Counted from the stretch's first letter, positions 1 to 64,000 are shown. The stretch is 64,000 nucleotides of DNA from Thermodesulfobacteriaceae bacterium (GCA_025062245.1 JANXAD010000003.1:16476-80475); one strand, 5' to 3'. The notes: a model not told the origin generated them from the letters alone. Numbers and translations are program-made.

Positions 1-3000
1 TTCCCTTAGCAGTGTTAATTACTAAATTAATTTCTCTGTTCTTTAAAAGGTCAAGCACATTAGGTCTATAGCCATCAGAAATTTTGGGAACTACTTTAGT
101 TTCTATACCATGGGAAGACAAAAATTCACTTGTTCCCTGAGTTCCAATAAGTTTAAAACCCATTTCTTTTAATTTTTTAGCCATAGATATTCCAGAGGGT
201 TTATCTTCATCTTTAAGGGAGATAAAAACGGTTCCGGTAAGAGGAAGTCTCATTCCAGCTGCCAACTGTGCTTTGGCATAGGCTAAAGCTGGATCCCAGT
301 CAATTCCCATAACTTCTCCAGTGGACTTCATCTCTGGTCCAAGAATCACATCTGCTCCAGGAAATCTCTTAAAAGGAAAAACCACCTCCTTTACTGAATA
401 GTAGGGTGGAATAATCTCCTTAGTAAATCCTAAACTTTTTAAGGACTCTCCCAGCATTATAAAAGTTGCAAGCTTAGCTAAAGGAACTCCTATGGCTTTA
501 GAAACAAAAGGAATAGTTCTGGAAGCTCGAGGATTCACTTCTAATACATAAAGTTCTCCATCTTTTATAGCAAACTGAATATTTATAAGTCCTATTACTT
601 CTAACTCCTTAGCTAAAGAAAAAGTAGCTTCTTTTATTTCCTTTATCAGTTTTTCAGGTATGTGAACTGGAGGTAAGAAACAAGCTGAATCTCCAGAGTG
701 TACCCCTGCTTCTTCAATATGTTCCATAATTCCTGCAACTACCACTGTTTCTCCATCAGAAATAGCATCTACATCAATTTCCATAGCATCTTCCAAAAAC
801 TTATCAATCAAAACTGGATACTCTGGATGGATCTTTACAGCGGTTTCTATAAATTCCTTAAGTTCCTCTTCATGATAAATAATTCTCATAGCTCTACCAC
901 CCAAAACATAGGAAGGTCTAACTAAAAGGGGATATCCTATCCTTTGAGCTACCTTCAAAGCTTCTTCTAAACTAAAAGCTACCCCTGCAGGGGGCTTTTT
1001 TAAACCTAATTTGTCCACAAATTCTGCAAACTTTTCTCGATTTTCAGCTCGGTCAATATTTAAAGGCGAAGTTCCCAAAATTTTTACTCCCTGTTTATAA
1101 AGAGGCATAGCTAAATTAAGGGGAGTTTGCCCACCAAACTGAACAATTACTCCCTCTGGTTCTTCTTCCTCGTAAATGTTTAAAATGTGTTCCAAAGTTA
1201 AAGGTTCAAAATAAAGTCGGGTTGAGATATCGTAATCGGTAGATACAGTTTCAGGATTAGAATTAACCATAATAGCTTCTACTCCACGTTCTTTTAGGGC
1301 TAAGGAGGCATGAACACAACAGTAATCAAATTCAATCCCCTGTCCTATTCTATTAGGTCCTCCTCCTATAATTAAAATCTTTTTTTTGCCCTTAGTAGCC
1401 CGAGACTCATTTTCCACTTCATAGGTAGAATAAAAATAGGGAGTATAGGCTTCAAACTCAGCTGCACAAGTGTCAATAAGTTTAAAAGTAGGTTTAATAT
1501 TAAGACTTTTCCGATAGTTTCTCACTTCCTCTTCCTTTCTTCCTGTTAAAAAACCTATCTGCCAATCTGAAAAACCCATCTGTTTTAATTCTAATAATAC
1601 CTCTTTTGAGAGTTCTTCCAGCTTTTTCCCTTTGATTTCCTCGCTTTTTTCAAAGATTTCTTTAAGATGGTATAAAAACCAAGGATCTATGTAAGTGAGC
1701 TGATAAATTTCTTCTATACTAAGGTTAGCTTTAAAGGCTTCCCTCAAGTAAAAAAGTCTTTGACTATTGGGTTTAATTAGTTTTTCTCTTATAACTTCCT
1801 TAGGTAGTATGATCCCTTGATCAGAAGGACTTTTTCCATCTGCCCCAAATCCATAGCGGCTTATCTCTAATCCGTAAATAGCCTTCTGTAAAGCCTCTTT
1901 GAAAGTTCTTCCTATAGCCATCGTTTCTCCTACAGACCTCATGGAAGTGGTAATTTCATCTTTACACTCGGGGAATTTTTCAAAGGTAAAGCGTGGAATT
2001 TTAACTACCACATAATCAATAGTAGGTTCAAAGGCTGCCTTAGTTTCTTTGGTAATATCGTTAGGAAGTTCATCTAAGGTATAACCTACAGCTAATTTTG
2101 CAGCAATTTTAGCTATAGGATAACCGGTAGCTTTACTGGCTAAAGCTGAAGACCTCGAAACCCTGGGATTCATCTCAATAACTACCATTTCACCGGTTTT
2201 AGGATGGATAGCAAACTGAATATTAGAACCTCCCGTATCTACTCCTATTTCTCTTATAATGGCCTGAGCAGCGGTTCTCATTCTTTGATATTCTTTATCT
2301 GTTAAAGTTTGAGCAGGAGCTACGGTTATAGAGTCCCCTGTATGTATTCCCATAGGATCAAAATTTTCTATGGAACAAATAATGACTACATTGTCTTTAA
2401 AGTCTCGCATAACCTCAAGTTCAAACTCTTTCCATCCTAACACCGATTCTTCAAGCATTACTTGATGAATTATAGAAGCTTCAAGTCCAGCACTTACAAT
2501 CTCTCTTAATTCTTCAATATTAAAGGCTACTCCTCCCCCTGTTCCTCCCAAGGTAAAGCTTGGTCTTACAATCACTGGAAAGCCAATTTCTTTAACAGCC
2601 CTTTCTGCCTCAGAAAGGGAATGAACAATTACACTCTTAGGAACCTTTAAACCAATTTTAGTCATAGCTTCTTTAAATTTTTCTCTACTTTCAGCCTTCT
2701 CAATGGCAGCTTCTTTAGCTCCTATCAACTCCACACCATATTTTTCTAAAACCCCTTTTTTAGCTAAAGCAAAGGCCAAATTAAGACCTGTTTGACCTCC
2801 AAGGGTAGGTAAAAGAGCCTCTGGTCTTTCTTCTTTAATGATATATTCTAAAACCTCTGGAACTAAGGGTTCTATGTAAGTTATGTCAGCCATTTCAGGA
2901 TCGGTCATAATAGTTGCAGGGTTGGAATTAACTAAAATAACCTTATAACCCTCTTCTTTTAAAGCTTTACAAGCCTGACTACCAGAATAGTCAAATTCAC

Positions 3001-3070
3001 AGGCCTGTCCAATTACTATAGGACCAGAACCTATAATGAGAATCTTTTTTATATCCGTTCTCTTAGGCAT
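1..3070 (-). CDS. carB: Carbamoyl-phosphate synthase large subunit (3' end runs off the window)
   Basis: Absent from the ORF track because no stop is in the window. Reverse strand from ATG at 3070 reads [34 protein letters not shown], the CarB N-terminus; later [23 protein letters not shown] is the second ATP-grasp half. Confidence 0.97.
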
Positions 3071-3106
3071 ACTACCCCCGTCTTTAAAAAACTTTAAAAT
3101 TCCCTT

Positions 3107-4927
3107 TTACCATTTTTCAAAATCCGGAGAAACTTTAACTTGGGCTTTTTTTCTTAGCTCCTGATACCACTGATTAAAAAAGACTCTTCGTTTTTCCTCT
3201 AAAAGGTTAGAAACTGTTAACTCTAATTCTTCAGAAAGATAGGTCTTTTTTTCAAAAGGATAAATTTCCTTGATCATAAAAATCTTTATTTCTTCTCCAT
3301 CCCAAAAAGGGTCTTTAATAAATCCCTTAGAACCCATAGAAAAAATTTCCTTAGAGAAAGTAGGTGAAAAGAGCTTTCCAATTTCCTTTCTTAAAACCCT
3401 ATAAGTTCTAATCTGAAAACCTTCTTTTTTAATTTCTTCAGCTCTCAAAGAAAGACTTTGATTAGAGGTAAATTTTTTAATTTTATTTTCACAAATCTCT
3501 TTTCCTTTAATATTTAAATAATCCTCTTTAACCCTTCCTTTGGCCTCTTCAAAGGAAAGATTTTTAGGAGGTTTTTTATCTATTATCTCCACGAAAACTA
3601 TTCCCTTAGGAGGAACTTCTAAAGGAGATAGAAAGTCTCCTTTATTACTTTGAAAAACCTTTAAAATTCCCTCTGAAGATCCTAAAATTTTTTTAACACC
3701 TTCTTTACCAAGAAAATCTGTTTCTACCAGCTGAACTTGAGTTTTTTTAGCCCAGTTAGTTAATCCGTTTTCCTTAATTATTTCTTGATAAAGACTGTGA
3801 GCTTTACTTTTAGTTAGATTTTTAATTTTTTCAGAAATTAGTTCCTTTCTAATTTCTGATTCTATCTCCTTTAAACTTAAAACTCTTTCTGGTTTAACTT
3901 CTTCTACCCCTAAAATAAAATAGTTAGTCCCTATTTTTACCGGTCCAACTATTTCTCCTGTTTGAGCTTTCTTTAAAAGATTTCTTATCTCTTCAGGTAA
4001 AGCCTGTTCTTCAAACCAGTCTCCCTTTTTGATTCCAAACTTTTCAAAATCTTTTAAGCCTTTAATTTGGTCCCTTGTCTTTTGCGCCTCTAATAGAGCC
4101 TTTTCATCTGCCCCGGAGACAGTTATTCTCCTCAGTTTTATTTTAAAGGGCTGTTTAAATCTTTCTAAATTTTCTTGATAATATTTTTTTATTTCTTCAG
4201 GTTCTAACTTAACCTCCCTTTGATAGGGCAAAAGATATAGGGCTAACTTAACCTTTTCTTCCTCTACATATAGATTTCTATGGGTTAAAAAATAGTTTTC
4301 CAAATCCTTTTCTGAATAATTAACCCAAACTTTACACTTACTTAAAGGTAAACTCAATTCCTCTAAAACCAAGGTTTGGTGAGAATAATTCAAAAATTCT
4401 TCTGCTTCTTTAGAAGAAACTAATAAAGGGGTCGTCAAAATCAAAGTAAGTTTTTTTTCTAATAGATCGAACTTTACTAACTTTTCAAAAAAGGAAGGAG
4501 AAATACCTAAGCTTCTTAAAACAGAATGATACTTATTAGGGTCAAATTGGTTAGCCTCTCTGAAAAGAGGAAATTGAGAAATAGCTAAACCTACTTCAGG
4601 GGAGGTTATCTTAATACCTACTTTTTCTGCTTCTCTTTCTAAAAGTTTCATTTTTATTAAATTTTCTAAAACCTGCTCTTTAATCTTAAGCTTTTTAAGT
4701 TCTTCGGAAGATAATTCACCAAAGGTTTGTTTTAGTTGAAAGGTTTGAAATTGGTAATACTCTTGAAATTCTTTAGAAGAAATAGTTATTCCGTCTACTT
4801 TAGCTACCCAATCTTTTTTTTCAGAAGTAAAGGTGCCTATTCCCCAGAAAATAAAAACTATAATGATAACCGCTAAAAAAATTTTGGCTAATAAAGAAGT
4901 GGCCCCTTTTCTTAAGAAGTCAAACAT
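3107..4927 (-). CDS. ppiD: PpiD/SurA-N domain periplasmic chaperone, membrane-anchored
   Basis: N-terminal TM anchor IFLAVIIIVFIFWGIG, then WVAKVDG..I and a SurA_N-like helical region; 606 aa as typical for PpiD; rotamase motifs are degenerate. Confidence 0.8.
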   Translation of the reverse strand: MFDFLRKGATSLLAKIFLAVIIIVFIFWGIGTFTSEKKDWVAKVDGITISSKEFQEYYQFQTFQLKQTFGELSSEELKKLKIKEQVLENLIKMKLLEREAEKVGIKITSPEVGLAISQFPLFREANQFDPNKYHSVLRSLGISPSFFEKLVKFDLLEKKLTLILTTPLLVSSKEAEEFLNYSHQTLVLEELSLPLSKCKVWVNYSEKDLENYFLTHRNLYVEEEKVKLALYLLPYQREVKLEPEEIKKYYQENLERFKQPFKIKLRRITVSGADEKALLEAQKTRDQIKGLKDFEKFGIKKGDWFEEQALPEEIRNLLKKAQTGEIVGPVKIGTNYFILGVEEVKPERVLSLKEIESEIRKELISEKIKNLTKSKAHSLYQEIIKENGLTNWAKKTQVQLVETDFLGKEGVKKILGSSEGILKVFQSNKGDFLSPLEVPPKGIVFVEIIDKKPPKNLSFEEAKGRVKEDYLNIKGKEICENKIKKFTSNQSLSLRAEEIKKEGFQIRTYRVLRKEIGKLFSPTFSKEIFSMGSKGFIKDPFWDGEEIKIFMIKEIYPFEKKTYLSEELELTVSNLLEEKRRVFFNQWYQELRKKAQVKVSPDFEKW

Positions 4928-4978
4928 TTTAAAAGACTTAAAAAAATTTTTTTAAATATACCTAAAAGTTTTCAATTG

Positions 4979-5842
4979 TCAAAAAGTTTTTCTCAAGAAC
5001 TCTTCCAAAGTTTCCTTAGCACCCTTTAGTCCGATCTTTTTTCTTATTCTTTTTCTGTAAAAATCTACTGCTGGTTTGCTGAGATTTAAAATTCTGGCAA
5101 TATCCTTAGAGGAGTAGCCCTCTTTCACTAAAAGGGCTACTTGAGCTTCTTTAAGATTAAGATTTAAAAAGGGATTGGCAATCTCTCCTGAAGTTACCTT
5201 TTTAAGTTCCTCTAACTTCTCCTTTAAAATCTTAAAAACTCCTGAAAAATTCTCTTGAGAGGAACTTTTTTCTACTAAATCTATTAAAGGATCTACTATA
5301 TTTTCTAAATAGCTCTTTATAGTATAAAGAAGTTCCTTCTTTTCTTTTTCTTTGGCTTTTAGGGTTTCTCTTAAAGTGCTTTGCATTTCCTCTATCTCTT
5401 TCTTTTGTTCTTCTATTTTTTCCTCCCTTTCTTCCAGTTTCTTTTCTAAAATTTTAATAGAGGTAATCTCTTCATGGGCTACTACAAAAATTTTAGGTTT
5501 CACTCCCTGGATAGGAGCTACTGTAATAAGAAACCATCTTTCTTGTCCCTCAAAATCTATAAAGGAATACACATCTTTATAAGAAGGAATTTCTCCCCTG
5601 ATTACCCTTTTAATTCCTTGAGCAATCTTTTGAGCAGTTTCTCTTTCAGGACCCTCAGTTTTCTCACAAATTTCTAAATAGTTATATCCTATACAGTCTG
5701 GCCTTCCAACTATTTTTCCCTTTATAGCTTGATTTTGCCAAGATTGATTGGTAGCCAAAATATTTCCCTTTTCATCAATAATAGAAATTTGGGTGGGAAG
5801 AGAGTCAAGAATAGCTTGATAAACTGAAAGTTTTAAATTCAT
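4979..5842 (-). CDS. PAS domain + coiled coil + LuxR-type HTH transcriptional regulator
   Basis: ILDSLPTQISIIDEKGNILATNQSW is PAS-like; C-terminal LNLKEAQVALLVKEGYSSKDIARILNLSKPAVDFYRKRIRKKIGL is a LuxR HTH. Confidence 0.85.
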   Translation of the reverse strand: MNLKLSVYQAILDSLPTQISIIDEKGNILATNQSWQNQAIKGKIVGRPDCIGYNYLEICEKTEGPERETAQKIAQGIKRVIRGEIPSYKDVYSFIDFEGQERWFLITVAPIQGVKPKIFVVAHEEITSIKILEKKLEEREEKIEEQKKEIEEMQSTLRETLKAKEKEKKELLYTIKSYLENIVDPLIDLVEKSSSQENFSGVFKILKEKLEELKKVTSGEIANPFLNLNLKEAQVALLVKEGYSSKDIARILNLSKPAVDFYRKRIRKKIGLKGAKETLEEFLRKTF

Positions 5843-6933
5843 ACCTCTTTTAAAACTTCTTTTAAACTTTGAATTAGAAATTTATTCTCTTCAGGAAGGC
5901 CTATAGAAATTCTTAAAAAGTTAGGGAAACCATAGGCCTTTAGGGAACGCAAAAAAATTCCCCTTTCCATTAATCTTTGATAAATTTTTTCTGCCCTTTC
6001 TCCTAAATCAACCATTAAAAAGTTAGCTTGAGAGGAAAAAACTTTAAATCCTAAGGCTTCAAGTTCCTCTTTGAAAAATCTTCTCCCTTCTTTAACTATT
6101 TGAATACTCTTTTCAAGGTATTCCTCATCCTTTAGCACTGCTAAACCTGCTTTTACAGCTAAAAGATTAATATTAAAAGGTTGCCTCACCTTATCCAAAG
6201 CTTGAGCAAGTTCCTCAAAGGTTATTCCATAGCCTAACCTCAAACCGGCAAGTCCATAAGCTTTAGAAAGAGTTCTCAAAATTAAAACTGAATAACCCCT
6301 TTTTAAAAACTCTATTCCTAAGGGAACTTCAGGATCTTCTATGAACTCTCCGTAAGCTTCGTCTATGACCACTAATACTTTAAAATTAACTTCTCTTAAA
6401 AACTCTTCCCAATCCCTTCTCTTAAGAGTACTTCCTGTCGGATTATTAGGATGATCTAAAAAAATAACCTTGGTTTTAAAAGAAATTCTCTTAAGAATTT
6501 CGGAAAAATTATGGGTAAAATCCCTTTTTAAAGGGATTTTTTTAACTTTAATATCGTAAATTTCAGCCAGTTTTTCATACATTAAAAAACTTGGTTCACT
6601 AACTATTATCTCATCTTCCTTTTCTAATAAGGCTTTAAATAAAAATTCTATTACTTCATTGGAACCATTTCCTAAAACAATTTGTAAAGGATTAACTTTC
6701 CATTTTTCAGCCAGAATTTTTTTAAGTTCCAAATAACTGGCTTCTGGATAACGATGAATTTCTAAAAGAGCCTCTTGAAGAGCCTCTAAGACCTTAGGAG
6801 ATGGACCTAAAGGATTTTCATTAGCATTAAATTTATAAATATTACCACTTATTTTTAAATCTCTACGAATTTCTTCAACGGTTTTCCCAGGAGGGTAAGG
6901 CTTAAGGTCTAAAAGGTGGGCTTTAATTTGCAT
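5839..6933 (-). CDS. hisC: Histidinol-phosphate aminotransferase
   Basis: KFNANENPLGPSP, GNGSNEVI, PNNPTG, DEAYGEF and the PLP-lysine motif RTLSKAYGLAGLRLGY. Confidence 0.95.
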   Translation of the reverse strand: MQIKAHLLDLKPYPPGKTVEEIRRDLKISGNIYKFNANENPLGPSPKVLEALQEALLEIHRYPEASYLELKKILAEKWKVNPLQIVLGNGSNEVIEFLFKALLEKEDEIIVSEPSFLMYEKLAEIYDIKVKKIPLKRDFTHNFSEILKRISFKTKVIFLDHPNNPTGSTLKRRDWEEFLREVNFKVLVVIDEAYGEFIEDPEVPLGIEFLKRGYSVLILRTLSKAYGLAGLRLGYGITFEELAQALDKVRQPFNINLLAVKAGLAVLKDEEYLEKSIQIVKEGRRFFKEELEALGFKVFSSQANFLMVDLGERAEKIYQRLMERGIFLRSLKAYGFPNFLRISIGLPEENKFLIQSLKEVLKEV

Positions 6934-8087
6934 TAAAATCCTAATTTAGCCAACTCCAAAGTTTTGTCAATTTGCTTTTGCAATTCAGGAGGTATACCTT
7001 CTATTTTTACTCTTAGAAAACCTTTGACAATAAGAGAGGTAGCCTCCTCTTCAGTTAAACCACGAGCCATAAGATATTCCACCTCTTCCCTGGCAATTTT
7101 GCCCACGGCTGCTTCATGAGTTAGTTCTACATCATAAAAATGACTATCTAATTCTGGAATAGCCCTCATCACTCCTTCATCACTTAACATAAGGCCTTGG
7201 CACTCCAGGTGTCCTTTAACCTTAGGAGCTTTGGCTACAATTTTTCCTCTGGCAATGTTTTCTCCTCCGTAAACTACCACACGAGAAGTAATTTCCGTAG
7301 CAGTTTCCTCAGCTTCTAAACGAATTTCTCCTCCTATATCTATATGGGAATCTGGATGATTAGCTATAATAGAAATAAAAGAAGCTTTAGCGTTAGGACC
7401 CACTAATCTACATACTGGAGCAGTCTGAATGCTTTTTACGGGAAAAAGACTTACATAGGTAGAGATATAGGTTCCTCCTTCCTCTATTAAAACACCGGTT
7501 CTGGGTCTAACATAGGTTCTTTTGTCCCAAACATGAAGCATACTGAAAGTTAGGGTTCCCCCTCTTTTTACATAAAATTCAGAAATTCCAATATGGAAGG
7601 CTGAAGAAAGATGAGGATGGACTGAACAGGAGGTTATAAGATTCAGCTCTGCTCCCTCCTCTACAATAACTATATTATGAACCTTCTGAGCAACTTTATC
7701 TGTTCTTATGTAAAGACAGGTTTGAACAGGATAAACTAGCTTATGCCCAGGTAAAACCCTTATAAAATAGCCATCATCTAAATCCTCAGCCACAGCTTTA
7801 GTAAACTCATCCTTTTCAGGATTTACTAGCTTCCAAAAATAATCGGAAATCCAATCATACTTTTTTAACGCTTCAGTAATAGGAAGCATTTCCAATCCTT
7901 TAGCTTCTCTTTTTTTACAAATAAAGGGTTTAGCATCAATTTGAATATACTCCCCTCCCCTTTTCAAAGATTCATCAACTCCTAAAAACTTAAGCCTCTC
8001 CCTTTCCTCTATGGAAAGTTCTTCTAAACTTTGAGGAAGTTTAGCTTCCTTAGCTGATTTAAATTCTTTAATATCTATAGTCTCCAT
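6933..8087 (-). CDS. sufB: SufB/SufD-family Fe-S scaffold (SmsB-like)
   Basis: Beta-helix repeats and C-terminal PELD..DVELTHEAAVGKIAREEVEYLMARGL..EEA..LIVKGFL. Confidence 0.88.
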   Translation of the reverse strand: METIDIKEFKSAKEAKLPQSLEELSIEERERLKFLGVDESLKRGGEYIQIDAKPFICKKREAKGLEMLPITEALKKYDWISDYFWKLVNPEKDEFTKAVAEDLDDGYFIRVLPGHKLVYPVQTCLYIRTDKVAQKVHNIVIVEEGAELNLITSCSVHPHLSSAFHIGISEFYVKRGGTLTFSMLHVWDKRTYVRPRTGVLIEEGGTYISTYVSLFPVKSIQTAPVCRLVGPNAKASFISIIANHPDSHIDIGGEIRLEAEETATEITSRVVVYGGENIARGKIVAKAPKVKGHLECQGLMLSDEGVMRAIPELDSHFYDVELTHEAAVGKIAREEVEYLMARGLTEEEATSLIVKGFLRVKIEGIPPELQKQIDKTLELAKLGF

Positions 8088-8105
8088 TTTTAATTACCTC
8101 CTAAT

Positions 8106-8852
8106 TTAAATTCCACACCTTTTTAAACAGTTTTTACAGCCTTCATAACCATATTTTTGTATGGCTTCAAAAATTTCTAAGGGATTTCCTTCACAGTAAA
8201 TTTCTCCATCCATAATTACATAACCCAGGTCTGCAGTAACATATTGTAAAATAAAACCGGTATGGGTAATAATGAGACCACTTTTGGTTCTGGGTCGGTG
8301 AGTTTCCTTTTGTAAAAGTTTTTTAATCATTTGACCAATAAGGTGGATGTTTTCTAAGTCTACTCCAGATTCTGGCTCATCTAATAAGACCAGATCAGGA
8401 TTCTGAATCATGAGCTGAAGAAGTTCACTTTTTTTAATCTCCCCTCCTGAAAACCCTTTGTTAATTTCACGGTCTAAAAACTTTTCAAAGGTAAAACTTC
8501 GAGCTAATTCTTCAATTTTTACACCATTTTCTTTACTACACAGTTTTAAAATTTCTCTCAATTTTACTCCTCTTATAGTAGGAGGTCTTTGAAACATAAT
8601 TCCGATCCCCCTTTTAGCTCTTTCGTAAGGGGGAAGCTGGGTTATGTCTTCCCCTTTAAAAATAATTTTTCCATGAAGCACCTTATAAGCAGGAAATCCC
8701 ATAATACTCATTAAAAGGGAAGTTTTTCCAGAACCGTTTCTACCAAAGATGATGTGAGTTTGCCCCACAGGTATTTTTAGGGAAACACCTTTTAAAACCT
8801 TTCTACCCTCAATTTCTACCCAAAGATCTTTAATTTCTAATAAAGTTTCCAT
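8106..8852 (-). CDS. sufC: SufC-family ABC ATPase (SmsC-like, C-terminal Cys motif)
   Basis: Walker A GRNGSGKT, signature FSGGEIK, Walker B LDEPESGVD; C-terminus YGYEGCKNC. Confidence 0.9.
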   Translation of the reverse strand: METLLEIKDLWVEIEGRKVLKGVSLKIPVGQTHIIFGRNGSGKTSLLMSIMGFPAYKVLHGKIIFKGEDITQLPPYERAKRGIGIMFQRPPTIRGVKLREILKLCSKENGVKIEELARSFTFEKFLDREINKGFSGGEIKKSELLQLMIQNPDLVLLDEPESGVDLENIHLIGQMIKKLLQKETHRPRTKSGLIITHTGFILQYVTADLGYVIMDGEIYCEGNPLEIFEAIQKYGYEGCKNCLKRCGI

Positions 8853-9074
8853 AACTTAGACTCCTTATGATTAATTTTTTACTTTTTAAATAATTTAATT
8901 TTAAAAAGATTTTTTTCAACTATTTTATTTTAAACACAAATAATACCATATTCTGGCAAAATTTCATGAGGAAGATTAAATTGGTGAAAAGCTAACCTTT
9001 TCCACCATTTTTGCCAAGAAATTAAAATAATTTCTACCTTCCCATTCTCTGTAAAGAACATCTAATAAGATCGA

Positions 9075-9237
9075 GACCTTGGCAAAATTTAATGGATTAA
9101 TAAAGATTTTAAGATAAAACTACGGAAAAAAATAAGGAGTTTCTCAAGTGTTAGGGCTTGGTGAGAAAGCTAAAAAGGGGCAAAGAAAAATGAGTAAACC
9201 TTTAGTTCCAACCTGCTTAAGGAGGTATTGGCATATA
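9075..9237 (+). repeat. Dispersed intergenic repeat family R, copy R1
   Basis: Shares TTTAAGATAAAACTAC, TCTCAAGTGTTAGGGCTTGGTGA, CCTTTAGTT and GGTATTGGCATATA with copies at 10784, 25646, 59232 (rc) and 62640 (rc); aligned by eye. Confidence 0.75.
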
Positions 9238-9242
9238 TTGCA

Positions 9243-10253
9243 CTAATCTAAACTATAGCCAAAATTAAGAAGAGTTTTTTCAGGATCTAAAGAAATTACT
9301 AATTCCCTAAGAAGTCTTCTTAGTTTTTCTCTATCTTGTTCTGCTTCAATCTCTCTCTTTAACACCTCAGGCACCCTTCCAAGCTTAACCTCTACCACCT
9401 CAAGCACCATCTCTTGAGCTTCTCTTAATAATCCCTCTTGTATCCCCTGCTGTAATCCCTTTTGTAATCCCTCCTGTAATCCCTGCTCATATTTTCTCTC
9501 TGAATAGGTCTTCAATTCAAACTCCATCCTCTCACCCCCTACCTCCCTTAATTTAATCCACACTTCCTCCTCGTCAAGCCCCTTCTCCTTAGACACTATC
9601 AACAAAAATAACTCCACATACCATCTCTCCCTCTCACTTAACTTCCCCACCACCTCCACAAACCTTACTACCCCCCTTAATAACTCCTCCAGAGGTCTAT
9701 CAAGACTCCTAAGAAGATAAAGATAGGCATACACCACACTATAAAGCTCAATCCTTTTCAAAAGCTCCTCTCGGTTAAGTCTCACCAAGTCAAGAAGTAA
9801 CACCCTGTAGTTTAGAAAATAAGACTTAATTTCAGGAGGTATCTCAAAAAGCTCCACAAACTCAATGGGGTAAAGCCAAGGCTTCTCTCCGTGATAAAAA
9901 ATAAAAGGCAACACAGGAATAGGTTTTGAGCCTTCTTTGAGGGCTTTTTCAAAAAGAGAGGAAATATAGTTTAGGATTTGAGCATAGACTGAGACATCTT
10001 GATAGGACTTGTGTTCAAGTAAAATGTAGAGGTGAAGAGGTTTTCCAAGGAGGGGAACTTGGACGATAATGTCAGGAAGAAGGCGCTTTTCTTTAGAGAG
10101 AGAAATCTGTTCTTCAGGGACGAAAACAAGTTGGGAGAGGTCTAAGTGAGAGAGAATCTCCTTGGGTAAGAACTCTTTAAGAAAGACTTTAAGATTTTCA
10201 GGGTCCTTAAGTATAGCCTTAGCATAAAGGTCGTAGGGCTTCGGTTCAGACAT
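9243..10253 (-). CDS. Rpn family recombination-promoting nuclease / putative transposase (PD-(D/E)XK, transposase_31-like)
   Basis: N-terminal PYDLYAKAIL, LPDIIVQV...LYILLEHKSYQD, PVLPFIFYHGEKPW; C-terminal (Q/E)EGL repeats followed by a small helical domain. Confidence 0.9.
   Translation of the reverse strand: MSEPKPYDLYAKAILKDPENLKVFLKEFLPKEILSHLDLSQLVFVPEEQISLSKEKRLLPDIIVQVPLLGKPLHLYILLEHKSYQDVSVYAQILNYISSLFEKALKEGSKPIPVLPFIFYHGEKPWLYPIEFVELFEIPPEIKSYFLNYRVLLLDLVRLNREELLKRIELYSVVYAYLYLLRSLDRPLEELLRGVVRFVEVVGKLSERERWYVELFLLIVSKEKGLDEEEVWIKLREVGGERMEFELKTYSERKYEQGLQEGLQKGLQQGIQEGLLREAQEMVLEVVEVKLGRVPEVLKREIEAEQDREKLRRLLRELVISLDPEKTLLNFGYSLD
9429..9486 (-). repeat. 12-bp tandem repeat (~5 units) coding EQGL-QEGL-QKGL-QQGI-QEGL inside the Rpn gene
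   Basis: Plus-strand units AATCCCTCCTGT / AATCCCTTTTGT / ATCCCCTGCTGT. Confidence 0.85.
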
Positions 10254-10491
10254 AAAAGGAAGTATAAAGGAGATTTGTTAAGTAAGCAAGAGGAGACTTT
10301 TCTGACTTACCTTTCCTTAGGCTTAAAACAAAGTTTCCTTAGGCAAGATAAAATACCTGATAAAGATACTTGTTAAACTTAAGTCTTCCTTCTTCTAAGC
10401 TTTCACCTTAAAGTAAACCTGTTGACTTTTTTATAGGGCTTATAGAGCTTAAGTTGGTAGGGAAGCTTATTTACCAGGGCAAATCCTTTTT

Positions 10492-10605
10492 CGTGTCATC
10501 ACTTATTCATCAAGGCAGAGTTTCTCACAGTTAAAGAAGTTAAAACGGTAGTTTTTTATCATTATTAAGTCGCAATCCCTTATTCATCAGGGAGGGGTTT
10601 CTTAC
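10492..10605 (-). CRISPR. Orphan minimal CRISPR-like unit: two 37-bp repeats (one degenerate) and one 40-bp spacer; no cas genes in the window
   Basis: 10569-10605 GTCGCAATCCCTTATTCATCAGGGAGGGGTTTCTTAC; the copy at 10492-10528 matches 22 of the last 27 nt (CTTATTCATCAAGGCAGAGTTTCTCAC). Internal hairpin TCCCT-N8-AGGGA. The minus strand ends GGGATTGCGAC, like ATTGAAAC-type repeat ends. Confidence 0.6.
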
Positions 10606-10783
10606 GAAAGGCTCCTCTTTCACTTATCTTAATAAATACCTATTTAGTCAAGGGAGGTTTTTATAACAAAAAAATAAAATCTCCCTCCTTAATTAAATCA
10701 AAAATCTTACATAAAGTCAAAAACTTACACAAAAAGCAAGGGTCTTAGATAAAAAGCTCTTTTTACTTAAGGGGACCCCTGCC

Positions 10784-11006
10784 CTTTAAACAATTCAAAG
10801 CTCTAAAAAATTTAAGACAGAATTCCAGAAAAACCAAGAGAAGGGTATCTCAAGGTTTAGGACTTGGTGAGGAAGTGAAAAGGTAGTAAGAAAAGAGAGG
10901 TAAGACTTTAGTTAAAAACTTTTTAGGAAGTATTGAAATATAAAAAGAAGCAAGAGATTAAATTGGGAGGCAGATAGGAGATAGTAAAGAGAGAATCTTA
11001 GAAAGT
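10784..11006 (+). repeat. Dispersed intergenic repeat family R, copy R2
   Basis: TTTAAGACAGAATTCC...TCTCAAGGTTTAGGACTTGGTGA...CTTTAGTTAAAAACT...ATAGGAGATAGTAAAGAGAGA, colinear with the reverse complement of 59232-59485. Confidence 0.75.
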
Positions 11007-11190
11007 AAAAAAGGATTTCAAGTTAGTAGGGAGTTAAGAGAAGGTTTTAAAAGAATTTTAGGAGGTTTGATTAATATTGAAAATCTTAAAAATGAAATTT
11101 AGAAACACCAAAGGAATTTTTAGACCTAATTTTTCGAAAGGTTCAAAAAATAATACGCAATCTCAGATTCTGTGGTCTCATAAAAAAATC

Positions 11191-11237
11191 TTGACAAAAT
11201 GTTTAAAATAGCCTAAACTTGTAAGCAAGTGCTTACA
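11191..11237 (+). promoter_or_regulatory. Sigma70-type promoter of the RND operon with a palindromic operator just downstream of the -10
   Basis: TTGACA (11191) - 17 bp - TAAACT (11214); perfect inverted repeat TGTAAGCA-AG-TGCTTACA at 11220-11237. Confidence 0.75.
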
Positions 11238-11266
11238 TTTATTAGTTCCTAAAAAGAGGTTTTTAA

Positions 11267-12385
11267 ATGAAAAAGTTTTTTTATTTTTTTATAATGAGTC
11301 TTTCTCTTTTATTATCTTTCTGTAGTTCCTCTAAAAAGGAAACTTCATCTCCAACTTTAACTTTACCAGTTACCGTTTTTAAAGTTCCTGAACCCAAAAG
11401 TATTCCTGTAGACCTTCTTTATCCTGGAAAAACCAAAAGTATTTCTAAGGTAACTGTGACAGCAAGAATTACGGGTTTCTTAGAAAAAATGTATTTTAAA
11501 GAAGGAGAGTGGGTTAAAAAGGGAACTCTTCTTTTTTTGATAGAACCTGAGATTTATCAAGCAGAATACGAAAGTGCTAAAGCTCAACTGGAAAGAGCTC
11601 AAGCTCAATTTGAAAAGGCAGAAAAGGATTGGAAAAGAGTTAAAGCCTCTTTTGAAGACCGAGTGGTAAGTGAAGAGGAAAGGGATAAAGCCCTATCTAA
11701 TTATCAAAGTGCTCTAGCTGAACTTAGAAATGCTCAAGCTCGCTTAAAACAAGCAGAAATAAACTTAAAATATACTAAAGTTTATGCTACAGCCTCAGGA
11801 ATAGTTGGTGAAAGACTGGTTGATGTAGGAAACTTAGTTAGCCCTGGAACTCCCTTAGTTTCCATAACTGAAATTGATCCCCTTTATGTGGAATTTTCCT
11901 TTCCAGATAGAGATCTTTTAAAATTGGAAAGGGAAGTTGTAAAAAAGGGTTTTTCTAAGTTTAAAGGGTTAAAAGTGGAACTTCTTTTAGAAACTGGAGA
12001 AACCTATCCCAAAACAGGGTATATCGATTTTGTGGATAGCTTTATAGATGAAAAAACTTCCTCAGTTAAGGCTCGAGCAGTTTTCCCTAATCCAGAAAGA
12101 AAACTCTTGCCTGGACAATTTGTAAGGGTTGTAATCAAGGGACTTAAAAGAGAAAAGGTGATAGTGGTTCCACAAAAAGCAGTTATGCAAACTCCTCTTG
12201 GAACTACAGTTTATGTGGTAGAAAATGAAAAGGCAATTTCTAAAATAATTAAATTAGGAGAAAGAAGTGGAGAATATTTTGTGGTAGAGGAAGGGCTTAA
12301 ACCTGGAGACCTGGTAATTTTAGATCAACTTATGAAACTTAGACCAGAAGCACCGGTAAAGATTGAAAGGATAGTGGAAGAATAG
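11267..12385 (+). CDS. RND efflux periplasmic adaptor (MFP, AcrA/MexA-like), probable lipoprotein
   Basis: Signal peptide ending in Cys, VTVTARITGFLEKMYFKEGEWVKKG..LFLIEP, helical hairpin, LLPGQFVRV. Confidence 0.93.
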   Translation: MKKFFYFFIMSLSLLLSFCSSSKKETSSPTLTLPVTVFKVPEPKSIPVDLLYPGKTKSISKVTVTARITGFLEKMYFKEGEWVKKGTLLFLIEPEIYQAEYESAKAQLERAQAQFEKAEKDWKRVKASFEDRVVSEEERDKALSNYQSALAELRNAQARLKQAEINLKYTKVYATASGIVGERLVDVGNLVSPGTPLVSITEIDPLYVEFSFPDRDLLKLEREVVKKGFSKFKGLKVELLLETGETYPKTGYIDFVDSFIDEKTSSVKARAVFPNPERKLLPGQFVRVVIKGLKREKVIVVPQKAVMQTPLGTTVYVVENEKAISKIIKLGERSGEYFVVEEGLKPGDLVILDQLMKLRPEAPVKIERIVEE

Positions 12386-12389
12386 CAAA

Positions 12390-15300
12390 GTGATTTCTCG
12401 TTTCTTTATAGAAAGACCGAGACTTTCTGCAGTTCTTTCCATTATTATCTTTTTGATGGGAATTTTAGCTATGCAGGGTCTTCCTATTAAAGAATATCCT
12501 GCTCTTACACCTCCTCAGGTGGTGGTGACTGCAGTATATCCTGGAGCAGATGCAGAAACCTTAGTCAACACCGTAGCCGCGCCCCTTGAAGAAGCTATCA
12601 ATGGTGTTCCTAACATGATTTATATGACAAGTATTGCTTCCTCAAGTGGGATTTTAAGTATTAATGTTTTTTTTGAAGTAGGCACAGATATAAATGTAGC
12701 CAAAATGGATGTAAACAATCGAGTTCAAACAGCCCTTCCCAGACTTCCTGAAGAAGTAAGAAGACAGGGACTTCAAGTGAGAGAGCGTTCTCCTGATTTG
12801 GTAAGTGTGGTTACCTTTTTTTCCGAGGGCCAAAAAAGAACTCCAGTAGAAATTGCAAACTACATCATTTTAAACATACTTGAGGACCTTAAAAGAGTTC
12901 CTGGAGTAGGAGATGTGATAGTTTTTGATGAAAAGAGATATTCCATACGGGTTTGGCTAAAACCGGATAAGTTAGCTAAATTTAACTTAACTCCTTTAGA
13001 GGTCTATTCAGCTATCTCCAGACAAAATCAACAATTTTTTGGAGGAGGAATTGCTCAAGAACCCCTCTCTTCAGAACCTACCTTTTCCTATGTAGTAAAA
13101 GGAGAACCCAGACTTCAAAGAGTTTCTCAATTTGAAGATATCATCCTTCGCACCCATCCCGATGGTTCTGCCCTCAAACTAAAAGATGTAGCTACCATTG
13201 AGCTTTCCTCAGAACACTTTAACCGAAACTCCTTCTTTAAAAAACAACCTGTTATTCCTGTGGGAATTTTTTTAGCCCCTGGAGCTAATGCCTTAGATGT
13301 AGCTAAAAATGTAGATAAAACCTTAAAAGAACTCTCTAAGAGGTTTCCTTCTGACCTCAAATATTTTTATCCCTATCAGCCTACGGTTTTTATAGAAGAG
13401 TCTATAAAAGAAGTCATAATCACCTTTATCATAGCGGTAATTCTTGTAATCTTAGTAGTTTACTTTTTCTTAGGTAGTCTTAAAGCCACCCTTATTCCCA
13501 TTTTAGCTATCCCTGTTTCTATCATAGGAAGTTTCGCCGGGCTTTATGTTTTTGGTTTTTCCATTAATCTTTTAACTCTCTTTGGACTGATCTTAGCTAT
13601 CGGACTGGTGGTGGATGATGCTATCATTGTTATTGAAAATGCAGAAAGAATAATAAGAGAGGAGAGGCTTCCTCCTAAATTGGCCACTATCAAGGCTATG
13701 GAAGAAATAACTAGTCCTATTATAGCTATAGTTTTAGTTCTATCAGCAGTGTTTATTCCTGCTTCTTTTACAGGAGGCTTTACAGGAGTTTTTTACCGAC
13801 AGTTTGCTATTACTATTGCTATTTCTATGGTTTTATCAGGAGTAGTAGCCTTAACCCTAACTCCAGCACTCTGTGCTCTCTTTTTAGAGGAAAAGGAAGT
13901 TAAACCCCTTTTACCCGTAAGAATTTTTCAAAAAATTTTTGAAGCCTCTCGTAAGCTCTTTTTAAAAGGAGCTGAATTCTTTATAAGGTTTTTTCCCATA
14001 GGAGTTTTTATCTTTTTGATTATTCTTCCTCTCACCTATTTTCTGATAAAAAGGCTTCCTACTGCTTTAGTTCCTTTAGAGGATAGAGGGTCTCTTTTAG
14101 TCTTTGGTTACTTACCTCCAGGCTCTTCTTTAAAGAGAACTTCAAAAGTGGTAAGTGAGATAGAAAGTCTTTTAGAAAAAACACCTGAAATAAAAGAGTG
14201 GGTAGCGGTATCTGGTCTTGACTTACAAACCTTTGCTTTTAGAAGTGACGCTTGTGTAGGCTGGATTCGTTTAAAGGATTGGGCTGAAAGAGAAAAAAAG
14301 GAAAGCTCCTCCTTTGCTTTGTCTGAAAGGTTGTCCAAAGCATTGGCTTTTAACAGAGAAGCTTTAATCTTCGTAGTTAATCCTCCTCCTATTATAGGAA
14401 TGAGTATTACGGGAGGTTTTGAACTCTATGTTCAAGACCGAATCGGTGGTTCTATTTCTGATTTAGCTAAGTATGTAAGTGAATTAGTCTTTAAAGCTAA
14501 TCAGAGACCTGAACTTATGGCAGTTCGAACTACCCTTAATCCTAATGTGCCCCATTATAAAGTGACAGTTGACAGAGAAAAAGCTATGGCTTATGAGGTT
14601 GAAGTTGAAGATATCTATAAAACCCTAGCGATGACCTTAGGTAGTTATTATGTAAATGACTTTAATCTTTACGGAAGGGTCTTTCATGTGAATATGCAAG
14701 CAGAAGGTGAATTTAGAGACGATTTAAGAGACTATTCCTATCTTTTTGTTCGTTCTAAAAGGGGTGAGCTGGTTTCTTTAAGTGCTTTAATAAAAATAGA
14801 AAAGCTTTCTGACGCCTTAGTTACTGAAAGATTTAATATGTTTAATGCTGCCAAAGTAACTGGAGAGCCTAAACCTGGTTATACTTCAGGAGATGCTATC
14901 AAGGCTATTTTAGAAGTAGCTCAAGAAGTATTACCTCCTGGTTATACCATTGCTTGGTCCGGGACCTCCTATCAAGAAATGAAAGCTCAAGCTAAAACCG
15001 GTTGGGTTTTAGCCTATGCAGTTCTTTTTATCTTTCTAATTTTAGTGGCTCTTTATGAAAGCTGGACCTCTCCTTTAGCTATTATTTTTTCTGTTCCTTT
15101 TGCCATCTTTGGAGCTTCCTTAGGATTAAATCTTTTCAGACTGGAAAATGATGTATACTTTCAAGTAGGCCTTCTTACCCTTATTGGACTTTCAGCCAAA
15201 AATGCTATTTTAATTGTAGAATTTGCTGAAGAAAGGTTAAAAAAATATAAAATGAGTCTGTTAGAGGCTACCTTAGAGGCTGCCCGACTAAGATATAGAC

Positions 15301-16916
15301 CTATTATGATGACTTCTTTTGCCTTTATAGCCGGAGCTCTTCCGTTGATGTTTAGCAGTGGAGCTGGGGCCAATAGCAGAAATCTGATCGGAACCACTGT
15401 GGTAACCGGAATGCTTTTGGCAACCCTTTTGGGAATCTTTTTTATTCCTCTTTTTTATTACTTAGTGGTTAAAGTCAGAGAAAAATTCAAATTTCCTTTT
15501 AAAACCAATGGAAAGAAACTGTTCTTTCTTATTTTTTTGTTTATCTTTAAGGCTTGTAGTTTAGCACCAGAATTTAAAAAACCTGAAGTAGATTTGCCTT
15601 CTGAGATAAGAGTTCCTAAGGTGGAAAATACTACTTCAGTTAATCTTTACTGGTGGAAGGAGTTTAAGGATCCCTTTTTGGAAGAGCTAATAGAGGTGGC
15701 TTTAAAAAATAACGAAGATCTTCTTATGGCAGGAGCTCGAGTAGACCAAGCTTTAGCCTTACTTCAGGCCACAGAAACTGAGCTTTATCCTTCCTTTTAT
15801 TACTCAGGAGAAGTCCTAAGACAAAGGTTATCTGAGGAGACTCTTAATCCCTTAGGGGGAAGAACTTATACCACCTTTTCTCTTTCTTCGCTGGTTTCTT
15901 ATGAGCTTGATCTCTGGGGAAGACTTAAAAATCAACAAAAAGCAGCTCTTTCTAATTATTTAGCTACTAAGGCTGGAAAAGAAGCTTTACAAATTTCTAT
16001 CATCTCCTCAGTAGCTACTACTTACTTCGAACTTATATCCTTAGAAAAACAAATTAAAATAGCTCAAGATTTTTTAGAAAAACATAGGCATATCTATGAA
16101 TTTAGAAAACTTCAATTTAAAAATGGTCTTATAGATGAACTGGTAGTAAAGCAAGCTAAGGCTGAATATGAAGCTACTCAAATTCTTTTAGAGGATCTTA
16201 AAAATAGAAAGGAAAGAGTGAAAGCTCTTTTAGCCTTACTTACAGGGCTTAGTCCTAAGGAACTTTTTGAAAAGGAGATTAAAATTAAAGAGGAATTTCC
16301 TAAGCCCCTTCCTATTCCTGCTATGCTTCCTTCGGAGATTCTTCAAAGAAGACCAGACTTAGTGGAAGCTGAAGAAAGGCTTAAAGCTGCTAATTTTGAA
16401 GTAGGAGTTGCCCGATCTTTATATTTTCCAAGAATTTTTTTAACTGGAGGAATAGGCTTTCAAAGTGAAGAGTTGGCTAATTTTATCAGGGGTTCAGCAA
16501 CTGTCTGGAACTTAGGAATATCTTTGATAGGTCCACTTTTTGACTTTGGGCGTATTAAAAGTGAGATAGAATTTAAAGAGGCTCAAAAAAGGGAGGCTCT
16601 TGGGCAATATCTTAAAACGGTTAAGACTGCCTTTAGGGAAGTTTATGAAGCCCTTTCTAACTTGGAGGCTTCTTATGAAAAACTTTCTTCCCAAATAGCT
16701 CAAGTTGAAACCTTAGAGAGGGTGTTAGAACTTTCTGAAAAAAAATATACCAGAGGTTTAGTAAATTATTTAGTAGTTCTTGATGCTCAAAGAAATCTTC
16801 TTAAAGCTAAACTTAACTTAGTATCCTTAGAATTTGAAAGACTTAAAAATTATGTCTTTTTGTATAAAGCTTTAGGAGGCGGATGGGATAGATCTCTTGT
16901 TTTCTCAAACTTTTAG
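12390..16916 (+). CDS. HAE1-type RND permease (AcrB/MexB-like) fused in frame to a complete OprM/NodT-type outer-membrane factor
   Basis: MISRFFIERP start; proton-relay motifs VVDDAIIVIEN, SAKNAILIVE, RYRPIMMTS intact. After TM12 a hydrophobic stretch ends in KAC (Cys1056, nt 15555), followed by WWKEFKDPFLEELIEVALKNNEDL, YELDLWGRL, RRPDL..AE and LYKALGGGW. Confidence 0.9.
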   Translation: MISRFFIERPRLSAVLSIIIFLMGILAMQGLPIKEYPALTPPQVVVTAVYPGADAETLVNTVAAPLEEAINGVPNMIYMTSIASSSGILSINVFFEVGTDINVAKMDVNNRVQTALPRLPEEVRRQGLQVRERSPDLVSVVTFFSEGQKRTPVEIANYIILNILEDLKRVPGVGDVIVFDEKRYSIRVWLKPDKLAKFNLTPLEVYSAISRQNQQFFGGGIAQEPLSSEPTFSYVVKGEPRLQRVSQFEDIILRTHPDGSALKLKDVATIELSSEHFNRNSFFKKQPVIPVGIFLAPGANALDVAKNVDKTLKELSKRFPSDLKYFYPYQPTVFIEESIKEVIITFIIAVILVILVVYFFLGSLKATLIPILAIPVSIIGSFAGLYVFGFSINLLTLFGLILAIGLVVDDAIIVIENAERIIREERLPPKLATIKAMEEITSPIIAIVLVLSAVFIPASFTGGFTGVFYRQFAITIAISMVLSGVVALTLTPALCALFLEEKEVKPLLPVRIFQKIFEASRKLFLKGAEFFIRFFPIGVFIFLIILPLTYFLIKRLPTALVPLEDRGSLLVFGYLPPGSSLKRTSKVVSEIESLLEKTPEIKEWVAVSGLDLQTFAFRSDACVGWIRLKDWAEREKKESSSFALSERLSKALAFNREALIFVVNPPPIIGMSITGGFELYVQDRIGGSISDLAKYVSELVFKANQRPELMAVRTTLNPNVPHYKVTVDREKAMAYEVEVEDIYKTLAMTLGSYYVNDFNLYGRVFHVNMQAEGEFRDDLRDYSYLFVRSKRGELVSLSALIKIEKLSDALVTERFNMFNAAKVTGEPKPGYTSGDAIKAILEVAQEVLPPGYTIAWSGTSYQEMKAQAKTGWVLAYAVLFIFLILVALYESWTSPLAIIFSVPFAIFGASLGLNLFRLENDVYFQVGLLTLIGLSAKNAILIVEFAEERLKKYKMSLLEATLEAARLRYRPIMMTSFAFIAGALPLMFSSGAGANSRNLIGTTVVTGMLLATLLGIFFIPLFYYLVVKVREKFKFPFKTNGKKLFFLIFLFIFKACSLAPEFKKPEVDLPSEIRVPKVENTTSVNLYWWKEFKDPFLEELIEVALKNNEDLLMAGARVDQALALLQATETELYPSFYYSGEVLRQRLSEETLNPLGGRTYTTFSLSSLVSYELDLWGRLKNQQKAALSNYLATKAGKEALQISIISSVATTYFELISLEKQIKIAQDFLEKHRHIYEFRKLQFKNGLIDELVVKQAKAEYEATQILLEDLKNRKERVKALLALLTGLSPKELFEKEIKIKEEFPKPLPIPAMLPSEILQRRPDLVEAEERLKAANFEVGVARSLYFPRIFLTGGIGFQSEELANFIRGSATVWNLGISLIGPLFDFGRIKSEIEFKEAQKREALGQYLKTVKTAFREVYEALSNLEASYEKLSSQIAQVETLERVLELSEKKYTRGLVNYLVVLDAQRNLLKAKLNLVSLEFERLKNYVFLYKALGGGWDRSLVFSNF

Positions 16917-16970
16917 GTTAAAATCTAAAGCTACTAAAAAATTAGACCCTTAAAAGGAGGAAGTATTTCT

Positions 16971-18173
16971 TTGAAAGTAAAGAAAATTGTTTTAGCCTAT
17001 TCAGGAGGACTTGATACTTCGGTAATTTTAAAGTGGCTTATAGAAAATTATAAGTGTTCGGTGATAGCTTTCTGTGCCGATCTGGGACAGAAGGAAAATT
17101 GGGAAGAAATTAAGGAAAAGGGATTAAGATGTGGAGCAGAAAGGGTAATTATTAGGGACTTAAAAGAGGAGTTTGCCAAGGAGTATTTGTTTTTTGCTAT
17201 CAAGGCAGGAGCTCTTTATGAAAACTGGTATATGATGGGAACTTCTCTTGCCCGTCCGCTAATTGCTAAAGAGCAGGTAAAGATTGCTAGAGAAGAGGGA
17301 GCAGATGCTTTGGCCCACGGAGCCACAGGCAAGGGTAATGACCAGGTTCGTTTTGAACTTACCTATTCAGCCTTGGCTCCAGACTTAAAAATTATTGCTC
17401 CTTGGAGAGAATGGAACTTTAAGGGAAGAAAGGAACTCATAGAATATGCTCAAAGGCATGGAATTTCTGTTCCGGTAACTTTAGAAAAACCTTATAGTAT
17501 AGATGCTAATTTGTTTCATGTAAGTTACGAAGGAGGAATCCTTGAAGATTTATGGATCGAGCCTCCGGAAGATATGTTTCTTATGACTAATTCTCCGGAA
17601 AAAGCGCCTGACACTCCAGAGTATCTCGAAATTGAATTTGAAAAAGGAGAGCCAGTGGCAGTAAATGGAAAAAAATTAAGTCCTGCAGTTCTTATTGAAA
17701 CCTTAAATCAAATAGGAGGAAAACATGGAATTGGAAGGATAGATATGGTAGAAAACCGGTTTGTAGGTATGAAAAGTAGAGGAATTTATGAAACTCCTGG
17801 TGGGACCATTCTTCATGTAGCTCACAGAGCTTTAGAACAAATCACTTTAGACCGTGAAGTTATGAGAATTAAAGATATGCTTATGCCTAAGATAGCTGAA
17901 CTTATTTATTATGGATTTTGGTTTTCTCCTGAATTTCAAACCTTAAAAACCCTGGTAGAAAAAACTCAAGAAAGGGTAACAGGTGTAGTTAGATTAAAAC
18001 TTTATAAAGGAAATGTGATAGTAGCTGGAAGAAAAAGTCCCTTAAATCTTTATAATCAGGATTTAGTAAGTTTTGATAAAGAGGGAGGATATAATCCTAA
18101 AGATGCTGAAGGATTTATCAGGCTTCAAGCTTTGAGGTTAAAAACTTATTACCTCATAGAAGGGGGAGGATAA
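16971..18173 (+). CDS. argG: Argininosuccinate synthase
   Basis: [45 protein letters not shown]; TTG start after a GGAGG SD. Confidence 0.97.
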
Positions 18174-18830
18174 ATGAAAATTTTTGTAGATACAGCTAAA
18201 ATTGAGGAAATAAGACAGGTTAAAGAATGGGGAATTTTAGAGGGAATAACTACCAATCCTACTCTTCTTTCTCAAACAGGAAAACCTTGGAAAGAAGCAG
18301 CCTTAGAAATTTTAAGAGAAGTTCCTGATAAACCTGTTTCCTTAGAGGTAATTGCTACAGATTTTGAGGGTATGCTCAAAGAGGCTCGAGAGCTTGCCAA
18401 ATTTGGAGACAATGTGGTTGTAAAGATTCCTTTTACCACCGAAGGAATTAAAGCTGTTAAAGTTTTAACTGCAGAGGGAATTAAAACCAATGTAACCTTG
18501 GTCTTTTCCTCTCTTCAAGCTTTAGTGGCGGGAAAAATTGGAGCTACCTATGTTTCTCCCTTCATAGGAAGATTAGATGATATTGCCTATGAGGGCCTAT
18601 TAGTTTTAGAAGAAATCGTTCATCTTTATGAGATTTATGGAATTGAAACTGAAATTATTGCTGCCAGTGTCCGTAATGTGGACCATGTAAGAAGATGTGC
18701 TTTACTTGGAGTAGACATTGCCACTATTCCTTTTTCAATAATTAAACAAATGTTATATCATCCTTTAACTGAAATAGGATTAAAAAGATTTTTAGAAGAT
18801 GCTAAAAAAGCTAATATAAGCATACTTTGA
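18174..18830 (+). CDS. tal: Transaldolase (small FSA/TalC-type family)
   Basis: MKIFVDTA, GITTNPTL, Schiff-base VVKIP, TNVTLVFS, YVSPFIGR. Phe at this site and Glu in SLEV favour transaldolase over FSA. Confidence 0.9.
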   Translation: MKIFVDTAKIEEIRQVKEWGILEGITTNPTLLSQTGKPWKEAALEILREVPDKPVSLEVIATDFEGMLKEARELAKFGDNVVVKIPFTTEGIKAVKVLTAEGIKTNVTLVFSSLQALVAGKIGATYVSPFIGRLDDIAYEGLLVLEEIVHLYEIYGIETEIIAASVRNVDHVRRCALLGVDIATIPFSIIKQMLYHPLTEIGLKRFLEDAKKANISIL

Positions 18831-19420
18831 TAGAAAAAATTTTAAACTTTGATTATCAATTATTTTATCAAATAAACTATTTTAGAAATAATTTTTTTAA
18901 TTTTATAGCACCTATTCTAACTAATAGTTGGACTCTCTATGGTTTTTATTTTTTAACAAGTTTTTTAATATTTATTAAGTTTAAAAGTTTAAAAAAAGTT
19001 TTTTTGATTTTATGTTTTTTAGGTATTGGTTTTTTGAGTGTAGACTTTATATGTGGAAGAGTTCTTAAACCTATTTTTAATCGAGAAAGACCTTTTATAA
19101 CCCTAAATAATCTTTATTATTATACTCACGGTAAATATATTTTTTTAGAAAAACCTATTTCTAAAAAAAGTTCTTTAAGTTTTCCTTCTTGTCATGCAAC
19201 TAATACAGGATTTGCTTCTTCTTTTTTGACCTTTTTATATCCTCTTTTTGGTGCACTTTGGATTCTATTTGCTCTTTCAGTTGGATGGTCGCGAATCTAT
19301 TTGGGACATCATTTTCCTTTAGATGTCTTAGGAGGTTATCTTTTAGGTTTAGCTTTGGGAATTATTTTTTATTTTCTTATTTTTCCTAATTTTAAAAATG
19401 CTTCCCAAAAACTTAAGTAA
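18827..19420 (+). CDS. PAP2-family phosphatase (undecaprenyl-PP or lipid phosphatase-like)
   Basis: K...RERP, SFPSCHA, SRIYLGHHFPLDV motifs. Confidence 0.92.
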   Translation: MIEKILNFDYQLFYQINYFRNNFFNFIAPILTNSWTLYGFYFLTSFLIFIKFKSLKKVFLILCFLGIGFLSVDFICGRVLKPIFNRERPFITLNNLYYYTHGKYIFLEKPISKKSSLSFPSCHATNTGFASSFLTFLYPLFGALWILFALSVGWSRIYLGHHFPLDVLGGYLLGLALGIIFYFLIFPNFKNASQKLK

Positions 19421-20900
19421 AAAATCTTTTTTAGATTATTTATTTACCTTAGGAAGTTTATTTTTAGTAATTTTATTTTTAGCTAAACTTTTTTACTTAA
19501 AAGAACTCAAACTTCCCCTTTCCTATGATGAGTCCTATTATTGGGATTGGTCTCGTAATTTAGACTGGGGTTATTACAGTAAGCCTCCTATGATAGCTTG
19601 GATCCTTGCTTTATCTACCCATCTTTTAGGAAATTCTGAGTATGCTATAAGATTACCTGCTTTAATTTTTATCACTTTAAGTATATTAGTTAATTATATT
19701 TTAATTTTAAAATACTTTGGAGAAACCTTAGCTCGTTGGACTTTATTTACTCTAAATTTTGTTCCTTTATTTACTATTTATAGTTTTGTTATGACTATTG
19801 ACCCACCTTTAATCTTTTTCTGGTCTCTTTCTCTGTATTTTTTAATCACTTATTTAGAAAATCCAACTTATAAGAGAACCTTTTTAACAGGATTAACTAT
19901 AGGCCTTGGTCTTTTAACTAAACAAACTATGTTTGCCTTTCTGATTTTAACTTTTTTATATCTTTATATCTTTGATAAAGATAAACTTAAATTAAAAAAG
20001 ACTTGGTTAATTTTCCTAATTTCTTTTTTAGTTTATCTTCCTAATATATTATGGAATTTTCAACATGGATTTGTTTTATTTAAACATACTGAAGAACACT
20101 TTAGTAGAAAAACAGTTAATTTTTTTTCTTTTTTTGAATTTTTAGGTGGACTTATCGTTGCTTACTCTCTTCTTTGGTTTCCTCTTTTTGCTTTCTTTAG
20201 TATAAAATATCTTAAACTTTTGAAAAATTTTTTTTTAAAAAAACATTTACCTGTTTTAGAAAAATTTCTATTTCAGTTTAAAATTTTAAATCTTTTTTTT
20301 ATTTTTTCTTTTCCTATTTTAGCATCTTTACTTTTTCTTTCTTTTTTTATTAAAATTAATATAAACTGGATTTTTCCTTTTTTTATATCTGGTTTTCTTT
20401 TTACTATAGTCTTAAGTTTTCAAAAAAATACCACTAAGTTTTTAATGTTTCTAAATGTTTTATTAGCCTTTGTTCTTTCTCTTTTTATTTATATTTTACC
20501 TAAAAATCCAGATTATTTTTCTCCTAAGATTTCAGCCCTATTAAACAAATTTTTGGGTTGGATTCATCTGGCTCAAGAAGTGGAAAAGGTTTATGACGGA
20601 AAAACTCCTTTAGTAGCTTCAAGCAGAGATATAGCCTCATCCTTAGCCTTTTATTTAAAATCCCATCCAGAAATCTATGTGGTTCAGCTGAAAAAATACC
20701 CTGAAAATCAATATCATCTTTGGAAAAAAAGTTCAGAATTAGAGGGTAAGGAAATACTTTTAGTTAAAAAGTGGCTTGATGAACCTAAATATTTGAAATT
20801 TCCCCTCTTGATTAAAACTGTAAAGATTGAAAAGATAGGTAAAGTAGAAAATTATTCTATATGGAGAGGGATTTTAAATTTAGAAGAGGGGAAGAACTAA
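19398..20900 (+). CDS. ArnT/PMT-like glycosyltransferase family 39 membrane protein
   Basis: SYDESYYWDWSRNLDWGYYSKPPMIAW, IDPPLIFFW, GLGLLTKQT; many TM segments. Confidence 0.88.
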   Translation: MLPKNLSKKSFLDYLFTLGSLFLVILFLAKLFYLKELKLPLSYDESYYWDWSRNLDWGYYSKPPMIAWILALSTHLLGNSEYAIRLPALIFITLSILVNYILILKYFGETLARWTLFTLNFVPLFTIYSFVMTIDPPLIFFWSLSLYFLITYLENPTYKRTFLTGLTIGLGLLTKQTMFAFLILTFLYLYIFDKDKLKLKKTWLIFLISFLVYLPNILWNFQHGFVLFKHTEEHFSRKTVNFFSFFEFLGGLIVAYSLLWFPLFAFFSIKYLKLLKNFFLKKHLPVLEKFLFQFKILNLFFIFSFPILASLLFLSFFIKININWIFPFFISGFLFTIVLSFQKNTTKFLMFLNVLLAFVLSLFIYILPKNPDYFSPKISALLNKFLGWIHLAQEVEKVYDGKTPLVASSRDIASSLAFYLKSHPEIYVVQLKKYPENQYHLWKKSSELEGKEILLVKKWLDEPKYLKFPLLIKTVKIEKIGKVENYSIWRGILNLEEGKN

Positions 20901-20905
20901 AAATT

Positions 20906-22219
20906 ATGGCCTATTTTTGCCAAAGTTGTGGATATAAAAGTTTAAAGTGGTTAGGAAGGTGTCCTGAGTGTGAAGCTTGGAATACTCTGGTAGAAGAGGA
21001 AGTTAAGCCTAAAAAGAAAAGTTCTAAAGAGGAAGCTTTAAAAATTTATAAACTTTCTGAAATTGTTTCTAGACCTAAGGAACGTATCAAGACAGACTTA
21101 GAAGAGTTAGATCTGGTTTTAGGAGGTGGAATCGTTCCAGCCTCCTTAATTTTAATTGGAGGAGATCCGGGTATAGGAAAATCCACTCTTCTTACCCAGA
21201 TAGCAGGGAATTTAACTAAAAAAAAGTTGAAAGTTCTTTATGTATCTGCAGAAGAATCTCCTGAACAAGTAAAATTAAGAACTTCCCGTTTGGAGGTATT
21301 AGAGGACTTTTATTTTCTTTCAGATACTAACATGGAAGTTATTGTAGAGGCTATAGAGAGGGTTTCTCCTGAGGTATTAATGGTAGATTCTATTCAGACA
21401 GTTTATTTGCCTGAGATTCAAAGTAGTCCTGGGGGAGTTTCACAAGTTAGAGAGTGTGCTAATGTGTTTTTGCGTTTAGCTAAAGAAAAAAATCTTACCA
21501 TTTTTTTAGTGGGACACATTACTAAGGAAGGACTTATTGCAGGACCTAAGGTATTAGAACATTTGGTGGATGTGGTGCTATACTTAGAGGGAGAAAAGGA
21601 AACAGGTTTTAGGATTTTAAGATCCGTTAAAAATAGATTCGGAGCTATAAATGAAATAGGAGTTTTTCTTATGACTGAAAAGGGGCTTATTTCTCATTCC
21701 AAGTATGAAGATCTATTTTTAAGCCGAGGAGAGGGAGCTGTGTTTTGTATTTTAGAAGGAACGAGACCCCTTTTAGTGGAAGTTCAAGCTTTGGTTACTA
21801 AAAGTTACTTAGCCCTTCCTCGTAGAACAGTTGTAGGATTTGATCCTATAAGACTTTCGTTACTGGTGGCTATTTTAGAAAAAAAATTGGGTTTTAATTT
21901 TTCTCACCAGGACATTTATGTTAAAATAGCAGGAGGCCTTAAAATTGTTGAACCCAGTGGAGATTTAGCTATAGCAGTAGCCTTAGTGGGAAGTTTACTT
22001 GAAAGGGAAATTCCCTCTAAAACACTTTTTATTGGAGAAATTGGCCTTTCAGCTGAGCTTAGACCGGTAAGAGACCTTTCTTTAAGAATTAGAGAGGCTG
22101 AAAAAAAGGGTTTTCATAAAGCCTTTATTCCAGAGGCTTCCCATCTTAGAAAAGAGGATTTTAAATTGGAGATTATTTCTTGTAAAAAAGTTAAAGAGGT
22201 TTTAGCTCAAATTTTTTAA
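20906..22219 (+). CDS. radA: DNA repair protein RadA/Sms
   Basis: C4 zinc finger CQSCG..WLGRCPEC, Walker A GGDPGIGKST, KNRFG. Start moved to ATG 20906 because the track's 20861 start overlaps the previous gene. Confidence 0.96.
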   Translation: MAYFCQSCGYKSLKWLGRCPECEAWNTLVEEEVKPKKKSSKEEALKIYKLSEIVSRPKERIKTDLEELDLVLGGGIVPASLILIGGDPGIGKSTLLTQIAGNLTKKKLKVLYVSAEESPEQVKLRTSRLEVLEDFYFLSDTNMEVIVEAIERVSPEVLMVDSIQTVYLPEIQSSPGGVSQVRECANVFLRLAKEKNLTIFLVGHITKEGLIAGPKVLEHLVDVVLYLEGEKETGFRILRSVKNRFGAINEIGVFLMTEKGLISHSKYEDLFLSRGEGAVFCILEGTRPLLVEVQALVTKSYLALPRRTVVGFDPIRLSLLVAILEKKLGFNFSHQDIYVKIAGGLKIVEPSGDLAIAVALVGSLLEREIPSKTLFIGEIGLSAELRPVRDLSLRIREAEKKGFHKAFIPEASHLRKEDFKLEIISCKKVKEVLAQIF

Positions 22220-22222
22220 AAA

Positions 22223-22816
22223 ATGGATAATTTTTTATTTCTCTGGCAAGACCGTGAAAAATTAAGACTTTTTATAGCTCAACATCCCTTTTGGGGAGGT
22301 ATTATTTTTGTTTTTTTGCAGGCCTTTCAAGTAATAGTGGCTCCTATTCCAGGAGAAGCCACAGGTTTTGTAGCAGGATTTTTGTTTGGAGCACTAAAGG
22401 GTTTTCTTTTAAGTTTAGCTGGAATTATTTTAGGCTCTACCGTAGCCTTTTTCTTAGCTCGTTTTTTTAAAAAAAAATTCTTAGTCAAATATCAAAGACA
22501 CCCTTACTATTTAAAACTTAAAAAGGTTTTTAAAAAATACGGAGCCACAGGGGTTTTCTTTTTATACCTTTTTCCTGGTTTTCCTAAGGACCTACTTAAC
22601 TATTTAATGGGGATTTTACCCATTTCCTTTAAATCTTTTTTGTTTCTCTCTATTCTTGGAAGAATCCCTGGGACTTTAGCTCTTGCTATGCAAGGAGATG
22701 TGGTTTATGAAGGAAGACCTTATAAAATTTTTATCCTTTCTTTAGTATTTCTTTTAGTATTTCTTTTGTTTTTGATCCTAAAGAAAAAATTTTATCAAAG
22801 TATAGAAGAAACTTAG
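22223..22816 (+). CDS. TVP38/TMEM64 (DedA/VTT domain) membrane protein
   Basis: LQAFQVIVAPIPGEATGFVAGFLFG, LFPGFPKDLLNY, GRIPG. Confidence 0.88.
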   Translation: MDNFLFLWQDREKLRLFIAQHPFWGGIIFVFLQAFQVIVAPIPGEATGFVAGFLFGALKGFLLSLAGIILGSTVAFFLARFFKKKFLVKYQRHPYYLKLKKVFKKYGATGVFFLYLFPGFPKDLLNYLMGILPISFKSFLFLSILGRIPGTLALAMQGDVVYEGRPYKIFILSLVFLLVFLLFLILKKKFYQSIEET

Positions 22817-22820
22817 GTTT

Positions 22821-23600
22821 TTACCACTTAAGTCTTACTTTTACTTCTTTTTTAGCTAAGTATTCTTTAATTTCTTTTATGGTATACATTTCATAATGGA
22901 CCATGGAGGCAATAAGAGCAGCATCAGCTTTTGCTTGGGTTAGGACCTCATAGAGGTGTTCCGGAGTTCCTGCCCCTCCTGAGGCAATTACTGGAATGTT
23001 TACAGCTTCAGCTATCATTTGGGTAAGGTTTAATTCATAACCTTCTTTGGTTCCGTCAGCATCGATGGAATTTAGGCAAATTTCACCGGCTCCAAGATTT
23101 TCAGCCTCTTTAGCCCACCACAGGGCATCAATTCCCATAGGTTCCCTTCCCCCTTTAATCCAAACCTCATAACCTGAAGGAATTTTAGGAGAAGGTTCAA
23201 CCTTCTTGACATCCATTCCCAAAACTATACACTGAGAACCAAAGGCTTTAGCTCCTTCGTAAATGAGTTTAGGATTAAGAACTGCGGCAGTATTGATAGA
23301 AACCTTTTCTGCCCCTGCCAGTAAAACCTCTCTCATTTCTTCCAAACTTTTTATTCCCCCACCAACAGAAAAGGGAATAAAAATGCGCTCTGCAGTTTTT
23401 CTAACTACTTCTATCATAATTTTTCGATGTTCTGCGCTGGCTGTAATATCATAAAAGACAATTTCGTCTGCTCCTTCAAGATAATACTTTTCAGCCATTT
23501 CGACTGGGTCTCCTACTTCTACATTGTTTTTAAACTTAATTCCCTTGGTAGTCTTCCCATCCCTTACATCTAGACAAACGATAATTCTTTTACTTAACAT
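22821..23600 (-). CDS. hisF: Imidazole glycerol phosphate synthase cyclase subunit
   Basis: [49 protein letters not shown]. Confidence 0.97.
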
Positions 23601-23673
23601 CTTAAGTTATTTTACCCCTTTAAACTTGTTTTTTCTTTTTTTGAAGTTTAAAATTTTCTTTTAAAAAGTAAAG

Positions 23674-24627
23674 AGGGGAGGAAAGGCTATGGGAAAACTT
23701 TTAGAAAAAATAGAACTTGGCAATTTAGAACTTAAAAACAGAACTATAAGGTCTGCCACTTGGGAAGGGATGTGTGATAAAGAGGGAAAACCTACGGAGA
23801 GATTAATTGAGCTTTATGAAGAATTGGCTCAAGGAGAAGTTGGTTTAATTATTACAGGTTATGCCTATGTTAGTCCAGAGGGGCAACAACTTCCGGGTAT
23901 GTTGGGACTTCACCAGGATGAAAATATAGAACCTCTTCAGAGGATGGTTGAAAGGGTAAAAGCTAAGGGAGGGGTTATAGCTGTATAACTTGGAAGACCT
24001 AAAAAGGGTGGTAGAAGACTTTGCTAAGGCTGCCGAAAGAGCTAAAAAAGCTGGCTTTGATGCTGTTCAACTTCACGGAGCTCACGGATATTTAATTAAT
24101 GAATTTTTGTCTCCTCTTACTAATCGAAGAGCTGATGAATATGGAGGAAACTTAGAGAATAGAGCCAGATTCTTAAAGGAAATTATAGAAGCTATAAGAG
24201 AGAGGGTAGGAGATGGATATCCCCTTTTTATAAAACTTAATGGAGATGATTTTTTAGAGGGTGGTTTTAATATAAGGGAGGCTGTTGAGGTTTCAAAATG
24301 GCTTGAGAGTTGGGGGATAGGAAGCCTATCATAAGGAGCTTTCTTTTGAGATTAAAAAGGCTGTTTTTAAAGTGCCTGTAGGTTTAGTGGGAGGTATCAG
24401 AAGTTTTGAAGTAGCAAGTGAACTTTTAGAGAAGGGATATGCGGATTTAATTTCTTTTTCAAGACCTTTTATTTGTGAGCCCCAATTGATTAGGAGGTGG
24501 AAAGAGGGGGACTTAAGGAAAGCTCAATGTATTTCCTGTAGTGAGTGTCTTTTGGCTGGAGTTAAGGAGGGAGGAATTTACTGTGTAGCCCGTAAAAAAG
24601 GAAAAATTTAAAAAAGGTTTAATTTCT
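23674..24627 (+). repeat. 954-bp direct repeat, copy 1 (covers the RBS and whole broken OYE gene)
   Basis: Colinear with 26075-27028 at offset 2401; I count about 10 substitutions. Confidence 0.95.
23689..24611 (+). pseudogene. NADH:flavin oxidoreductase / Old Yellow Enzyme, broken into three reading frames (copy 1)
   Basis: LKNRTIRSATWE, GLIITGYAYV; QLHGAHGYLINEFLSP..NRR.DEYGG..ENRARF; VPVGLVGGIRS..ADLISFSRPFICEP. TAA at 23986 and frame changes near 23990 and 24321. Confidence 0.88.
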
Positions 24628-24738
24628 AAAATCTTGGCCACTTTGTTTTCGATCAAGGAATAAAAGAGATTTTTTTGAGAATTAATGACAGGGATTTTTT
24701 TTCCTTTTAGCTAAACTTTTTTAAAAAGCAATAAAACT

Positions 24739-25149
24739 TTAAATTTTAATAATTCTTTCAGCCAGAGAAATTATATATTCTGTTCCCTCTATAGCCCATT
24801 TTGCTTCTTCTGCAGTATATTCTTCTGTAGGAATAAAATCTATATCTCCATAAAGGGATAGTTCTCTTTCCTTTCTTAAAGATTTTGAAATTTTAGACAT
24901 CCTTTTTAGCTCCTCTTCAGAAAATTCTGGAAACTTATCTTTATGGTGAAAGAAAAGGAAACTTACTTCATGGTATTTAGGTGGTTCAATGCCTCTTTGT
25001 CTGAGCATGGCTTTAGTGGTTAATTCAACGGCCTCTTGAGCCTCTCTTATTACATCAGAGTAAGCTTCTCTTTCGTATAAAAACTTTAACATTTCAAATC
25101 TTACCTTAGCTTTTTTCAGATAACTTTTAGCTAAATCTTCAAAAGTCAT
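24739..25149 (-). CDS. HEPN domain protein (toxin partner of an MNT-HEPN pair)
   Basis: YSDVIREAQEAVELTTKAML..GIEPPKYHEV and LRKERELSLYG; ATGA overlap with the upstream MNT gene. Confidence 0.88.
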   Translation of the reverse strand: MTFEDLAKSYLKKAKVRFEMLKFLYEREAYSDVIREAQEAVELTTKAMLRQRGIEPPKYHEVSFLFFHHKDKFPEFSEEELKRMSKISKSLRKERELSLYGDIDFIPTEEYTAEEAKWAIEGTEYIISLAERIIKI

Positions 25150-25637
25150 AATTTTATGGTTTCTCCTGGCTTAATATCAGGTTTTAAAACCCAATACCAT
25201 GCATTTCCTAACCAATAACGTTTAGCTCCCAAGCTTTTAAGTTTCTCTTTTAATTTCTCCAATTCCTTTTTAAAAAAGTCTTCTTTATCGTAAAGAATTT
25301 GAGCCTCTTCCACTAAATCTAAAAAAAGAGGACTTCCCATTTTTACTTCTTCAGGTGTTTTCAAAACAGGAGATATATAAGTATTTATACCAATCTTTTC
25401 CAGACTTTTAAGATACTCTTCTATTTTTTCTTCGATTTCCATAAATTCTGTGGTCCTTTTCAGTCTGCCCTTGGGAAGGTCTTTTACCACTATGAGAAGA
25501 TCTATATCTGAATCAAATCTTTGAGTTTCTCTGGCTACAGAGCCAAACAAAACTATAGAAATAAGACGCTCTTGGTAAAAACTCTTAATTTCTTTAACTA
25601 ATAGATTAATTAATTCTTGGTATTTTTCCTTTAACAT
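25146..25637 (-). CDS. Minimal nucleotidyltransferase (MNT) antitoxin
   Basis: IVLFGSVAR.....DSDIDLLIV (GS...DxD motif). Confidence 0.9.
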   Translation of the reverse strand: MLKEKYQELINLLVKEIKSFYQERLISIVLFGSVARETQRFDSDIDLLIVVKDLPKGRLKRTTEFMEIEEKIEEYLKSLEKIGINTYISPVLKTPEEVKMGSPLFLDLVEEAQILYDKEDFFKKELEKLKEKLKSLGAKRYWLGNAWYWVLKPDIKPGETIKL

Positions 25638-25645
25638 CTTTAAAA

Positions 25646-25710
25646 GACCTTGGCCAAACTTAATGGTTTAAAGAAGATTTTAAGATAGAATTACAGAAAA
25701 AACAAGGAGT
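25646..25710 (+). repeat. Dispersed intergenic repeat family R, truncated copy R3
   Basis: GACCTTGGCCAAACTTAATGGTTTAAAGAAGATTTTAAGATAGAATTACAGAAAAAACAAGGAG versus R1 GACCTTGGCAAAATTTAATGGATTAATAAAGATTTTAAGATAAAACTACGGAAAAAAATAAGGAG. Confidence 0.75.
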
Positions 25711-26074
25711 CAACTATTAGAAAAAGTTGGAATTAAAAATGTTAAGCCCGGCTAACCTTCTTACTTCTATGGAAGCAAGAAAATTTCTTTCTTTGGGAGA
25801 CCAATTTGAGTTTTGATTTGAGAAAAGTTCTTTTTATAGAGTTTAAGGAGTTTTTGGTTGTTAAGATAAGGAGATTAAAAAGAAAGGTCTCTTTTAAGTC
25901 AGATTTGTTATCTGTCAGAGGATTCCCTGAGAAGGATGGCAGGTTGATAGGATTTAAGAGTAGAGAGGAAATTAGGGAAACCTGTAGGGCTTTAGAGCTC
26001 AAGGAGGCAAGGGGTTCTTGTCCCTCTAATTTTGAAGTAAAACCTACCTTTATTGTAAACTAAAAATTGACAGA

Positions 26075-27028
26075 AGGGGAGGAAAGGCTATGGGAAAACT
26101 TTTAGAAAAAATAGAACTTGGCAATTTAGAACTTAAAAACAGAACTATAAGGTCTGCCACTTGGGAAGGGATGTGTGATAAAGAGGGAAAACCTACGGAG
26201 AGATTAATTGAGCTTTATGAAGAATTGGCTCAAGGAGAAGTTGGTTTAATTATTACAGGTTATGCCTATGTTAGTCCAGAAGGGCAACAACTTCCGGGCA
26301 TGTTGGGACTTCACCAGGATGAAAATATAGAATCTCTTCAGAGGATGGTTGAAAGGGTAAAAGCTAAGGGAGGAGTTATAGCTGTATAACTTGGAAGACC
26401 TAAAAAGGGTGGTAGAAGACTTTGCTAAGGCTGCCGAAAGAGCTAAAAAAGCTGGCTTTGATGCTGTTCAACTTCACGGAGCTCACGGATATTTAATTAA
26501 TGAATTTTTGTCTCCTCTTACTAATCGAAGAGCTGATGAATATGGAGGAAACTTAGAGAATAGAGCCAGATTCTTAAAGGAAATTATAGAAGCTATAAGA
26601 GAGAGGGTAGGAGATGGGTATCTCCTTTTTATAAAACTTAATGGAGATGATTTTTTGGAGGGTGGTTTTAATATAAGGGAGGCTGTTGAGGTTTCAAAAT
26701 GGCTTGAGAGTTGGGGGATAGGAAGCCTATCATAAGGAGCTTTCTTTTGAGATTAAAAAGGCTGTTTTTAAAGTGCCTGTAGGTTTAGTGGGAGGTATCA
26801 GAAGTTTTGAAGTAGCAAGTGAACTTTTAGAGAAGGGATATGCGGATTTAATTTCTTTTTCAAGACCTTTTATTTGTGAGCCCCAATTGATTAGGAGGTG
26901 GAAAGAGGGGGACTTAAGGAAAGCTCAATGTATTTCCTGTAGTGAGTGTCTTTTGGTTGGAGTTAAGGAGGGAGGAATTTACTGTGTAGCCCGTAAAAAA
27001 GGAAGAATTTAAAAAGGATTTAATTTCT
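26075..27028 (+). repeat. 954-bp direct repeat, copy 2
   Basis: About 99% identical to 23674-24627; its last ~20 bp overlap the 3' end of the 27009-28304 gene. Confidence 0.95.
26090..27012 (+). pseudogene. NADH:flavin oxidoreductase / Old Yellow Enzyme, broken into three frames (copy 2, same lesions as copy 1)
   Basis: Same stop and frame breaks as 23689-24611; four amino-acid differences (P/S, P/L, A/V, K/R). Confidence 0.88.
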
Positions 27029-28304
27029 CTGTAACTTTATCTTTTAATTCATAAACGGAACATCCGAGTTTGATGGCTGCCCTTTTTAAGTACTCTCTTA
27101 CTGAAGAACGGGAAATTCCTAAAATTTGTGCAACTTCTTTCAAACTTGTGTTTTGAATTAAATGATAAAAGAGAACCTCACTTTCTCTTAGGGTTAATTT
27201 TTTGGCTGAAGAATTTAAGGATTTATTGAGTTTAATTTGTAAAATTTCTGGAGTTAATTTTTCCTCTTTTTTTTCTGTCAAAATTTTTTCTTCTTTTTCC
27301 TTTATTTCAGTTTTATAAAAAAAGACAAAGGTTAAAAGAGCAACTAATGTTAAAAAACTTAGAATATGTTCTTTTTGGTAAAAAACGAGATAATGAAATA
27401 ACAAATGCCCCAAGAGGAGGGATAAGTTTATTAAAGCATAAAGAAGAGATAAAAATCTGATAGTTGTAAAGTTATTTATAAAAAAGTAAAGGGTTATAAA
27501 ATCCATTAAGCCTGAAGAGGAAAAAATAAAAAATTGAGCTATGAATAAAACCTTTTCATTTTCAAAGTGAAAAAAGGCTTTAGAGAAAGCAAGAAAAACT
27601 GATCCTAAAATAAATAATTCTTTGAAGAAGATTATTTTTTTCTTTTTTAAAAGAATACCTAAAAGGACTCCTAAACTATAAAAGAGAGTTAAAGAGCCAA
27701 GACTTAAAATGGATGGATAGGAGCTTTTTTCTATCCATAGATAAACTAAGGTTCCTGAAAAATAAAAAATAGATATACCTAAGAAAAGATAAACTAAATT
27801 TTTTAGAGGAAAGGGTAAAAAATCTTCTTCCTTTTTTGAAAAAGTCTTAAAGTTAGGGTTTAAAAAATAAAGAAAAAATAAATTGATTCCGATAAATAAA
27901 TAAACATAAACTTTAGAAAGAGGCCAAAAATTTAAAATTAAGGTTATCCAATTTCCTAAGATAAATCCCATATAAGGAAAAAAGGAATTTCCATCTTTTT
28001 TGAGGAAGGAAAGGGCTCTTAAAATTATCAGAGGAAAAAAAAGAGCTAAAAAAATTAAAATATAAAGTTTTAAAGAATCTATAATAAAAGGGAATAAGGC
28101 CGTTAATAAAGCACCTTTTAGAATAAAGAAGGGAAAAAAATTAAATTTTTCAAACCAACTAAACTTTAGAAAAATAATTGTATAGCCTATTAAGTGAAAG
28201 ATTAAAAACCAAGGAAACCAACTTTTTTCAGGTAAGAGAAAACCTTGGAGTGGAAAGGCTGTTAACCAAAGAGTAATGATAGATAAACTCAAAAATCCCT
28301 TCAT
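27009..28304 (-). CDS. Multi-pass (~11-12 TM, MFS-like) membrane protein with a C-terminal LuxR-type HTH
   Basis: About 330 aa of successive hydrophobic segments, a charged linker, then LTLRESEVLFYHLIQNTSLKEVAQILGISRSSVREYLKRAAIKLG. Confidence 0.78.
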   Translation of the reverse strand: MKGFLSLSIITLWLTAFPLQGFLLPEKSWFPWFLIFHLIGYTIIFLKFSWFEKFNFFPFFILKGALLTALFPFIIDSLKLYILIFLALFFPLIILRALSFLKKDGNSFFPYMGFILGNWITLILNFWPLSKVYVYLFIGINLFFLYFLNPNFKTFSKKEEDFLPFPLKNLVYLFLGISIFYFSGTLVYLWIEKSSYPSILSLGSLTLFYSLGVLLGILLKKKKIIFFKELFILGSVFLAFSKAFFHFENEKVLFIAQFFIFSSSGLMDFITLYFFINNFTTIRFLSLLYALINLSLLLGHLLFHYLVFYQKEHILSFLTLVALLTFVFFYKTEIKEKEEKILTEKKEEKLTPEILQIKLNKSLNSSAKKLTLRESEVLFYHLIQNTSLKEVAQILGISRSSVREYLKRAAIKLGCSVYELKDKVTEKLNPF

Positions 28305-28441
28305 TATTTATAAAATAATATAATATTTAAAATATTATCTTGCAAGACAATGTCACCACCTTTTGGTTACAAATAAAAAACAATTAGGTGACAAGAAATT
28401 TTTTAAGAATGTGTTATTCTAAAAATTATTAGGGAGGTGTG

Positions 28442-29152
28442 ATGGATAATAAAATAAAACTAAATTTACTTATTAAAATTAAAAACCAGCTTTTAGCTGA
28501 GGCTTTTCTTTTTTATCTTAGTAACTCCCAATCTCTTAAAAATAAATTTGAATTTCAAATTGATTTAAAGCCTCAAAATGAGAGAATTTATGAGATAGTA
28601 ATTTTTGATAAAAGTACTCTAAGGGAAAGTAAGCCTGAGGAAAGTAAGACTGAGGACTATTTTTCTTCCAAAAAACTTCTTTTAGACGACGGTTCTTTGG
28701 AAGAGGAGATCGTTTTTTTATTTTTATATTATAGACTTTCAGGAGTTCTTTCTTCAGATATTTCCTTATCTCTTTTTGGTAAATGTCTTGAAGTAGTGTT
28801 AAGGGGTGAAATTTGGGTGAGTAATCATTTAGTTAAAAAAATTTGCGAAAATTACGACAGTTTTTTTACTAAAAAGGGGCTTGAAAATTTAACCTTTAAG
28901 GAAAGGGAAGTTGTTAAGCTTATTTGTGAAGGACTTAGTAATAAGGAAATAGCCTTAAGACTTTTTATTTCAGAACAAACTGTTAAAACTCACTTAAACC
29001 ATATTTTTAAAAAAACCGGGGCTAAAAATCGAAATCAATTAATTAAAATGTATTTCTATGCCATAGGTAAAGAGAGGGTCCAGGTTAGTTCTGAAGATCA
29101 AATTCAAACCTCAAGACCTATCAAAAAGCTTTTAAAGCTTAAAAGAAGTTAA
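28442..29152 (+). CDS. csgD: CsgD-like LuxR/NarL-family regulator (degenerate receiver + HTH)
   Basis: VVLRGEIWVS..LV, LTFKEREVVKLICEGLSNKEIALRLFISEQTVKTHLNHIFKK; directly upstream of the curlin genes. ATG 28442 or GTG 28439 after AGGGAGG. Confidence 0.72.
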   Translation: MDNKIKLNLLIKIKNQLLAEAFLFYLSNSQSLKNKFEFQIDLKPQNERIYEIVIFDKSTLRESKPEESKTEDYFSSKKLLLDDGSLEEEIVFLFLYYRLSGVLSSDISLSLFGKCLEVVLRGEIWVSNHLVKKICENYDSFFTKKGLENLTFKEREVVKLICEGLSNKEIALRLFISEQTVKTHLNHIFKKTGAKNRNQLIKMYFYAIGKERVQVSSEDQIQTSRPIKKLLKLKRS

Positions 29153-29368
29153 TTTTAGGTTTTAAAACTTAAGTATTAGAAAATTTTATAACTTTTAAAT
29201 TAAATCTTTTAATTATTTCTTCTCTACCTTTTGGTTAATTTTAATTTTAAAAATACCTTTTAAACTCTCTTCTAAGATGAAAAAACTAAAGGAAGAGAAA
29301 AAGTTAAAAGAGGCTACAACCCCGTTGAGGGATGGTAGTAAAAAACAAAACCTTAGAGGAGGTGTGCT

Positions 29369-29845
29369 ATGTTTAAAAAAATTGCTTTAGGAGTAGCTTG
29401 TTTAGGTTTATTAGTTTCAACCTCAGTTTGGGCAAATGGTCCTGGTGGTGGCTTTGGAGGAGGTTGTGGAGGTGGAGATTTATGTGAAGTTAAAAGGGAT
29501 TTAGATATTCATTTGGGTTTGGATCTTAAACTTGATCTTGATGTTTGTGCTGATTTTGGAAATGCAAAGGATGATTATTACAGTGCTCAAGCTGTTATAC
29601 TTCAAGCAGGTGAAGGAAATGAAGCAACTATTACACAACAGGTAACTAATGCACAGGGAATCATAATTCAAGTTGGAGAGGATAATGTGGCTGAAACAAC
29701 TCAGAGTGGAGCTAAGGATTTTGCTATGACAATTCAAGTTGGTTGCTTAAATGAAGCTACAATTAAACAAGGACAAGCTGGAAATATGGCTGCAGTTATT
29801 GGACAGTATGGAAACTCAAATGTAGCTACGATAACTCAACCATAA
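29369..29845 (+). CDS. csgA: Curlin major-subunit candidate (CsgA-like)
   Basis: Sec signal ending VWA, Gly-rich N-terminus, then Q-x-G-x-x-N-x-A-x-x-x-Q repeats (QAGEGNEATITQ, QVGEDNVAETTQ, QVGCLNEATIKQ, QYGNSNVATITQ); strong SD; hairpin after the stop. Confidence 0.75.
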   Translation: MFKKIALGVACLGLLVSTSVWANGPGGGFGGGCGGGDLCEVKRDLDIHLGLDLKLDLDVCADFGNAKDDYYSAQAVILQAGEGNEATITQQVTNAQGIIIQVGEDNVAETTQSGAKDFAMTIQVGCLNEATIKQGQAGNMAAVIGQYGNSNVATITQP

Positions 29846-29855
29846 GAAATTGTGT

Positions 29856-29877
29856 TAGGAGGGGGAATCCCCTCCTA
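29856..29877 (+). terminator. 9-bp stem-loop between the two curlin genes (partial terminator or mRNA stabiliser)
   Basis: TAGGAGGGG-GAAT-CCCCTCCTA perfect stem; only a short T run follows. Confidence 0.7.
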
Positions 29878-29890
29878 TTAAGGAGGCTTT

Positions 29891-30427
29891 ATGAAATCCC
29901 ACTTTTTAAAGTTTATAGGTTTTTGTTTTTTAAATTTTTCCTTAACCTTTCCTCTTCAAGCTCAAATAAATTATCAAGTAGATGATGGCTTTCCTACAGA
30001 ATATTTAGAAAAAATTGTTAATTTAGCTACGGATATAAAAATTGATTTAGATATAGAAACTTCTTTAAATTTAGATATTCCCGTTAACGAGGTTAGTCAA
30101 GCAGTAATCGTCCAAATAGGAAATCAAAATCAAGCTTATCAAACTCAATATGGAATTTCTAATATAGCACTGATTTATCAAGAGGGAAATGAAAATTATG
30201 CCTTTCAAAAGCAAGAAGGAAATTATAATCAAGCTTATATTATTCAACAGGGTTTCAATAATTACGCTTATCAAGAACAGCTTTCAAATTATAATACAGC
30301 TATTGTTATTCAACTTGGTTCCAATAATCAAGCTTATCAGTATCAAGGACTTCACGGAGGGGTTGGTTATAAAAGCACTATTATTCAACAAGGAAACGGT
30401 AATGTGGCAACTATTTATCAATATTAG
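29891..30427 (+). CDS. csgB: Curlin minor/nucleator candidate (CsgB-like)
   Basis: Signal peptide ending LQA, then about nine curlin half-repeats (QIGNQNQAYQTQ, EGNENYAFQKQ, QGFNNYAYQEQ, LGSNNQAYQYQ, QGNGNVATIYQ). Confidence 0.75.
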   Translation: MKSHFLKFIGFCFLNFSLTFPLQAQINYQVDDGFPTEYLEKIVNLATDIKIDLDIETSLNLDIPVNEVSQAVIVQIGNQNQAYQTQYGISNIALIYQEGNENYAFQKQEGNYNQAYIIQQGFNNYAYQEQLSNYNTAIVIQLGSNNQAYQYQGLHGGVGYKSTIIQQGNGNVATIYQY

Positions 30428-30435
30428 GAGAAAAG

Positions 30436-30828
30436 ATGAAGTGGATGTTTTTAGGTTTTTTTCTTATTCTTTTAATTTATTCCCTCTCTATAATAGAGGG
30501 TAAAACTATTGAAGACTTTCCTGTAGAAATAAATTTGGCAGTAGAAAGAGAAAAGGGATTTTTGAAGGTTTATACCGATTGTCATAATCTTTCCTCCGAG
30601 AAAAGGGAATTTAAGATAATAATTAAAATTGAAAAAACTGGAAAAACAGGTAAATCAAGCATGTTACAGAGTAAAAAAGTTAAACTTTTACCTCAAGAAA
30701 GATCTAGACCTGTGATAGCCTTTTTAGGTGTAAAAAGAGAGGACTTTTACCTTATAGAGTGCCAAATTTTTGACGAAAAAAAGAGACTCGTTTTTTATAA
30801 AATTTTAACTTCTCAGGCTAATTCATGA
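30436..30828 (+). CDS. csgH: CsgH-like curli accessory chaperone
   Basis: Signal peptide, K-x-G-x-x-G-x-S-x-x-x-Q motif (KTGKTGKSSMLQ), two Cys; lies between the curlins and csgE. Confidence 0.6.
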   Translation: MKWMFLGFFLILLIYSLSIIEGKTIEDFPVEINLAVEREKGFLKVYTDCHNLSSEKREFKIIIKIEKTGKTGKSSMLQSKKVKLLPQERSRPVIAFLGVKREDFYLIECQIFDEKKRLVFYKILTSQANS

Positions 30829-31259
30829 AGTATGTATTTTTTTTAATTTTAAAATCTTTTTTAATTTTTTTATTTCTTTTTAAATTAGGATTTTCTCAAG
30901 AAGTAAGGGAGGATATTAAAAAGGAGGAGGCTAAAAAGGAACCTCTCCTTTTAGGCTTTATTTTAGATAAAACTAAGACCAAGATAGGAAGGGATTTTTA
31001 CGATGCTTTTGTGAACCTATGGGAATTTCCTTTAGGAACAGAAAATTTAAATATTATTATAGATGAACAAACAGACCCCCGCTTAGGAACTCAAATTTTT
31101 GTATATGTGGAAGACACTTTAGTTTATCATACGATCCTTAAACCTCGTTTAGAGGATATAGATGCTAAAGCTGAAGAGGCTATTCAAGTGGTTTTTAATT
31201 ACTTTATGAATTATCTTAAGTATCAAAAATACTTGGAAGAAGAATCAAAGTTTATGTAG
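30825..31259 (+). CDS. csgE: Curli assembly protein CsgE
   Basis: GFILDKTKTKIGRDFYDAF..W, IIIDEQ.DPRLGTQI, LKPR. Confidence 0.88.
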   Translation: MKYVFFLILKSFLIFLFLFKLGFSQEVREDIKKEEAKKEPLLLGFILDKTKTKIGRDFYDAFVNLWEFPLGTENLNIIIDEQTDPRLGTQIFVYVEDTLVYHTILKPRLEDIDAKAEEAIQVVFNYFMNYLKYQKYLEEESKFM

Positions 31260-31270
31260 GAGGGAAAGGT

Positions 31271-31702
31271 ATGAAGGATATTAAATTTGGGATAGCTTTT
31301 TTGATTTTGGTTTTTGGTTTTTATTCTCTATCTAAAGCTTCGGAGTTAACTTTTCAGTTCACCAATCCTTCTTTCGGAGGAAATCCTCTTTACAGTTCCT
31401 TTTATCTTCAAAGTGCTCAAATGCAAAACATTTTCACTAAAAAAGCCTCTTCTCTTTACAAACCCAAATCCCTTATTGAGCGTTTTACCGAAAGTTTTAC
31501 CAATCAACTTCTTTATAGGATGTCAGATTATATATTAGATCAGCTTTTTGGAGAGGATAATCAACTACCTGATAGACCTATGACCTATACTATAGGTAAC
31601 TTTAAAATAGAATACGACCCTACAGGAGAAAACTATGTTTTTACTGTAACCGACCTTTCTACAGGCCAAACTACTACCTTAGAAGTTCCCAAGGTTATGT
31701 AG
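31271..31702 (+). CDS. csgF: Curli assembly protein CsgF
   Basis: SELTFQFTNPSFGGNP....LQSAQMQN; C-terminal TG.TTTLEVP. Confidence 0.92.
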   Translation: MKDIKFGIAFLILVFGFYSLSKASELTFQFTNPSFGGNPLYSSFYLQSAQMQNIFTKKASSLYKPKSLIERFTESFTNQLLYRMSDYILDQLFGEDNQLPDRPMTYTIGNFKIEYDPTGENYVFTVTDLSTGQTTTLEVPKVM

Positions 31703-31735
31703 AAAAGTAGAAAAATTTTTAAAAAGGGGGATAGG

Positions 31736-32647
31736 ATGAAAAGTAAGATAAGATATGGAGGAATTTTTTTAGCTTTAGCCTTAGCTTTAGGAGGATGTGC
31801 TGGTCCTGTTTATTCTCCCTTTTATGAAAAGGCTATGAGTGGAACAGAGTATATAACCTCTGTTCATAAGGACTTAATAAGTTTACCTCCACCTGAAAAG
31901 CAAGTTCCAGTTGCAGTCTATAAATTTAGAGATCAAACAGGACAGTATAAACCGCCGACCACTTCTACTAATTTTTCAACAGCTGTGACTCAGGGAGCTA
32001 CAGCTATTCTTATTAAAGCCTTAGAGGATAGCGGTTGGTTTATACCTGTGGAAAGGGAAAATTTGGCTAATCTTCTTCAAGAAAGAAAAATCATTTTACA
32101 GATGGGGCAACAGTATGCGGATGAAAAATTAAAAGAAGCTACCAGTAAAATTTTACAACCTTTGATTTATGCAGGAGTTATTTTAGAGGGTGGAGTAATT
32201 GGTTACGATACTAATATTGTTTCCGGAGGATTTGGAGCTAAGTATTTTGGAGCCGGGGGTGCTGCTCAATATAGGGTTGACAGAGTTACGGTATACTTAA
32301 GAGCTGTTTCGGTAAAAAATGGAGCCATACTTAAAACGGTTCAAGCCACTAAAGTTATTCTTTCCCAACAGCTTTCAGCAGGATTTTTTAGGTTTGTGAG
32401 ACTTAATCGACTTCTGGAAATTGAAGCTGGAATTGCCTCCAATGAACCTGTAGAAATGGCAGTGCAAGAGGCTATCGAGAAAGCGGTTCACGATCTTATT
32501 ATAGAGGGTGTTAAAATTGGTATGTGGAAACCTAAGGAACCTGAAGTTTTTAAGGCTGTAGTGGAAAAATATGAAAGGGAAAGAAAGGAAGCTTTAAAAA
32601 GATTAAAACAAATGGGTGAAAGTTCTTTCTGGGGTGAAGTTTCTTAA
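31736..32647 (+). CDS. csgG: Curli secretion channel lipoprotein CsgG
   Basis: Lipobox LGGC, VAVYKFRDQTGQYKP, FSTAVTQGA..ILIKALEDSGWF.PVERE.L.NLLQER.I. Confidence 0.96.
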   Translation: MKSKIRYGGIFLALALALGGCAGPVYSPFYEKAMSGTEYITSVHKDLISLPPPEKQVPVAVYKFRDQTGQYKPPTTSTNFSTAVTQGATAILIKALEDSGWFIPVERENLANLLQERKIILQMGQQYADEKLKEATSKILQPLIYAGVILEGGVIGYDTNIVSGGFGAKYFGAGGAAQYRVDRVTVYLRAVSVKNGAILKTVQATKVILSQQLSAGFFRFVRLNRLLEIEAGIASNEPVEMAVQEAIEKAVHDLIIEGVKIGMWKPKEPEVFKAVVEKYERERKEALKRLKQMGESSFWGEVS

Positions 32648-33099
32648 AAAATTTTTTTTATTCTAAAGGTTTGAATAAAAATAAAATTCAAAAACTTCTT
32701 GCCGAAAAGAAGCTCGAAATACAAACAGAGAAATTATATCTCCTATTTAGATCACTCCCCATTTTTAAGATACTTTAAATTTTAAGATAAAAATAACTTT
32801 TACCGTAGATCAAACCATTTTTTAGTTTTGCTTTAAGTTGAAGTATTTTAATAAAATAAATTTTTTGTGGCTTCCGCTTGAAAATATTTTTAAGAAATTT
32901 TCCTTTACATCTTCAACTTTTTATACCTTCAGAAAGACTAAGAAACCTCAGCAAGAGTCCATAAGGTAAAAGAGAAAAAATTTTTATTTATAACTTTCCT
33001 TATTTTTCTGATAGTATGAACAACTTATGAAGCCTTTTTAATCAAGCCCTTTCCCTTAAAAAAGACTCAGAGATTAAGTATAACTAATCGTTGGAATTC

Positions 33100-33128
33100 T
33101 TGACATATACTAATCTGGTATTAGATTA
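33100..33128 (+). promoter_or_regulatory. Putative promoter overlapped by an inverted repeat
   Basis: TTGACA at 33100, TAGATT at 33122; TAATCT-N6-AGATTA palindrome at 33111-33128. Confidence 0.5.
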
Positions 33129-33133
33129 AAAAT

Positions 33134-33853
33134 ATGCATCGTGAAGCTCAGAAAAGTTATGTTATTCATAATTATTATGACCTTATTCGAGCTTTAAAGG
33201 AAAATCCTGAATGGTTAGAGGAATTAAGAAAGTTAATCTTAACTCATGATTTACTTGAGCTTCCCAAAAAATTTGAGGAATTTCTAGAAAAGGAATTTAG
33301 ACCTTTGAAAAGTGATGTAGAAACTTTAAAAAGTGATGTAGAGATTTTAAAAAGCGATGTAAAAACTTTGAAAAGTGATGTAGAAACTTTAAAAAGGGAT
33401 GTAGAGATTCTTAAAAGGGATGTGGGGGTTTTAAAAGTGGATGTAGCCAACCTTAAGGGAGACAATTTTGAAAGAAAGGTTAGAGAAAGGGCTCCTGCCT
33501 TTTTTGGAAAACATTTCAAAAAAGTGAAAGTTATTCCTATTGAAGAATGGGCAGATAAATTAGATGAGACTCAAGAAGCTGGAATAATTTCTTCTGAAGA
33601 AAGAAAGGAAGCCTTAAATTTAGACCTTCTAATTAGATGTAAAAGGTGGGAAGACACGGAGGAAATCCTTTTGGCAGTTGAGGCCTCTTACACCGCAGAT
33701 GATAAAGATGCAGTAAGGGCTCTGAAAAGAGCAGAGATTTTCTTTAAAGTTTATCAAATAAAAACCATTCCTGTGGTAATCGCTAAGGAACTCTCTCCTG
33801 TCTTAGAAGAGAAATATCCTGAAGTTCTTTTTATCAGAGTTGAGGCAGAATAA
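33134..33853 (+). CDS. Heptad-repeat coiled-coil protein with a C-terminal restriction-endonuclease-like domain (family common in thermophiles)
   Basis: DLIRALKENPEWLEELRKLIL..DLLELP N-terminus, LKSDVET-type heptads, C-terminal DLL...LAVEAS..AD..DA.RA..RA. Confidence 0.6.
   Translation: MHREAQKSYVIHNYYDLIRALKENPEWLEELRKLILTHDLLELPKKFEEFLEKEFRPLKSDVETLKSDVEILKSDVKTLKSDVETLKRDVEILKRDVGVLKVDVANLKGDNFERKVRERAPAFFGKHFKKVKVIPIEEWADKLDETQEAGIISSEERKEALNLDLLIRCKRWEDTEEILLAVEASYTADDKDAVRALKRAEIFFKVYQIKTIPVVIAKELSPVLEEKYPEVLFIRVEAE
33305..33463 (+). repeat. 21-bp tandem repeat (~7.5 units) coding LKSDVET/LKRDVEI heptads
   Basis: Units such as TTGAAAAGTGATGTAGAAACT and TTAAAAAGTGATGTAGAGATT. Confidence 0.92.
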
Positions 33854-33858
33854 ATAAC

Positions 33859-34689
33859 CTATTGGTTACTGGGCTGACAAACATTACCCTGTCTTATAAT
33901 AATTACTTTACAATTTTTATCAGTATCATAGGCTATTAGTTCTGTAAAAGTAAAATTCCCACAAAGATTGTGGCAGTTAGAACCACCATAGGTTTCTATA
34001 TAATCAGCTTGATTAAGAGAAATAAAGGTTCCTGAAGTACAAGTTCCTCCGCTTTTCCTGTAAGAATTAATATTTTGATCTAAGGTTACACCTAAGGAAG
34101 AACAATAACCTGGAGCTGCATAATTACATCTTTGCTTTTGAAGTTCAAAAAGAGAAACATATTCCACAAGGTCATCGTATCTTTCTTGTCTGGTAAAGTC
34201 GTAAGGAAAATCGTCAATATTCGGGGTATCCTGTAGGTAAAGGGTTAAGTTGGTTTGGATATTATAATTGAGTCCTCCACTTATTATCATAAAAGCAAGA
34301 TTACTTTTAAATTGACCTTGGTCTGTTATAGAAAAATTGGTGCTATTTAAGCTACAAAGGTCAGTAGAATTTTGAATTAAATTTCCGGAAACTCTATAAA
34401 GTAAAGCCTTCCCCCAAGCATCAAAGCCTCTAACTCCCACAGTATTAAAAGCAGGATCTGGAGAGGTAGCATTATAAACAGTTTCATTTCTTGCAGAAGG
34501 AAGGTAACCAAATCTTATGGCGTAACCCTTTAAAGCTTCCACAGCCTTTCTAACTTCTTCTTTACTTTCTGTATACTTTACCCTTTTAGTGAGAACCCCG
34601 ATTAAACTTGCTCCCAGCCCAAGAAGAAGTCCAATCACTACCAGAATGATAGCCACTTCAACCAGGGTAAAAGCTCGAAAACCTTTCAT
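33859..34689 (-). CDS. Type IV prepilin-like protein with a Cys-rich C-terminal domain (minor pilin/pseudopilin)
   Basis: MKGFRA|FTLVEVAIILVVIGLLLG (class III signal, Glu5); seven Cys in the last ~90 aa. Confidence 0.85.
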   Translation of the reverse strand: MKGFRAFTLVEVAIILVVIGLLLGLGASLIGVLTKRVKYTESKEEVRKAVEALKGYAIRFGYLPSARNETVYNATSPDPAFNTVGVRGFDAWGKALLYRVSGNLIQNSTDLCSLNSTNFSITDQGQFKSNLAFMIISGGLNYNIQTNLTLYLQDTPNIDDFPYDFTRQERYDDLVEYVSLFELQKQRCNYAAPGYCSSLGVTLDQNINSYRKSGGTCTSGTFISLNQADYIETYGGSNCHNLCGNFTFTELIAYDTDKNCKVIIIRQGNVCQPSNQ

Positions 34690-34702
34690 ATTTTTAAAAA
34701 TT

Positions 34703-34735
34703 AGGGAGAGACAGGAAAACTCTTGGTCTCTCCCT
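34703..34735 (-). terminator. 10-bp stem-loop between the two prepilin genes
   Basis: AGGGAGAGAC...GTCTCTCCCT inverted repeat. Confidence 0.7.
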
Positions 34736-34743
34736 TTAAAAGA

Positions 34744-35337
34744 TTAAAGCCTAATATAAAGGTCATGAACTGTATTAGGATTAGTTACATAATCTGAACC
34801 ACCTCTTATAGAACCGGTATTATAGACTCCATCATCATATTGTTGATCAAGACTGGCACAGACATCTCCTGGGACATTATCAAATCCAATCCATTGGGTG
34901 GTCAAACCTTGAACAGTAGCATATCCAATTCCTACACTACCTCCATAGGGATTTCTCGGGGCTATTCTTCCATTAGTATTATCAGTTGCGCCTGTTAGGA
35001 TGTTTGCAAGTCTTAAATGTTGCCATGCTATACAAGTTTCTCCAGTTGCACCAGCTCCACAACTTATAGTAAAACCACCAATTAGTCCATCTCCATTTCC
35101 ATTACCTGGGTTTATGGTAGGCCAACGGGTATTGGCATTAGGATCATCTCCCGGAAAAGCATTATACTTATCATAATAGGTGTAAACCGCTGCTAAAATT
35201 TCTCGGTACTGATTATAAAGCCTTTTCATCTTAGCATTGTTAATTAACTCCTGTCCCTTTAAAATAGCTCCTAAGATTAAACCAATAATTACCAAAACGA
35301 TAGCTAATTCAACCAAAGTAAACCCTCCTCGCCTCAT
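34744..35337 (-). CDS. Type IV prepilin-like protein (probable major pilin/pseudopilin)
   Basis: MRRGG|FTLVELAIVLVIIGLILGAILKGQELI. Confidence 0.9.
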   Translation of the reverse strand: MRRGGFTLVELAIVLVIIGLILGAILKGQELINNAKMKRLYNQYREILAAVYTYYDKYNAFPGDDPNANTRWPTINPGNGNGDGLIGGFTISCGAGATGETCIAWQHLRLANILTGATDNTNGRIAPRNPYGGSVGIGYATVQGLTTQWIGFDNVPGDVCASLDQQYDDGVYNTGSIRGGSDYVTNPNTVHDLYIRL

Positions 35338-35560
35338 CTTACTCCTCCCTTTAATTTTAAATTATTAACTTTTTAAAAAAGTTTAATTTTTAATTATAAA
35401 AAGATTAATTATAAAAAAATAATTGTCAAGCCTTTTAAAAGACTATTTGAAAAAATCTATCCCAAAAGATAGGTAATGCTTATACCCCTTCGATAGAGAT
35501 AATTTTTATTCTTTAATCTTCCATGCTCAAGAGTTTCACTAAATAGAATACACTTCCTTA

Positions 35561-37210
35561 CTAAGGAATAAGATATTTTTGTCTTTCTTTGGAAACCCAC
35601 CACCTTTCTATGTTATAACTGAGACCTATAGGGGCTGGCTTTATTCCTTGAAATCTTTTATGTATAGCCTCTAAATTTACAGGTATATAAAGAAAGGTAT
35701 AAGGTTGCTCATCAGCCAGTATTTCTTGAACCTTAAAATAAATTCTCTTTCTCTTTTCTTGATCCAAAGTATATCTTCCTTCCTCTAAGAGTTTATCTAA
35801 GAATGGGTTTGAATAACTTACAAAATTTAATCCAGGAGATTTTATTTTGGAAGAGTGAAAGATATCGTAAAGATCTGGATCAGGACCTGTTGACCATCCA
35901 AGTATTACCGCTTCAAATCTACGGGTATCAATAAATTGATGAATAAGGGTAGTCCATTCCATCACTCTGATGTTGACTTTAATTCCTATTTTAGATAATT
36001 GTCTTTGAATAATTTGAGCAGCTAACATCCTGGCAAGGTTTCCTTGATTTACTAAAAGAGTAAATTCCAAGGGAATTCCGTCCTTTTCAAGCCATCCCTT
36101 TTGACCCCAATAAAATCCTACTTCTTTTAAAAGTTCTAAAGCCTTTTGAGGATTATATTCACAACTTTTCTCTATTTCTTTATTATAAAACCAAGTATCT
36201 GGTTTATAGGGTCCGTAAGCAGGAAGTCCCTCTCCTAAAAGAGCTCCCTTTACTATTTCTTTCTTATCAATGGCATGACAAAGAGCCTTTCTCACCCTTT
36301 TATCCCTGAAAAAGGGGTGATTTAGATTATACCCAAGATAGGTAAAAGAAAAAGATGAATATCTATAAATCTCAAAATTTTCAGCTAAATCTTTTTCTTT
36401 TTGGATTTTAAAGTATTGAAGAGGAGTTAAAGCTATTCGGTCTACCCCTCCAGATTTCAATTCCATAAAAAGGGTTGAGGGATCTGGAATTATTCTATAG
36501 ATTAGATAATTCAGATAGGGTCTTCCCTCATAGTATAGAGGATTGTATTTTAAAACTATTTCTTGTTGAGTTTTCCATCTTTCAAGAAGAAAAGGACCGT
36601 TTCCTACAGGTTTCCTTCCAAAGACATTTTTAAAATAATCCAGACTTTGATTTTCTAAAAGATGTTTAGGAAGGACCACTAAGTTGCCCCAAGAGGGAAG
36701 AGCAGGGGCAAAGGGACGATGATAGGTTACTTTAAAAGTGTAGGGATTAAGAATTTTAAATTCCTTTACCTCTAAAAAATCACTCACATAAGGGGAAGGA
36801 ATTTGATTAGAAGTTATAAGTTTATACCCAAAAAAAATATCTTCAGCAGTTACTTCCTTTCCATCAGCCCACTTAACTCCCTTTTTAAGATAAAAAGTGA
36901 TTGATTTCTGATTCGGAGAAATCTCAAATTTTTCTGCTAAGTCTCCTATTATTTTTAGGTCTGGACTATATTTCACTACACCTAAAAAGAGGTGACTACT
37001 TATAGTATGACTGGTTAAATCGGTAGCTATCATAGGAATTAAGATGCTCGCATCTGCTATAGTCCCTATAACTAAAGCATCTCCGTAATCTGGACTCGAA
37101 TTCTCCTTAGAGAATTCACCCTTTAAAAAAGAAATTCTAAAAAGGAATCCAAATAGGAAAAATAATGCCAAAAAGATTAAACCTTTAAAAAGGTAAATCT
37201 TCTTCATCAA
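35561..37210 (-). CDS. Peptide ABC transporter substrate-binding protein (OppA/DppA family 5)
   Basis: GDLAEKFEIS..ITFYLKKGVKWADGKEVTAEDI, PVGNGPFLLERW, RVRKALCHAIDK. Confidence 0.92.
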   Translation of the reverse strand: MMKKIYLFKGLIFLALFFLFGFLFRISFLKGEFSKENSSPDYGDALVIGTIADASILIPMIATDLTSHTISSHLFLGVVKYSPDLKIIGDLAEKFEISPNQKSITFYLKKGVKWADGKEVTAEDIFFGYKLITSNQIPSPYVSDFLEVKEFKILNPYTFKVTYHRPFAPALPSWGNLVVLPKHLLENQSLDYFKNVFGRKPVGNGPFLLERWKTQQEIVLKYNPLYYEGRPYLNYLIYRIIPDPSTLFMELKSGGVDRIALTPLQYFKIQKEKDLAENFEIYRYSSFSFTYLGYNLNHPFFRDKRVRKALCHAIDKKEIVKGALLGEGLPAYGPYKPDTWFYNKEIEKSCEYNPQKALELLKEVGFYWGQKGWLEKDGIPLEFTLLVNQGNLARMLAAQIIQRQLSKIGIKVNIRVMEWTTLIHQFIDTRRFEAVILGWSTGPDPDLYDIFHSSKIKSPGLNFVSYSNPFLDKLLEEGRYTLDQEKRKRIYFKVQEILADEQPYTFLYIPVNLEAIHKRFQGIKPAPIGLSYNIERWWVSKERQKYLIP

Positions 37211-37607
37211 AAGGGGGTTCTTCTGCTAACTGGGAAGGGGAAAAATCTTCTTTAAGAGAGGTATTTTCAGAGGGAAAAGACTTTTTATTATCTAAAATTT
37301 GTAAATTTTGAGCTACAATTTCCGTTACGTATTTTATATTTCCCTGTTTATCTTCAAATTTTCGAGTTCTTAATTTACCTTCTACATAAATTCTCGTTCC
37401 TTTATTTAAGTATTCTCCGCATATTTCAGCTAATCTTCCAAAGGCTACAATTCTGTGCCATTCAGTTAGAACTTCCTTTTCTCCATCTTTGATAATCACT
37501 TCATTAGTGGCTATTCTGAAGACGGCTACAGGTTTTCCATCTAAGGTATATCTAATTTCTGGATCTGCTCCTAATCTTCCAAGAAGGAGTACTTTATTGA
37601 CACTCAT
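37185..37607 (-). CDS. ssb: Single-stranded DNA-binding protein
   Basis: MSVNKVLLLGRLGADPEIRY, TEWHRIV.FGRLAE, acidic tail DEEDLPF. Start moved to 37607 because the track's longer ORF runs into the tRNA. Confidence 0.96.
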   Translation of the reverse strand: MSVNKVLLLGRLGADPEIRYTLDGKPVAVFRIATNEVIIKDGEKEVLTEWHRIVAFGRLAEICGEYLNKGTRIYVEGKLRTRKFEDKQGNIKYVTEIVAQNLQILDNKKSFPSENTSLKEDFSPSQLAEEPPFDEEDLPF

Positions 37608-37618
37608 ATTTTGACTCC

Positions 37619-37694
37619 TGGGGAGGTCGACGGGACTCGAACCCGCAACACCCGGGGCCACAGCCCGGTGCTCTACCTTTGAGCTACGACCTCC
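37619..37694 (-). tRNA. tRNA-His (GUG) with encoded G-1 and CCA
   Basis: GGAGGTCGTAGCTCAAAGGTAGAGCACCGGGCTGTGGCCCCGGGTGTTGCGGGTTCGAGTCCCGTCGACCTCCCCA: acceptor GAGGTCG/CGACCTC, anticodon stem CCGGG/CCCGG, loop CT-GTG-GC, T-loop GTTCGA. Confidence 0.97.
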
Positions 37695-38291
37695 GTTTTT
37701 AATAAAATTTTAATCTATCTTTCCTTTTTTTCAATAAGGTGTATAAGTCCATAGAATTTAGGACTGTGTGTTATTTTTTAATAAATTATTCATCATACCA
37801 TCTTAAAGATGACTTATGATCTAAGTCATAGGGCCCCTTCTCTCCATTACACCCTATCAAATCATAAATTAATTCTTTGTCTTAAGGCTTCTAGATCTTT
37901 AAAAAACTTTTCCTTCCTATACTTTATAAAATCTTCCTCCAAGCTTCCTTTTAACTTTTCACCCAACTTTCCCCCTTGGGATGCTCTTTTTATTCAGTGC
38001 CATATTTATCGTGAAACTTTATTAATCTTAAGCCTAAAAAACTCTTCTCTTAAGGATGCTCTTTTTTATAAAGTTTAGCCTTTCTAACCTTTTAGCATCT
38101 TTAGTAAGATTAGGAGAGATAGAAAAACACGAATAGATTCTTCCTTAGGGATAATTTTTTATTTTTTATTTTACCGAAAGAAATCGAACTTATACATTTT
38201 TAAAGGAATTACCCTTTATAAGCGTTGTTATACTTCTTATTATTCTTAGTTCATCCTGCTAAAATTATTTTTCTTAATTCCACTACTTGCC

Positions 38292-38321
38292 TTGAAATAG
38301 ATGCTAAGTCAAAGGTATAAT
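38292..38321 (+). promoter_or_regulatory. Putative sigma70 promoter about 165 nt upstream of rpsO
   Basis: TTGAAA (38292) - 18 bp - TATAAT (38316). Confidence 0.5.
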
Positions 38322-38489
38322 CTGATTTTTCTTGTGGTAAAAGATTGCCCCCCTTCTTCGATAGTTAAGGCTAAACAAAAATGCCTATAAATAGAAAAAC
38401 TCAGAGATTTTAGGGTTGCTTTTTACAGAACTTAAATTATATTTAGTTGAAATTTGGAAAGTTATATCAGTAAGGAGGTTTTTAGGAAT

Positions 38490-38759
38490 ATGGCTTTAGA
38501 TCCTGAAATAAAGCAAACTCTTATTGAGAAGTTCAGAAGACATCCTAAGGATACGGGTTCTTCCGAGGTTCAAATAGCTTTATTAACTGTAAGAATTAAA
38601 ACCTTAGAGGAGCACCTAAAAACTCATAAAAAAGACTTTCACTCTCGAAGGGGTTTAATGAAATTAATAGGTCAAAGAAGAGCCCTTCTGAATTATCTTA
38701 GAAGAAAGGATTTTTCCAGATATCAAAATCTTTTGAAAGAATTAGGTCTCAAAAAGTAA
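38490..38759 (+). CDS. rpsO: 30S ribosomal protein S15
   Basis: [33 protein letters not shown] 38490 after AAGGAGGT gives 89 aa. Confidence 0.97.
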
Positions 38760-38800
38760 TAAAATTAATAAAAATCTCAACCATAAGTTAGAGTTTACTC

Positions 38801-38829
38801 TTGACAAAATTTAGGAAATCCTTTATAAA
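38801..38829 (+). promoter_or_regulatory. Sigma70 promoter for the HU gene
   Basis: TTGACA - 17 bp - TATAAA. Confidence 0.65.
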
Positions 38830-38857
38830 AATTTTGAAAAATTAGTTTTTATAGGAG

Positions 38858-39142
38858 GTGAATATGAATAAAGCAGAATTAGTAAAAAGGATGGCTGAAA
38901 TTGCAGAAGTTTCAAAGGGAACAGCAGAAAGATTATTAGATTCCTTTATGCAAGCGGTAGAGGAAGCTATCTCTAAAGGGGATAAGGTGGTATTAGTGGG
39001 TTTTGGAACCTTTCAAGTAGTAACCAGAGCTTCCAGAGAAGGAAGAAATCCCAGAACAGGAGAACCTTTAAAAATACCCTCTAAAAAGATAGTTAAATTT
39101 AAACCTGGAAAAAAATTGGAAGAGGCTGCAGAAAAGGCTTAA
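38858..39142 (+). CDS. hup: DNA-binding protein HU
   Basis: MNKAELV...V.LVGFGTF.V..RA.REGRNPRTGE.LKIP...VKFKPGKKL. Confidence 0.95.
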   Translation: MNMNKAELVKRMAEIAEVSKGTAERLLDSFMQAVEEAISKGDKVVLVGFGTFQVVTRASREGRNPRTGEPLKIPSKKIVKFKPGKKLEEAAEKA

Positions 39143-39149
39143 AAATTTC

Positions 39150-39179
39150 TTAAAAGGGGGTCCTATAGCCCCCTTTTAA
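39150..39179. terminator. Bidirectional intrinsic terminator between convergent genes
   Basis: TTAAAAGGGGG-TCCTATAG-CCCCCTTTTAA. Confidence 0.8.
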
Positions 39180-39180
39180 A

Positions 39181-41709
39181 TTATTCTAACTTAATCCAAA
39201 AGTCACCTACATTAGGATTATCAAAAGGTTTTTTATCTAAAATAATAACTTTAAAATTTTCTACTTCCCTTTTTTGTAAATTCTTAGGAAGACCCCACCC
39301 ATAAATTATTCTATGTTTTTCCGAAAAAAGAATTAGTTTATAATTAGAATGAGTTTTGAGAAAATTTATCAAAGACTCTGCAAGGTGTTCATTTTTCAGT
39401 ATTTCAGCTTGATAAAAATTCTCAAATTGAGTACCCTTAAGGTATTGCCATAAAGAGGATTCTAAGTAAATTTTATAGGGAGGATTAAATAGATCTATTT
39501 CTGGTAACTTTAATTTTTCTTCCAGAGTTAATTCCTTAAGTCCTCCTTTCCAAACTTTCTTAAACAAATCTTCTTCTACCCCCATAGCTACAATTTTAAT
39601 TTTTCGAACTTTAGCCCAAAGAATTATTTTTTCGTAAAACTCCCTATTGGGAAATTCAGAAAGCCTATCCTTAAAATCTTTTTCACTAAGACGATTTTCT
39701 AAAAAATCATCTAAACTTTTTTGAAAGGACTTTGGAAGTTCACCTAAACCTATAACTATGGGAAAGGGTGAAAGGGCCAAAACTTTTAAAAATTCATTTA
39801 AAAAGGAATAATCCGAAAATTCAGAAAAATTTAAACCTACTAAAATTATTTGAGCATCTATTAACTTTTTAAGTAATTGTTCCAAAGATAAAATAGAGTT
39901 CAGTTCTACAGCCCAGTAATTTTTCCTTATAGGAATCTTGAGTCCTTTAGAAGAAGTAGCCTTTTGAGAAAAATTTAATTTTCCCTTCTTAATAAAAACT
40001 TCACTAAAAAAATCTAAAGACGAAATTTGATTTAAAGCCCCTTCCAATTCTTTAGCTGAGGAAGCCCAAACAAAGCCTATTAAGTGGTTGTGATTATAGG
40101 GATTAGGAATAATTTTTAAATAAAAACCCTCCTTAAAAGGTATTTTTTGAAGTTCTTGAAAGGGAGCTTCTTGGAAATAAATCACATTTTCTCTTAGAGC
40201 CTCAGGAGGAACTTCTGTTTCGAGAAGAAGTTTATAGCCCCTTTCTCTAAAAAGGTTTATTATTTTCTGATAAAGAACAAAATCCCTTTTAGAACAAATT
40301 AGTATTCCTGGGGAAGAAAGTAAGGTCTTCAAAGTAGGTTCTATTTCTTCACCACTTAGTTTTCTCCAAAGCTTATACTCTGGGTCCAAATACACTGCTA
40401 AAGGTTTACTTTTTAATTTGAGTTCCACCTTTTCTTTAAGTTTATTCATTTTTACCTGAAAGGTTTCCCAGCCAGCCTCTGTTTCTACTTTAATCTCTAT
40501 ATTTTCACCTCTAAAAGGTGGAGTTTGAGATATTATAAGCTCTAAAATGTATCCTTCCCTATCCTCAATTAAAAAGTTAATTTTTCCATTAAGGTCAATT
40601 TTATGAAAAAGATTAAAAGGATAGGAGGAAAAAAATTTTTGAAAGTCTTCTAAAGAAGCTTTCTGATAAAGATAGTGGTTTAAAAATTTCTTAAGTAAGG
40701 ATAAAAAATTTTTCTCACCCCATTTCTCTGCCAAATTTAAAATATAGAAAAAGCCTATTCCCTCATTTTCAGGTAAGGATAAGTATTGTTTTCTAAAAAG
40801 CTCCTTAGAAGAAGAAAAATGATAATCTACTAAATATTCTATTAAACCCTTAGTAAGGGTTGTTTCCTTTATCCCCAGTGCAAAACTAAAATAATTAGTT
40901 ATTAACTTTTTTACTATAAAATATTCTAAATCGCTTCTTTTAATCTCACTTTCCTCTATAAAAATAAAGTTGGGAAATTCTTTAAAAGATTTAAAAGGGA
41001 CCTCTAAAATTAATAAATTTTTAGAGGGAAAGGGCCCTATAATTTCATCATAATAAGTAAGCAGTTTTTTTAACAAACTGCCTTTGGCTTCTAAAGCTTT
41101 TAAAAAAGTTGAATTAAAGTAAAAAATTTGTAGGTTATAGTTTTCCAATTTTTGAGTACTCTTTTTAAATTTTCCTAAAATAAGAGTTGGTGAAGTAACC
41201 GGAGAATCTACAGAGAAAGTATAGGTGATCATAGAATTTTCCACGTGTTTTTCCCATTTATCGTGAGGTATTATAATTTCCCAACTGTTTGAATAAGGTT
41301 CCATCTTAATAGAAATATTATAAAAACAATACATATCAGGAAAGGGAAGAAAATTATCCACCAAGATTAAGGGAGAGGACCATATATTAAAATGGGTTTC
41401 AAATTCAATATATAAATTCTTAGACCTTTCTCCTGTAACAATTTTTAAACTATCCTCCTCTATGAGGGGAGATACGGGATTATGATCTAATAAGATTTTT
41501 TTTAGAGTAAGATTTTTGATATTTAATTTATAATATTTTTTAGGTTGAAGTTCTATTAAAGTTTGTCCTTTTAAAGTTCCTTGCGAAAGATTTAAAAATA
41601 GTTCAGCCTTTAAATAGGGATAATACTTTAAAGAATAGGAATGGGAACCTTTTATAAAAAATAAAGAGAAAATTAGAAATATAAAAGAATTTAGGAAAAA
41701 CTTTTTCAT
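39181..41709 (-). CDS. Exported M1-aminopeptidase-like scaffold fused to a ChaN-like C-terminal domain; catalytic motifs appear lost
   Basis: Signal peptide; M1-like order (GPFP..NLLILE, VYLDPEYKLWRKL); C-terminal ENFYQAEILKNEHLAESL..IYGWGLP resembles ChaN FY.AQ.LWDE.MA..GxGIP. Confidence 0.55.
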   Translation of the reverse strand: MKKFFLNSFIFLIFSLFFIKGSHSYSLKYYPYLKAELFLNLSQGTLKGQTLIELQPKKYYKLNIKNLTLKKILLDHNPVSPLIEEDSLKIVTGERSKNLYIEFETHFNIWSSPLILVDNFLPFPDMYCFYNISIKMEPYSNSWEIIIPHDKWEKHVENSMITYTFSVDSPVTSPTLILGKFKKSTQKLENYNLQIFYFNSTFLKALEAKGSLLKKLLTYYDEIIGPFPSKNLLILEVPFKSFKEFPNFIFIEESEIKRSDLEYFIVKKLITNYFSFALGIKETTLTKGLIEYLVDYHFSSSKELFRKQYLSLPENEGIGFFYILNLAEKWGEKNFLSLLKKFLNHYLYQKASLEDFQKFFSSYPFNLFHKIDLNGKINFLIEDREGYILELIISQTPPFRGENIEIKVETEAGWETFQVKMNKLKEKVELKLKSKPLAVYLDPEYKLWRKLSGEEIEPTLKTLLSSPGILICSKRDFVLYQKIINLFRERGYKLLLETEVPPEALRENVIYFQEAPFQELQKIPFKEGFYLKIIPNPYNHNHLIGFVWASSAKELEGALNQISSLDFFSEVFIKKGKLNFSQKATSSKGLKIPIRKNYWAVELNSILSLEQLLKKLIDAQIILVGLNFSEFSDYSFLNEFLKVLALSPFPIVIGLGELPKSFQKSLDDFLENRLSEKDFKDRLSEFPNREFYEKIILWAKVRKIKIVAMGVEEDLFKKVWKGGLKELTLEEKLKLPEIDLFNPPYKIYLESSLWQYLKGTQFENFYQAEILKNEHLAESLINFLKTHSNYKLILFSEKHRIIYGWGLPKNLQKREVENFKVIILDKKPFDNPNVGDFWIKLE

Positions 41710-41943
41710 GGGAAAACTGAAGAATGTAATTTTAAGAAATATAACATATTTTTAAAAAATTGTATACCTCCATGTATTCTCTAATTCTATTTTTTACAGA
41801 CTTTTCAAGTGCCCAACTTATACTTCTTTTCTCTTTTTTATGATCGCTGGAGAAACAAATTTATAATTGAAAAGTATCCTCCCAAGGATTACAGTCCATA
41901 GGTTGAGATTTTTTTAAGCCTTTGATATACTTTAAAGATTTAG

Positions 41944-43284
41944 ATGACTCTTTTTTTAGAAACCACTCCTCCTCTTTATAGTACTATTCCCTTTATAGGA
42001 ATATTATTATCTATAGCTTTTTTTCCCCTTTTGGCTCCTAAATTTTGGCATAAAAATTTTGGCAAAATATCTTTATTTTGGGCTTTATTAACGGCAATTT
42101 TTTTAATATTTTATTACAAATTCTTAGGAATTTATTTAATTCTTTATGTTATTTTTACAGAATATCTTTCTTTTATTATTCTATTAGGTTCCCTGTATGT
42201 AGTAGCAGGAGGGATTCTGTTAAAGGCAAACTTAGTTGGAACTCCTTTAATTAATACTTTGTTTCTTTTATTAGGAACCTTTTTAGCATCTTTTATGGGA
42301 ACCACCGGAGCTTCTATGCTTATCATACGCCCTTTCTTAAGAGTTAATAGTTTCAGAAAGGAAAGAACCTTTATGGTAGTTTTTTTTATTTTTTTAATCT
42401 CTAACATAGGAGGTTCTTTAACACCCTTAGGAGATCCTCCTCTTTTTTTAGGATTTTTAAAGGGAGTTCCCTTCTTTTGGACCCTTAACCTTTTTTTTCC
42501 TATGTGCTTAGTTGTAAGTTTACTACTAATTTTTTATTTCTTTTTAGATCTTTATTTTTATAAAAAAGAATCTCCTTTTAAATCTAAAGTAACTCAAGTA
42601 AAGTTAGAGGGTAAGCCTAACTTTTTATTTTTAATTGCTATTATCTTAACCATTTTACTTACTGGATTGATAAATTTAGGAGAAATTCCTTTAGGAAAGA
42701 TGCCTCTATCTCTTCAAGCTTTATTAAGAGATTTTTTACTTTTACTCATAGGTTTTATGTCTTACTTTTTGACACCTAATAAAATAAGGGAAGAAAATGA
42801 ATTTTCTTGGTTTCCTATAAAGGAGGTAGCTATAATTTTTTTAGGTATTTTTATAACTATGATACCTTGTCAAAAAATTTTACAAGCTGGAGAAAAAGGA
42901 CCTTTAGCTTTTGCTATTTTACACTTAAATAATCCCATGTATTATTTTTGGTTCACTGGAATTCTTTCGGCTTTTTTAGATAATGCGCCAACCTATTTAG
43001 TGTTCTTAAATTTAGCTTTGGGAAAATTTTATCCCTCTTTACCTGAAAAGGAAGCTATTTTATTATTAATTCAAAATTATCCTAAGTATTTATTAGGTAT
43101 TTCTATGGGAGCAGTGTTTTTTGGAGCTCTTACCTATATTGGCAATGCACCTAACTTTATGGTTCGCTCTATTGCAGAAGAATTAGGAACCCCTATGCCA
43201 AGTTTTTTAGGTTATTTAATAAAATTTTCTATACCTATTTTAGTGCCTATCTTTATCTTAGTAGGTATTATTTTTTTGAAATAA
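41944..43284 (+). CDS. IT-superfamily ion transporter (sodium:proton antiporter / CitMHS_2-like)
   Basis: GTTGASMLIIRP, SNIGGSLTPLGDPPLFLGFL, SAFLDNAPTY, TYIGNAPNFMV. Confidence 0.82.
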   Translation: MTLFLETTPPLYSTIPFIGILLSIAFFPLLAPKFWHKNFGKISLFWALLTAIFLIFYYKFLGIYLILYVIFTEYLSFIILLGSLYVVAGGILLKANLVGTPLINTLFLLLGTFLASFMGTTGASMLIIRPFLRVNSFRKERTFMVVFFIFLISNIGGSLTPLGDPPLFLGFLKGVPFFWTLNLFFPMCLVVSLLLIFYFFLDLYFYKKESPFKSKVTQVKLEGKPNFLFLIAIILTILLTGLINLGEIPLGKMPLSLQALLRDFLLLLIGFMSYFLTPNKIREENEFSWFPIKEVAIIFLGIFITMIPCQKILQAGEKGPLAFAILHLNNPMYYFWFTGILSAFLDNAPTYLVFLNLALGKFYPSLPEKEAILLLIQNYPKYLLGISMGAVFFGALTYIGNAPNFMVRSIAEELGTPMPSFLGYLIKFSIPILVPIFILVGIIFLK

Positions 43285-43304
43285 CCTTTAAAAGAGGGTA
43301 AACC

Positions 43305-44183
43305 ATGGTTATAGAAAAAATCCTTTACCCTACTAAGTTTAGAGAATTTTCCTTAAATTGTTTGGAAGAACTTTTAGTATTAAAAAAAGTTGGTCTAAAA
43401 GAAATTATACTGTGTTACATAATTCCAAGAGAAGAGATAGGTTTTGTTCCTTTTGGAGGCTTCTTAAAAGAAGAAGAAGAAAAACAAAGAGAAAAGGCTC
43501 TTCTTAATTTTGAGAATTGGCAAAGAATTCTTTCAGAAAGGGATATAAAAAGTAAAATAGTTATAAAAGTAGGCAATCCTGTAGTTGAAATTATTCGTAT
43601 TGCTGAAGAAGAAAAGGCAAATTTAATAGTAGTAGGAAGAAAAAAAAGAACCAGATTAAGCTTAGGCTCTAATACCTTAGAGATTATTAAAAAAAGTTCT
43701 ATACCCATTTTAGTTTATAAGTATGCAGTTCAATTTAAATGGCAAGAAGAAATTTTGACTAAGGTTAATAGAGATATATTTAATCATCCACTTTTAGCCT
43801 TAGATTGGGCAGAAAGTTCTCTTAGGGCTTTAGAATTTTTAAAAAATCTAAAATCTATTATAGAAAAATTAAGTCTCTGTTATGTTATAGATGAAAATAA
43901 GATAAAAACTTGGAAAAAAGAGGAAATCAAAAACTATGAAGAAAAACTCTTAGAAAAATTTAATTCCTTAAAAAATGAATTAGCTCCCCAACTCGGAGAA
44001 ATTAGATATTTCTTAGGATTGGGTAAACCTGCTGAGGAAATTCTTAATATAGCCCGTCAAATAAATGCTACCTCCTTAATAGTTGGGAAAAGTAATAAAT
44101 CAGAAATAGAAAAGATTTTCTTAGGAAGCACCTCTCAGGAAATTGTTCTTACTTCAGAACTTCCAGTTTTAGTAATTATTTAA
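43305..44183 (+). CDS. Tandem-domain universal stress protein
   Basis: KILYPTKF, G.P..EII..AEEE..LIVVG..LGS; second domain GKPAEEIL..A..LIVG..FLGSTS. Confidence 0.88.
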   Translation: MVIEKILYPTKFREFSLNCLEELLVLKKVGLKEIILCYIIPREEIGFVPFGGFLKEEEEKQREKALLNFENWQRILSERDIKSKIVIKVGNPVVEIIRIAEEEKANLIVVGRKKRTRLSLGSNTLEIIKKSSIPILVYKYAVQFKWQEEILTKVNRDIFNHPLLALDWAESSLRALEFLKNLKSIIEKLSLCYVIDENKIKTWKKEEIKNYEEKLLEKFNSLKNELAPQLGEIRYFLGLGKPAEEILNIARQINATSLIVGKSNKSEIEKIFLGSTSQEIVLTSELPVLVII

Positions 44184-44269
44184 TATTTAAAATTTTTAGT
44201 TTTTTTCCTCTTGTCATTTCTAAAAAATTTATTATAAAAACAAAAAATCCTATTTAGACAGGAGGGTAC

Positions 44270-44701
44270 ATGATTAAAATTCCTGATGATAGAATGTTTT
44301 CTGAAAATCATCTATGGGTTAAAAAAGACAAGAAAAAAATAGTAAAAATTGGGATTACCGATTATTTTCATTTAAAGAATTTAGAAATCATTGATATTGA
44401 TTTGCCTGAAGAGGAAGAAGAATTTGAAAAGGACGAAATATTTGGTAGTATAGAAACAATAGAGGAAGTTTTTGATTTAGTAATGCCTATTTCCGGGAAG
44501 GTTATAGCGGTAAATGAAAAAGTTTTAGAAAATACAGATGTTTTAAATGAAGATCCCTATGATGAAGGATGGCTTCTTAAAGTTCAAATATCTAATCCCT
44601 CTGAATTAGAAGATCTTTTACCTCCTGAGGATTACGAAGCTAAATACTTTGAAGAAATAGAGGAAATTCTTCCTGAAAAATTAATGGAAGAAGAGGAATA
44701 A
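44270..44701 (+). CDS. Glycine cleavage H-protein-like, lipoyl-lysine replaced by Glu
   Basis: HLWV..IGITD, ETIEEVFDLVMPISG aligned to ESVKAASDIYAPVSG, NEDPYDEGWL. Confidence 0.82.
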   Translation: MIKIPDDRMFSENHLWVKKDKKKIVKIGITDYFHLKNLEIIDIDLPEEEEEFEKDEIFGSIETIEEVFDLVMPISGKVIAVNEKVLENTDVLNEDPYDEGWLLKVQISNPSELEDLLPPEDYEAKYFEEIEEILPEKLMEEEE

Positions 44702-44705
44702 AACT

Positions 44706-45638
44706 ATGATAGCCTTAATTTTCCCTGGACAGGGTTCCCAATATCTGGGAATGGGCAAGGAGTTTTACGAAAATTTTAAAGAAGTTAAGGAACTCTTTGA
44801 AAGAGCTGAGGCTTTAACAGAAATTCCTATAACTAAATTATGTTTTGAGGGTCCCTTAGAAGAATTAACCCAAACTCAAAATCTTCAAGTTTGCTTAACT
44901 GTAGTCAATATAGCCTGTTACTTAGTCTTAAAAAAAATTTTAGAAAAAAAGGGAATTGTTCCCCTTTTCACTTCAGGACATAGCTTAGGTGAATACAGTA
45001 GCCTCTTTTCAGCTGAAATTTTATCTTTAGAAGATACCCTTAAGGCTGTAAAAGAAAGAGGAAGACTTATGGAAAAGGCAGGAGAAAAAAGTCATTCCTC
45101 TATGTATGCTATTATAGGGTTACCTTTAGAAGAACTAAAAAAAATTATAGAAGAATCTCAAGGCTTAGTAGTTATTTCTAATTATAATTCTCCTAAGCAA
45201 TGGGTTATAAGTGGAGAAAATGAAGCTTTAGAGGAAGTGGTTAAAAAGGTTAAGGAAAAGAGGGTTAAAGCAGTGAAACTTAAGGTAAGTGCTGGTTTTC
45301 ATAGTCCTCTTATGGAATTTGCAGAAAAAGAATTTTCCCCTTTTTTAGATAGTCTTTCTTGGAGAGAGGCTAAAATTCCTTGGGTAAGTAATGTTACAGG
45401 TCAAGCAGAAATCTTTCCAGAAAAAATAAAAACTCTAATGAAAAAACAAATAACTTCAGCTGTTCGTTGGATAGAGGTGGTTAATTTTATGTTTGAAAAG
45501 GGAGCTTCTATTTTTATAGAGGTTGGTCCGAAAAAAGTTCTCTCAGGATTAGTTTCTCAAATTTTAGAGGGAAAAGATTTTAAATGCTATAATGTGGAAA
45601 ATTTAGAAACCTTAAAAATTTTAGAATCGGTCCTTTAG
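44706..45638 (+). CDS. fabD: Malonyl-CoA:ACP transacylase
   Basis: FPGQGSQYLGMG, GHSLGEYS, VSAGFHS, EVGPKKVLSGL. Confidence 0.96.
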   Translation: MIALIFPGQGSQYLGMGKEFYENFKEVKELFERAEALTEIPITKLCFEGPLEELTQTQNLQVCLTVVNIACYLVLKKILEKKGIVPLFTSGHSLGEYSSLFSAEILSLEDTLKAVKERGRLMEKAGEKSHSSMYAIIGLPLEELKKIIEESQGLVVISNYNSPKQWVISGENEALEEVVKKVKEKRVKAVKLKVSAGFHSPLMEFAEKEFSPFLDSLSWREAKIPWVSNVTGQAEIFPEKIKTLMKKQITSAVRWIEVVNFMFEKGASIFIEVGPKKVLSGLVSQILEGKDFKCYNVENLETLKILESVL

Positions 45639-45641
45639 AAG

Positions 45642-46091
45642 ATGAAATTAGTTATTCAAAGAGTTAGTGAAGCTAAAGTTTTAATCGATGGACAATCCTT
45701 TTCTCAGATTGGAAAGGGACTGTTAGTGTTGGCTTGTGTAGAAAAAGAAGATAACGAAAGGGTCTTAGATTGGGTAGCTGAAAAATTAATAAATTTAAGA
45801 ATTTTTCCCGATGGGGAAGGAAAATTCAATTTAAGTCTTAAAGAAATAGGAGGAGAAATCCTTTTAATTTCTAACTTTACAGTGTGCGGTTTTTTAAAAA
45901 AGGGAAGTAGACCAAGTTTTCACTTAGCAGAAGTTCCCGAAAAAGCACAACTTTTACTTAAATCTTTAAAAGAAAAAATAGAAAACAGAGGTATTTCTGT
46001 AAAAGAAGGCGTTTTTGGAGCTTACATGAAAATTTCTTTAATCAATGATGGTCCGGTAACTTTATTTTTAGAATATCCTCTCAAAAAGTAA
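45642..46091 (+). CDS. dtd: D-aminoacyl-tRNA deacylase
   Basis: MKLVIQRVSEA, NLRIFPD, G.FGAYM....NDGPVT. Confidence 0.95.
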   Translation: MKLVIQRVSEAKVLIDGQSFSQIGKGLLVLACVEKEDNERVLDWVAEKLINLRIFPDGEGKFNLSLKEIGGEILLISNFTVCGFLKKGSRPSFHLAEVPEKAQLLLKSLKEKIENRGISVKEGVFGAYMKISLINDGPVTLFLEYPLKK

Positions 46092-46193
46092 AAACTTATC
46101 TAAACTTTATAAATTTTTTAATTTGTTCTTTCCTTAAAATTAAGTTATAATTTTTTAAAATGAAAACCAATTTTATAAAAGGGGTTAAAAATT

Positions 46194-47462
46194 ATGAGTA
46201 AGGAAGAGTTAGTCCAAACTTTAAAAGAAGAACCCTCTAAAATAGATCTTTTAATATATGAAGCTATTTTTAGCGATAAAAGAGAAGTCCTTCTTCCCAA
46301 TCTTAAAGAAGCTTTAAAAATTTTAGGTTTTAGTGGAAAGTCTATCTATCCTCTTTATAGGGAATTTTCTAAAAAATTTTTAGGTTTTTCTGTTCCAGCT
46401 TTTAACATAAGAGGAATGACCTATGATTTAGCCAGAAGGGTTTTTAAAGTGGCTAAAAGATTAAAAGTAGGGGCTTTAATTTTTGAAATTGCTAAATCTG
46501 AAATGAAGTATACTCGCCAGCCTCCCTTAGAGTATGCTACGGTAGTTTTAGCAGCTGGATTTAGAGAAAATTTTGACGGACCTATTTTCATTCAGGGAGA
46601 TCATTTTCAACTAAACCGAAAAGCCTTTTTTACAGACCCTTTTAAGGAAAGAAAGGCTTTAAGAAAACTTATTAGAGAAGCTATAGCCTCAGACTTTTAC
46701 AACATAGATATTGATGCTTCAACCTTAGTTGAGTTAGAAAAAAAAGACCTTATGGAACAACAAAAGTACAATTACGAAGTCACCGCTGAAATGACAAGCT
46801 TTATAAGATCTATAGAACCAGAAAATATTACAATCAACCTGGGAGGAGAAATAGGAGAGATAGGAGGGAAAAATAGTACTCCCGAGGAACTTAGAGCTTT
46901 TATGAAGGGATTTGAACAATGTTTTCAAGATTCTATAGGAATTTCTAAAATAAGTGTGCAAACAGGAACTACCCATGGTGGAATGGTTTTACCTGATGGA
47001 AGAATAGCAGAAATTTCCTTAGATTTTACTATTTTAAAGGTTCTTTCCAGAATAGCCAGAGAAGAATTTGGTTTAGCTGGAGCAGTTCAACATGGAGCTT
47101 CAACCCTTCCTGAAAACTACTTCTATCTCTTTCCAGAATCAGAATGTGTGGAAGTTCACTTAGCCACAGGTTTTCAAAACTTTATTTACGATCATCCCGC
47201 CTTGCCTCAAGAGTTTAAAGAAAAAATTTATTCCTATTTAAAAACCAATTTCAAAAACGAATGGAAAGAAGGAGACACTGAAGCTCAATTTCTATATAAA
47301 ATTAGAAAAAAAGGGTTTGGGAGTTTTAAAAAGGAATGGTGGGACCTTTCTCCTCAAATTAAAGAAACTATTTTAGAAGATTTGGAAATTTACTTAGAAA
47401 AACTCTTCACAGCACTCAATGTAGTTAATACCTTAGAGGCAGTTAAAAATTTTTGTCTATAG
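46194..47462 (+). CDS. Class II (metal-dependent) fructose-bisphosphate aldolase-family protein
   Basis: VPAFNIR, QGDH, IDAS, EIGEIGG, GTTHGG, VQHGAS. Confidence 0.82.
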   Translation: MSKEELVQTLKEEPSKIDLLIYEAIFSDKREVLLPNLKEALKILGFSGKSIYPLYREFSKKFLGFSVPAFNIRGMTYDLARRVFKVAKRLKVGALIFEIAKSEMKYTRQPPLEYATVVLAAGFRENFDGPIFIQGDHFQLNRKAFFTDPFKERKALRKLIREAIASDFYNIDIDASTLVELEKKDLMEQQKYNYEVTAEMTSFIRSIEPENITINLGGEIGEIGGKNSTPEELRAFMKGFEQCFQDSIGISKISVQTGTTHGGMVLPDGRIAEISLDFTILKVLSRIAREEFGLAGAVQHGASTLPENYFYLFPESECVEVHLATGFQNFIYDHPALPQEFKEKIYSYLKTNFKNEWKEGDTEAQFLYKIRKKGFGSFKKEWWDLSPQIKETILEDLEIYLEKLFTALNVVNTLEAVKNFCL

Positions 47463-47546
47463 AAAATTAATAAGTAAACTTATAATTATTTGTTAATTTT
47501 AACACTTAATCTTGTCCTTTTTTAAAAAGTATATTAATTTTTATAT

Positions 47547-50039
47547 ATGAAGTTTTTAGCTAAACTTTTAGAGAGTTTATCTGGTAAAAAAGATAAAAAT
47601 AATTTTAAAAATCTTTTAAAACTCAAATATGTCCACTTTCAGCAAATTTTAAACGAAAATAATCAAATTCTTAAAATCATAGCAGAACTGGAAGACAAAA
47701 AAGCCACAGGTAAACCTTTTGATAGAAGCTATTTAATGGAAAAATTAAATCAAATTTTTAATAGGTTAGAGAAACTTATTTTCCATCTTAATGAGCTCTC
47801 CCAAAAAAGATATTTAAAACTTAATTCTATTTATCAAGAAATTAAAAACCAACTTGAGAATTATCTTTATCCTAAGTTAGAAATTTCTCTAACAGAATTA
47901 ACCTATCCTCTTGATTTGGTAACCCGGAAAAATATTAATTGTTCTGGAAGAAAGATGGCTAATTTAGGAGAACTTAAGAATGTCCTTCAACTGAAAACTC
48001 CTGAAGGTTTCGTTATAACCTCCTATGCCTTTTTATCCTTTCTTAAATACAATCAACTTGAAGAAAAAATCACCCAATTTATTTCTCAACTTTATAGAAT
48101 AGACACTCTAAAGGAATTAGAAACCTTAAGTCAAAAACTTCAACAATTAATCTTGGAAGCTAAAATTCCTGAGGATTTAGAAAGAGAAATTCTTAAAGCT
48201 TACGAAACTCTGATTCAAAAGGTAGGTTATAAATGTAAGTTAGCCATAAGAAGTAGTGCTATTTTAGAAGATACAGAATTTACTTTTGGAGGTCAATTTA
48301 GTTCCTTTTTAAATGTTTCTGAAGAAGAAATTTTAGAAAAGTATAAAAAAGTATTGGCCAGCTTGTTTAATCCTCAAGCCCTTTTTGCTTATAAAACTAA
48401 GGGTCTTCCTCAGCACTCTTTGGCTATGGCTGTAGGTGTATTATCCATGGTTAAGGCTAAAGCAAGTGGCGTTATCTACACCCTTGACCCTAATGATCCT
48501 ACCTCAGATTATATGTTAATTTCTGCAGTAAAGGGATTAGGAAGTGACTTGGTCTCAGGTCTTGTATGTTCAGAAAATTACTTAGTTAAAAAGGATTCTT
48601 TAAAAATTTTAAAAATGAAAACCGAAAACCTTACAAAATCTATCCTTTCAGAGAAAGAAATTTTAGAATTAGCTCAAAAAGCTCTTCTTATCGAAAAACA
48701 TTATCAAAGTCCCAGAGATATTGAGTGGAGTATCGATGAAAATGGAGAGATAGTTTTTTTACAAACCAGACTTTTAAAAATGAGACAGGACTTAGAATGG
48801 GAAAAACTTTTAGCTTATAGGGTTGAAGGATATAAAATTCTACTTGAAGAAGGAACTATAGCCTCTAAAGGTATAGGGTATGGAAGGGTTTTTATCTTAA
48901 ATGAGAATAAAAGTCTTTCAGAATTTCAAAAAGGGGATATTTTAGTTTCTCGTCACACCAGACCTCAATATGCTGTAATTATGGATAAAGCCTCTGCAGC
49001 GGTGACTGATATAGGAAGTGCTACAGGACACATGGCTTCTATTGCCAGAGAGTATCAAGTTCCAATGATAGTAAATACTAAATTAGCTACAAAAATTTTA
49101 AAAGATGGACAAGAAATAACAGTTGATGCTATAAATGGTATAATTTATGAAGGAAAAGTAGTTGAACTTTTAGAAAAATATTATAAATTGAAAGAAACAG
49201 TTTTTAAAAAGACCAGCCTTTACCAAACTTTAAATGAAATTTTAAAGTATATTACTCCTTTAAATATAACTCTCCCCTCTCATTCTGACTTCAAGTTAGA
49301 AAATTGTAAAACTGTTCACGACATTACTCGTTTTGCTCACGAAATGGCTATGAACGAACTGTTTAATTTGGGAAAGGAATATAATACTCAAGACCTTGAA
49401 CCTGCTATTTTTAAAGATAAAATTCCCTTGGAAATTTTAGTATTAGATATAGAGGGAGGACTTAAAGAGCATAATAAAAAAATTATCCTTTTAGAGGATA
49501 TTCAATCTAATCCTTTTTTATCTATTTTAAAAGGAATGCTAACCATTAAATGGCCTGAAGCTCCTCCTGTGGACTTGGAAGGTTTTTTAGGATTAATATT
49601 TACTACTGCCTTAACTCCAGAAAAAGAACTTTTGGAAGCAGGAAAGAGAAGTTTTTGTATTATCGCTAAGAATTATGTAAATTTTAATATTCGTATGGGC
49701 TATCATTTCTCTACTATAGAGGCTTATATCGGAGAAGATATTAATGATAATTACATAAAATTTTTCTTCAAGGGAGGAGGAGCAGACACCTCAAGAAGAC
49801 AAAGAAGGCTTCTACTTCTTGAACAAATACTTAAAAGACTTGGATTTTGTGTAAAATTAGAAGAAGATGTACTTGAAGCTAGGTTAACTAAATATGAAGA
49901 GGAACATATCCTTAAAATTTTAGAAAATTTAGGTAAACTTGTGGTTTATACCAAACAGCTTGATGTAGCCCTTTATAACGACAGTATTACCCAAAAGTAT
50001 ATTGACGAATTTATTCAAAGCCATCTATCTGAAATATAA
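47547..50039 (+). CDS. PEP-synthase/dikinase-like protein (ATP-grasp + phospho-His swivel + non-PpsA C-terminal domain)
   Basis: GRKMANLGEL, AIRSSA..ED..FGGQF, SPRDIEW..FLQTR, GSATGHMASIARE; lacks the PpsA C-terminal FSIGSNDLTQ motif. Confidence 0.78.
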   Translation: MKFLAKLLESLSGKKDKNNFKNLLKLKYVHFQQILNENNQILKIIAELEDKKATGKPFDRSYLMEKLNQIFNRLEKLIFHLNELSQKRYLKLNSIYQEIKNQLENYLYPKLEISLTELTYPLDLVTRKNINCSGRKMANLGELKNVLQLKTPEGFVITSYAFLSFLKYNQLEEKITQFISQLYRIDTLKELETLSQKLQQLILEAKIPEDLEREILKAYETLIQKVGYKCKLAIRSSAILEDTEFTFGGQFSSFLNVSEEEILEKYKKVLASLFNPQALFAYKTKGLPQHSLAMAVGVLSMVKAKASGVIYTLDPNDPTSDYMLISAVKGLGSDLVSGLVCSENYLVKKDSLKILKMKTENLTKSILSEKEILELAQKALLIEKHYQSPRDIEWSIDENGEIVFLQTRLLKMRQDLEWEKLLAYRVEGYKILLEEGTIASKGIGYGRVFILNENKSLSEFQKGDILVSRHTRPQYAVIMDKASAAVTDIGSATGHMASIAREYQVPMIVNTKLATKILKDGQEITVDAINGIIYEGKVVELLEKYYKLKETVFKKTSLYQTLNEILKYITPLNITLPSHSDFKLENCKTVHDITRFAHEMAMNELFNLGKEYNTQDLEPAIFKDKIPLEILVLDIEGGLKEHNKKIILLEDIQSNPFLSILKGMLTIKWPEAPPVDLEGFLGLIFTTALTPEKELLEAGKRSFCIIAKNYVNFNIRMGYHFSTIEAYIGEDINDNYIKFFFKGGGADTSRRQRRLLLLEQILKRLGFCVKLEEDVLEARLTKYEEEHILKILENLGKLVVYTKQLDVALYNDSITQKYIDEFIQSHLSEI

Positions 50040-50045
50040 AATTAG

Positions 50046-50894
50046 ATGCTCCTTTTTTATCGAAGAGGTGGTTTAGGAGACACTCTTCTTACTTTTCCTA
50101 CGCTTGAAATTCTTAAAAAGAGGGGAAATTACATAGTAGCTATAGGGAATACTGAGTATTTCAAAATAGCTAAAGAAATAGGTTGGGTAGATGAAATTTA
50201 TTCAGAACTTTATTCCTTTCTTTTTAGTAGAAATTTTAAACAAAAAATTATTTTCTCCTTTAAAGAGGGTTATCCTCCCTTTCCTTCTGAGAGACAATGG
50301 ATGGTGGAATACTATTTGGAGATTTTAAAATTAAAGGGAGAATCCTTCTCTTTAGAACTTCCTTTACAAGGATTAAAAGAAAGTATTTTACAAGATAAAA
50401 TCGTCCTTCATCCTTCAAGTGGTTCTCCTAAGAAAAATCCTCCTTTGGAACTATTTCTAAAAATTGAAGAATTTTTAAAGGACCTTGGATTAGAAACGAT
50501 TTATTTAGTAGGAGAGGCAGATGGTTGGCTTAAAAAAACAGTAAAAAACTATTGGGAATCTTTAGATCCCTTGGAAATAGCCTATCATCTTAAAAAAGCT
50601 AAAGCTTTTATCGGATTAGATAGTGGAATCTCTCACCTATCTTGTTACTTAGGCCTTCCTTCTTTCATTTTTTTTGGACCTACAGATCCTATAGTTTGGA
50701 AACCTATAGGTAGGAACTATCAAATTATAACTTTAAATTTTTTCTGTAGTCCCTGTTTTCCTAAGATATGTTTAGAAAAACCCTGTTTAGATTCTGAAGC
50801 TTTGTTTAAGGCTTTTTTAAAAAAGTGGGGGGATTTAGATCCCCCCAAAAAATCTTTACCACCAAGAAATAGTTTTATCTGCTTCCCAAATTAG
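50046..50894 (+). CDS. Glycosyltransferase family 9 (heptosyltransferase-like)
   Basis: RRGGLGDTLLTFP, VLHPSSGS..K, FIGLDSGISHL..LG.P..FFGPTDP..W.P. Confidence 0.85.
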   Translation: MLLFYRRGGLGDTLLTFPTLEILKKRGNYIVAIGNTEYFKIAKEIGWVDEIYSELYSFLFSRNFKQKIIFSFKEGYPPFPSERQWMVEYYLEILKLKGESFSLELPLQGLKESILQDKIVLHPSSGSPKKNPPLELFLKIEEFLKDLGLETIYLVGEADGWLKKTVKNYWESLDPLEIAYHLKKAKAFIGLDSGISHLSCYLGLPSFIFFGPTDPIVWKPIGRNYQIITLNFFCSPCFPKICLEKPCLDSEALFKAFLKKWGDLDPPKKSLPPRNSFICFPN

Positions 50895-51047
50895 ATCTAT
50901 CAGTCTATCGTAATCATTATCACTTTGAGCTAAAAATAAGTCAAATTCAATTATTTCATCTCCTTTTTCTTTAAGAAGTTCTATAATTTTTTTAACTTCA
51001 GAACTTTCTTTAACAGCTTTATGTCTGTAAACGCAAAGAATTTTCAT
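50856..51047 (-). CDS. Small conserved hypothetical protein, last gene of the yeeE-tusA-dsrE cluster (DsrH-like size)
   Basis: YDRLIDLIWEADKTISWW C-terminus; operon position. Confidence 0.6.
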   Translation of the reverse strand: MKILCVYRHKAVKESSEVKKIIELLKEKGDEIIEFDLFLAQSDNDYDRLIDLIWEADKTISWW

Positions 51048-51069
51048 AAGAAACCTCCTTTTTCTTTAT

Positions 51070-51426
51070 TTAAGCACACTGGTCTGGAATTTGAACGGTT
51101 TGAGGTGGAAGTCCGTATCCCACTACAAAGTCAGATTCCCTAATTCTTTCTACCACCTCTTCTAAGGTTGCTTCAACAAGTCCCCATTCCTCTAAATTAA
51201 AATTCTTAGCTTCTTCATCCATCGTTTCAGTAACAGCATAAACTTCTCCTTCTAAGTCGCGAATCCAATATAAGTTATCCTCTAAATAGGAAGTTTTAGT
51301 AGGCATTTTCTGATAAAAAATATAGGTATAGGTATACATATTCTCTACACTTAGCCCTAAAGCAGAACGTATTCCATCTGAAATATAAATTTTATTTCCA
51401 ATAAGAAAACAAATCTTATAACTCAT
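51070..51426 (-). CDS. Conserved hypothetical protein, DsrE/F-like fold candidate
   Basis: KICFLI..DGIRSALGLSVEN pattern; operon position. Confidence 0.6.
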   Translation of the reverse strand: MSYKICFLIGNKIYISDGIRSALGLSVENMYTYTYIFYQKMPTKTSYLEDNLYWIRDLEGEVYAVTETMDEEAKNFNLEEWGLVEATLEEVVERIRESDFVVGYGLPPQTVQIPDQCA

Positions 51427-51448
51427 CTTACGGCCTCCTTTTTAAAAT

Positions 51449-51781
51449 TTATAGAACTAAATATTTTCCGCATTCTTCAATAATTTCTCCATGAAAAGCT
51501 TGAGTTCTTAATTGCTTAGAAGTTAAATTCGCAGGATTGTCATGTTCGGGATCATGTCCTTCACAAATATAGGTTGCCAAACAAATAGCTAAATCCTCTT
51601 CCGGAACCATTTCTTTTAGCTTTATAAAGTCAGAATGTAAAGTTAGATGAACAGCTTTATAGGTAAGAAAGATTTTTACTTTTTTGCCCTTTCTGTAGGC
51701 TGCTTCTACTATATTTAATAACTGTTTCATATGCACCGGAGTGGTAACAAAAATACCAAGTTTATCAGGGTCCTTAGCCAT
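51449..51781 (-). CDS. DsrE-related sulfur relay protein
   Basis: KLGIFVT..A.RKGKKVKIFLT..AV..AIC..C; follows tusA. Confidence 0.7.
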   Translation of the reverse strand: MAKDPDKLGIFVTTPVHMKQLLNIVEAAYRKGKKVKIFLTYKAVHLTLHSDFIKLKEMVPEEDLAICLATYICEGHDPEHDNPANLTSKQLRTQAFHGEIIEECGKYLVL

Positions 51782-51809
51782 ACCTAAACCTCCTCTATAA
51801 ATCCAATTT

Positions 51810-52046
51810 TTATTTTTTCTTAATAAAGTATTTATTGTAACCAGCTTCTTCTATTATAGCCAAAAGCTCATGTCCTTCCTTTTTACACCACTCAGTAACT
51901 TCATTTTTAGTTCCAGGGTCTGTTCCCCATACTTCTAAAATCTGTCCAGATTTTAAATCTTTAATAGCCTTTTTGATTTTTAACATAGGCATAGGACAAG
52001 ATAAACCTTTACAATCCAAAAGTTGATCTGCTTTAATTTCCGCCAT
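51810..52046 (-). CDS. tusA: Sulfurtransferase TusA family
   Basis: LDCKGLSCPMP (CPxP), L.SGQILEV..TDPG. Confidence 0.93.
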   Translation of the reverse strand: MAEIKADQLLDCKGLSCPMPMLKIKKAIKDLKSGQILEVWGTDPGTKNEVTEWCKKEGHELLAIIEEAGYNKYFIKKK

Positions 52047-52081
52047 CTTTACCCTCCTTTTAGTGTTTTATAGTGTTCTAT

Positions 52082-53251
52082 TTAAATTCCTATAACAAAT
52101 TTCTCACTCTTTTCATTCCAATCCACCAAAAGATACCATATTAATATAATTAAGGCAATAATAATAAAACTTATTCCATATCCGAAATAATGAGGCAAAA
52201 AGACTGCTTTTCCGAGATAACCCTTATCCCACACTTCCCAAACATTATCTAAATAGTGTCTAAAAATAGCATTACTAATAGAGAAGAAAATAACCACTAT
52301 CCAAAGTTTAAGTTGTCCCTCCGCAACTCTCCAAAGAGCCCCTGAACCACAACCACCTGCCACTACCATGGCAGCTCCAAAAATAATTCCACCTAAGAAA
52401 GCAGCCAGTCCAAAGGTAGGAGTTACATATAACATCTCTTCTTTAATTTCAGCCATTTTTAAAATGGTAACCCCTAAGGTAAGTAAAATAAGACTTAAGG
52501 CTACTCCACGGGCCATACGAGCATCCCCAGAAAGAAAAGGCTCTCTAAAACTATTTACTATACAAAGTCTACTTCTATGTATAGCATATCCAATGCCTGC
52601 TGTAAGAATAAAACATCCTCCTAAAACTGCTCCATCTTCATGCTCACTCCTAAAATATCCATAGGTTCCTAAAATCAAAATAATTATACCTATAATCCCT
52701 AAAATGGGATTTAATTTTCCAAAACTTATTTCCCTTCCCCCAGAGGAAGAAAGATGTTCAATTTCCCAAAGAAGATATTTAACTCCTATAAAAACTCCTA
52801 TAAATAAACCTATCATCATGATAATTCCACTTCCTGAGAGATTTCCTAAGGACATATACCAAGCACCAATATTACATCCTTGGGCAAGTCCTGCTCCTAT
52901 ACCCATCAAAATCCCAGCAATAATTCCTTTAATAATCTCTAAAAGTGGAGGAATTCTCAATCCAAATTCAAAAGCTAAAGTCGCTGAAATAAAAGCTCCC
53001 AAGACCAAACCTAAGTTCAAAACCGAAGATGAAAACCAAATAGGATGGGGAGGTCTATCTTCTATAACCCCTATAGCATACCAAAACCACTCTCCCCAAT
53101 TTCTTATGCCTCCTACAATTCCCCAAGGTCTATACCAAGCCTCCAAAAGAACTGCTAAAAAAGCAATAATAATTCCACCTACTACAGGACTCCAATTAGA
53201 CTTCATAGCTTGTTGATAAAAATCTTTCAAAGTTTCGAAAAAAGTACTCAT
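52082..53251 (-). CDS. YeeE/YedE family sulfur (thiosulfate) transporter, two-repeat form
   Basis: GILMGIGAGLAQGCNIG, RSRLCIV..FR, GGIIFGAAMVVAGGCGSG (three conserved Cys). Confidence 0.92.
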   Translation of the reverse strand: MSTFFETLKDFYQQAMKSNWSPVVGGIIIAFLAVLLEAWYRPWGIVGGIRNWGEWFWYAIGVIEDRPPHPIWFSSSVLNLGLVLGAFISATLAFEFGLRIPPLLEIIKGIIAGILMGIGAGLAQGCNIGAWYMSLGNLSGSGIIMMIGLFIGVFIGVKYLLWEIEHLSSSGGREISFGKLNPILGIIGIIILILGTYGYFRSEHEDGAVLGGCFILTAGIGYAIHRSRLCIVNSFREPFLSGDARMARGVALSLILLTLGVTILKMAEIKEEMLYVTPTFGLAAFLGGIIFGAAMVVAGGCGSGALWRVAEGQLKLWIVVIFFSISNAIFRHYLDNVWEVWDKGYLGKAVFLPHYFGYGISFIIIALIILIWYLLVDWNEKSEKFVIGI

Positions 53252-53339
53252 TCTACACCCCCCTTAAAATTTAAAAAAATTTTTTTATTAATTAAAAAAC
53301 TTCTTTTATTTTGTCAAGCCCAAAATTGGTTTGTTTATC

Positions 53340-55649
53340 TTAATTTTTAAAAAAGTTAAAAAATTTCCCATAAAATTTTATAATTTTTTCTTTTTCTTCA
53401 TTTTTTAAGGTATTTAACCACTCTTCAGTTTTTCCTTGAAACTTAATCTTTCCTTCCTTAATTTCTACTATCCATGGGCTCAAAAAAATACTAAAAGGAT
53501 TAGTTTCTAAAATAACCACGGTTATCTCCCTTTTTAGAAAACCTTCTAACCATTTTATAAAATCTTCTATATCTCTCAGATGTAGTCCTTGTAAAGGAAA
53601 GGAAAGAAAGAGATAATCTATTTGGTCTTTTTTAGACAATTTTCTAACTATAGAAAGCCTTGAAAACTCTCCCCCTGAAAGACTTTCTATTTCCTGCCCC
53701 AATTTTAAATAAGATAAACCCAGGTCCTTCATTAATTCTAACTTCTTCTTAACCTTAAAAAGGGATTTAAAAATTTCTAAAGCCTCCTTCACAGAAAACT
53801 CAAAAAGTTCAGCTATTTTGAACCCTTTATATTCTAAATTTAAAACCTCAGAAATTAATCTTTTTCCCAAACACTCCTCACAAACTACTTTTAAATAGAA
53901 ATTTTCTTCCTCCCAAATTTTCTTTCCCTTTCCCTTACAATTTGGACAGATCCCTTCCTTAGTAAAGAAACTAAAATGAGACTTAGTTAACCCTTTTATT
54001 TTAGCAGAAGGGAGTTGAATGAAAATCTCTCTTAAATCTTGCCATATTCCTGTATAGGTTATCACCAAATCTCCCCTTCCTTTAGAAGTTAGTTCCTCCT
54101 CAACTTCTATCAAATTTGCCCCTTCCTTTTTAAGGATTTCTATTAAATTTTTAAACACCTTAGTTTTACCACTTCCTGTTTTTCCATAAATTAAATTAAT
54201 TCCCCCTCTTATTAACTCTAATTCTTGTTCTTCCCATTTAAGAGAAACCTTATCCCATCTATCAGATTTTAAAAAAACCTCTATTTTTCTTTCCCCTTTC
54301 AAATAACTACCGGTAAGAGTTGAGGGTTCTTTTAAAAAATCTAAAAAATTACCTGTTTTAATTAAATACCCCCCTTTATCTCCTCCCTCTGGGCCAAGTT
54401 CAATTATGAAATCTGCTTGAGAAATAAAAAGTGGATCATGTTCCACTAAGAGGACTGAATTCTTTTTAGCTATTATTTTTCGAATAAATTTTATAACCCT
54501 TTCTCTTCTCTTTAAGTCTAAACCTAAGGAAGGTTCATCTAAAATATATAGGCAATGATTTAAATCTAAGCTAAAAATAAGAAGAAGTTCTAAGAGTTTT
54601 CTTTCTCCCACAGAAAGTTCAAAAACAGGTTGAAAAACTTTCAAATTTTCTAAACCCAGTTCCCAAACCACTTGAAATTTTTCTAAAATTTTCTCTTTTA
54701 AAGTTTTTTCCAAGGGAATTTCCTTCAAAAAATCATTAAATTCCTTTAGAGTGAAAGTTAAAATTTTTTCAAGTTTTAACTCCCAAAGTTTACTTTCAAG
54801 AACTAAAGGATGTAGTTTTAGTCCCCTACAGGAAGAACAAGCTATCTTTTCTTTATAACCTAATCCTTTACAATTTGGACAGTTAAGCCAGTAAGTAATA
54901 AGTTCGGCTCCGCAATAGCTACAATTCGACTTAAAATTAAAAAAGTAAGAATCTCCATTTAAAACTTTTAAAACCACCTTTCCTTTATTTAAGTAAATAC
55001 TTTGTCTTACATCTTCTAAAAGTCTTTCATAGCCTTTTTCCTCTTTAACTAAACGGTCTAAAAGAAGATAGACTTCCTCCAATTTAGAGGGGATGGGGTC
55101 TTCTGACAGATCAACTTCTTTATCGTTTATAATAAACTTAGTCCATCCTTGAGAAACCAAATACTCTAAGCCTTTAGAGGAAGAAAGGCTAAGAGGTAAA
55201 AGAAAGTAAAATTTGCTTCCTTCTTTTAAGTTGCTATACCAATTAAAAAGTTGATTTAAGGAGGAGATCTTAGAAAATTTGCCACACCGAGAACATTTAA
55301 ATTCTCCTTCCTCAGCAAAAAAGAAAGCTAAAAAGGAGTCCAAGAGTAAAAATTCTCCCACAGTTTTGTAGGGAAACCAATTTTTAACTCCTTGGGAAAG
55401 AGCTACTACCGGTGGAAAAGGAGAAACTACTTGAACTTTACTATCAAAGATTTCTAAGTTAGTTCCCTTTTCATAATAAAGCACCTGAAAGAGTCTTTTT
55501 TTTCCTTCCTCTGCCAGAGTATCAAAAGCTAAGGAACTTTTTCCAGCTCCAGAAGGACCAGTAATTAAAACTAATTTATAGAGAGGAATCTTTAGGTCAA
55601 AATCTTTAAGATTATGGGTTCTTAATCTCCTTAATTCTAAAAATTCCAA
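53340..55649 (-). CDS. Divergent, shortened UvrA-like ABC protein
   Basis: THNLKD.DL.IP, GPSGAGKSSLAFDTL.EEG, Cys-pair zinc motifs, LDEPSLGL, HFSF..GICPNCKG.G, YLKLGQ..LSGGE. Confidence 0.78.
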   Translation of the reverse strand: MEFLELRRLRTHNLKDFDLKIPLYKLVLITGPSGAGKSSLAFDTLAEEGKKRLFQVLYYEKGTNLEIFDSKVQVVSPFPPVVALSQGVKNWFPYKTVGEFLLLDSFLAFFFAEEGEFKCSRCGKFSKISSLNQLFNWYSNLKEGSKFYFLLPLSLSSSKGLEYLVSQGWTKFIINDKEVDLSEDPIPSKLEEVYLLLDRLVKEEKGYERLLEDVRQSIYLNKGKVVLKVLNGDSYFFNFKSNCSYCGAELITYWLNCPNCKGLGYKEKIACSSCRGLKLHPLVLESKLWELKLEKILTFTLKEFNDFLKEIPLEKTLKEKILEKFQVVWELGLENLKVFQPVFELSVGERKLLELLLIFSLDLNHCLYILDEPSLGLDLKRRERVIKFIRKIIAKKNSVLLVEHDPLFISQADFIIELGPEGGDKGGYLIKTGNFLDFLKEPSTLTGSYLKGERKIEVFLKSDRWDKVSLKWEEQELELIRGGINLIYGKTGSGKTKVFKNLIEILKKEGANLIEVEEELTSKGRGDLVITYTGIWQDLREIFIQLPSAKIKGLTKSHFSFFTKEGICPNCKGKGKKIWEEENFYLKVVCEECLGKRLISEVLNLEYKGFKIAELFEFSVKEALEIFKSLFKVKKKLELMKDLGLSYLKLGQEIESLSGGEFSRLSIVRKLSKKDQIDYLFLSFPLQGLHLRDIEDFIKWLEGFLKREITVVILETNPFSIFLSPWIVEIKEGKIKFQGKTEEWLNTLKNEEKEKIIKFYGKFFNFFKN

Positions 55650-55651
55650 TT

Positions 55652-57373
55652 TTACCTATTTCTGAGTTTTTTTAACCAGTTTAAAAATTCTTCGTAAGTC
55701 AGCGTATTTAAAAGATCCTTTTTTTCACACCAAGCTCTTCTAGCTACTGCAACTCCCAGAGGAAGATATTCCATTTGATCTATAAAGTGGGCATCCGTTC
55801 CTATTAGGAGGGGGATTCCCTGTTCTTTGGCTGCTCTCGTATTAATATCGTTTAAATCTAATCTTTTATAATAGGCATTAATTTCTAAAGCCTTACTATA
55901 TTGAGAAGCTACCTCTAAAACCTCTTGTAAATTTAAAGCATAGGGTTCCCTTTCTCCTATTACTCTACCTGTAGGGTGAGAGAGGGCATGAACTAAAGGA
56001 TGTTTTAAGGCAGAAATAATCCGATAGGTAATCTGTTTTTCATCCTGTTGAAACCCGGTGTGAATGGCAGCAATTACCAAATCTATTTCCTTTAAAACTT
56101 CATCAGGATAATCTAAGGTTCCATCAGAAAGGATATCAACTTCTGTTCCAAAAATAAGTTTTACTTTAGAAGAACGTTTATTTAATTCTTCTATTTGCCT
56201 TTTCTTTTTAAAAAGTTCCTCTATAGGAACTCCTCCTGCTACTTTTAACCCTTGAGAATGGTCACAAACTGCTACCCAAGAAAGACCCATCTTTTCTGCT
56301 TTAAGCAGAATTTCCTCTAAACTTGCAGTTCCATCACTATATTTAGAGTGGACATGTCCATCTCCTTTGATATCTTCATAACTCACTAATTCAGGAAGTT
56401 TTCCCTGTAAAGCAGCCTCTATCTCTCCCCAATCTTCCCTTATTTCTGGTGGAATAAAGGGAAGCCCTATGGAGGCATACACTTCTTCTTCAGTTTTTCC
56501 AGCTATCTTAGTTTCTCCTCTAAAAACTCCGTACTCATTAATTTTTAATCCCCTTTCTAAAGCTAATTCTCTAACTCTTATATTATGAGCCTTTGACCCG
56601 GTAAAATAAGCTAAGGCAGCTCCCCAAGAATCTGACTCAACCACTCTTACATCCATTTGAATACCCGTTTTCAATCTCACACTGGTTTTTGTCTCTCCAA
56701 GGGCTATAACCTCTTCAACCCAAGGAAGTTCGGTAATTTTTTTCATTACCTCTTCAGGATTTGAAGAGGTTATCAAAAGGTCTATATCCTTTACGGTTTC
56801 CTTTCTTCTTCTTATACTTCCTGCTACAGCAATTTTTTCTACTACTCCTTCCTTTTTAAGCACTCTTATTATCTCTTCTGCTAAAGGTAAAACCTCTCCC
56901 AAGGGTCTTCTGCCTAATTTCTCTTTAAAAAGTTTTATACCCTTAATAATATTTTCCTCAGTTTTCCATCCAAATCCAGGAAGTTTAGCTACTTTGTGTT
57001 CCAGACAAGCTTTCTCAAGTTCCTCTAAAGAAGTAATTCCCAGTTTTTCATAAAGAACTTTAACTTTTTTAGGTCCTAAGCTGGGAATCTCCAAAAAGGT
57101 AAGTAACACTGGAGGTATTTCTTTTTTAAGTTCTTCGTAAAGAGATAAAGTTCCTGTTTTAAGAATTTCTTGAATTTTTCCTGCCAAGTCTTTACCTATG
57201 CCTGGTAATTTTTCTATTTGTCCCTTTTTAGCTAATTCTTCAATATCCTTGGTTAGGGCTTCTATGGTTTGGGCAGCCTTTTGATAGGCTCTAATCCTGT
57301 AAGGATTTTCTCCCTTAATTTCTAACAAAGAAGCTACTTTGTAAAAAACTTCTGCTACTTCTTTGTTTTTCAT
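55652..57373 (-). CDS. polX: DNA polymerase/3'-5' exonuclease PolX (PolX + PHP)
   Basis: GENPYRIRAY, AGSIRRRKETVKDID, QMDVRV, YFTGSKAHN, HVHS.YSDG, DHS, GTDAH. Confidence 0.95.
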   Translation of the reverse strand: MKNKEVAEVFYKVASLLEIKGENPYRIRAYQKAAQTIEALTKDIEELAKKGQIEKLPGIGKDLAGKIQEILKTGTLSLYEELKKEIPPVLLTFLEIPSLGPKKVKVLYEKLGITSLEELEKACLEHKVAKLPGFGWKTEENIIKGIKLFKEKLGRRPLGEVLPLAEEIIRVLKKEGVVEKIAVAGSIRRRKETVKDIDLLITSSNPEEVMKKITELPWVEEVIALGETKTSVRLKTGIQMDVRVVESDSWGAALAYFTGSKAHNIRVRELALERGLKINEYGVFRGETKIAGKTEEEVYASIGLPFIPPEIREDWGEIEAALQGKLPELVSYEDIKGDGHVHSKYSDGTASLEEILLKAEKMGLSWVAVCDHSQGLKVAGGVPIEELFKKKRQIEELNKRSSKVKLIFGTEVDILSDGTLDYPDEVLKEIDLVIAAIHTGFQQDEKQITYRIISALKHPLVHALSHPTGRVIGEREPYALNLQEVLEVASQYSKALEINAYYKRLDLNDINTRAAKEQGIPLLIGTDAHFIDQMEYLPLGVAVARRAWCEKKDLLNTLTYEEFLNWLKKLRNR

Positions 57374-59172
57374 CTAACCATCGCCTTCCTTTCCCATCCT
57401 GGAAGAAGATGGAGTTCTAAAATCTGTTCTACCTTAACTTCAGAAGGTGCTCCAGTAAGTAAACATTGAGCTTTTTGAGTTTTAGGAAAGGCAATTACTT
57501 CACGAATACTTTTCTTTCCAAGCATAAGCATAATTAAGCGGTCAAGTCCCAAGGCAATTCCTCCATGAGGTGGAGCTCCATACTCTAAGGCTGTAAGTAA
57601 AAATCCAAATTTTTCCTCAGCTTCCAAAGGAGAAATATTAAGAAGTTTAAAAATCCTTTCTTGAAGTTCTCTTTTATGTATACGGATACTTCCTCCTCCA
57701 ATTTCTACCCCATTTAAAACTATATCATAAGCTCTGGACCGCACTTTTAAAGGTTCCCTTTCCAAAAGCTCTAAATCTTCTTCCTTAGGATGGGTAAAGG
57801 GATGATGGACCGAGACTAACCGTTCCTCCTTTTCATCCCATTCTAAAAGTGGAAAATCTACGATCCATAAAAAACTGAAGGTATTTTCTGAAATAAGGTT
57901 TAATCTCTGAGCTAAGTGTTTTCTAAGTTCAGAAAGAACGAAATTGGCTACCTCCTCTTTATCAGCTATAAAAAATAAAGTAGCACTTTCTTCGTTTAAA
58001 TCAAAAACCTCCTCTAACTTTTCTAATAAAGAGGGCTCAAAAAATTTAACAATAGGAGAGCTCCACCTTTCTTGGAAGGAAGAAGCTCCCTTTTGGTATC
58101 TTATCCAAGCTAATCCCTTAGCTCCTAATTCTTGAGAAATTTGAGTTAACTCTTCAAGTTCTCTACGCGAAAAGATGGAAGAAACTTTCATTCCCTTTAC
58201 TACTCCTCCTTGTTTTAAAGCGTTTCTAAAAACTTGAAAGGAGGTATTTTCAGCTAAAGAAGAAATTTCCCTTAATTTTAAATCAAATCTTATATCAGGT
58301 CTGTCCGTTCCATAATCCCTTAAAGCTTCTTGATAAGAAATTTTAGAAAAGGGAGTACTTAGAGTTTTTCCCAAAATTTTTTCAAATAAATAGGACAAAA
58401 GTTCTTCTACCACCTCCATGATATCTTTTTCTTCTATAAAAGACATCTCTAAATCAAGTTGGGTAAATTCAGGTTGACGATCAGCTCTTAGGTCTTCATC
58501 CCGAAAACATCTTACAATTTGATAATACCTATCAACTCCACCTACCATAAGAATTTGTTTAAAAAGCTGAGGTGATTGAGGAAGGGCATAAAATCTTCCA
58601 GGATAAAGTCTACTTGGAACTAAATAGTCTCTTGCCCCTTCAGGGGTACTCTTAGTTAAAAAGGGGGTCTCTATCTCAAGAAATCCTCTCTTATCTAAAA
58701 ATTCTCTAATAGTTTGATTAATCTTATGCCTAAAAATAAAGGGCTTAAGTCCTCCAAGAGACCTCATTTCTAAATATCTATATTTAAGTCTTAAGGCTTC
58801 TGAGACTTCTGAAATATCCTCATCTAAACTAAAAGGTGGAATCTTAGAAGTATTTAAGATTTCCACCTCTTCAGCTACTAACTCAATTTCACCTGTAGAA
58901 ATTTTGGGATTTTCCATACCCAAAGGTCTTCTCCTTATCTTACCTTTTACACTAATCACATATTCTATTTTGATTTCATCAGCTATCTCATGAACCTTAG
59001 GATCTATACCCTCCTCAAAAACTACTTGTAAAAGATCACTTCTATCTCTTAAATCTATAAAAATAACCCCTCCATGGTCCCTTCTTCTCAGAACCCAACC
59101 AGAAACAGTAACCTCTTTTCCTATAAAGGATTTATTAAGTTCACCAATATAAACGGTTCTTTTAAGCCTCAT
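57370..59172 (-). CDS. aspS: Aspartate--tRNA ligase (probably non-discriminating Asp/Asn)
   Basis: RRRDHGG.IFIDLRD, LPQSPQLFKQ, FRDEDLRADRQPEFTQLD, GAPPHGGIALGLDR. Confidence 0.97.
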   Translation of the reverse strand: MRLKRTVYIGELNKSFIGKEVTVSGWVLRRRDHGGVIFIDLRDRSDLLQVVFEEGIDPKVHEIADEIKIEYVISVKGKIRRRPLGMENPKISTGEIELVAEEVEILNTSKIPPFSLDEDISEVSEALRLKYRYLEMRSLGGLKPFIFRHKINQTIREFLDKRGFLEIETPFLTKSTPEGARDYLVPSRLYPGRFYALPQSPQLFKQILMVGGVDRYYQIVRCFRDEDLRADRQPEFTQLDLEMSFIEEKDIMEVVEELLSYLFEKILGKTLSTPFSKISYQEALRDYGTDRPDIRFDLKLREISSLAENTSFQVFRNALKQGGVVKGMKVSSIFSRRELEELTQISQELGAKGLAWIRYQKGASSFQERWSSPIVKFFEPSLLEKLEEVFDLNEESATLFFIADKEEVANFVLSELRKHLAQRLNLISENTFSFLWIVDFPLLEWDEKEERLVSVHHPFTHPKEEDLELLEREPLKVRSRAYDIVLNGVEIGGGSIRIHKRELQERIFKLLNISPLEAEEKFGFLLTALEYGAPPHGGIALGLDRLIMLMLGKKSIREVIAFPKTQKAQCLLTGAPSEVKVEQILELHLLPGWERKAMVR

Positions 59173-59231
59173 CTTTTAAAAAACCTCCTTTTTACTTTTT
59201 AGAAACCTTTGAAAATTTCGTTCTAATTTAA

Positions 59232-59485
59232 ACTTCCTAAGCCTCTCTCTTTGCTATCTCCTATCTCCCCCTATTTAACCCCTACATCCACTCATCTCAA
59301 ACTCCTTAATCCCTTTCCTTATATGCCCATACCTCATAAACCAGTTTTTAACTAAAGGCGGACCTATTTTCCCTTGCTTCTTTTTCGCTTCTTCACCAAG
59401 CCCTAAACCCTTGAGAAACCTCTTTGTTTTTTTTTGTAATTTTATCTTAAAATCTTCTTTAAACCATTGAATTTTGTAAAGTTCT
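59232..59485 (-). repeat. Dispersed intergenic repeat family R, copy R4 (longest)
   Basis: Fills most of the tatD-aspS gap; the reverse complement aligns with R1, R2 and R3, and the plus strand aligns with 62640-62835. Confidence 0.8.
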
Positions 59486-59487
59486 TA

Positions 59488-60273
59488 TTAAATAGGAAAT
59501 TTGCTTTCTAAGTTAAAAAACTTTACCGTATTATAAAAAGTTTTTTCAACTACCTCCTCTAAGGAAGCACTTTTTAGTTGAGCTATTTTTTCAACGATAT
59601 AAATCAAAAAGGAAGGTTCATTTCTTCGTCCTCTTACTGGATGGGGTGCCAAAAAAGGGCAATCGGTTTCCACTAAAAGCCTATCTAAAGGTAAATATTT
59701 CACAGCCTCTCTTAATTCTAAGGCCTTATCAAAGGTTATTACTCCTGGAATAGAAATTAGACCTCCTAAATCGCAAATCCTCTTAGCCATGGTTTTATTA
59801 AAAGTATAACAGTGAAACAAAAATTTTAAATCAGAATAGTTTTTCAAAAAGTCTAAGACCGAGCTCCAAAAATTTTCATCTCCTCTTAAGTGAAGAACCA
59901 CAGGTTTATGATGTTTTTTAGCTAAGCTTAATTGATGTTCAAAGTGCTTAAGTTGTACCTCTTTGGGAGAATATTCCTTTACCCAATCCAGTCCAATTTC
60001 TCCTAAAGCACAGGCTAAACCTAAGTTTCTTTCTAAAAGTTGATAATCTTTATCCGTAAGACTTTTTACCTCGTGGGGATGGAAACCAATTACGGCACTT
60101 ATGAAATCTGGATAGGCTTCTTGCAATTCCAAAGCTTTTTGATTAGTTTTAGAATTAATTCCCACTACCAAGGTGTGCACCACTCCTTTTTCCTTGGCTC
60201 TTTTTATAACTTCTTCCAGATCTCTTTTAAAATCAGGAAAATTTAAATGGGAGTGACTGTCAATAAGTTTCAT
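59488..60273 (-). CDS. tatD: TatD family DNase
   Basis: LIDSHSHL, GFHPH, GEIGLD, LHLR, HCY, ETDCPFLAP..RG..NEP. Confidence 0.93.
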   Translation of the reverse strand: MKLIDSHSHLNFPDFKRDLEEVIKRAKEKGVVHTLVVGINSKTNQKALELQEAYPDFISAVIGFHPHEVKSLTDKDYQLLERNLGLACALGEIGLDWVKEYSPKEVQLKHFEHQLSLAKKHHKPVVLHLRGDENFWSSVLDFLKNYSDLKFLFHCYTFNKTMAKRICDLGGLISIPGVITFDKALELREAVKYLPLDRLLVETDCPFLAPHPVRGRRNEPSFLIYIVEKIAQLKSASLEEVVEKTFYNTVKFFNLESKFPI

Positions 60274-60285
60274 GTTAAGTTTCCT

Positions 60286-61095
60286 TTAAAATCCTTTTTT
60301 AATAATAAGAAGAATTAAAAAGTAAAGACTCATAAAGAACACGGTACTTGCAGAAAAAGGCCAGTCCCAAATAAAAGAAATTAAAAAACCACCTATTAAG
60401 GCTAAGAGATTTAAAAAAGCCGTAAGTATTATAACCCTTCCAAAAGATCGGGAAATCTTTAAAGCCACTACAGAGGTAAAAACAAAAAAACTTGAAACTA
60501 AGAGAATTCCTAAAATCCTTATTCCTATTAAGGTTTGCAAGGTAATCAGAAAAAGAAAGGAAAGATTAGCGAATTTAAAATTTACTCCAGGAACTTCTGA
60601 ATCCACCGTCTGAGCAACCCAAATTCCTTTAAACTTTAAATAAAGAAGAACACTTAATATCAAAATAATTAGGCTTTCGTAAACCTCCTTAGAGGTAACG
60701 GTAAGTAAACTTCCAAAAAGATAGGAAAAGAGGCGAAGGTCATATTGAGAATTTGTAGCTGCTACTATTAAGGCTAAGGCTAAAGCTAAGTGAGTAATTA
60801 TAGAAGTAGCAGTATCTTCGTAAAGGGCTTGAAATTTTTTGAAAATCCAGATTCCTGAAACAGAAAGTAAAGTTAAGAGAATAATTAGAGGGTAGTAAAA
60901 AAATTCTGGCAAAAATTGAGTGATTACCGAAACTAATATAATAACTAAGAAAAGTACATGGGTTAAAGAATGGGGGAAAAGGGCATTTTTTTTTAAAACT
61001 AAAAGAGGACCTGTAAAGGACACAGAAATGCCTAAGAAGATACCAGAAAGCATTCCCCACTTTACTAATTCTAAGGAAGTTTCCAAAATTTCCAT
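60286..61095 (-). CDS. Zn/Mn ABC transporter permease (ZnuB-like)
   Basis: ABC-3 pattern GP.LVL..LF.HSLTH, YLFGSLL, GILLVSS. Start moved to ATG 61095. Confidence 0.82.
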   Translation of the reverse strand: MEILETSLELVKWGMLSGIFLGISVSFTGPLLVLKKNALFPHSLTHVLFLVIILVSVITQFLPEFFYYPLIILLTLLSVSGIWIFKKFQALYEDTATSIITHLALALALIVAATNSQYDLRLFSYLFGSLLTVTSKEVYESLIILILSVLLYLKFKGIWVAQTVDSEVPGVNFKFANLSFLFLITLQTLIGIRILGILLVSSFFVFTSVVALKISRSFGRVIILTAFLNLLALIGGFLISFIWDWPFSASTVFFMSLYFLILLIIKKGF

Positions 61096-61099
61096 AAAC

Positions 61100-61840
61100 T
61101 TACCAGTGAGTATGCTCAATTTGATGACAGGCTGAAAGAAATTCTGGCTTTTTGGCAAAAATGCAAAAACTTTCATGATCTCCGTGAAAAAAGAGTTTCT
61201 GATTAAGACAGGCTACTTTGTTTACCCACTTGGTTAAAAGCCAGGTTTCATGAGTAACTAAAATAATAGTTAACCCCTTTTGGTGAAATTCTCCCAAAGT
61301 GTGATAAAAAACCTCTTGAGTAAAAAAATCAAGCCCTACAGAGGGTTCATCTAAGATTAAAAGTTCAGGTTCTAATATTAAAGCTCTTATAATATAAGCC
61401 CTTTGAAGTTGACCATAAGAAAGTTCCCCTACTTTATGATTAAGTAAGTTTTCCATCCCAAATTTCTTAACTAAAAGTTCAAAACGCTTAGGATGGACCT
61501 TCTTTGAATACCAATGGGCTGGAAGAAAGATAAACTCTTTTACCGTCAGAGGAGTAAGATGATCTATCAAGTTTCCTGCTCTTTGAGGAACATATCCAAT
61601 TTTAAACCACTCTTTAAATTCTGAATTTTTTTGATTCCAAAGCCAAACCCTTCCTTCTTGAAATTTTATAAAACCTAAGATACATCTTATAAGGGTGCTT
61701 TTACCACCTCCGTTAGGACCAATTAAAGCTAAAAAATCTCCTTTATTAACCTCTAAATTTATATTCCTTAAAACGGTTTGGTTTTTACAATAAAAATTGA
61801 GATTTTCTACTTTTATTACCGCAAAGGACATAGCTTTCAA
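61100..61840 (-). CDS. Zn/Mn ABC transporter ATP-binding protein (ZnuC-like)
   Basis: GPNGGGKST, IGYVPQ, LSYGQLQR, LDEPSVGLD, His-rich tail. Confidence 0.88.
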   Translation of the reverse strand: MKAMSFAVIKVENLNFYCKNQTVLRNINLEVNKGDFLALIGPNGGGKSTLIRCILGFIKFQEGRVWLWNQKNSEFKEWFKIGYVPQRAGNLIDHLTPLTVKEFIFLPAHWYSKKVHPKRFELLVKKFGMENLLNHKVGELSYGQLQRAYIIRALILEPELLILDEPSVGLDFFTQEVFYHTLGEFHQKGLTIILVTHETWLLTKWVNKVACLNQKLFFHGDHESFCIFAKKPEFLSACHQIEHTHW

Positions 61841-61852
61841 TAAAAGAACACC

Positions 61853-62635
61853 TTAAATTTCCTTAGACTTTATTTCTTCCCAAATTTGGTCTAATTCTTT
61901 TAGGCTTAATTTTCCCCAGTTTAAATTTCTCTTCTTTAATTCCTCTTCTAAAAGGTTAAAACGCCTCTCGAACTTGTTTAAAGCTAATTTCAAGGCTTCC
62001 TCAGGATTAAAATTAAGCTTTCTTGAAAAATTGGCTATGGTAAAAATTAAATCTCCTATTTCTTCCTTTAATTTCTCCTTTTTTCCAGTTTTTAAAAGTT
62101 CTTTTATTTCTTGAAGTTCTTCCTCAAATTTTTCTAAAACCTCTTCTGGTTTTTCCCAGTCAAATCCTACTCTCCCTGCTCTTTCTCCTATACGGTATGC
62201 CCTTTGTAGGGCTGGTAAAGACTTAGGAATATTTCCCAAGACTGAACTTCCCTTTCCCTCTTTCTCTTTTATTTTTTGCCAATTAGTTACTACTTCTTCT
62301 GCAGATTTTACTTTTTCTTCTCCAAAAACATGGGGATGTCTTTTAATCATCTTCTGGGAGGTATAGTAAAGAAGGTCTTCCAACTTAAAAAAGTTTTTTT
62401 CATCATAAAGATAAATTATAAAAAGGACCAAAAAAAGAAGATCCCCAAGTTCTTCTCTAATTCCATTAGGCTCTCCCTTTTCTATAGCCTCCAAAACCTC
62501 GTAAGTTTCCTCTATAAGATATTTTTTTAAGGTTTCAGGGGTCTGTTTTTTATCCCAAGGACATCCCTTTTCTCCTCTTAAAGTTTTAATAATTTCCCAA
62601 AAAGTCCAAAAGTCTACTTTTTCTCGTAAAAACAT
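61853..62635 (-). CDS. mazG: Nucleoside triphosphate pyrophosphohydrolase MazG
   Basis: LRGEKGCPWDKKQT, EETYEVLEAI..EELGDLL, RHPHVFG, EEIGDL. Confidence 0.95.
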   Translation of the reverse strand: MFLREKVDFWTFWEIIKTLRGEKGCPWDKKQTPETLKKYLIEETYEVLEAIEKGEPNGIREELGDLLFLVLFIIYLYDEKNFFKLEDLLYYTSQKMIKRHPHVFGEEKVKSAEEVVTNWQKIKEKEGKGSSVLGNIPKSLPALQRAYRIGERAGRVGFDWEKPEEVLEKFEEELQEIKELLKTGKKEKLKEEIGDLIFTIANFSRKLNFNPEEALKLALNKFERRFNLLEEELKKRNLNWGKLSLKELDQIWEEIKSKEI

Positions 62636-62639
62636 TTAA

Positions 62640-62835
62640 CTTTTAAAAGACCTTTTAAAAATTCGGTCTAATCTCACTACTAAGGCTCTTTCTTTTTCTT
62701 ATCCTATCTGACCCCAATTTAATCCCTCCATCCTTATCTCAAACCCCTTAATCCTTCTTCCTATAGGCCCAATACCTGATAAACCAGTTTTAACTAAAGG
62801 CGGACCCATTTTTTCCTGGCTTCTTTTTCACTTTT
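62640..62835 (-). repeat. Dispersed intergenic repeat family R, copy R5
   Basis: ATACCTGATAAACCAGTTTTAACTAAAGGCGGACCCATTTT (62773) versus ATACCTCATAAACCAGTTTTTAACTAAAGGCGGACCTATTTT (59330). Confidence 0.82.
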
Positions 62836-62844
62836 CCAAAAAAG

Positions 62845-63345
62845 TCAAGCAGATTGATATTTTTTCAGAATGTGAGGTATTAATCCGCCATCTTCTAAGA
62901 TAGCTTTCATAAAAGGTGGAATAGGCTTGATATGGTAGGTTTTATTTTTAGTAAGATTAACGATTTTTCCTTCTTCGGGATAAACTTCCAGTTCATCACC
63001 TTCTTCGGTTTCTGAGGCTACCTCAGGACTTTCTAAAATTAGAAGACCAGTATTAAAGGCATTACGATAAAAAATACGAGCAAAGGATTCTGCAATGATA
63101 CAAGAAATCCCACAAGCTTTGATAGCCACTGGAGCGTGTTCTCTGGAAGAACCACATCCAAAATTTTTACCAGCAACTATAATATCTCCCTTAGATATTT
63201 TCTTAGAAAAGTAAGGATCCAGATCTTCCATACAGTGTTTTCCCAATTCTTCAGGATCAGTGGTGTTTAAATAGCGGGCAGGAATAATTACGTCGGTATC
63301 AATGTTATCTCCAAATTTCCAAACCTTCCCTCTTATTTTTTTCAT
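62845..63345 (-). CDS. leuD: 3-isopropylmalate dehydratase small subunit
   Basis: FGDNIDTDVIIPARYL, NFGCGSSREHAP, ESFARIFYRN. Confidence 0.93.
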   Translation of the reverse strand: MKKIRGKVWKFGDNIDTDVIIPARYLNTTDPEELGKHCMEDLDPYFSKKISKGDIIVAGKNFGCGSSREHAPVAIKACGISCIIAESFARIFYRNAFNTGLLILESPEVASETEEGDELEVYPEEGKIVNLTKNKTYHIKPIPPFMKAILEDGGLIPHILKKYQSA

Positions 63346-63363
63346 ACGAGTTGTTCTCCCTTT

Positions 63364-64000
63364 TTACTCTGGTGTTTTTAGGCCTAATTCTTCTGGAGTT
63401 CCTATGTATCCCAGCACAGCACTTACGGCTGCTACTGCTGGCCCAGCTAAGTAAACTTCACTTTCAGGATGTCCCATTCTTCCTATAAAATTTCTATTAG
63501 TAGTAGCCACTGCTCTTTCTCCCTTAGCTAAAATTCCCATATGTCCTCCCAAACAGGGACCACAGGTAGGAGGAGATACCATAGCCCCTGCTGAAAGGAA
63601 AACCTCTAAATAGCCCCTCTTTAAAGCTTCTTGATAGACCTTAGGAGTTGCAGGAATAATAATACATCTAAGATTAGAATTTACCTTTCTTCCTTTTAAA
63701 ATTTTCGCCACTATACTTAAATCTTCAATTCTTCCATTGGTGCAAGAACCTATAACTACTTGGTCTATGAAAATTTTTTGTGAAAGTTCTTTAACTAATT
63801 TTACCTTGGAAGGAAGATGGGGTAAGGCTACCACTAAATCGATTTTAGAAACATCATATTCCTTTACTTCAGAATAGTTAGCCTTACGGTCTGGTTTTAT
63901 AATTAAAACTTCTCTTTGGGGATTCACTTTTTTGAGAAAGGCTACGGTCTTTTTATCTACTTCAAAAAGCCCTACTTTAGCCCCTGCTTCTATAGCCATG
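63364..64000 (-). CDS. leuC: 3-isopropylmalate dehydratase large subunit (5' part outside the window)
   Basis: IGSCTNGR, CGPCLGGH.G, TTNRNF.GRMG. Confidence 0.93.
   Translation of the reverse strand, partial: MAIEAGAKVGLFEVDKKTVAFLKKVNPQREVLIIKPDRKANYSEVKEYDVSKIDLVVALPHLPSKVKLVKELSQKIFIDQVVIGSCTNGRIEDLSIVAKILKGRKVNSNLRCIIIPATPKVYQEALKRGYLEVFLSAGAMVSPPTCGPCLGGHMGILAKGERAVATTNRNFIGRMGHPESEVYLAGPAVAAVSAVLGYIGTPEELGLKTPE

What the first reader, a model, noticed from the sequence alone, without database searches (positions are those of the whole stretch)
29369..30427. Atypical curlins: very few repeats, a shared acidic alternating beta-strand module, and four cysteines
Seen: the CsgA-like protein has only about 3.5-4 full repeats. 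Both curlins carry, before their repeats, a non-curlin segment of alternating Asp/hydrophobic residues (DLDIHLGLDLKLDLDV; DIKIDLDIETSLNLDIPV). The mature CsgA-like chain has four Cys (GGGCGGG, DLCEV, DVCAD, QVGCLN), two of them flanking that segment; E. coli CsgA has none. Inference: an extra strand or hairpin that may cap, cross-link or metal-bridge fibres, possibly a thermostability or mineral-binding adaptation and a distinct curlin subclass.
Basis: partly seen in the sequence, partly recalled or inferred. Interest (0 to 1): 0.65.

Follow-up and report, generated by a model that had tools for sequence, protein, structure and literature searches.

The report
Hot-spring curli subunits with cysteine-clamped acidic head
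Two curli amyloid-fibre subunit genes from a hot-spring sulfate-reducer lineage carry a conserved acidic, alternating segment in front of their amyloid repeats. In the first subunit this segment sits among three conserved cysteines, giving a real but functionally untested variant of an otherwise ordinary curli system.

Summary
Window 29369-30427 holds two curlin genes inside a complete one-strand curli operon (csgD-like, A-like, B-like, divergent csgC, csgE, csgF, csgG).

- **Repeats:** Curlin 1 has four repeats and curlin 2 has five. Four is the lower edge of the published range (4-62), so "very few repeats" is not unusual.
- **Module:** The alternating Asp/hydrophobic segment is real and unique in the window. 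It is as conserved as the amyloid core across a family of about 35 short curlins. BLASTP aligns it co-linearly between the A-like and B-like paralogues.
- **Cysteines:** Three of the four (C33, C39, C60) are family-conserved, and C39-C60 spacing is fixed at 21 residues. C126 is lineage-specific. The mature Cys count is odd in 23 of 32 members. By contrast, 101 of 111 other curlins examined have none.
- **Distribution:** Every taxonomically labelled member is Thermodesulfobacteriota, and the window sequence occurs in hot-spring metagenomes.
- **Structure:** AlphaFold2 models both solenoids confidently but leaves both N-terminal segments below pLDDT 50. The segment shows no profile similarity to curlin repeats.

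A capping rung is therefore not supported. My best reading is a non-core N-terminal extension at the N22 position, plus an A-specific cysteine clamp with a spare thiol. Its function is unproven. I rate it a new variant of a known kind, of moderate interest.

The parts
28439..29152 (+). csgD-like LuxR/GerE-family regulator upstream of the curlin genes
   Evidence: Pfam GerE E=9.8e-19. The best NCBIfam hit is CsgD at 71 bits, below the equivalog cut-off. A LuxR gene sits at the same place in L081, L094, L095 and L096.
29369..29845 (+). Curlin 1 (CsgA-like, 158 aa): signal peptide, Gly-rich leader, Cys-bracketed acidic module, linker, four curlin repeats
   Evidence: Pfam Curlin_rpt 43.2 bits. 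AlphaFold2 gives a 4-rung solenoid. A 97% identical protein, P0001, comes from a Thermodesulfobacteriaceae MAG.
29369..29434 (+). Predicted Sec signal peptide of curlin 1 (residues 1-22, cleavage after VWA)
   Evidence: Read from the sequence: a KK n-region, a hydrophobic core and V-W-A at positions -3 to -1. No predictor was run.
29435..29482 (+). Gly-rich leader NGPGGGFGGGCGGGDL containing conserved Cys C33 (codon 29465-29467)
   Evidence: C33 is present in 28 of 32 family members, and most of the rest carry CC at C39. Leader length varies from 0 to about 16 residues, and C33-C39 spacing varies from 0 to 7.
29483..29548 (+). Module proper, C39 to C60: CEVKRDLDIHLGLDLKLDLDVC. The strict alternation runs 29498-29545.
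   Evidence: C39 is in 32/32 and C60 in 30/32 members, with spacing of 21 residues in nearly all. G50 is invariant in the 12-sequence alignment and nearly invariant (at least 90%) in the 32-sequence one. D52 and D58 are invariant, and D56 nearly invariant, in the 32-sequence alignment. Net charge of the wider segment C39 to Y71 (module plus linker) is about -5.
29582..29842 (+). Four curlin repeats R1-R4 (residues 72-158). The non-conserved C126 (codon 29744-29746) lies in the first arc of R3.
   Evidence: AlphaFold2 gives 8 strands at pLDDT 85-97. The invariant Q/G/N/A ladder appears in alignment A3. C126 is present in 2 of 32 members.
29856..29877 (+). GC-rich stem-loop between curlin 1 and curlin 2, ending a few bases upstream of the curlin 2 Shine-Dalgarno sequence
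   Evidence: The 56-nt window 29840-29895 folds at -21.5 kcal/mol, z = -3.0. A 9-12 bp GC-rich stem lies at the same position in L081, L093, L094, L095 and L092, with different sequences.
29891..30427 (+). Curlin 2 (CsgB-like, 178 aa): signal peptide, N-terminal segment, acidic alternating module (30032-30085), five repeats (30095-30424)
   Evidence: Pfam Curlin_rpt 41.9 bits. NCBIfam scores CsgB above CsgA. AlphaFold2 gives a 5-rung solenoid. Orthologues P0004, P0005, P0083, P0122 and P0181 keep an acidic alternating segment.
30436..30828 (+). Divergent CsgC-like periplasmic protein (130 aa)
   Evidence: A profile of 8 orthologues hits PDB CsgC 2y2t/2xsk at E=3.8e-4. Three of the 8 match Pfam Tafi-CsgC, best E 9.4e-7. 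C49 is invariant.
30825..31259 (+). CsgE
   Evidence: Pfam CsgE E=1.8e-23.
31271..31702 (+). CsgF
   Evidence: Pfam CsgF E=1.6e-41.
31736..32647 (+). CsgG outer-membrane secretion channel lipoprotein
   Evidence: Pfam CsgG E=1.1e-64. It is 86% identical to a Thermodesulfatator MAG CsgG.

Best explanation
The two genes are the subunits of a clade-specific curli system of hot-spring Thermodesulfobacteriota. Each subunit is an ordinary curlin beta-solenoid, with four rungs in the A-like protein and five in the B-like protein. Each is preceded by a conserved N-terminal extension that is not part of the amyloid core. It occupies the position that the N22 targeting segment has in E. coli CsgA.

The extension contains an acidic amphipathic beta segment, with hydrophobic residues on one face and Asp on the other. 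Both paralogues inherited it. It therefore most likely serves a step common to both. One candidate is keeping the unfolded subunit soluble and non-polymerising in the periplasm. The other is recognition during CsgE/CsgG-dependent export.

Only the A-like (probably major) subunit adds cysteines. C39 and C60 bracket the segment at a fixed 21-residue spacing, which I read as an intramolecular clamp. A third Cys (C33) sits on a flexible Gly-rich leader. This usually leaves an odd, spare thiol. After export, that thiol could tie neighbouring subunits together. It could also tie the head to a solenoid-arc Cys such as C126, or bind a cation.

Shown: conservation, paralogue homology, taxonomic restriction, the solenoid core and the lack of a confidently modelled docked rung.

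Inferred: every functional step, the C39-C60 pairing, and the major/minor subunit assignment.
For: - Complete operon with CsgC/E/F/G. The same gene order occurs in L081, L093, L094, L095 and L092.
- An exhaustive profile search found a family of 144-186 aa curlins whose alignment runs from residue 1 through the module. 32 of them are aligned in A3.
- C39 is in 32/32 members, C60 in 30/32 and C33 in 28/32. C39-C60 spacing is 21 residues in nearly all, while C33-C39 spacing varies 0-7.
- Module columns are as conserved as repeat columns (2.87 against 2.85 bits). Module charge is about -5.5 per 33 residues.
- BLASTP aligns the A-like and B-like proteins co-linearly through the module in L095 (VGYDLNIDIDVCVDAG against AGLDMNIKVDFSVDLG) and in the window. 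The B-like proteins lack the Cys triad, and in the L095 pair the C60 position is Ser.
- AlphaFold2 models both solenoids at pLDDT 85-97 but both N-terminal segments below 50. This is the behaviour reported for E. coli N22, pLDDT 47 (PMC10192328).
- Mature Cys count is odd in 23 of 32 members. The 9 even members each gained an extra Cys in a solenoid arc, at four different alignment columns.
- 6 of the 7 Cys-containing predicted exported proteins in the window have an even Cys count. This is a weak hint that the organism forms disulfides.
- Precedent: FapC carries a Cys-X-X-Cys motif in a flexible terminus outside its amyloid core. Deleting that terminus slows fibrillation, and intermolecular disulfides have been proposed there (PMC3684753 and bioRxiv 10.64898/2026.04.28.719052).
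- A conserved hairpin after gene 1 fits a major subunit followed by a minor one.
Against: - No experiment exists, and no RNA run holding the gene could be listed.
- Low AlphaFold2 confidence may simply reflect shallow alignments (32 and 6 sequences) and monomer-only modelling. It does not prove that the segment stays outside the fibre.
- The hosts are sulfide-producing anaerobes (family-level knowledge, not tested here). Extracellular disulfides may not survive in sulfidic hot water.
- The Gly-rich, N22-like leader is not conserved in the family.
- The module has no resemblance to N22 or to curlin repeats.
- The idea that the acidic face docks a basic CsgC holds only in part of the family. CsgC-like pI is 9.2-9.4 in one subgroup and 5.5-6.6 in others.
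- Both curlins score better against the CsgB model than the CsgA model, so the major/minor assignment is inferred.
Confidence: 0.35

Rival explanations
1. The module is a structural extra rung (R0) of the solenoid. It would be a hydrophobic-core, Asp-surfaced beta-arch stapled by a C39-C60 disulfide. It would stack on R1 and become part of the fibre core or its cap, adding thermostability.
For: - In curlin 2 the segment TDIKIDLDIETSLNLDIPVNEV is exactly one repeat length (22 residues) and directly abuts R1.
- The alternation places hydrophobic residues on one face, as in curlin strands.
- G50 is invariant in the 12-sequence alignment and nearly invariant in the 32-sequence one. It lies between two alternating stretches, like an arc glycine.
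- C39-C60 spacing is fixed.
Against: - hhalign of the module alignment against pooled family repeats gives probability 0.04.
- AlphaFold2 does not dock the segment in either protein, with pLDDT below 50.
- The C39-C60 span of 21 residues is longer than the 17-residue N-to-Q span of a curlin arch.
- The hydrophobic parity is continuous through G50, which does not fit the usual arc.
Confidence: 0.2
2. The segment is purely a secretion or chaperone-handling signal, an N22 functional analogue. The cysteines have no role in the fibre and serve, for example, only in transient periplasmic folding control.
For: - The segment has the same N-terminal position as N22.
- It is shared by both secreted subunits.
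- AlphaFold2 confidence is low, as for N22.
- The family otherwise lacks a conserved N22-like Gly-rich stretch.
Against: - A Cys triad conserved over sequences only 31-47% identical overall, and absent from the B-like paralogue, suggests an A-specific role beyond export.
- Independent gains of a partner Cys on solenoid arcs suggest contact with the folded core.
Confidence: 0.2
3. The three thiols and the Asp face form a metal- or mineral-binding site on the fibre surface. This could bind Fe, Zn, Cu or As, or nucleate metal sulfides around a sulfate reducer.
For: - The conserved Cys number is odd (23 of 32 members).
- The module has a high density of Asp.
- The source is hot-spring metagenomes.
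- The CX4C unit also occurs in Thermodesulfovibrio curlins.
Against: - There is no match to any known metal-binding family. The only hits for either curlin are the curlin repeat in Pfam and the CsgA/CsgB models in NCBIfam.
- C33-C39 spacing varies from 0 to 7 residues, which is unusual for a defined site.
- There is no direct evidence of any kind.
Confidence: 0.1
4. The module is a chance low-complexity stretch or an annotation artefact with no function.
For: The module is compositionally simple (D/L/I/V).
Against: - It is conserved as strongly as the amyloid core across 32 sequences.
- It sits at a fixed position in two paralogues.
- Both ORFs have strong Shine-Dalgarno sites.
- It is unique in the window.
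Confidence: 0.02

Closest known systems
E. coli/Salmonella curli subunits CsgA and CsgB (Pfam Curlin_rpt PF07012), including the N22 N-terminal segment of CsgA
   Same: - Q-x-G-x-x-N-x-A-x-x-x-Q repeats are predicted to fold as a strand-arc-strand solenoid.
- Repeat number is 4-5.
- The proteins have Sec signal peptides.
- The genes lie with csgC, csgE, csgF, csgG and a LuxR-type regulator.
- A non-core segment precedes R1.
   Different: - All genes lie on one strand, with the A-like gene before the B-like gene.
- Scores fall far below the NCBIfam equivalog cut-offs (39-56 bits against 160-165).
- The N-terminal segment is an Asp/hydrophobic alternating module, not a Gly/Asn-rich degenerate repeat.
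- The A-like subunit has three conserved Cys, whereas E. coli CsgA has none.
[quoted passage not shown]
   Same: - A Cys motif lies in a flexible terminal segment outside the beta-solenoid core of a secreted functional amyloid.
- Intermolecular disulfides and an effect on assembly have been proposed there.
   Different: - The protein family and secretion system are unrelated.
- The FapC motif is C-terminal, has two Cys, and is not embedded in an acidic alternating strand.
Thermodesulfovibrio (Nitrospirota) curlins (L002:3578-4126 and L002:4207-4764; P0187)
   Same: - They come from a thermophilic anaerobe lineage, going by the record names.
- The larger curlin (L002:3578-4126) and P0187 carry N-terminal Cys motifs, including a C-x-G-x-x-C unit like C33..C39 and a Cys directly at the start of R1, as in subgroup b here.
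- The second L002 curlin (4207-4764) has only a C-x8-C pair ahead of R1.
   Different: - They have no acidic alternating module.
- Cys numbers are even (4 and 2).
- They have more repeats.

Membership tests
Curlin (Curlin_rpt, CsgA/CsgB superfamily) | Curlin repeat profile matched above the curated threshold | tested here: met
   PF07012 scores 43.2 and 41.9 bits against a 20.7 cut-off.
Curlin (Curlin_rpt, CsgA/CsgB superfamily) | Stacked strand-arc-strand beta-solenoid | tested here: met
   AlphaFold2 gives 4 and 5 arches at pLDDT 85-97. This is a prediction only. The top Foldseek PDB hit is the E. coli CsgA fibril 8enq, but it is not significant (E=0.036, TM 0.17-0.19).
Curlin (Curlin_rpt, CsgA/CsgB superfamily) | Encoded beside the type VIII secretion genes csgE, csgF and csgG | tested here: met
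   Pfam finds CsgE, CsgF and CsgG immediately downstream.
Curlin (Curlin_rpt, CsgA/CsgB superfamily) | Forms extracellular amyloid fibres | not testable with these tools
   This needs expression with Congo red or ThT assays and electron microscopy.
E. coli-type CsgA / CsgB equivalogs (NCBIfam NF007470 / NF007506) | Score above the equivalog cut-off | tested here: not met
   Scores are 38.7 and 54.9 bits (curlin 1) and 30.3 and 56.2 bits (curlin 2), against cut-offs of 160 and 165. These are distant family members, not equivalogs. The A/B roles are inferred.
N22-type N-terminal segment of CsgA | A degenerate curlin repeat (N/S and Q replaced, often by Gly) directly before R1 | tested here: not met
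   hhalign of the module against family repeats gives probability 0.04. The window protein has a Gly-rich leader, but its length varies from 0 to about 16 residues across the family.
N22-type N-terminal segment of CsgA | Stays outside the amyloid core | tested here: inconclusive
   pLDDT is below 50 for residues 1-49 (A-like) and 1-42 (B-like) of the mature chains. This resembles E. coli N22 at pLDDT 47. The models are monomer-only and the alignments are shallow.
N22-type N-terminal segment of CsgA | Binds CsgE/CsgG and directs secretion | not testable with these tools
   This needs secretion assays with module fusions or deletions.
CsgC chaperone (for the 130-aa protein at 30436-30828) | Sequence-profile match to CsgC | tested here: met
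   A profile of 8 orthologues hits PDB 2y2t/2xsk at E=3.8e-4. Pfam Tafi-CsgC matches 3 of 8 members, best E 9.4e-7. The window protein alone gives only NCBIfam E=0.04.

The most novel reading that the evidence does not exclude
The Cys triad and Asp face form a fibre-surface site. In sulfidic hot springs, this site would covalently staple successive subunits across the head-to-tail interface, or nucleate metal or metal-sulfide bridges. The result would be a naturally cross-linked or mineral-reinforced amyloid, a property not described for any curli system.
Probability: 0.12. Interest if true: 0.8.

Novelty: new variant of a known kind. Interest (0 to 1): 0.45.

Why it matters
Curli is the model bacterial functional amyloid and a platform for engineered living materials. 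A natural four-rung curlin from thermophiles would matter in two ways if its conserved head is functional. This head is cysteine-bearing, acidic and encoded in front of the amyloid core.

First, it would show how the non-core termini of functional amyloids are used. Possible uses are export, assembly control, and covalent or metal reinforcement. Second, it would give a compact heat-adapted scaffold with built-in thiol handles.

The conserved odd cysteine number makes a concrete question testable: are curli fibres covalently cross-linked in some lineages? If the head is only a lineage-specific export tag, the finding is a modest addition to known curlin diversity.

Tried and rejected
- **Degenerate-repeat idea:** hhalign of the module alignment against 128 pooled family repeats gave probability 0.04.
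- **Structural cap:** two AlphaFold2 runs gave confident solenoids but pLDDT below 50 for both N-terminal segments. No multimer run was possible.
- **Foldseek of the curlin 1 model against the PDB:** E. coli CsgA fibril 8enq ranks first but is not significant.
- **Electrostatic docking of the acidic module on a basic CsgC:** the CsgC-like pI is 9.2-9.4 in the window's subgroup but 5.5-6.6 in two others. I rejected this as a general explanation.
- **Lipoprotein reading of the conserved Cys:** there is no lipobox, and the distance from the signal peptide varies. Rejected.
- **Module outside curlins:** a strict back-translated DNA pattern in 185,579 species genomes hit 3 Thermodesulfobacteriota curlin genes and 6 junk or simple-repeat sites.
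- **The search for related loci with the family alignment** failed for lack of a conserved stretch. With P0155 it found nothing.
- **Expression evidence:** no RNA run holding the gene could be listed. Laying contigs from the three hot-spring runs added nothing.
- **Literature:** I found no paper describing native Cys or an acidic N-terminal module in curlins.
- **L001, the closest species genome:** its curlin 1 gene is replaced by a run of N.

Full report
**What is there.** Window 28439-32647 (+ strand) is a complete curli operon. Its genes, in order:
- a LuxR/GerE regulator whose best NCBIfam hit is CsgD (28439-29152)
- curlin 1 (29369-29845, 158 aa)
- curlin 2 (29891-30427, 178 aa)
- a 130-aa protein (30436-30828)
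- CsgE (30825-31259)
- CsgF (31271-31702)
- CsgG (31736-32647)

The 130-aa protein has no Pfam hit on its own. A profile of eight orthologues matches the solved CsgC structures 2y2t/2xsk at E=3.8e-4, and three of the eight match Pfam Tafi-CsgC. It is therefore a divergent CsgC. Both curlin genes have strong Shine-Dalgarno sites and predicted Sec signal peptides (by inspection).

**Checking the observation.**
- Curlin 1 has C33, C39, C60 and C126 in the mature chain, plus C11 in the signal peptide.
- DLDIHLGLDLKLDLDV is residues 44-59.
- DIKIDLDIETSLNLDIPV is residues 48-65 of curlin 2.
- AlphaFold2 with a 32-sequence alignment gives curlin 1 eight strands in four arches, at pLDDT 85-97.
- Curlin 2 gets five arches.
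- The strict 16-residue alternation occurs once only in the six-frame translation of the window.

Four repeats is not unusual. Published surveys give 4-62 repeats with a maximum at 5, and 4-5 in Enterobacteriales (PMC10192328; PMC3521004). All 32 aligned relatives have four repeats. One further relative, P0010, seen only in the 12-sequence alignment, carries a fifth.

**Relatives.** Word-based searches found few homologues. An exhaustive profile search of 1.84 billion representatives then found a set of 144-186 aa curlins aligned from residue 1 through the module. A second search with their alignment returned about 35 clusters.

Across the 32 aligned sequences, overall identity to the window protein is only 31-47%, apart from the 97% identical P0001. 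Within them:
- C39 is invariant, C60 is present in 30 of 32 and C33 in 28 of 32. Most of the remainder carry CC at C39.
- G50, D52, D56, D58 and D62 are invariant or nearly so.
- C39-C60 spacing is 21 residues in almost all members, whereas C33-C39 spacing ranges from 0 to 7.
- C126 occurs in only 2 of 32.
- A subgroup of 14 carries a further C-x4-C pair ending at the first residue of R1.

Module columns carry as much information as repeat columns (2.87 against 2.85 bits). The module carries about -5.5 charge in 33 residues. The typical family module reads C-x-V-x-x-P-x-x-I-x-V-G-Y-D-L-N-I-D-I-D-V-C-V-D-A-G-N. In the window protein the first half has diverged to RDLDIHLG at the same length.

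**Both paralogues share the module.** BLASTP aligns curlin 1 and curlin 2 co-linearly through the module. This is clearest in locus L095 (INVGYDLNIDIDVCVDAG against LNAGLDMNIKVDFSVDLG), and it also holds in the window. The B-like proteins lack the Cys triad, and in the L095 pair the C60 position is Ser. B-like orthologues from eight further sources keep an acidic alternating segment, though less strictly.

**Distribution.**
- Every taxonomically labelled member is Thermodesulfobacteriota: a Thermodesulfobacteriaceae MAG, Thermodesulfobacterium geofontis, and four Thermodesulfobacteriota MAGs.
- A strict back-translated module pattern in one genome per 185,579 species hit three such curlin genes and six junk sites.
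- The window sequence is held by three hot-spring metagenome runs.
- Cysteines are otherwise rare in curlins: 101 of 111 curlin-like ORFs in 74 other loci have none.
- Thermodesulfovibrio curlins are an exception, with N-terminal CX4C and CX7C motifs but no acidic module.

**Structure.** AlphaFold2 leaves residues 1-49 of mature curlin 1 and 1-42 of mature curlin 2 below pLDDT 50, with no strand docked on the solenoid. hhalign finds no similarity between the module and the family's own repeats (probability 0.04). The 'extra rung or cap' reading is therefore not supported. Shallow alignments and monomer-only modelling mean it is not excluded either. E. coli N22 behaves the same way, at pLDDT 47 and excluded from the fibre core (PMC10192328).

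**Mechanism.** Both secreted paralogues keep the acidic amphipathic segment, but only the A-like one keeps the cysteines. I therefore split the function in two.
- *Shared segment.* It most likely serves a step common to both subunits before assembly. That step would be solubility or non-polymerisation in the periplasm, or recognition by CsgE/CsgG, at the position N22 occupies.
- *A-specific cysteines.* I read C39 and C60 as an intramolecular clamp because of their fixed spacing. This leaves C33 on a flexible leader as a spare thiol.

The mature Cys count is odd in 23 of 32 members. The nine even members each gained one Cys in a solenoid arc, at four different alignment columns: R3 arc 1 in the window and P0001, a neighbouring R3 arc 1 column in subgroup c, R4 arc 1 in part of subgroup b, and the R2/R3 arc in P0157 and P0159.

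In a head-to-tail fibre, the head of one subunit lies next to R3-R4 of the previous one. Inter-subunit staples are therefore geometrically plausible. This is inference only.

Six of the seven Cys-containing predicted exported proteins in the window have even Cys counts, a weak hint that disulfides are formed. FapC offers a precedent: it has a Cys-X-X-Cys motif in a flexible, non-core terminus that promotes assembly.

Rival readings are a true stacked rung, a pure export tag, and metal or mineral binding. A general electrostatic pairing with CsgC is contradicted by the acidic CsgC-like proteins of two subgroups.

**Major and minor subunit.** Both curlins score higher against the CsgB model than the CsgA model, so the assignment is inferred. 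Three points support it:
- Curlin 2 has the widely conserved C-terminal G-Y-[KR]-S...Q-x-G-N-G-N repeat.
- Curlin 1 is the clade-specific one.
- A GC-rich stem-loop follows curlin 1 in the window and in five other loci, with different sequences. This is the usual arrangement for expressing more of the first gene than of the second.

**Verdict.** This is a real, conserved, lineage-restricted variant of curli subunits. The curli system itself is ordinary. The N-terminal Cys-clamped acidic head has not been described in the literature I could search. Its function is unknown and testable.

Noticed in passing
window 29856-29877; also L081:4946-5005, L093:6481-6570, L094:6484-6566, L095:6454-6517, L092:7385-7472(-): A GC-rich 9-12 bp stem-loop sits between curlin gene 1 and gene 2 in all six loci, with different sequences. 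It probably acts as a partial terminator or an mRNA-stabilising element that sets an A-over-B expression ratio.
   Followed up: partly
window 30436-30828: The 130-aa protein with no Pfam hit is a divergent CsgC, with an invariant Cys (C49). Its pI is 9.2-9.4 in the window's subgroup but 5.5-6.6 in other subgroups.
   Followed up: yes
window 26090-27012 (+): An Old-Yellow-Enzyme-like (Oxidored_FMN) gene appears split into three consecutive ORFs of 99, 114 and 79 aa. The syntenic gene in L081 is a single 369-aa ORF. This is either a frameshifted pseudogene or an assembly error.
   Followed up: no
window 27009-28304 (-): A 431-aa polytopic membrane protein with a C-terminal sigma-70 region 4 / LuxR-type HTH lies divergently upstream of the curli regulator. 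A 432-aa counterpart is syntenic in L081. It may be a membrane-bound regulator of the operon.
   Followed up: no
L001:4102-4201: In the closest species genome, a Thermodesulfatator MAG with 86% identical CsgG, the curlin 1 gene is replaced by a run of N after its signal peptide. That orthologue could not be read.
   Followed up: no
L002:3578-4126 and L002:4207-4764: The larger Thermodesulfovibrio (Nitrospirota) curlin carries N-terminal C-x4-C and C-x7-C motifs, and the second a single C-x8-C pair. In both, a Cys sits at the start of R1 and there is no acidic module. N-terminal cysteines in curlins may be a wider trait of thermophilic anaerobes.
   Followed up: partly
window 33859-34689 (-) and 34744-35337 (-): Two type IV pilin-like genes (N-terminal FTLVE motif) lie just downstream of the curli operon. 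They have 8 and 3 Cys after the leader.
   Followed up: no
window 33134-33853 (+): A 239-aa protein contains about seven tandem heptads of the form LKSDVET, which suggests a coiled coil. Its function is unknown.
   Followed up: no
L093:4293-5774 and L093:9188-9775(-): In subgroup b, the operon is preceded by a sigma-54 activator and a two-component pair, and the LuxR gene lies downstream on the opposite strand. Regulation therefore differs within the family.
   Followed up: no
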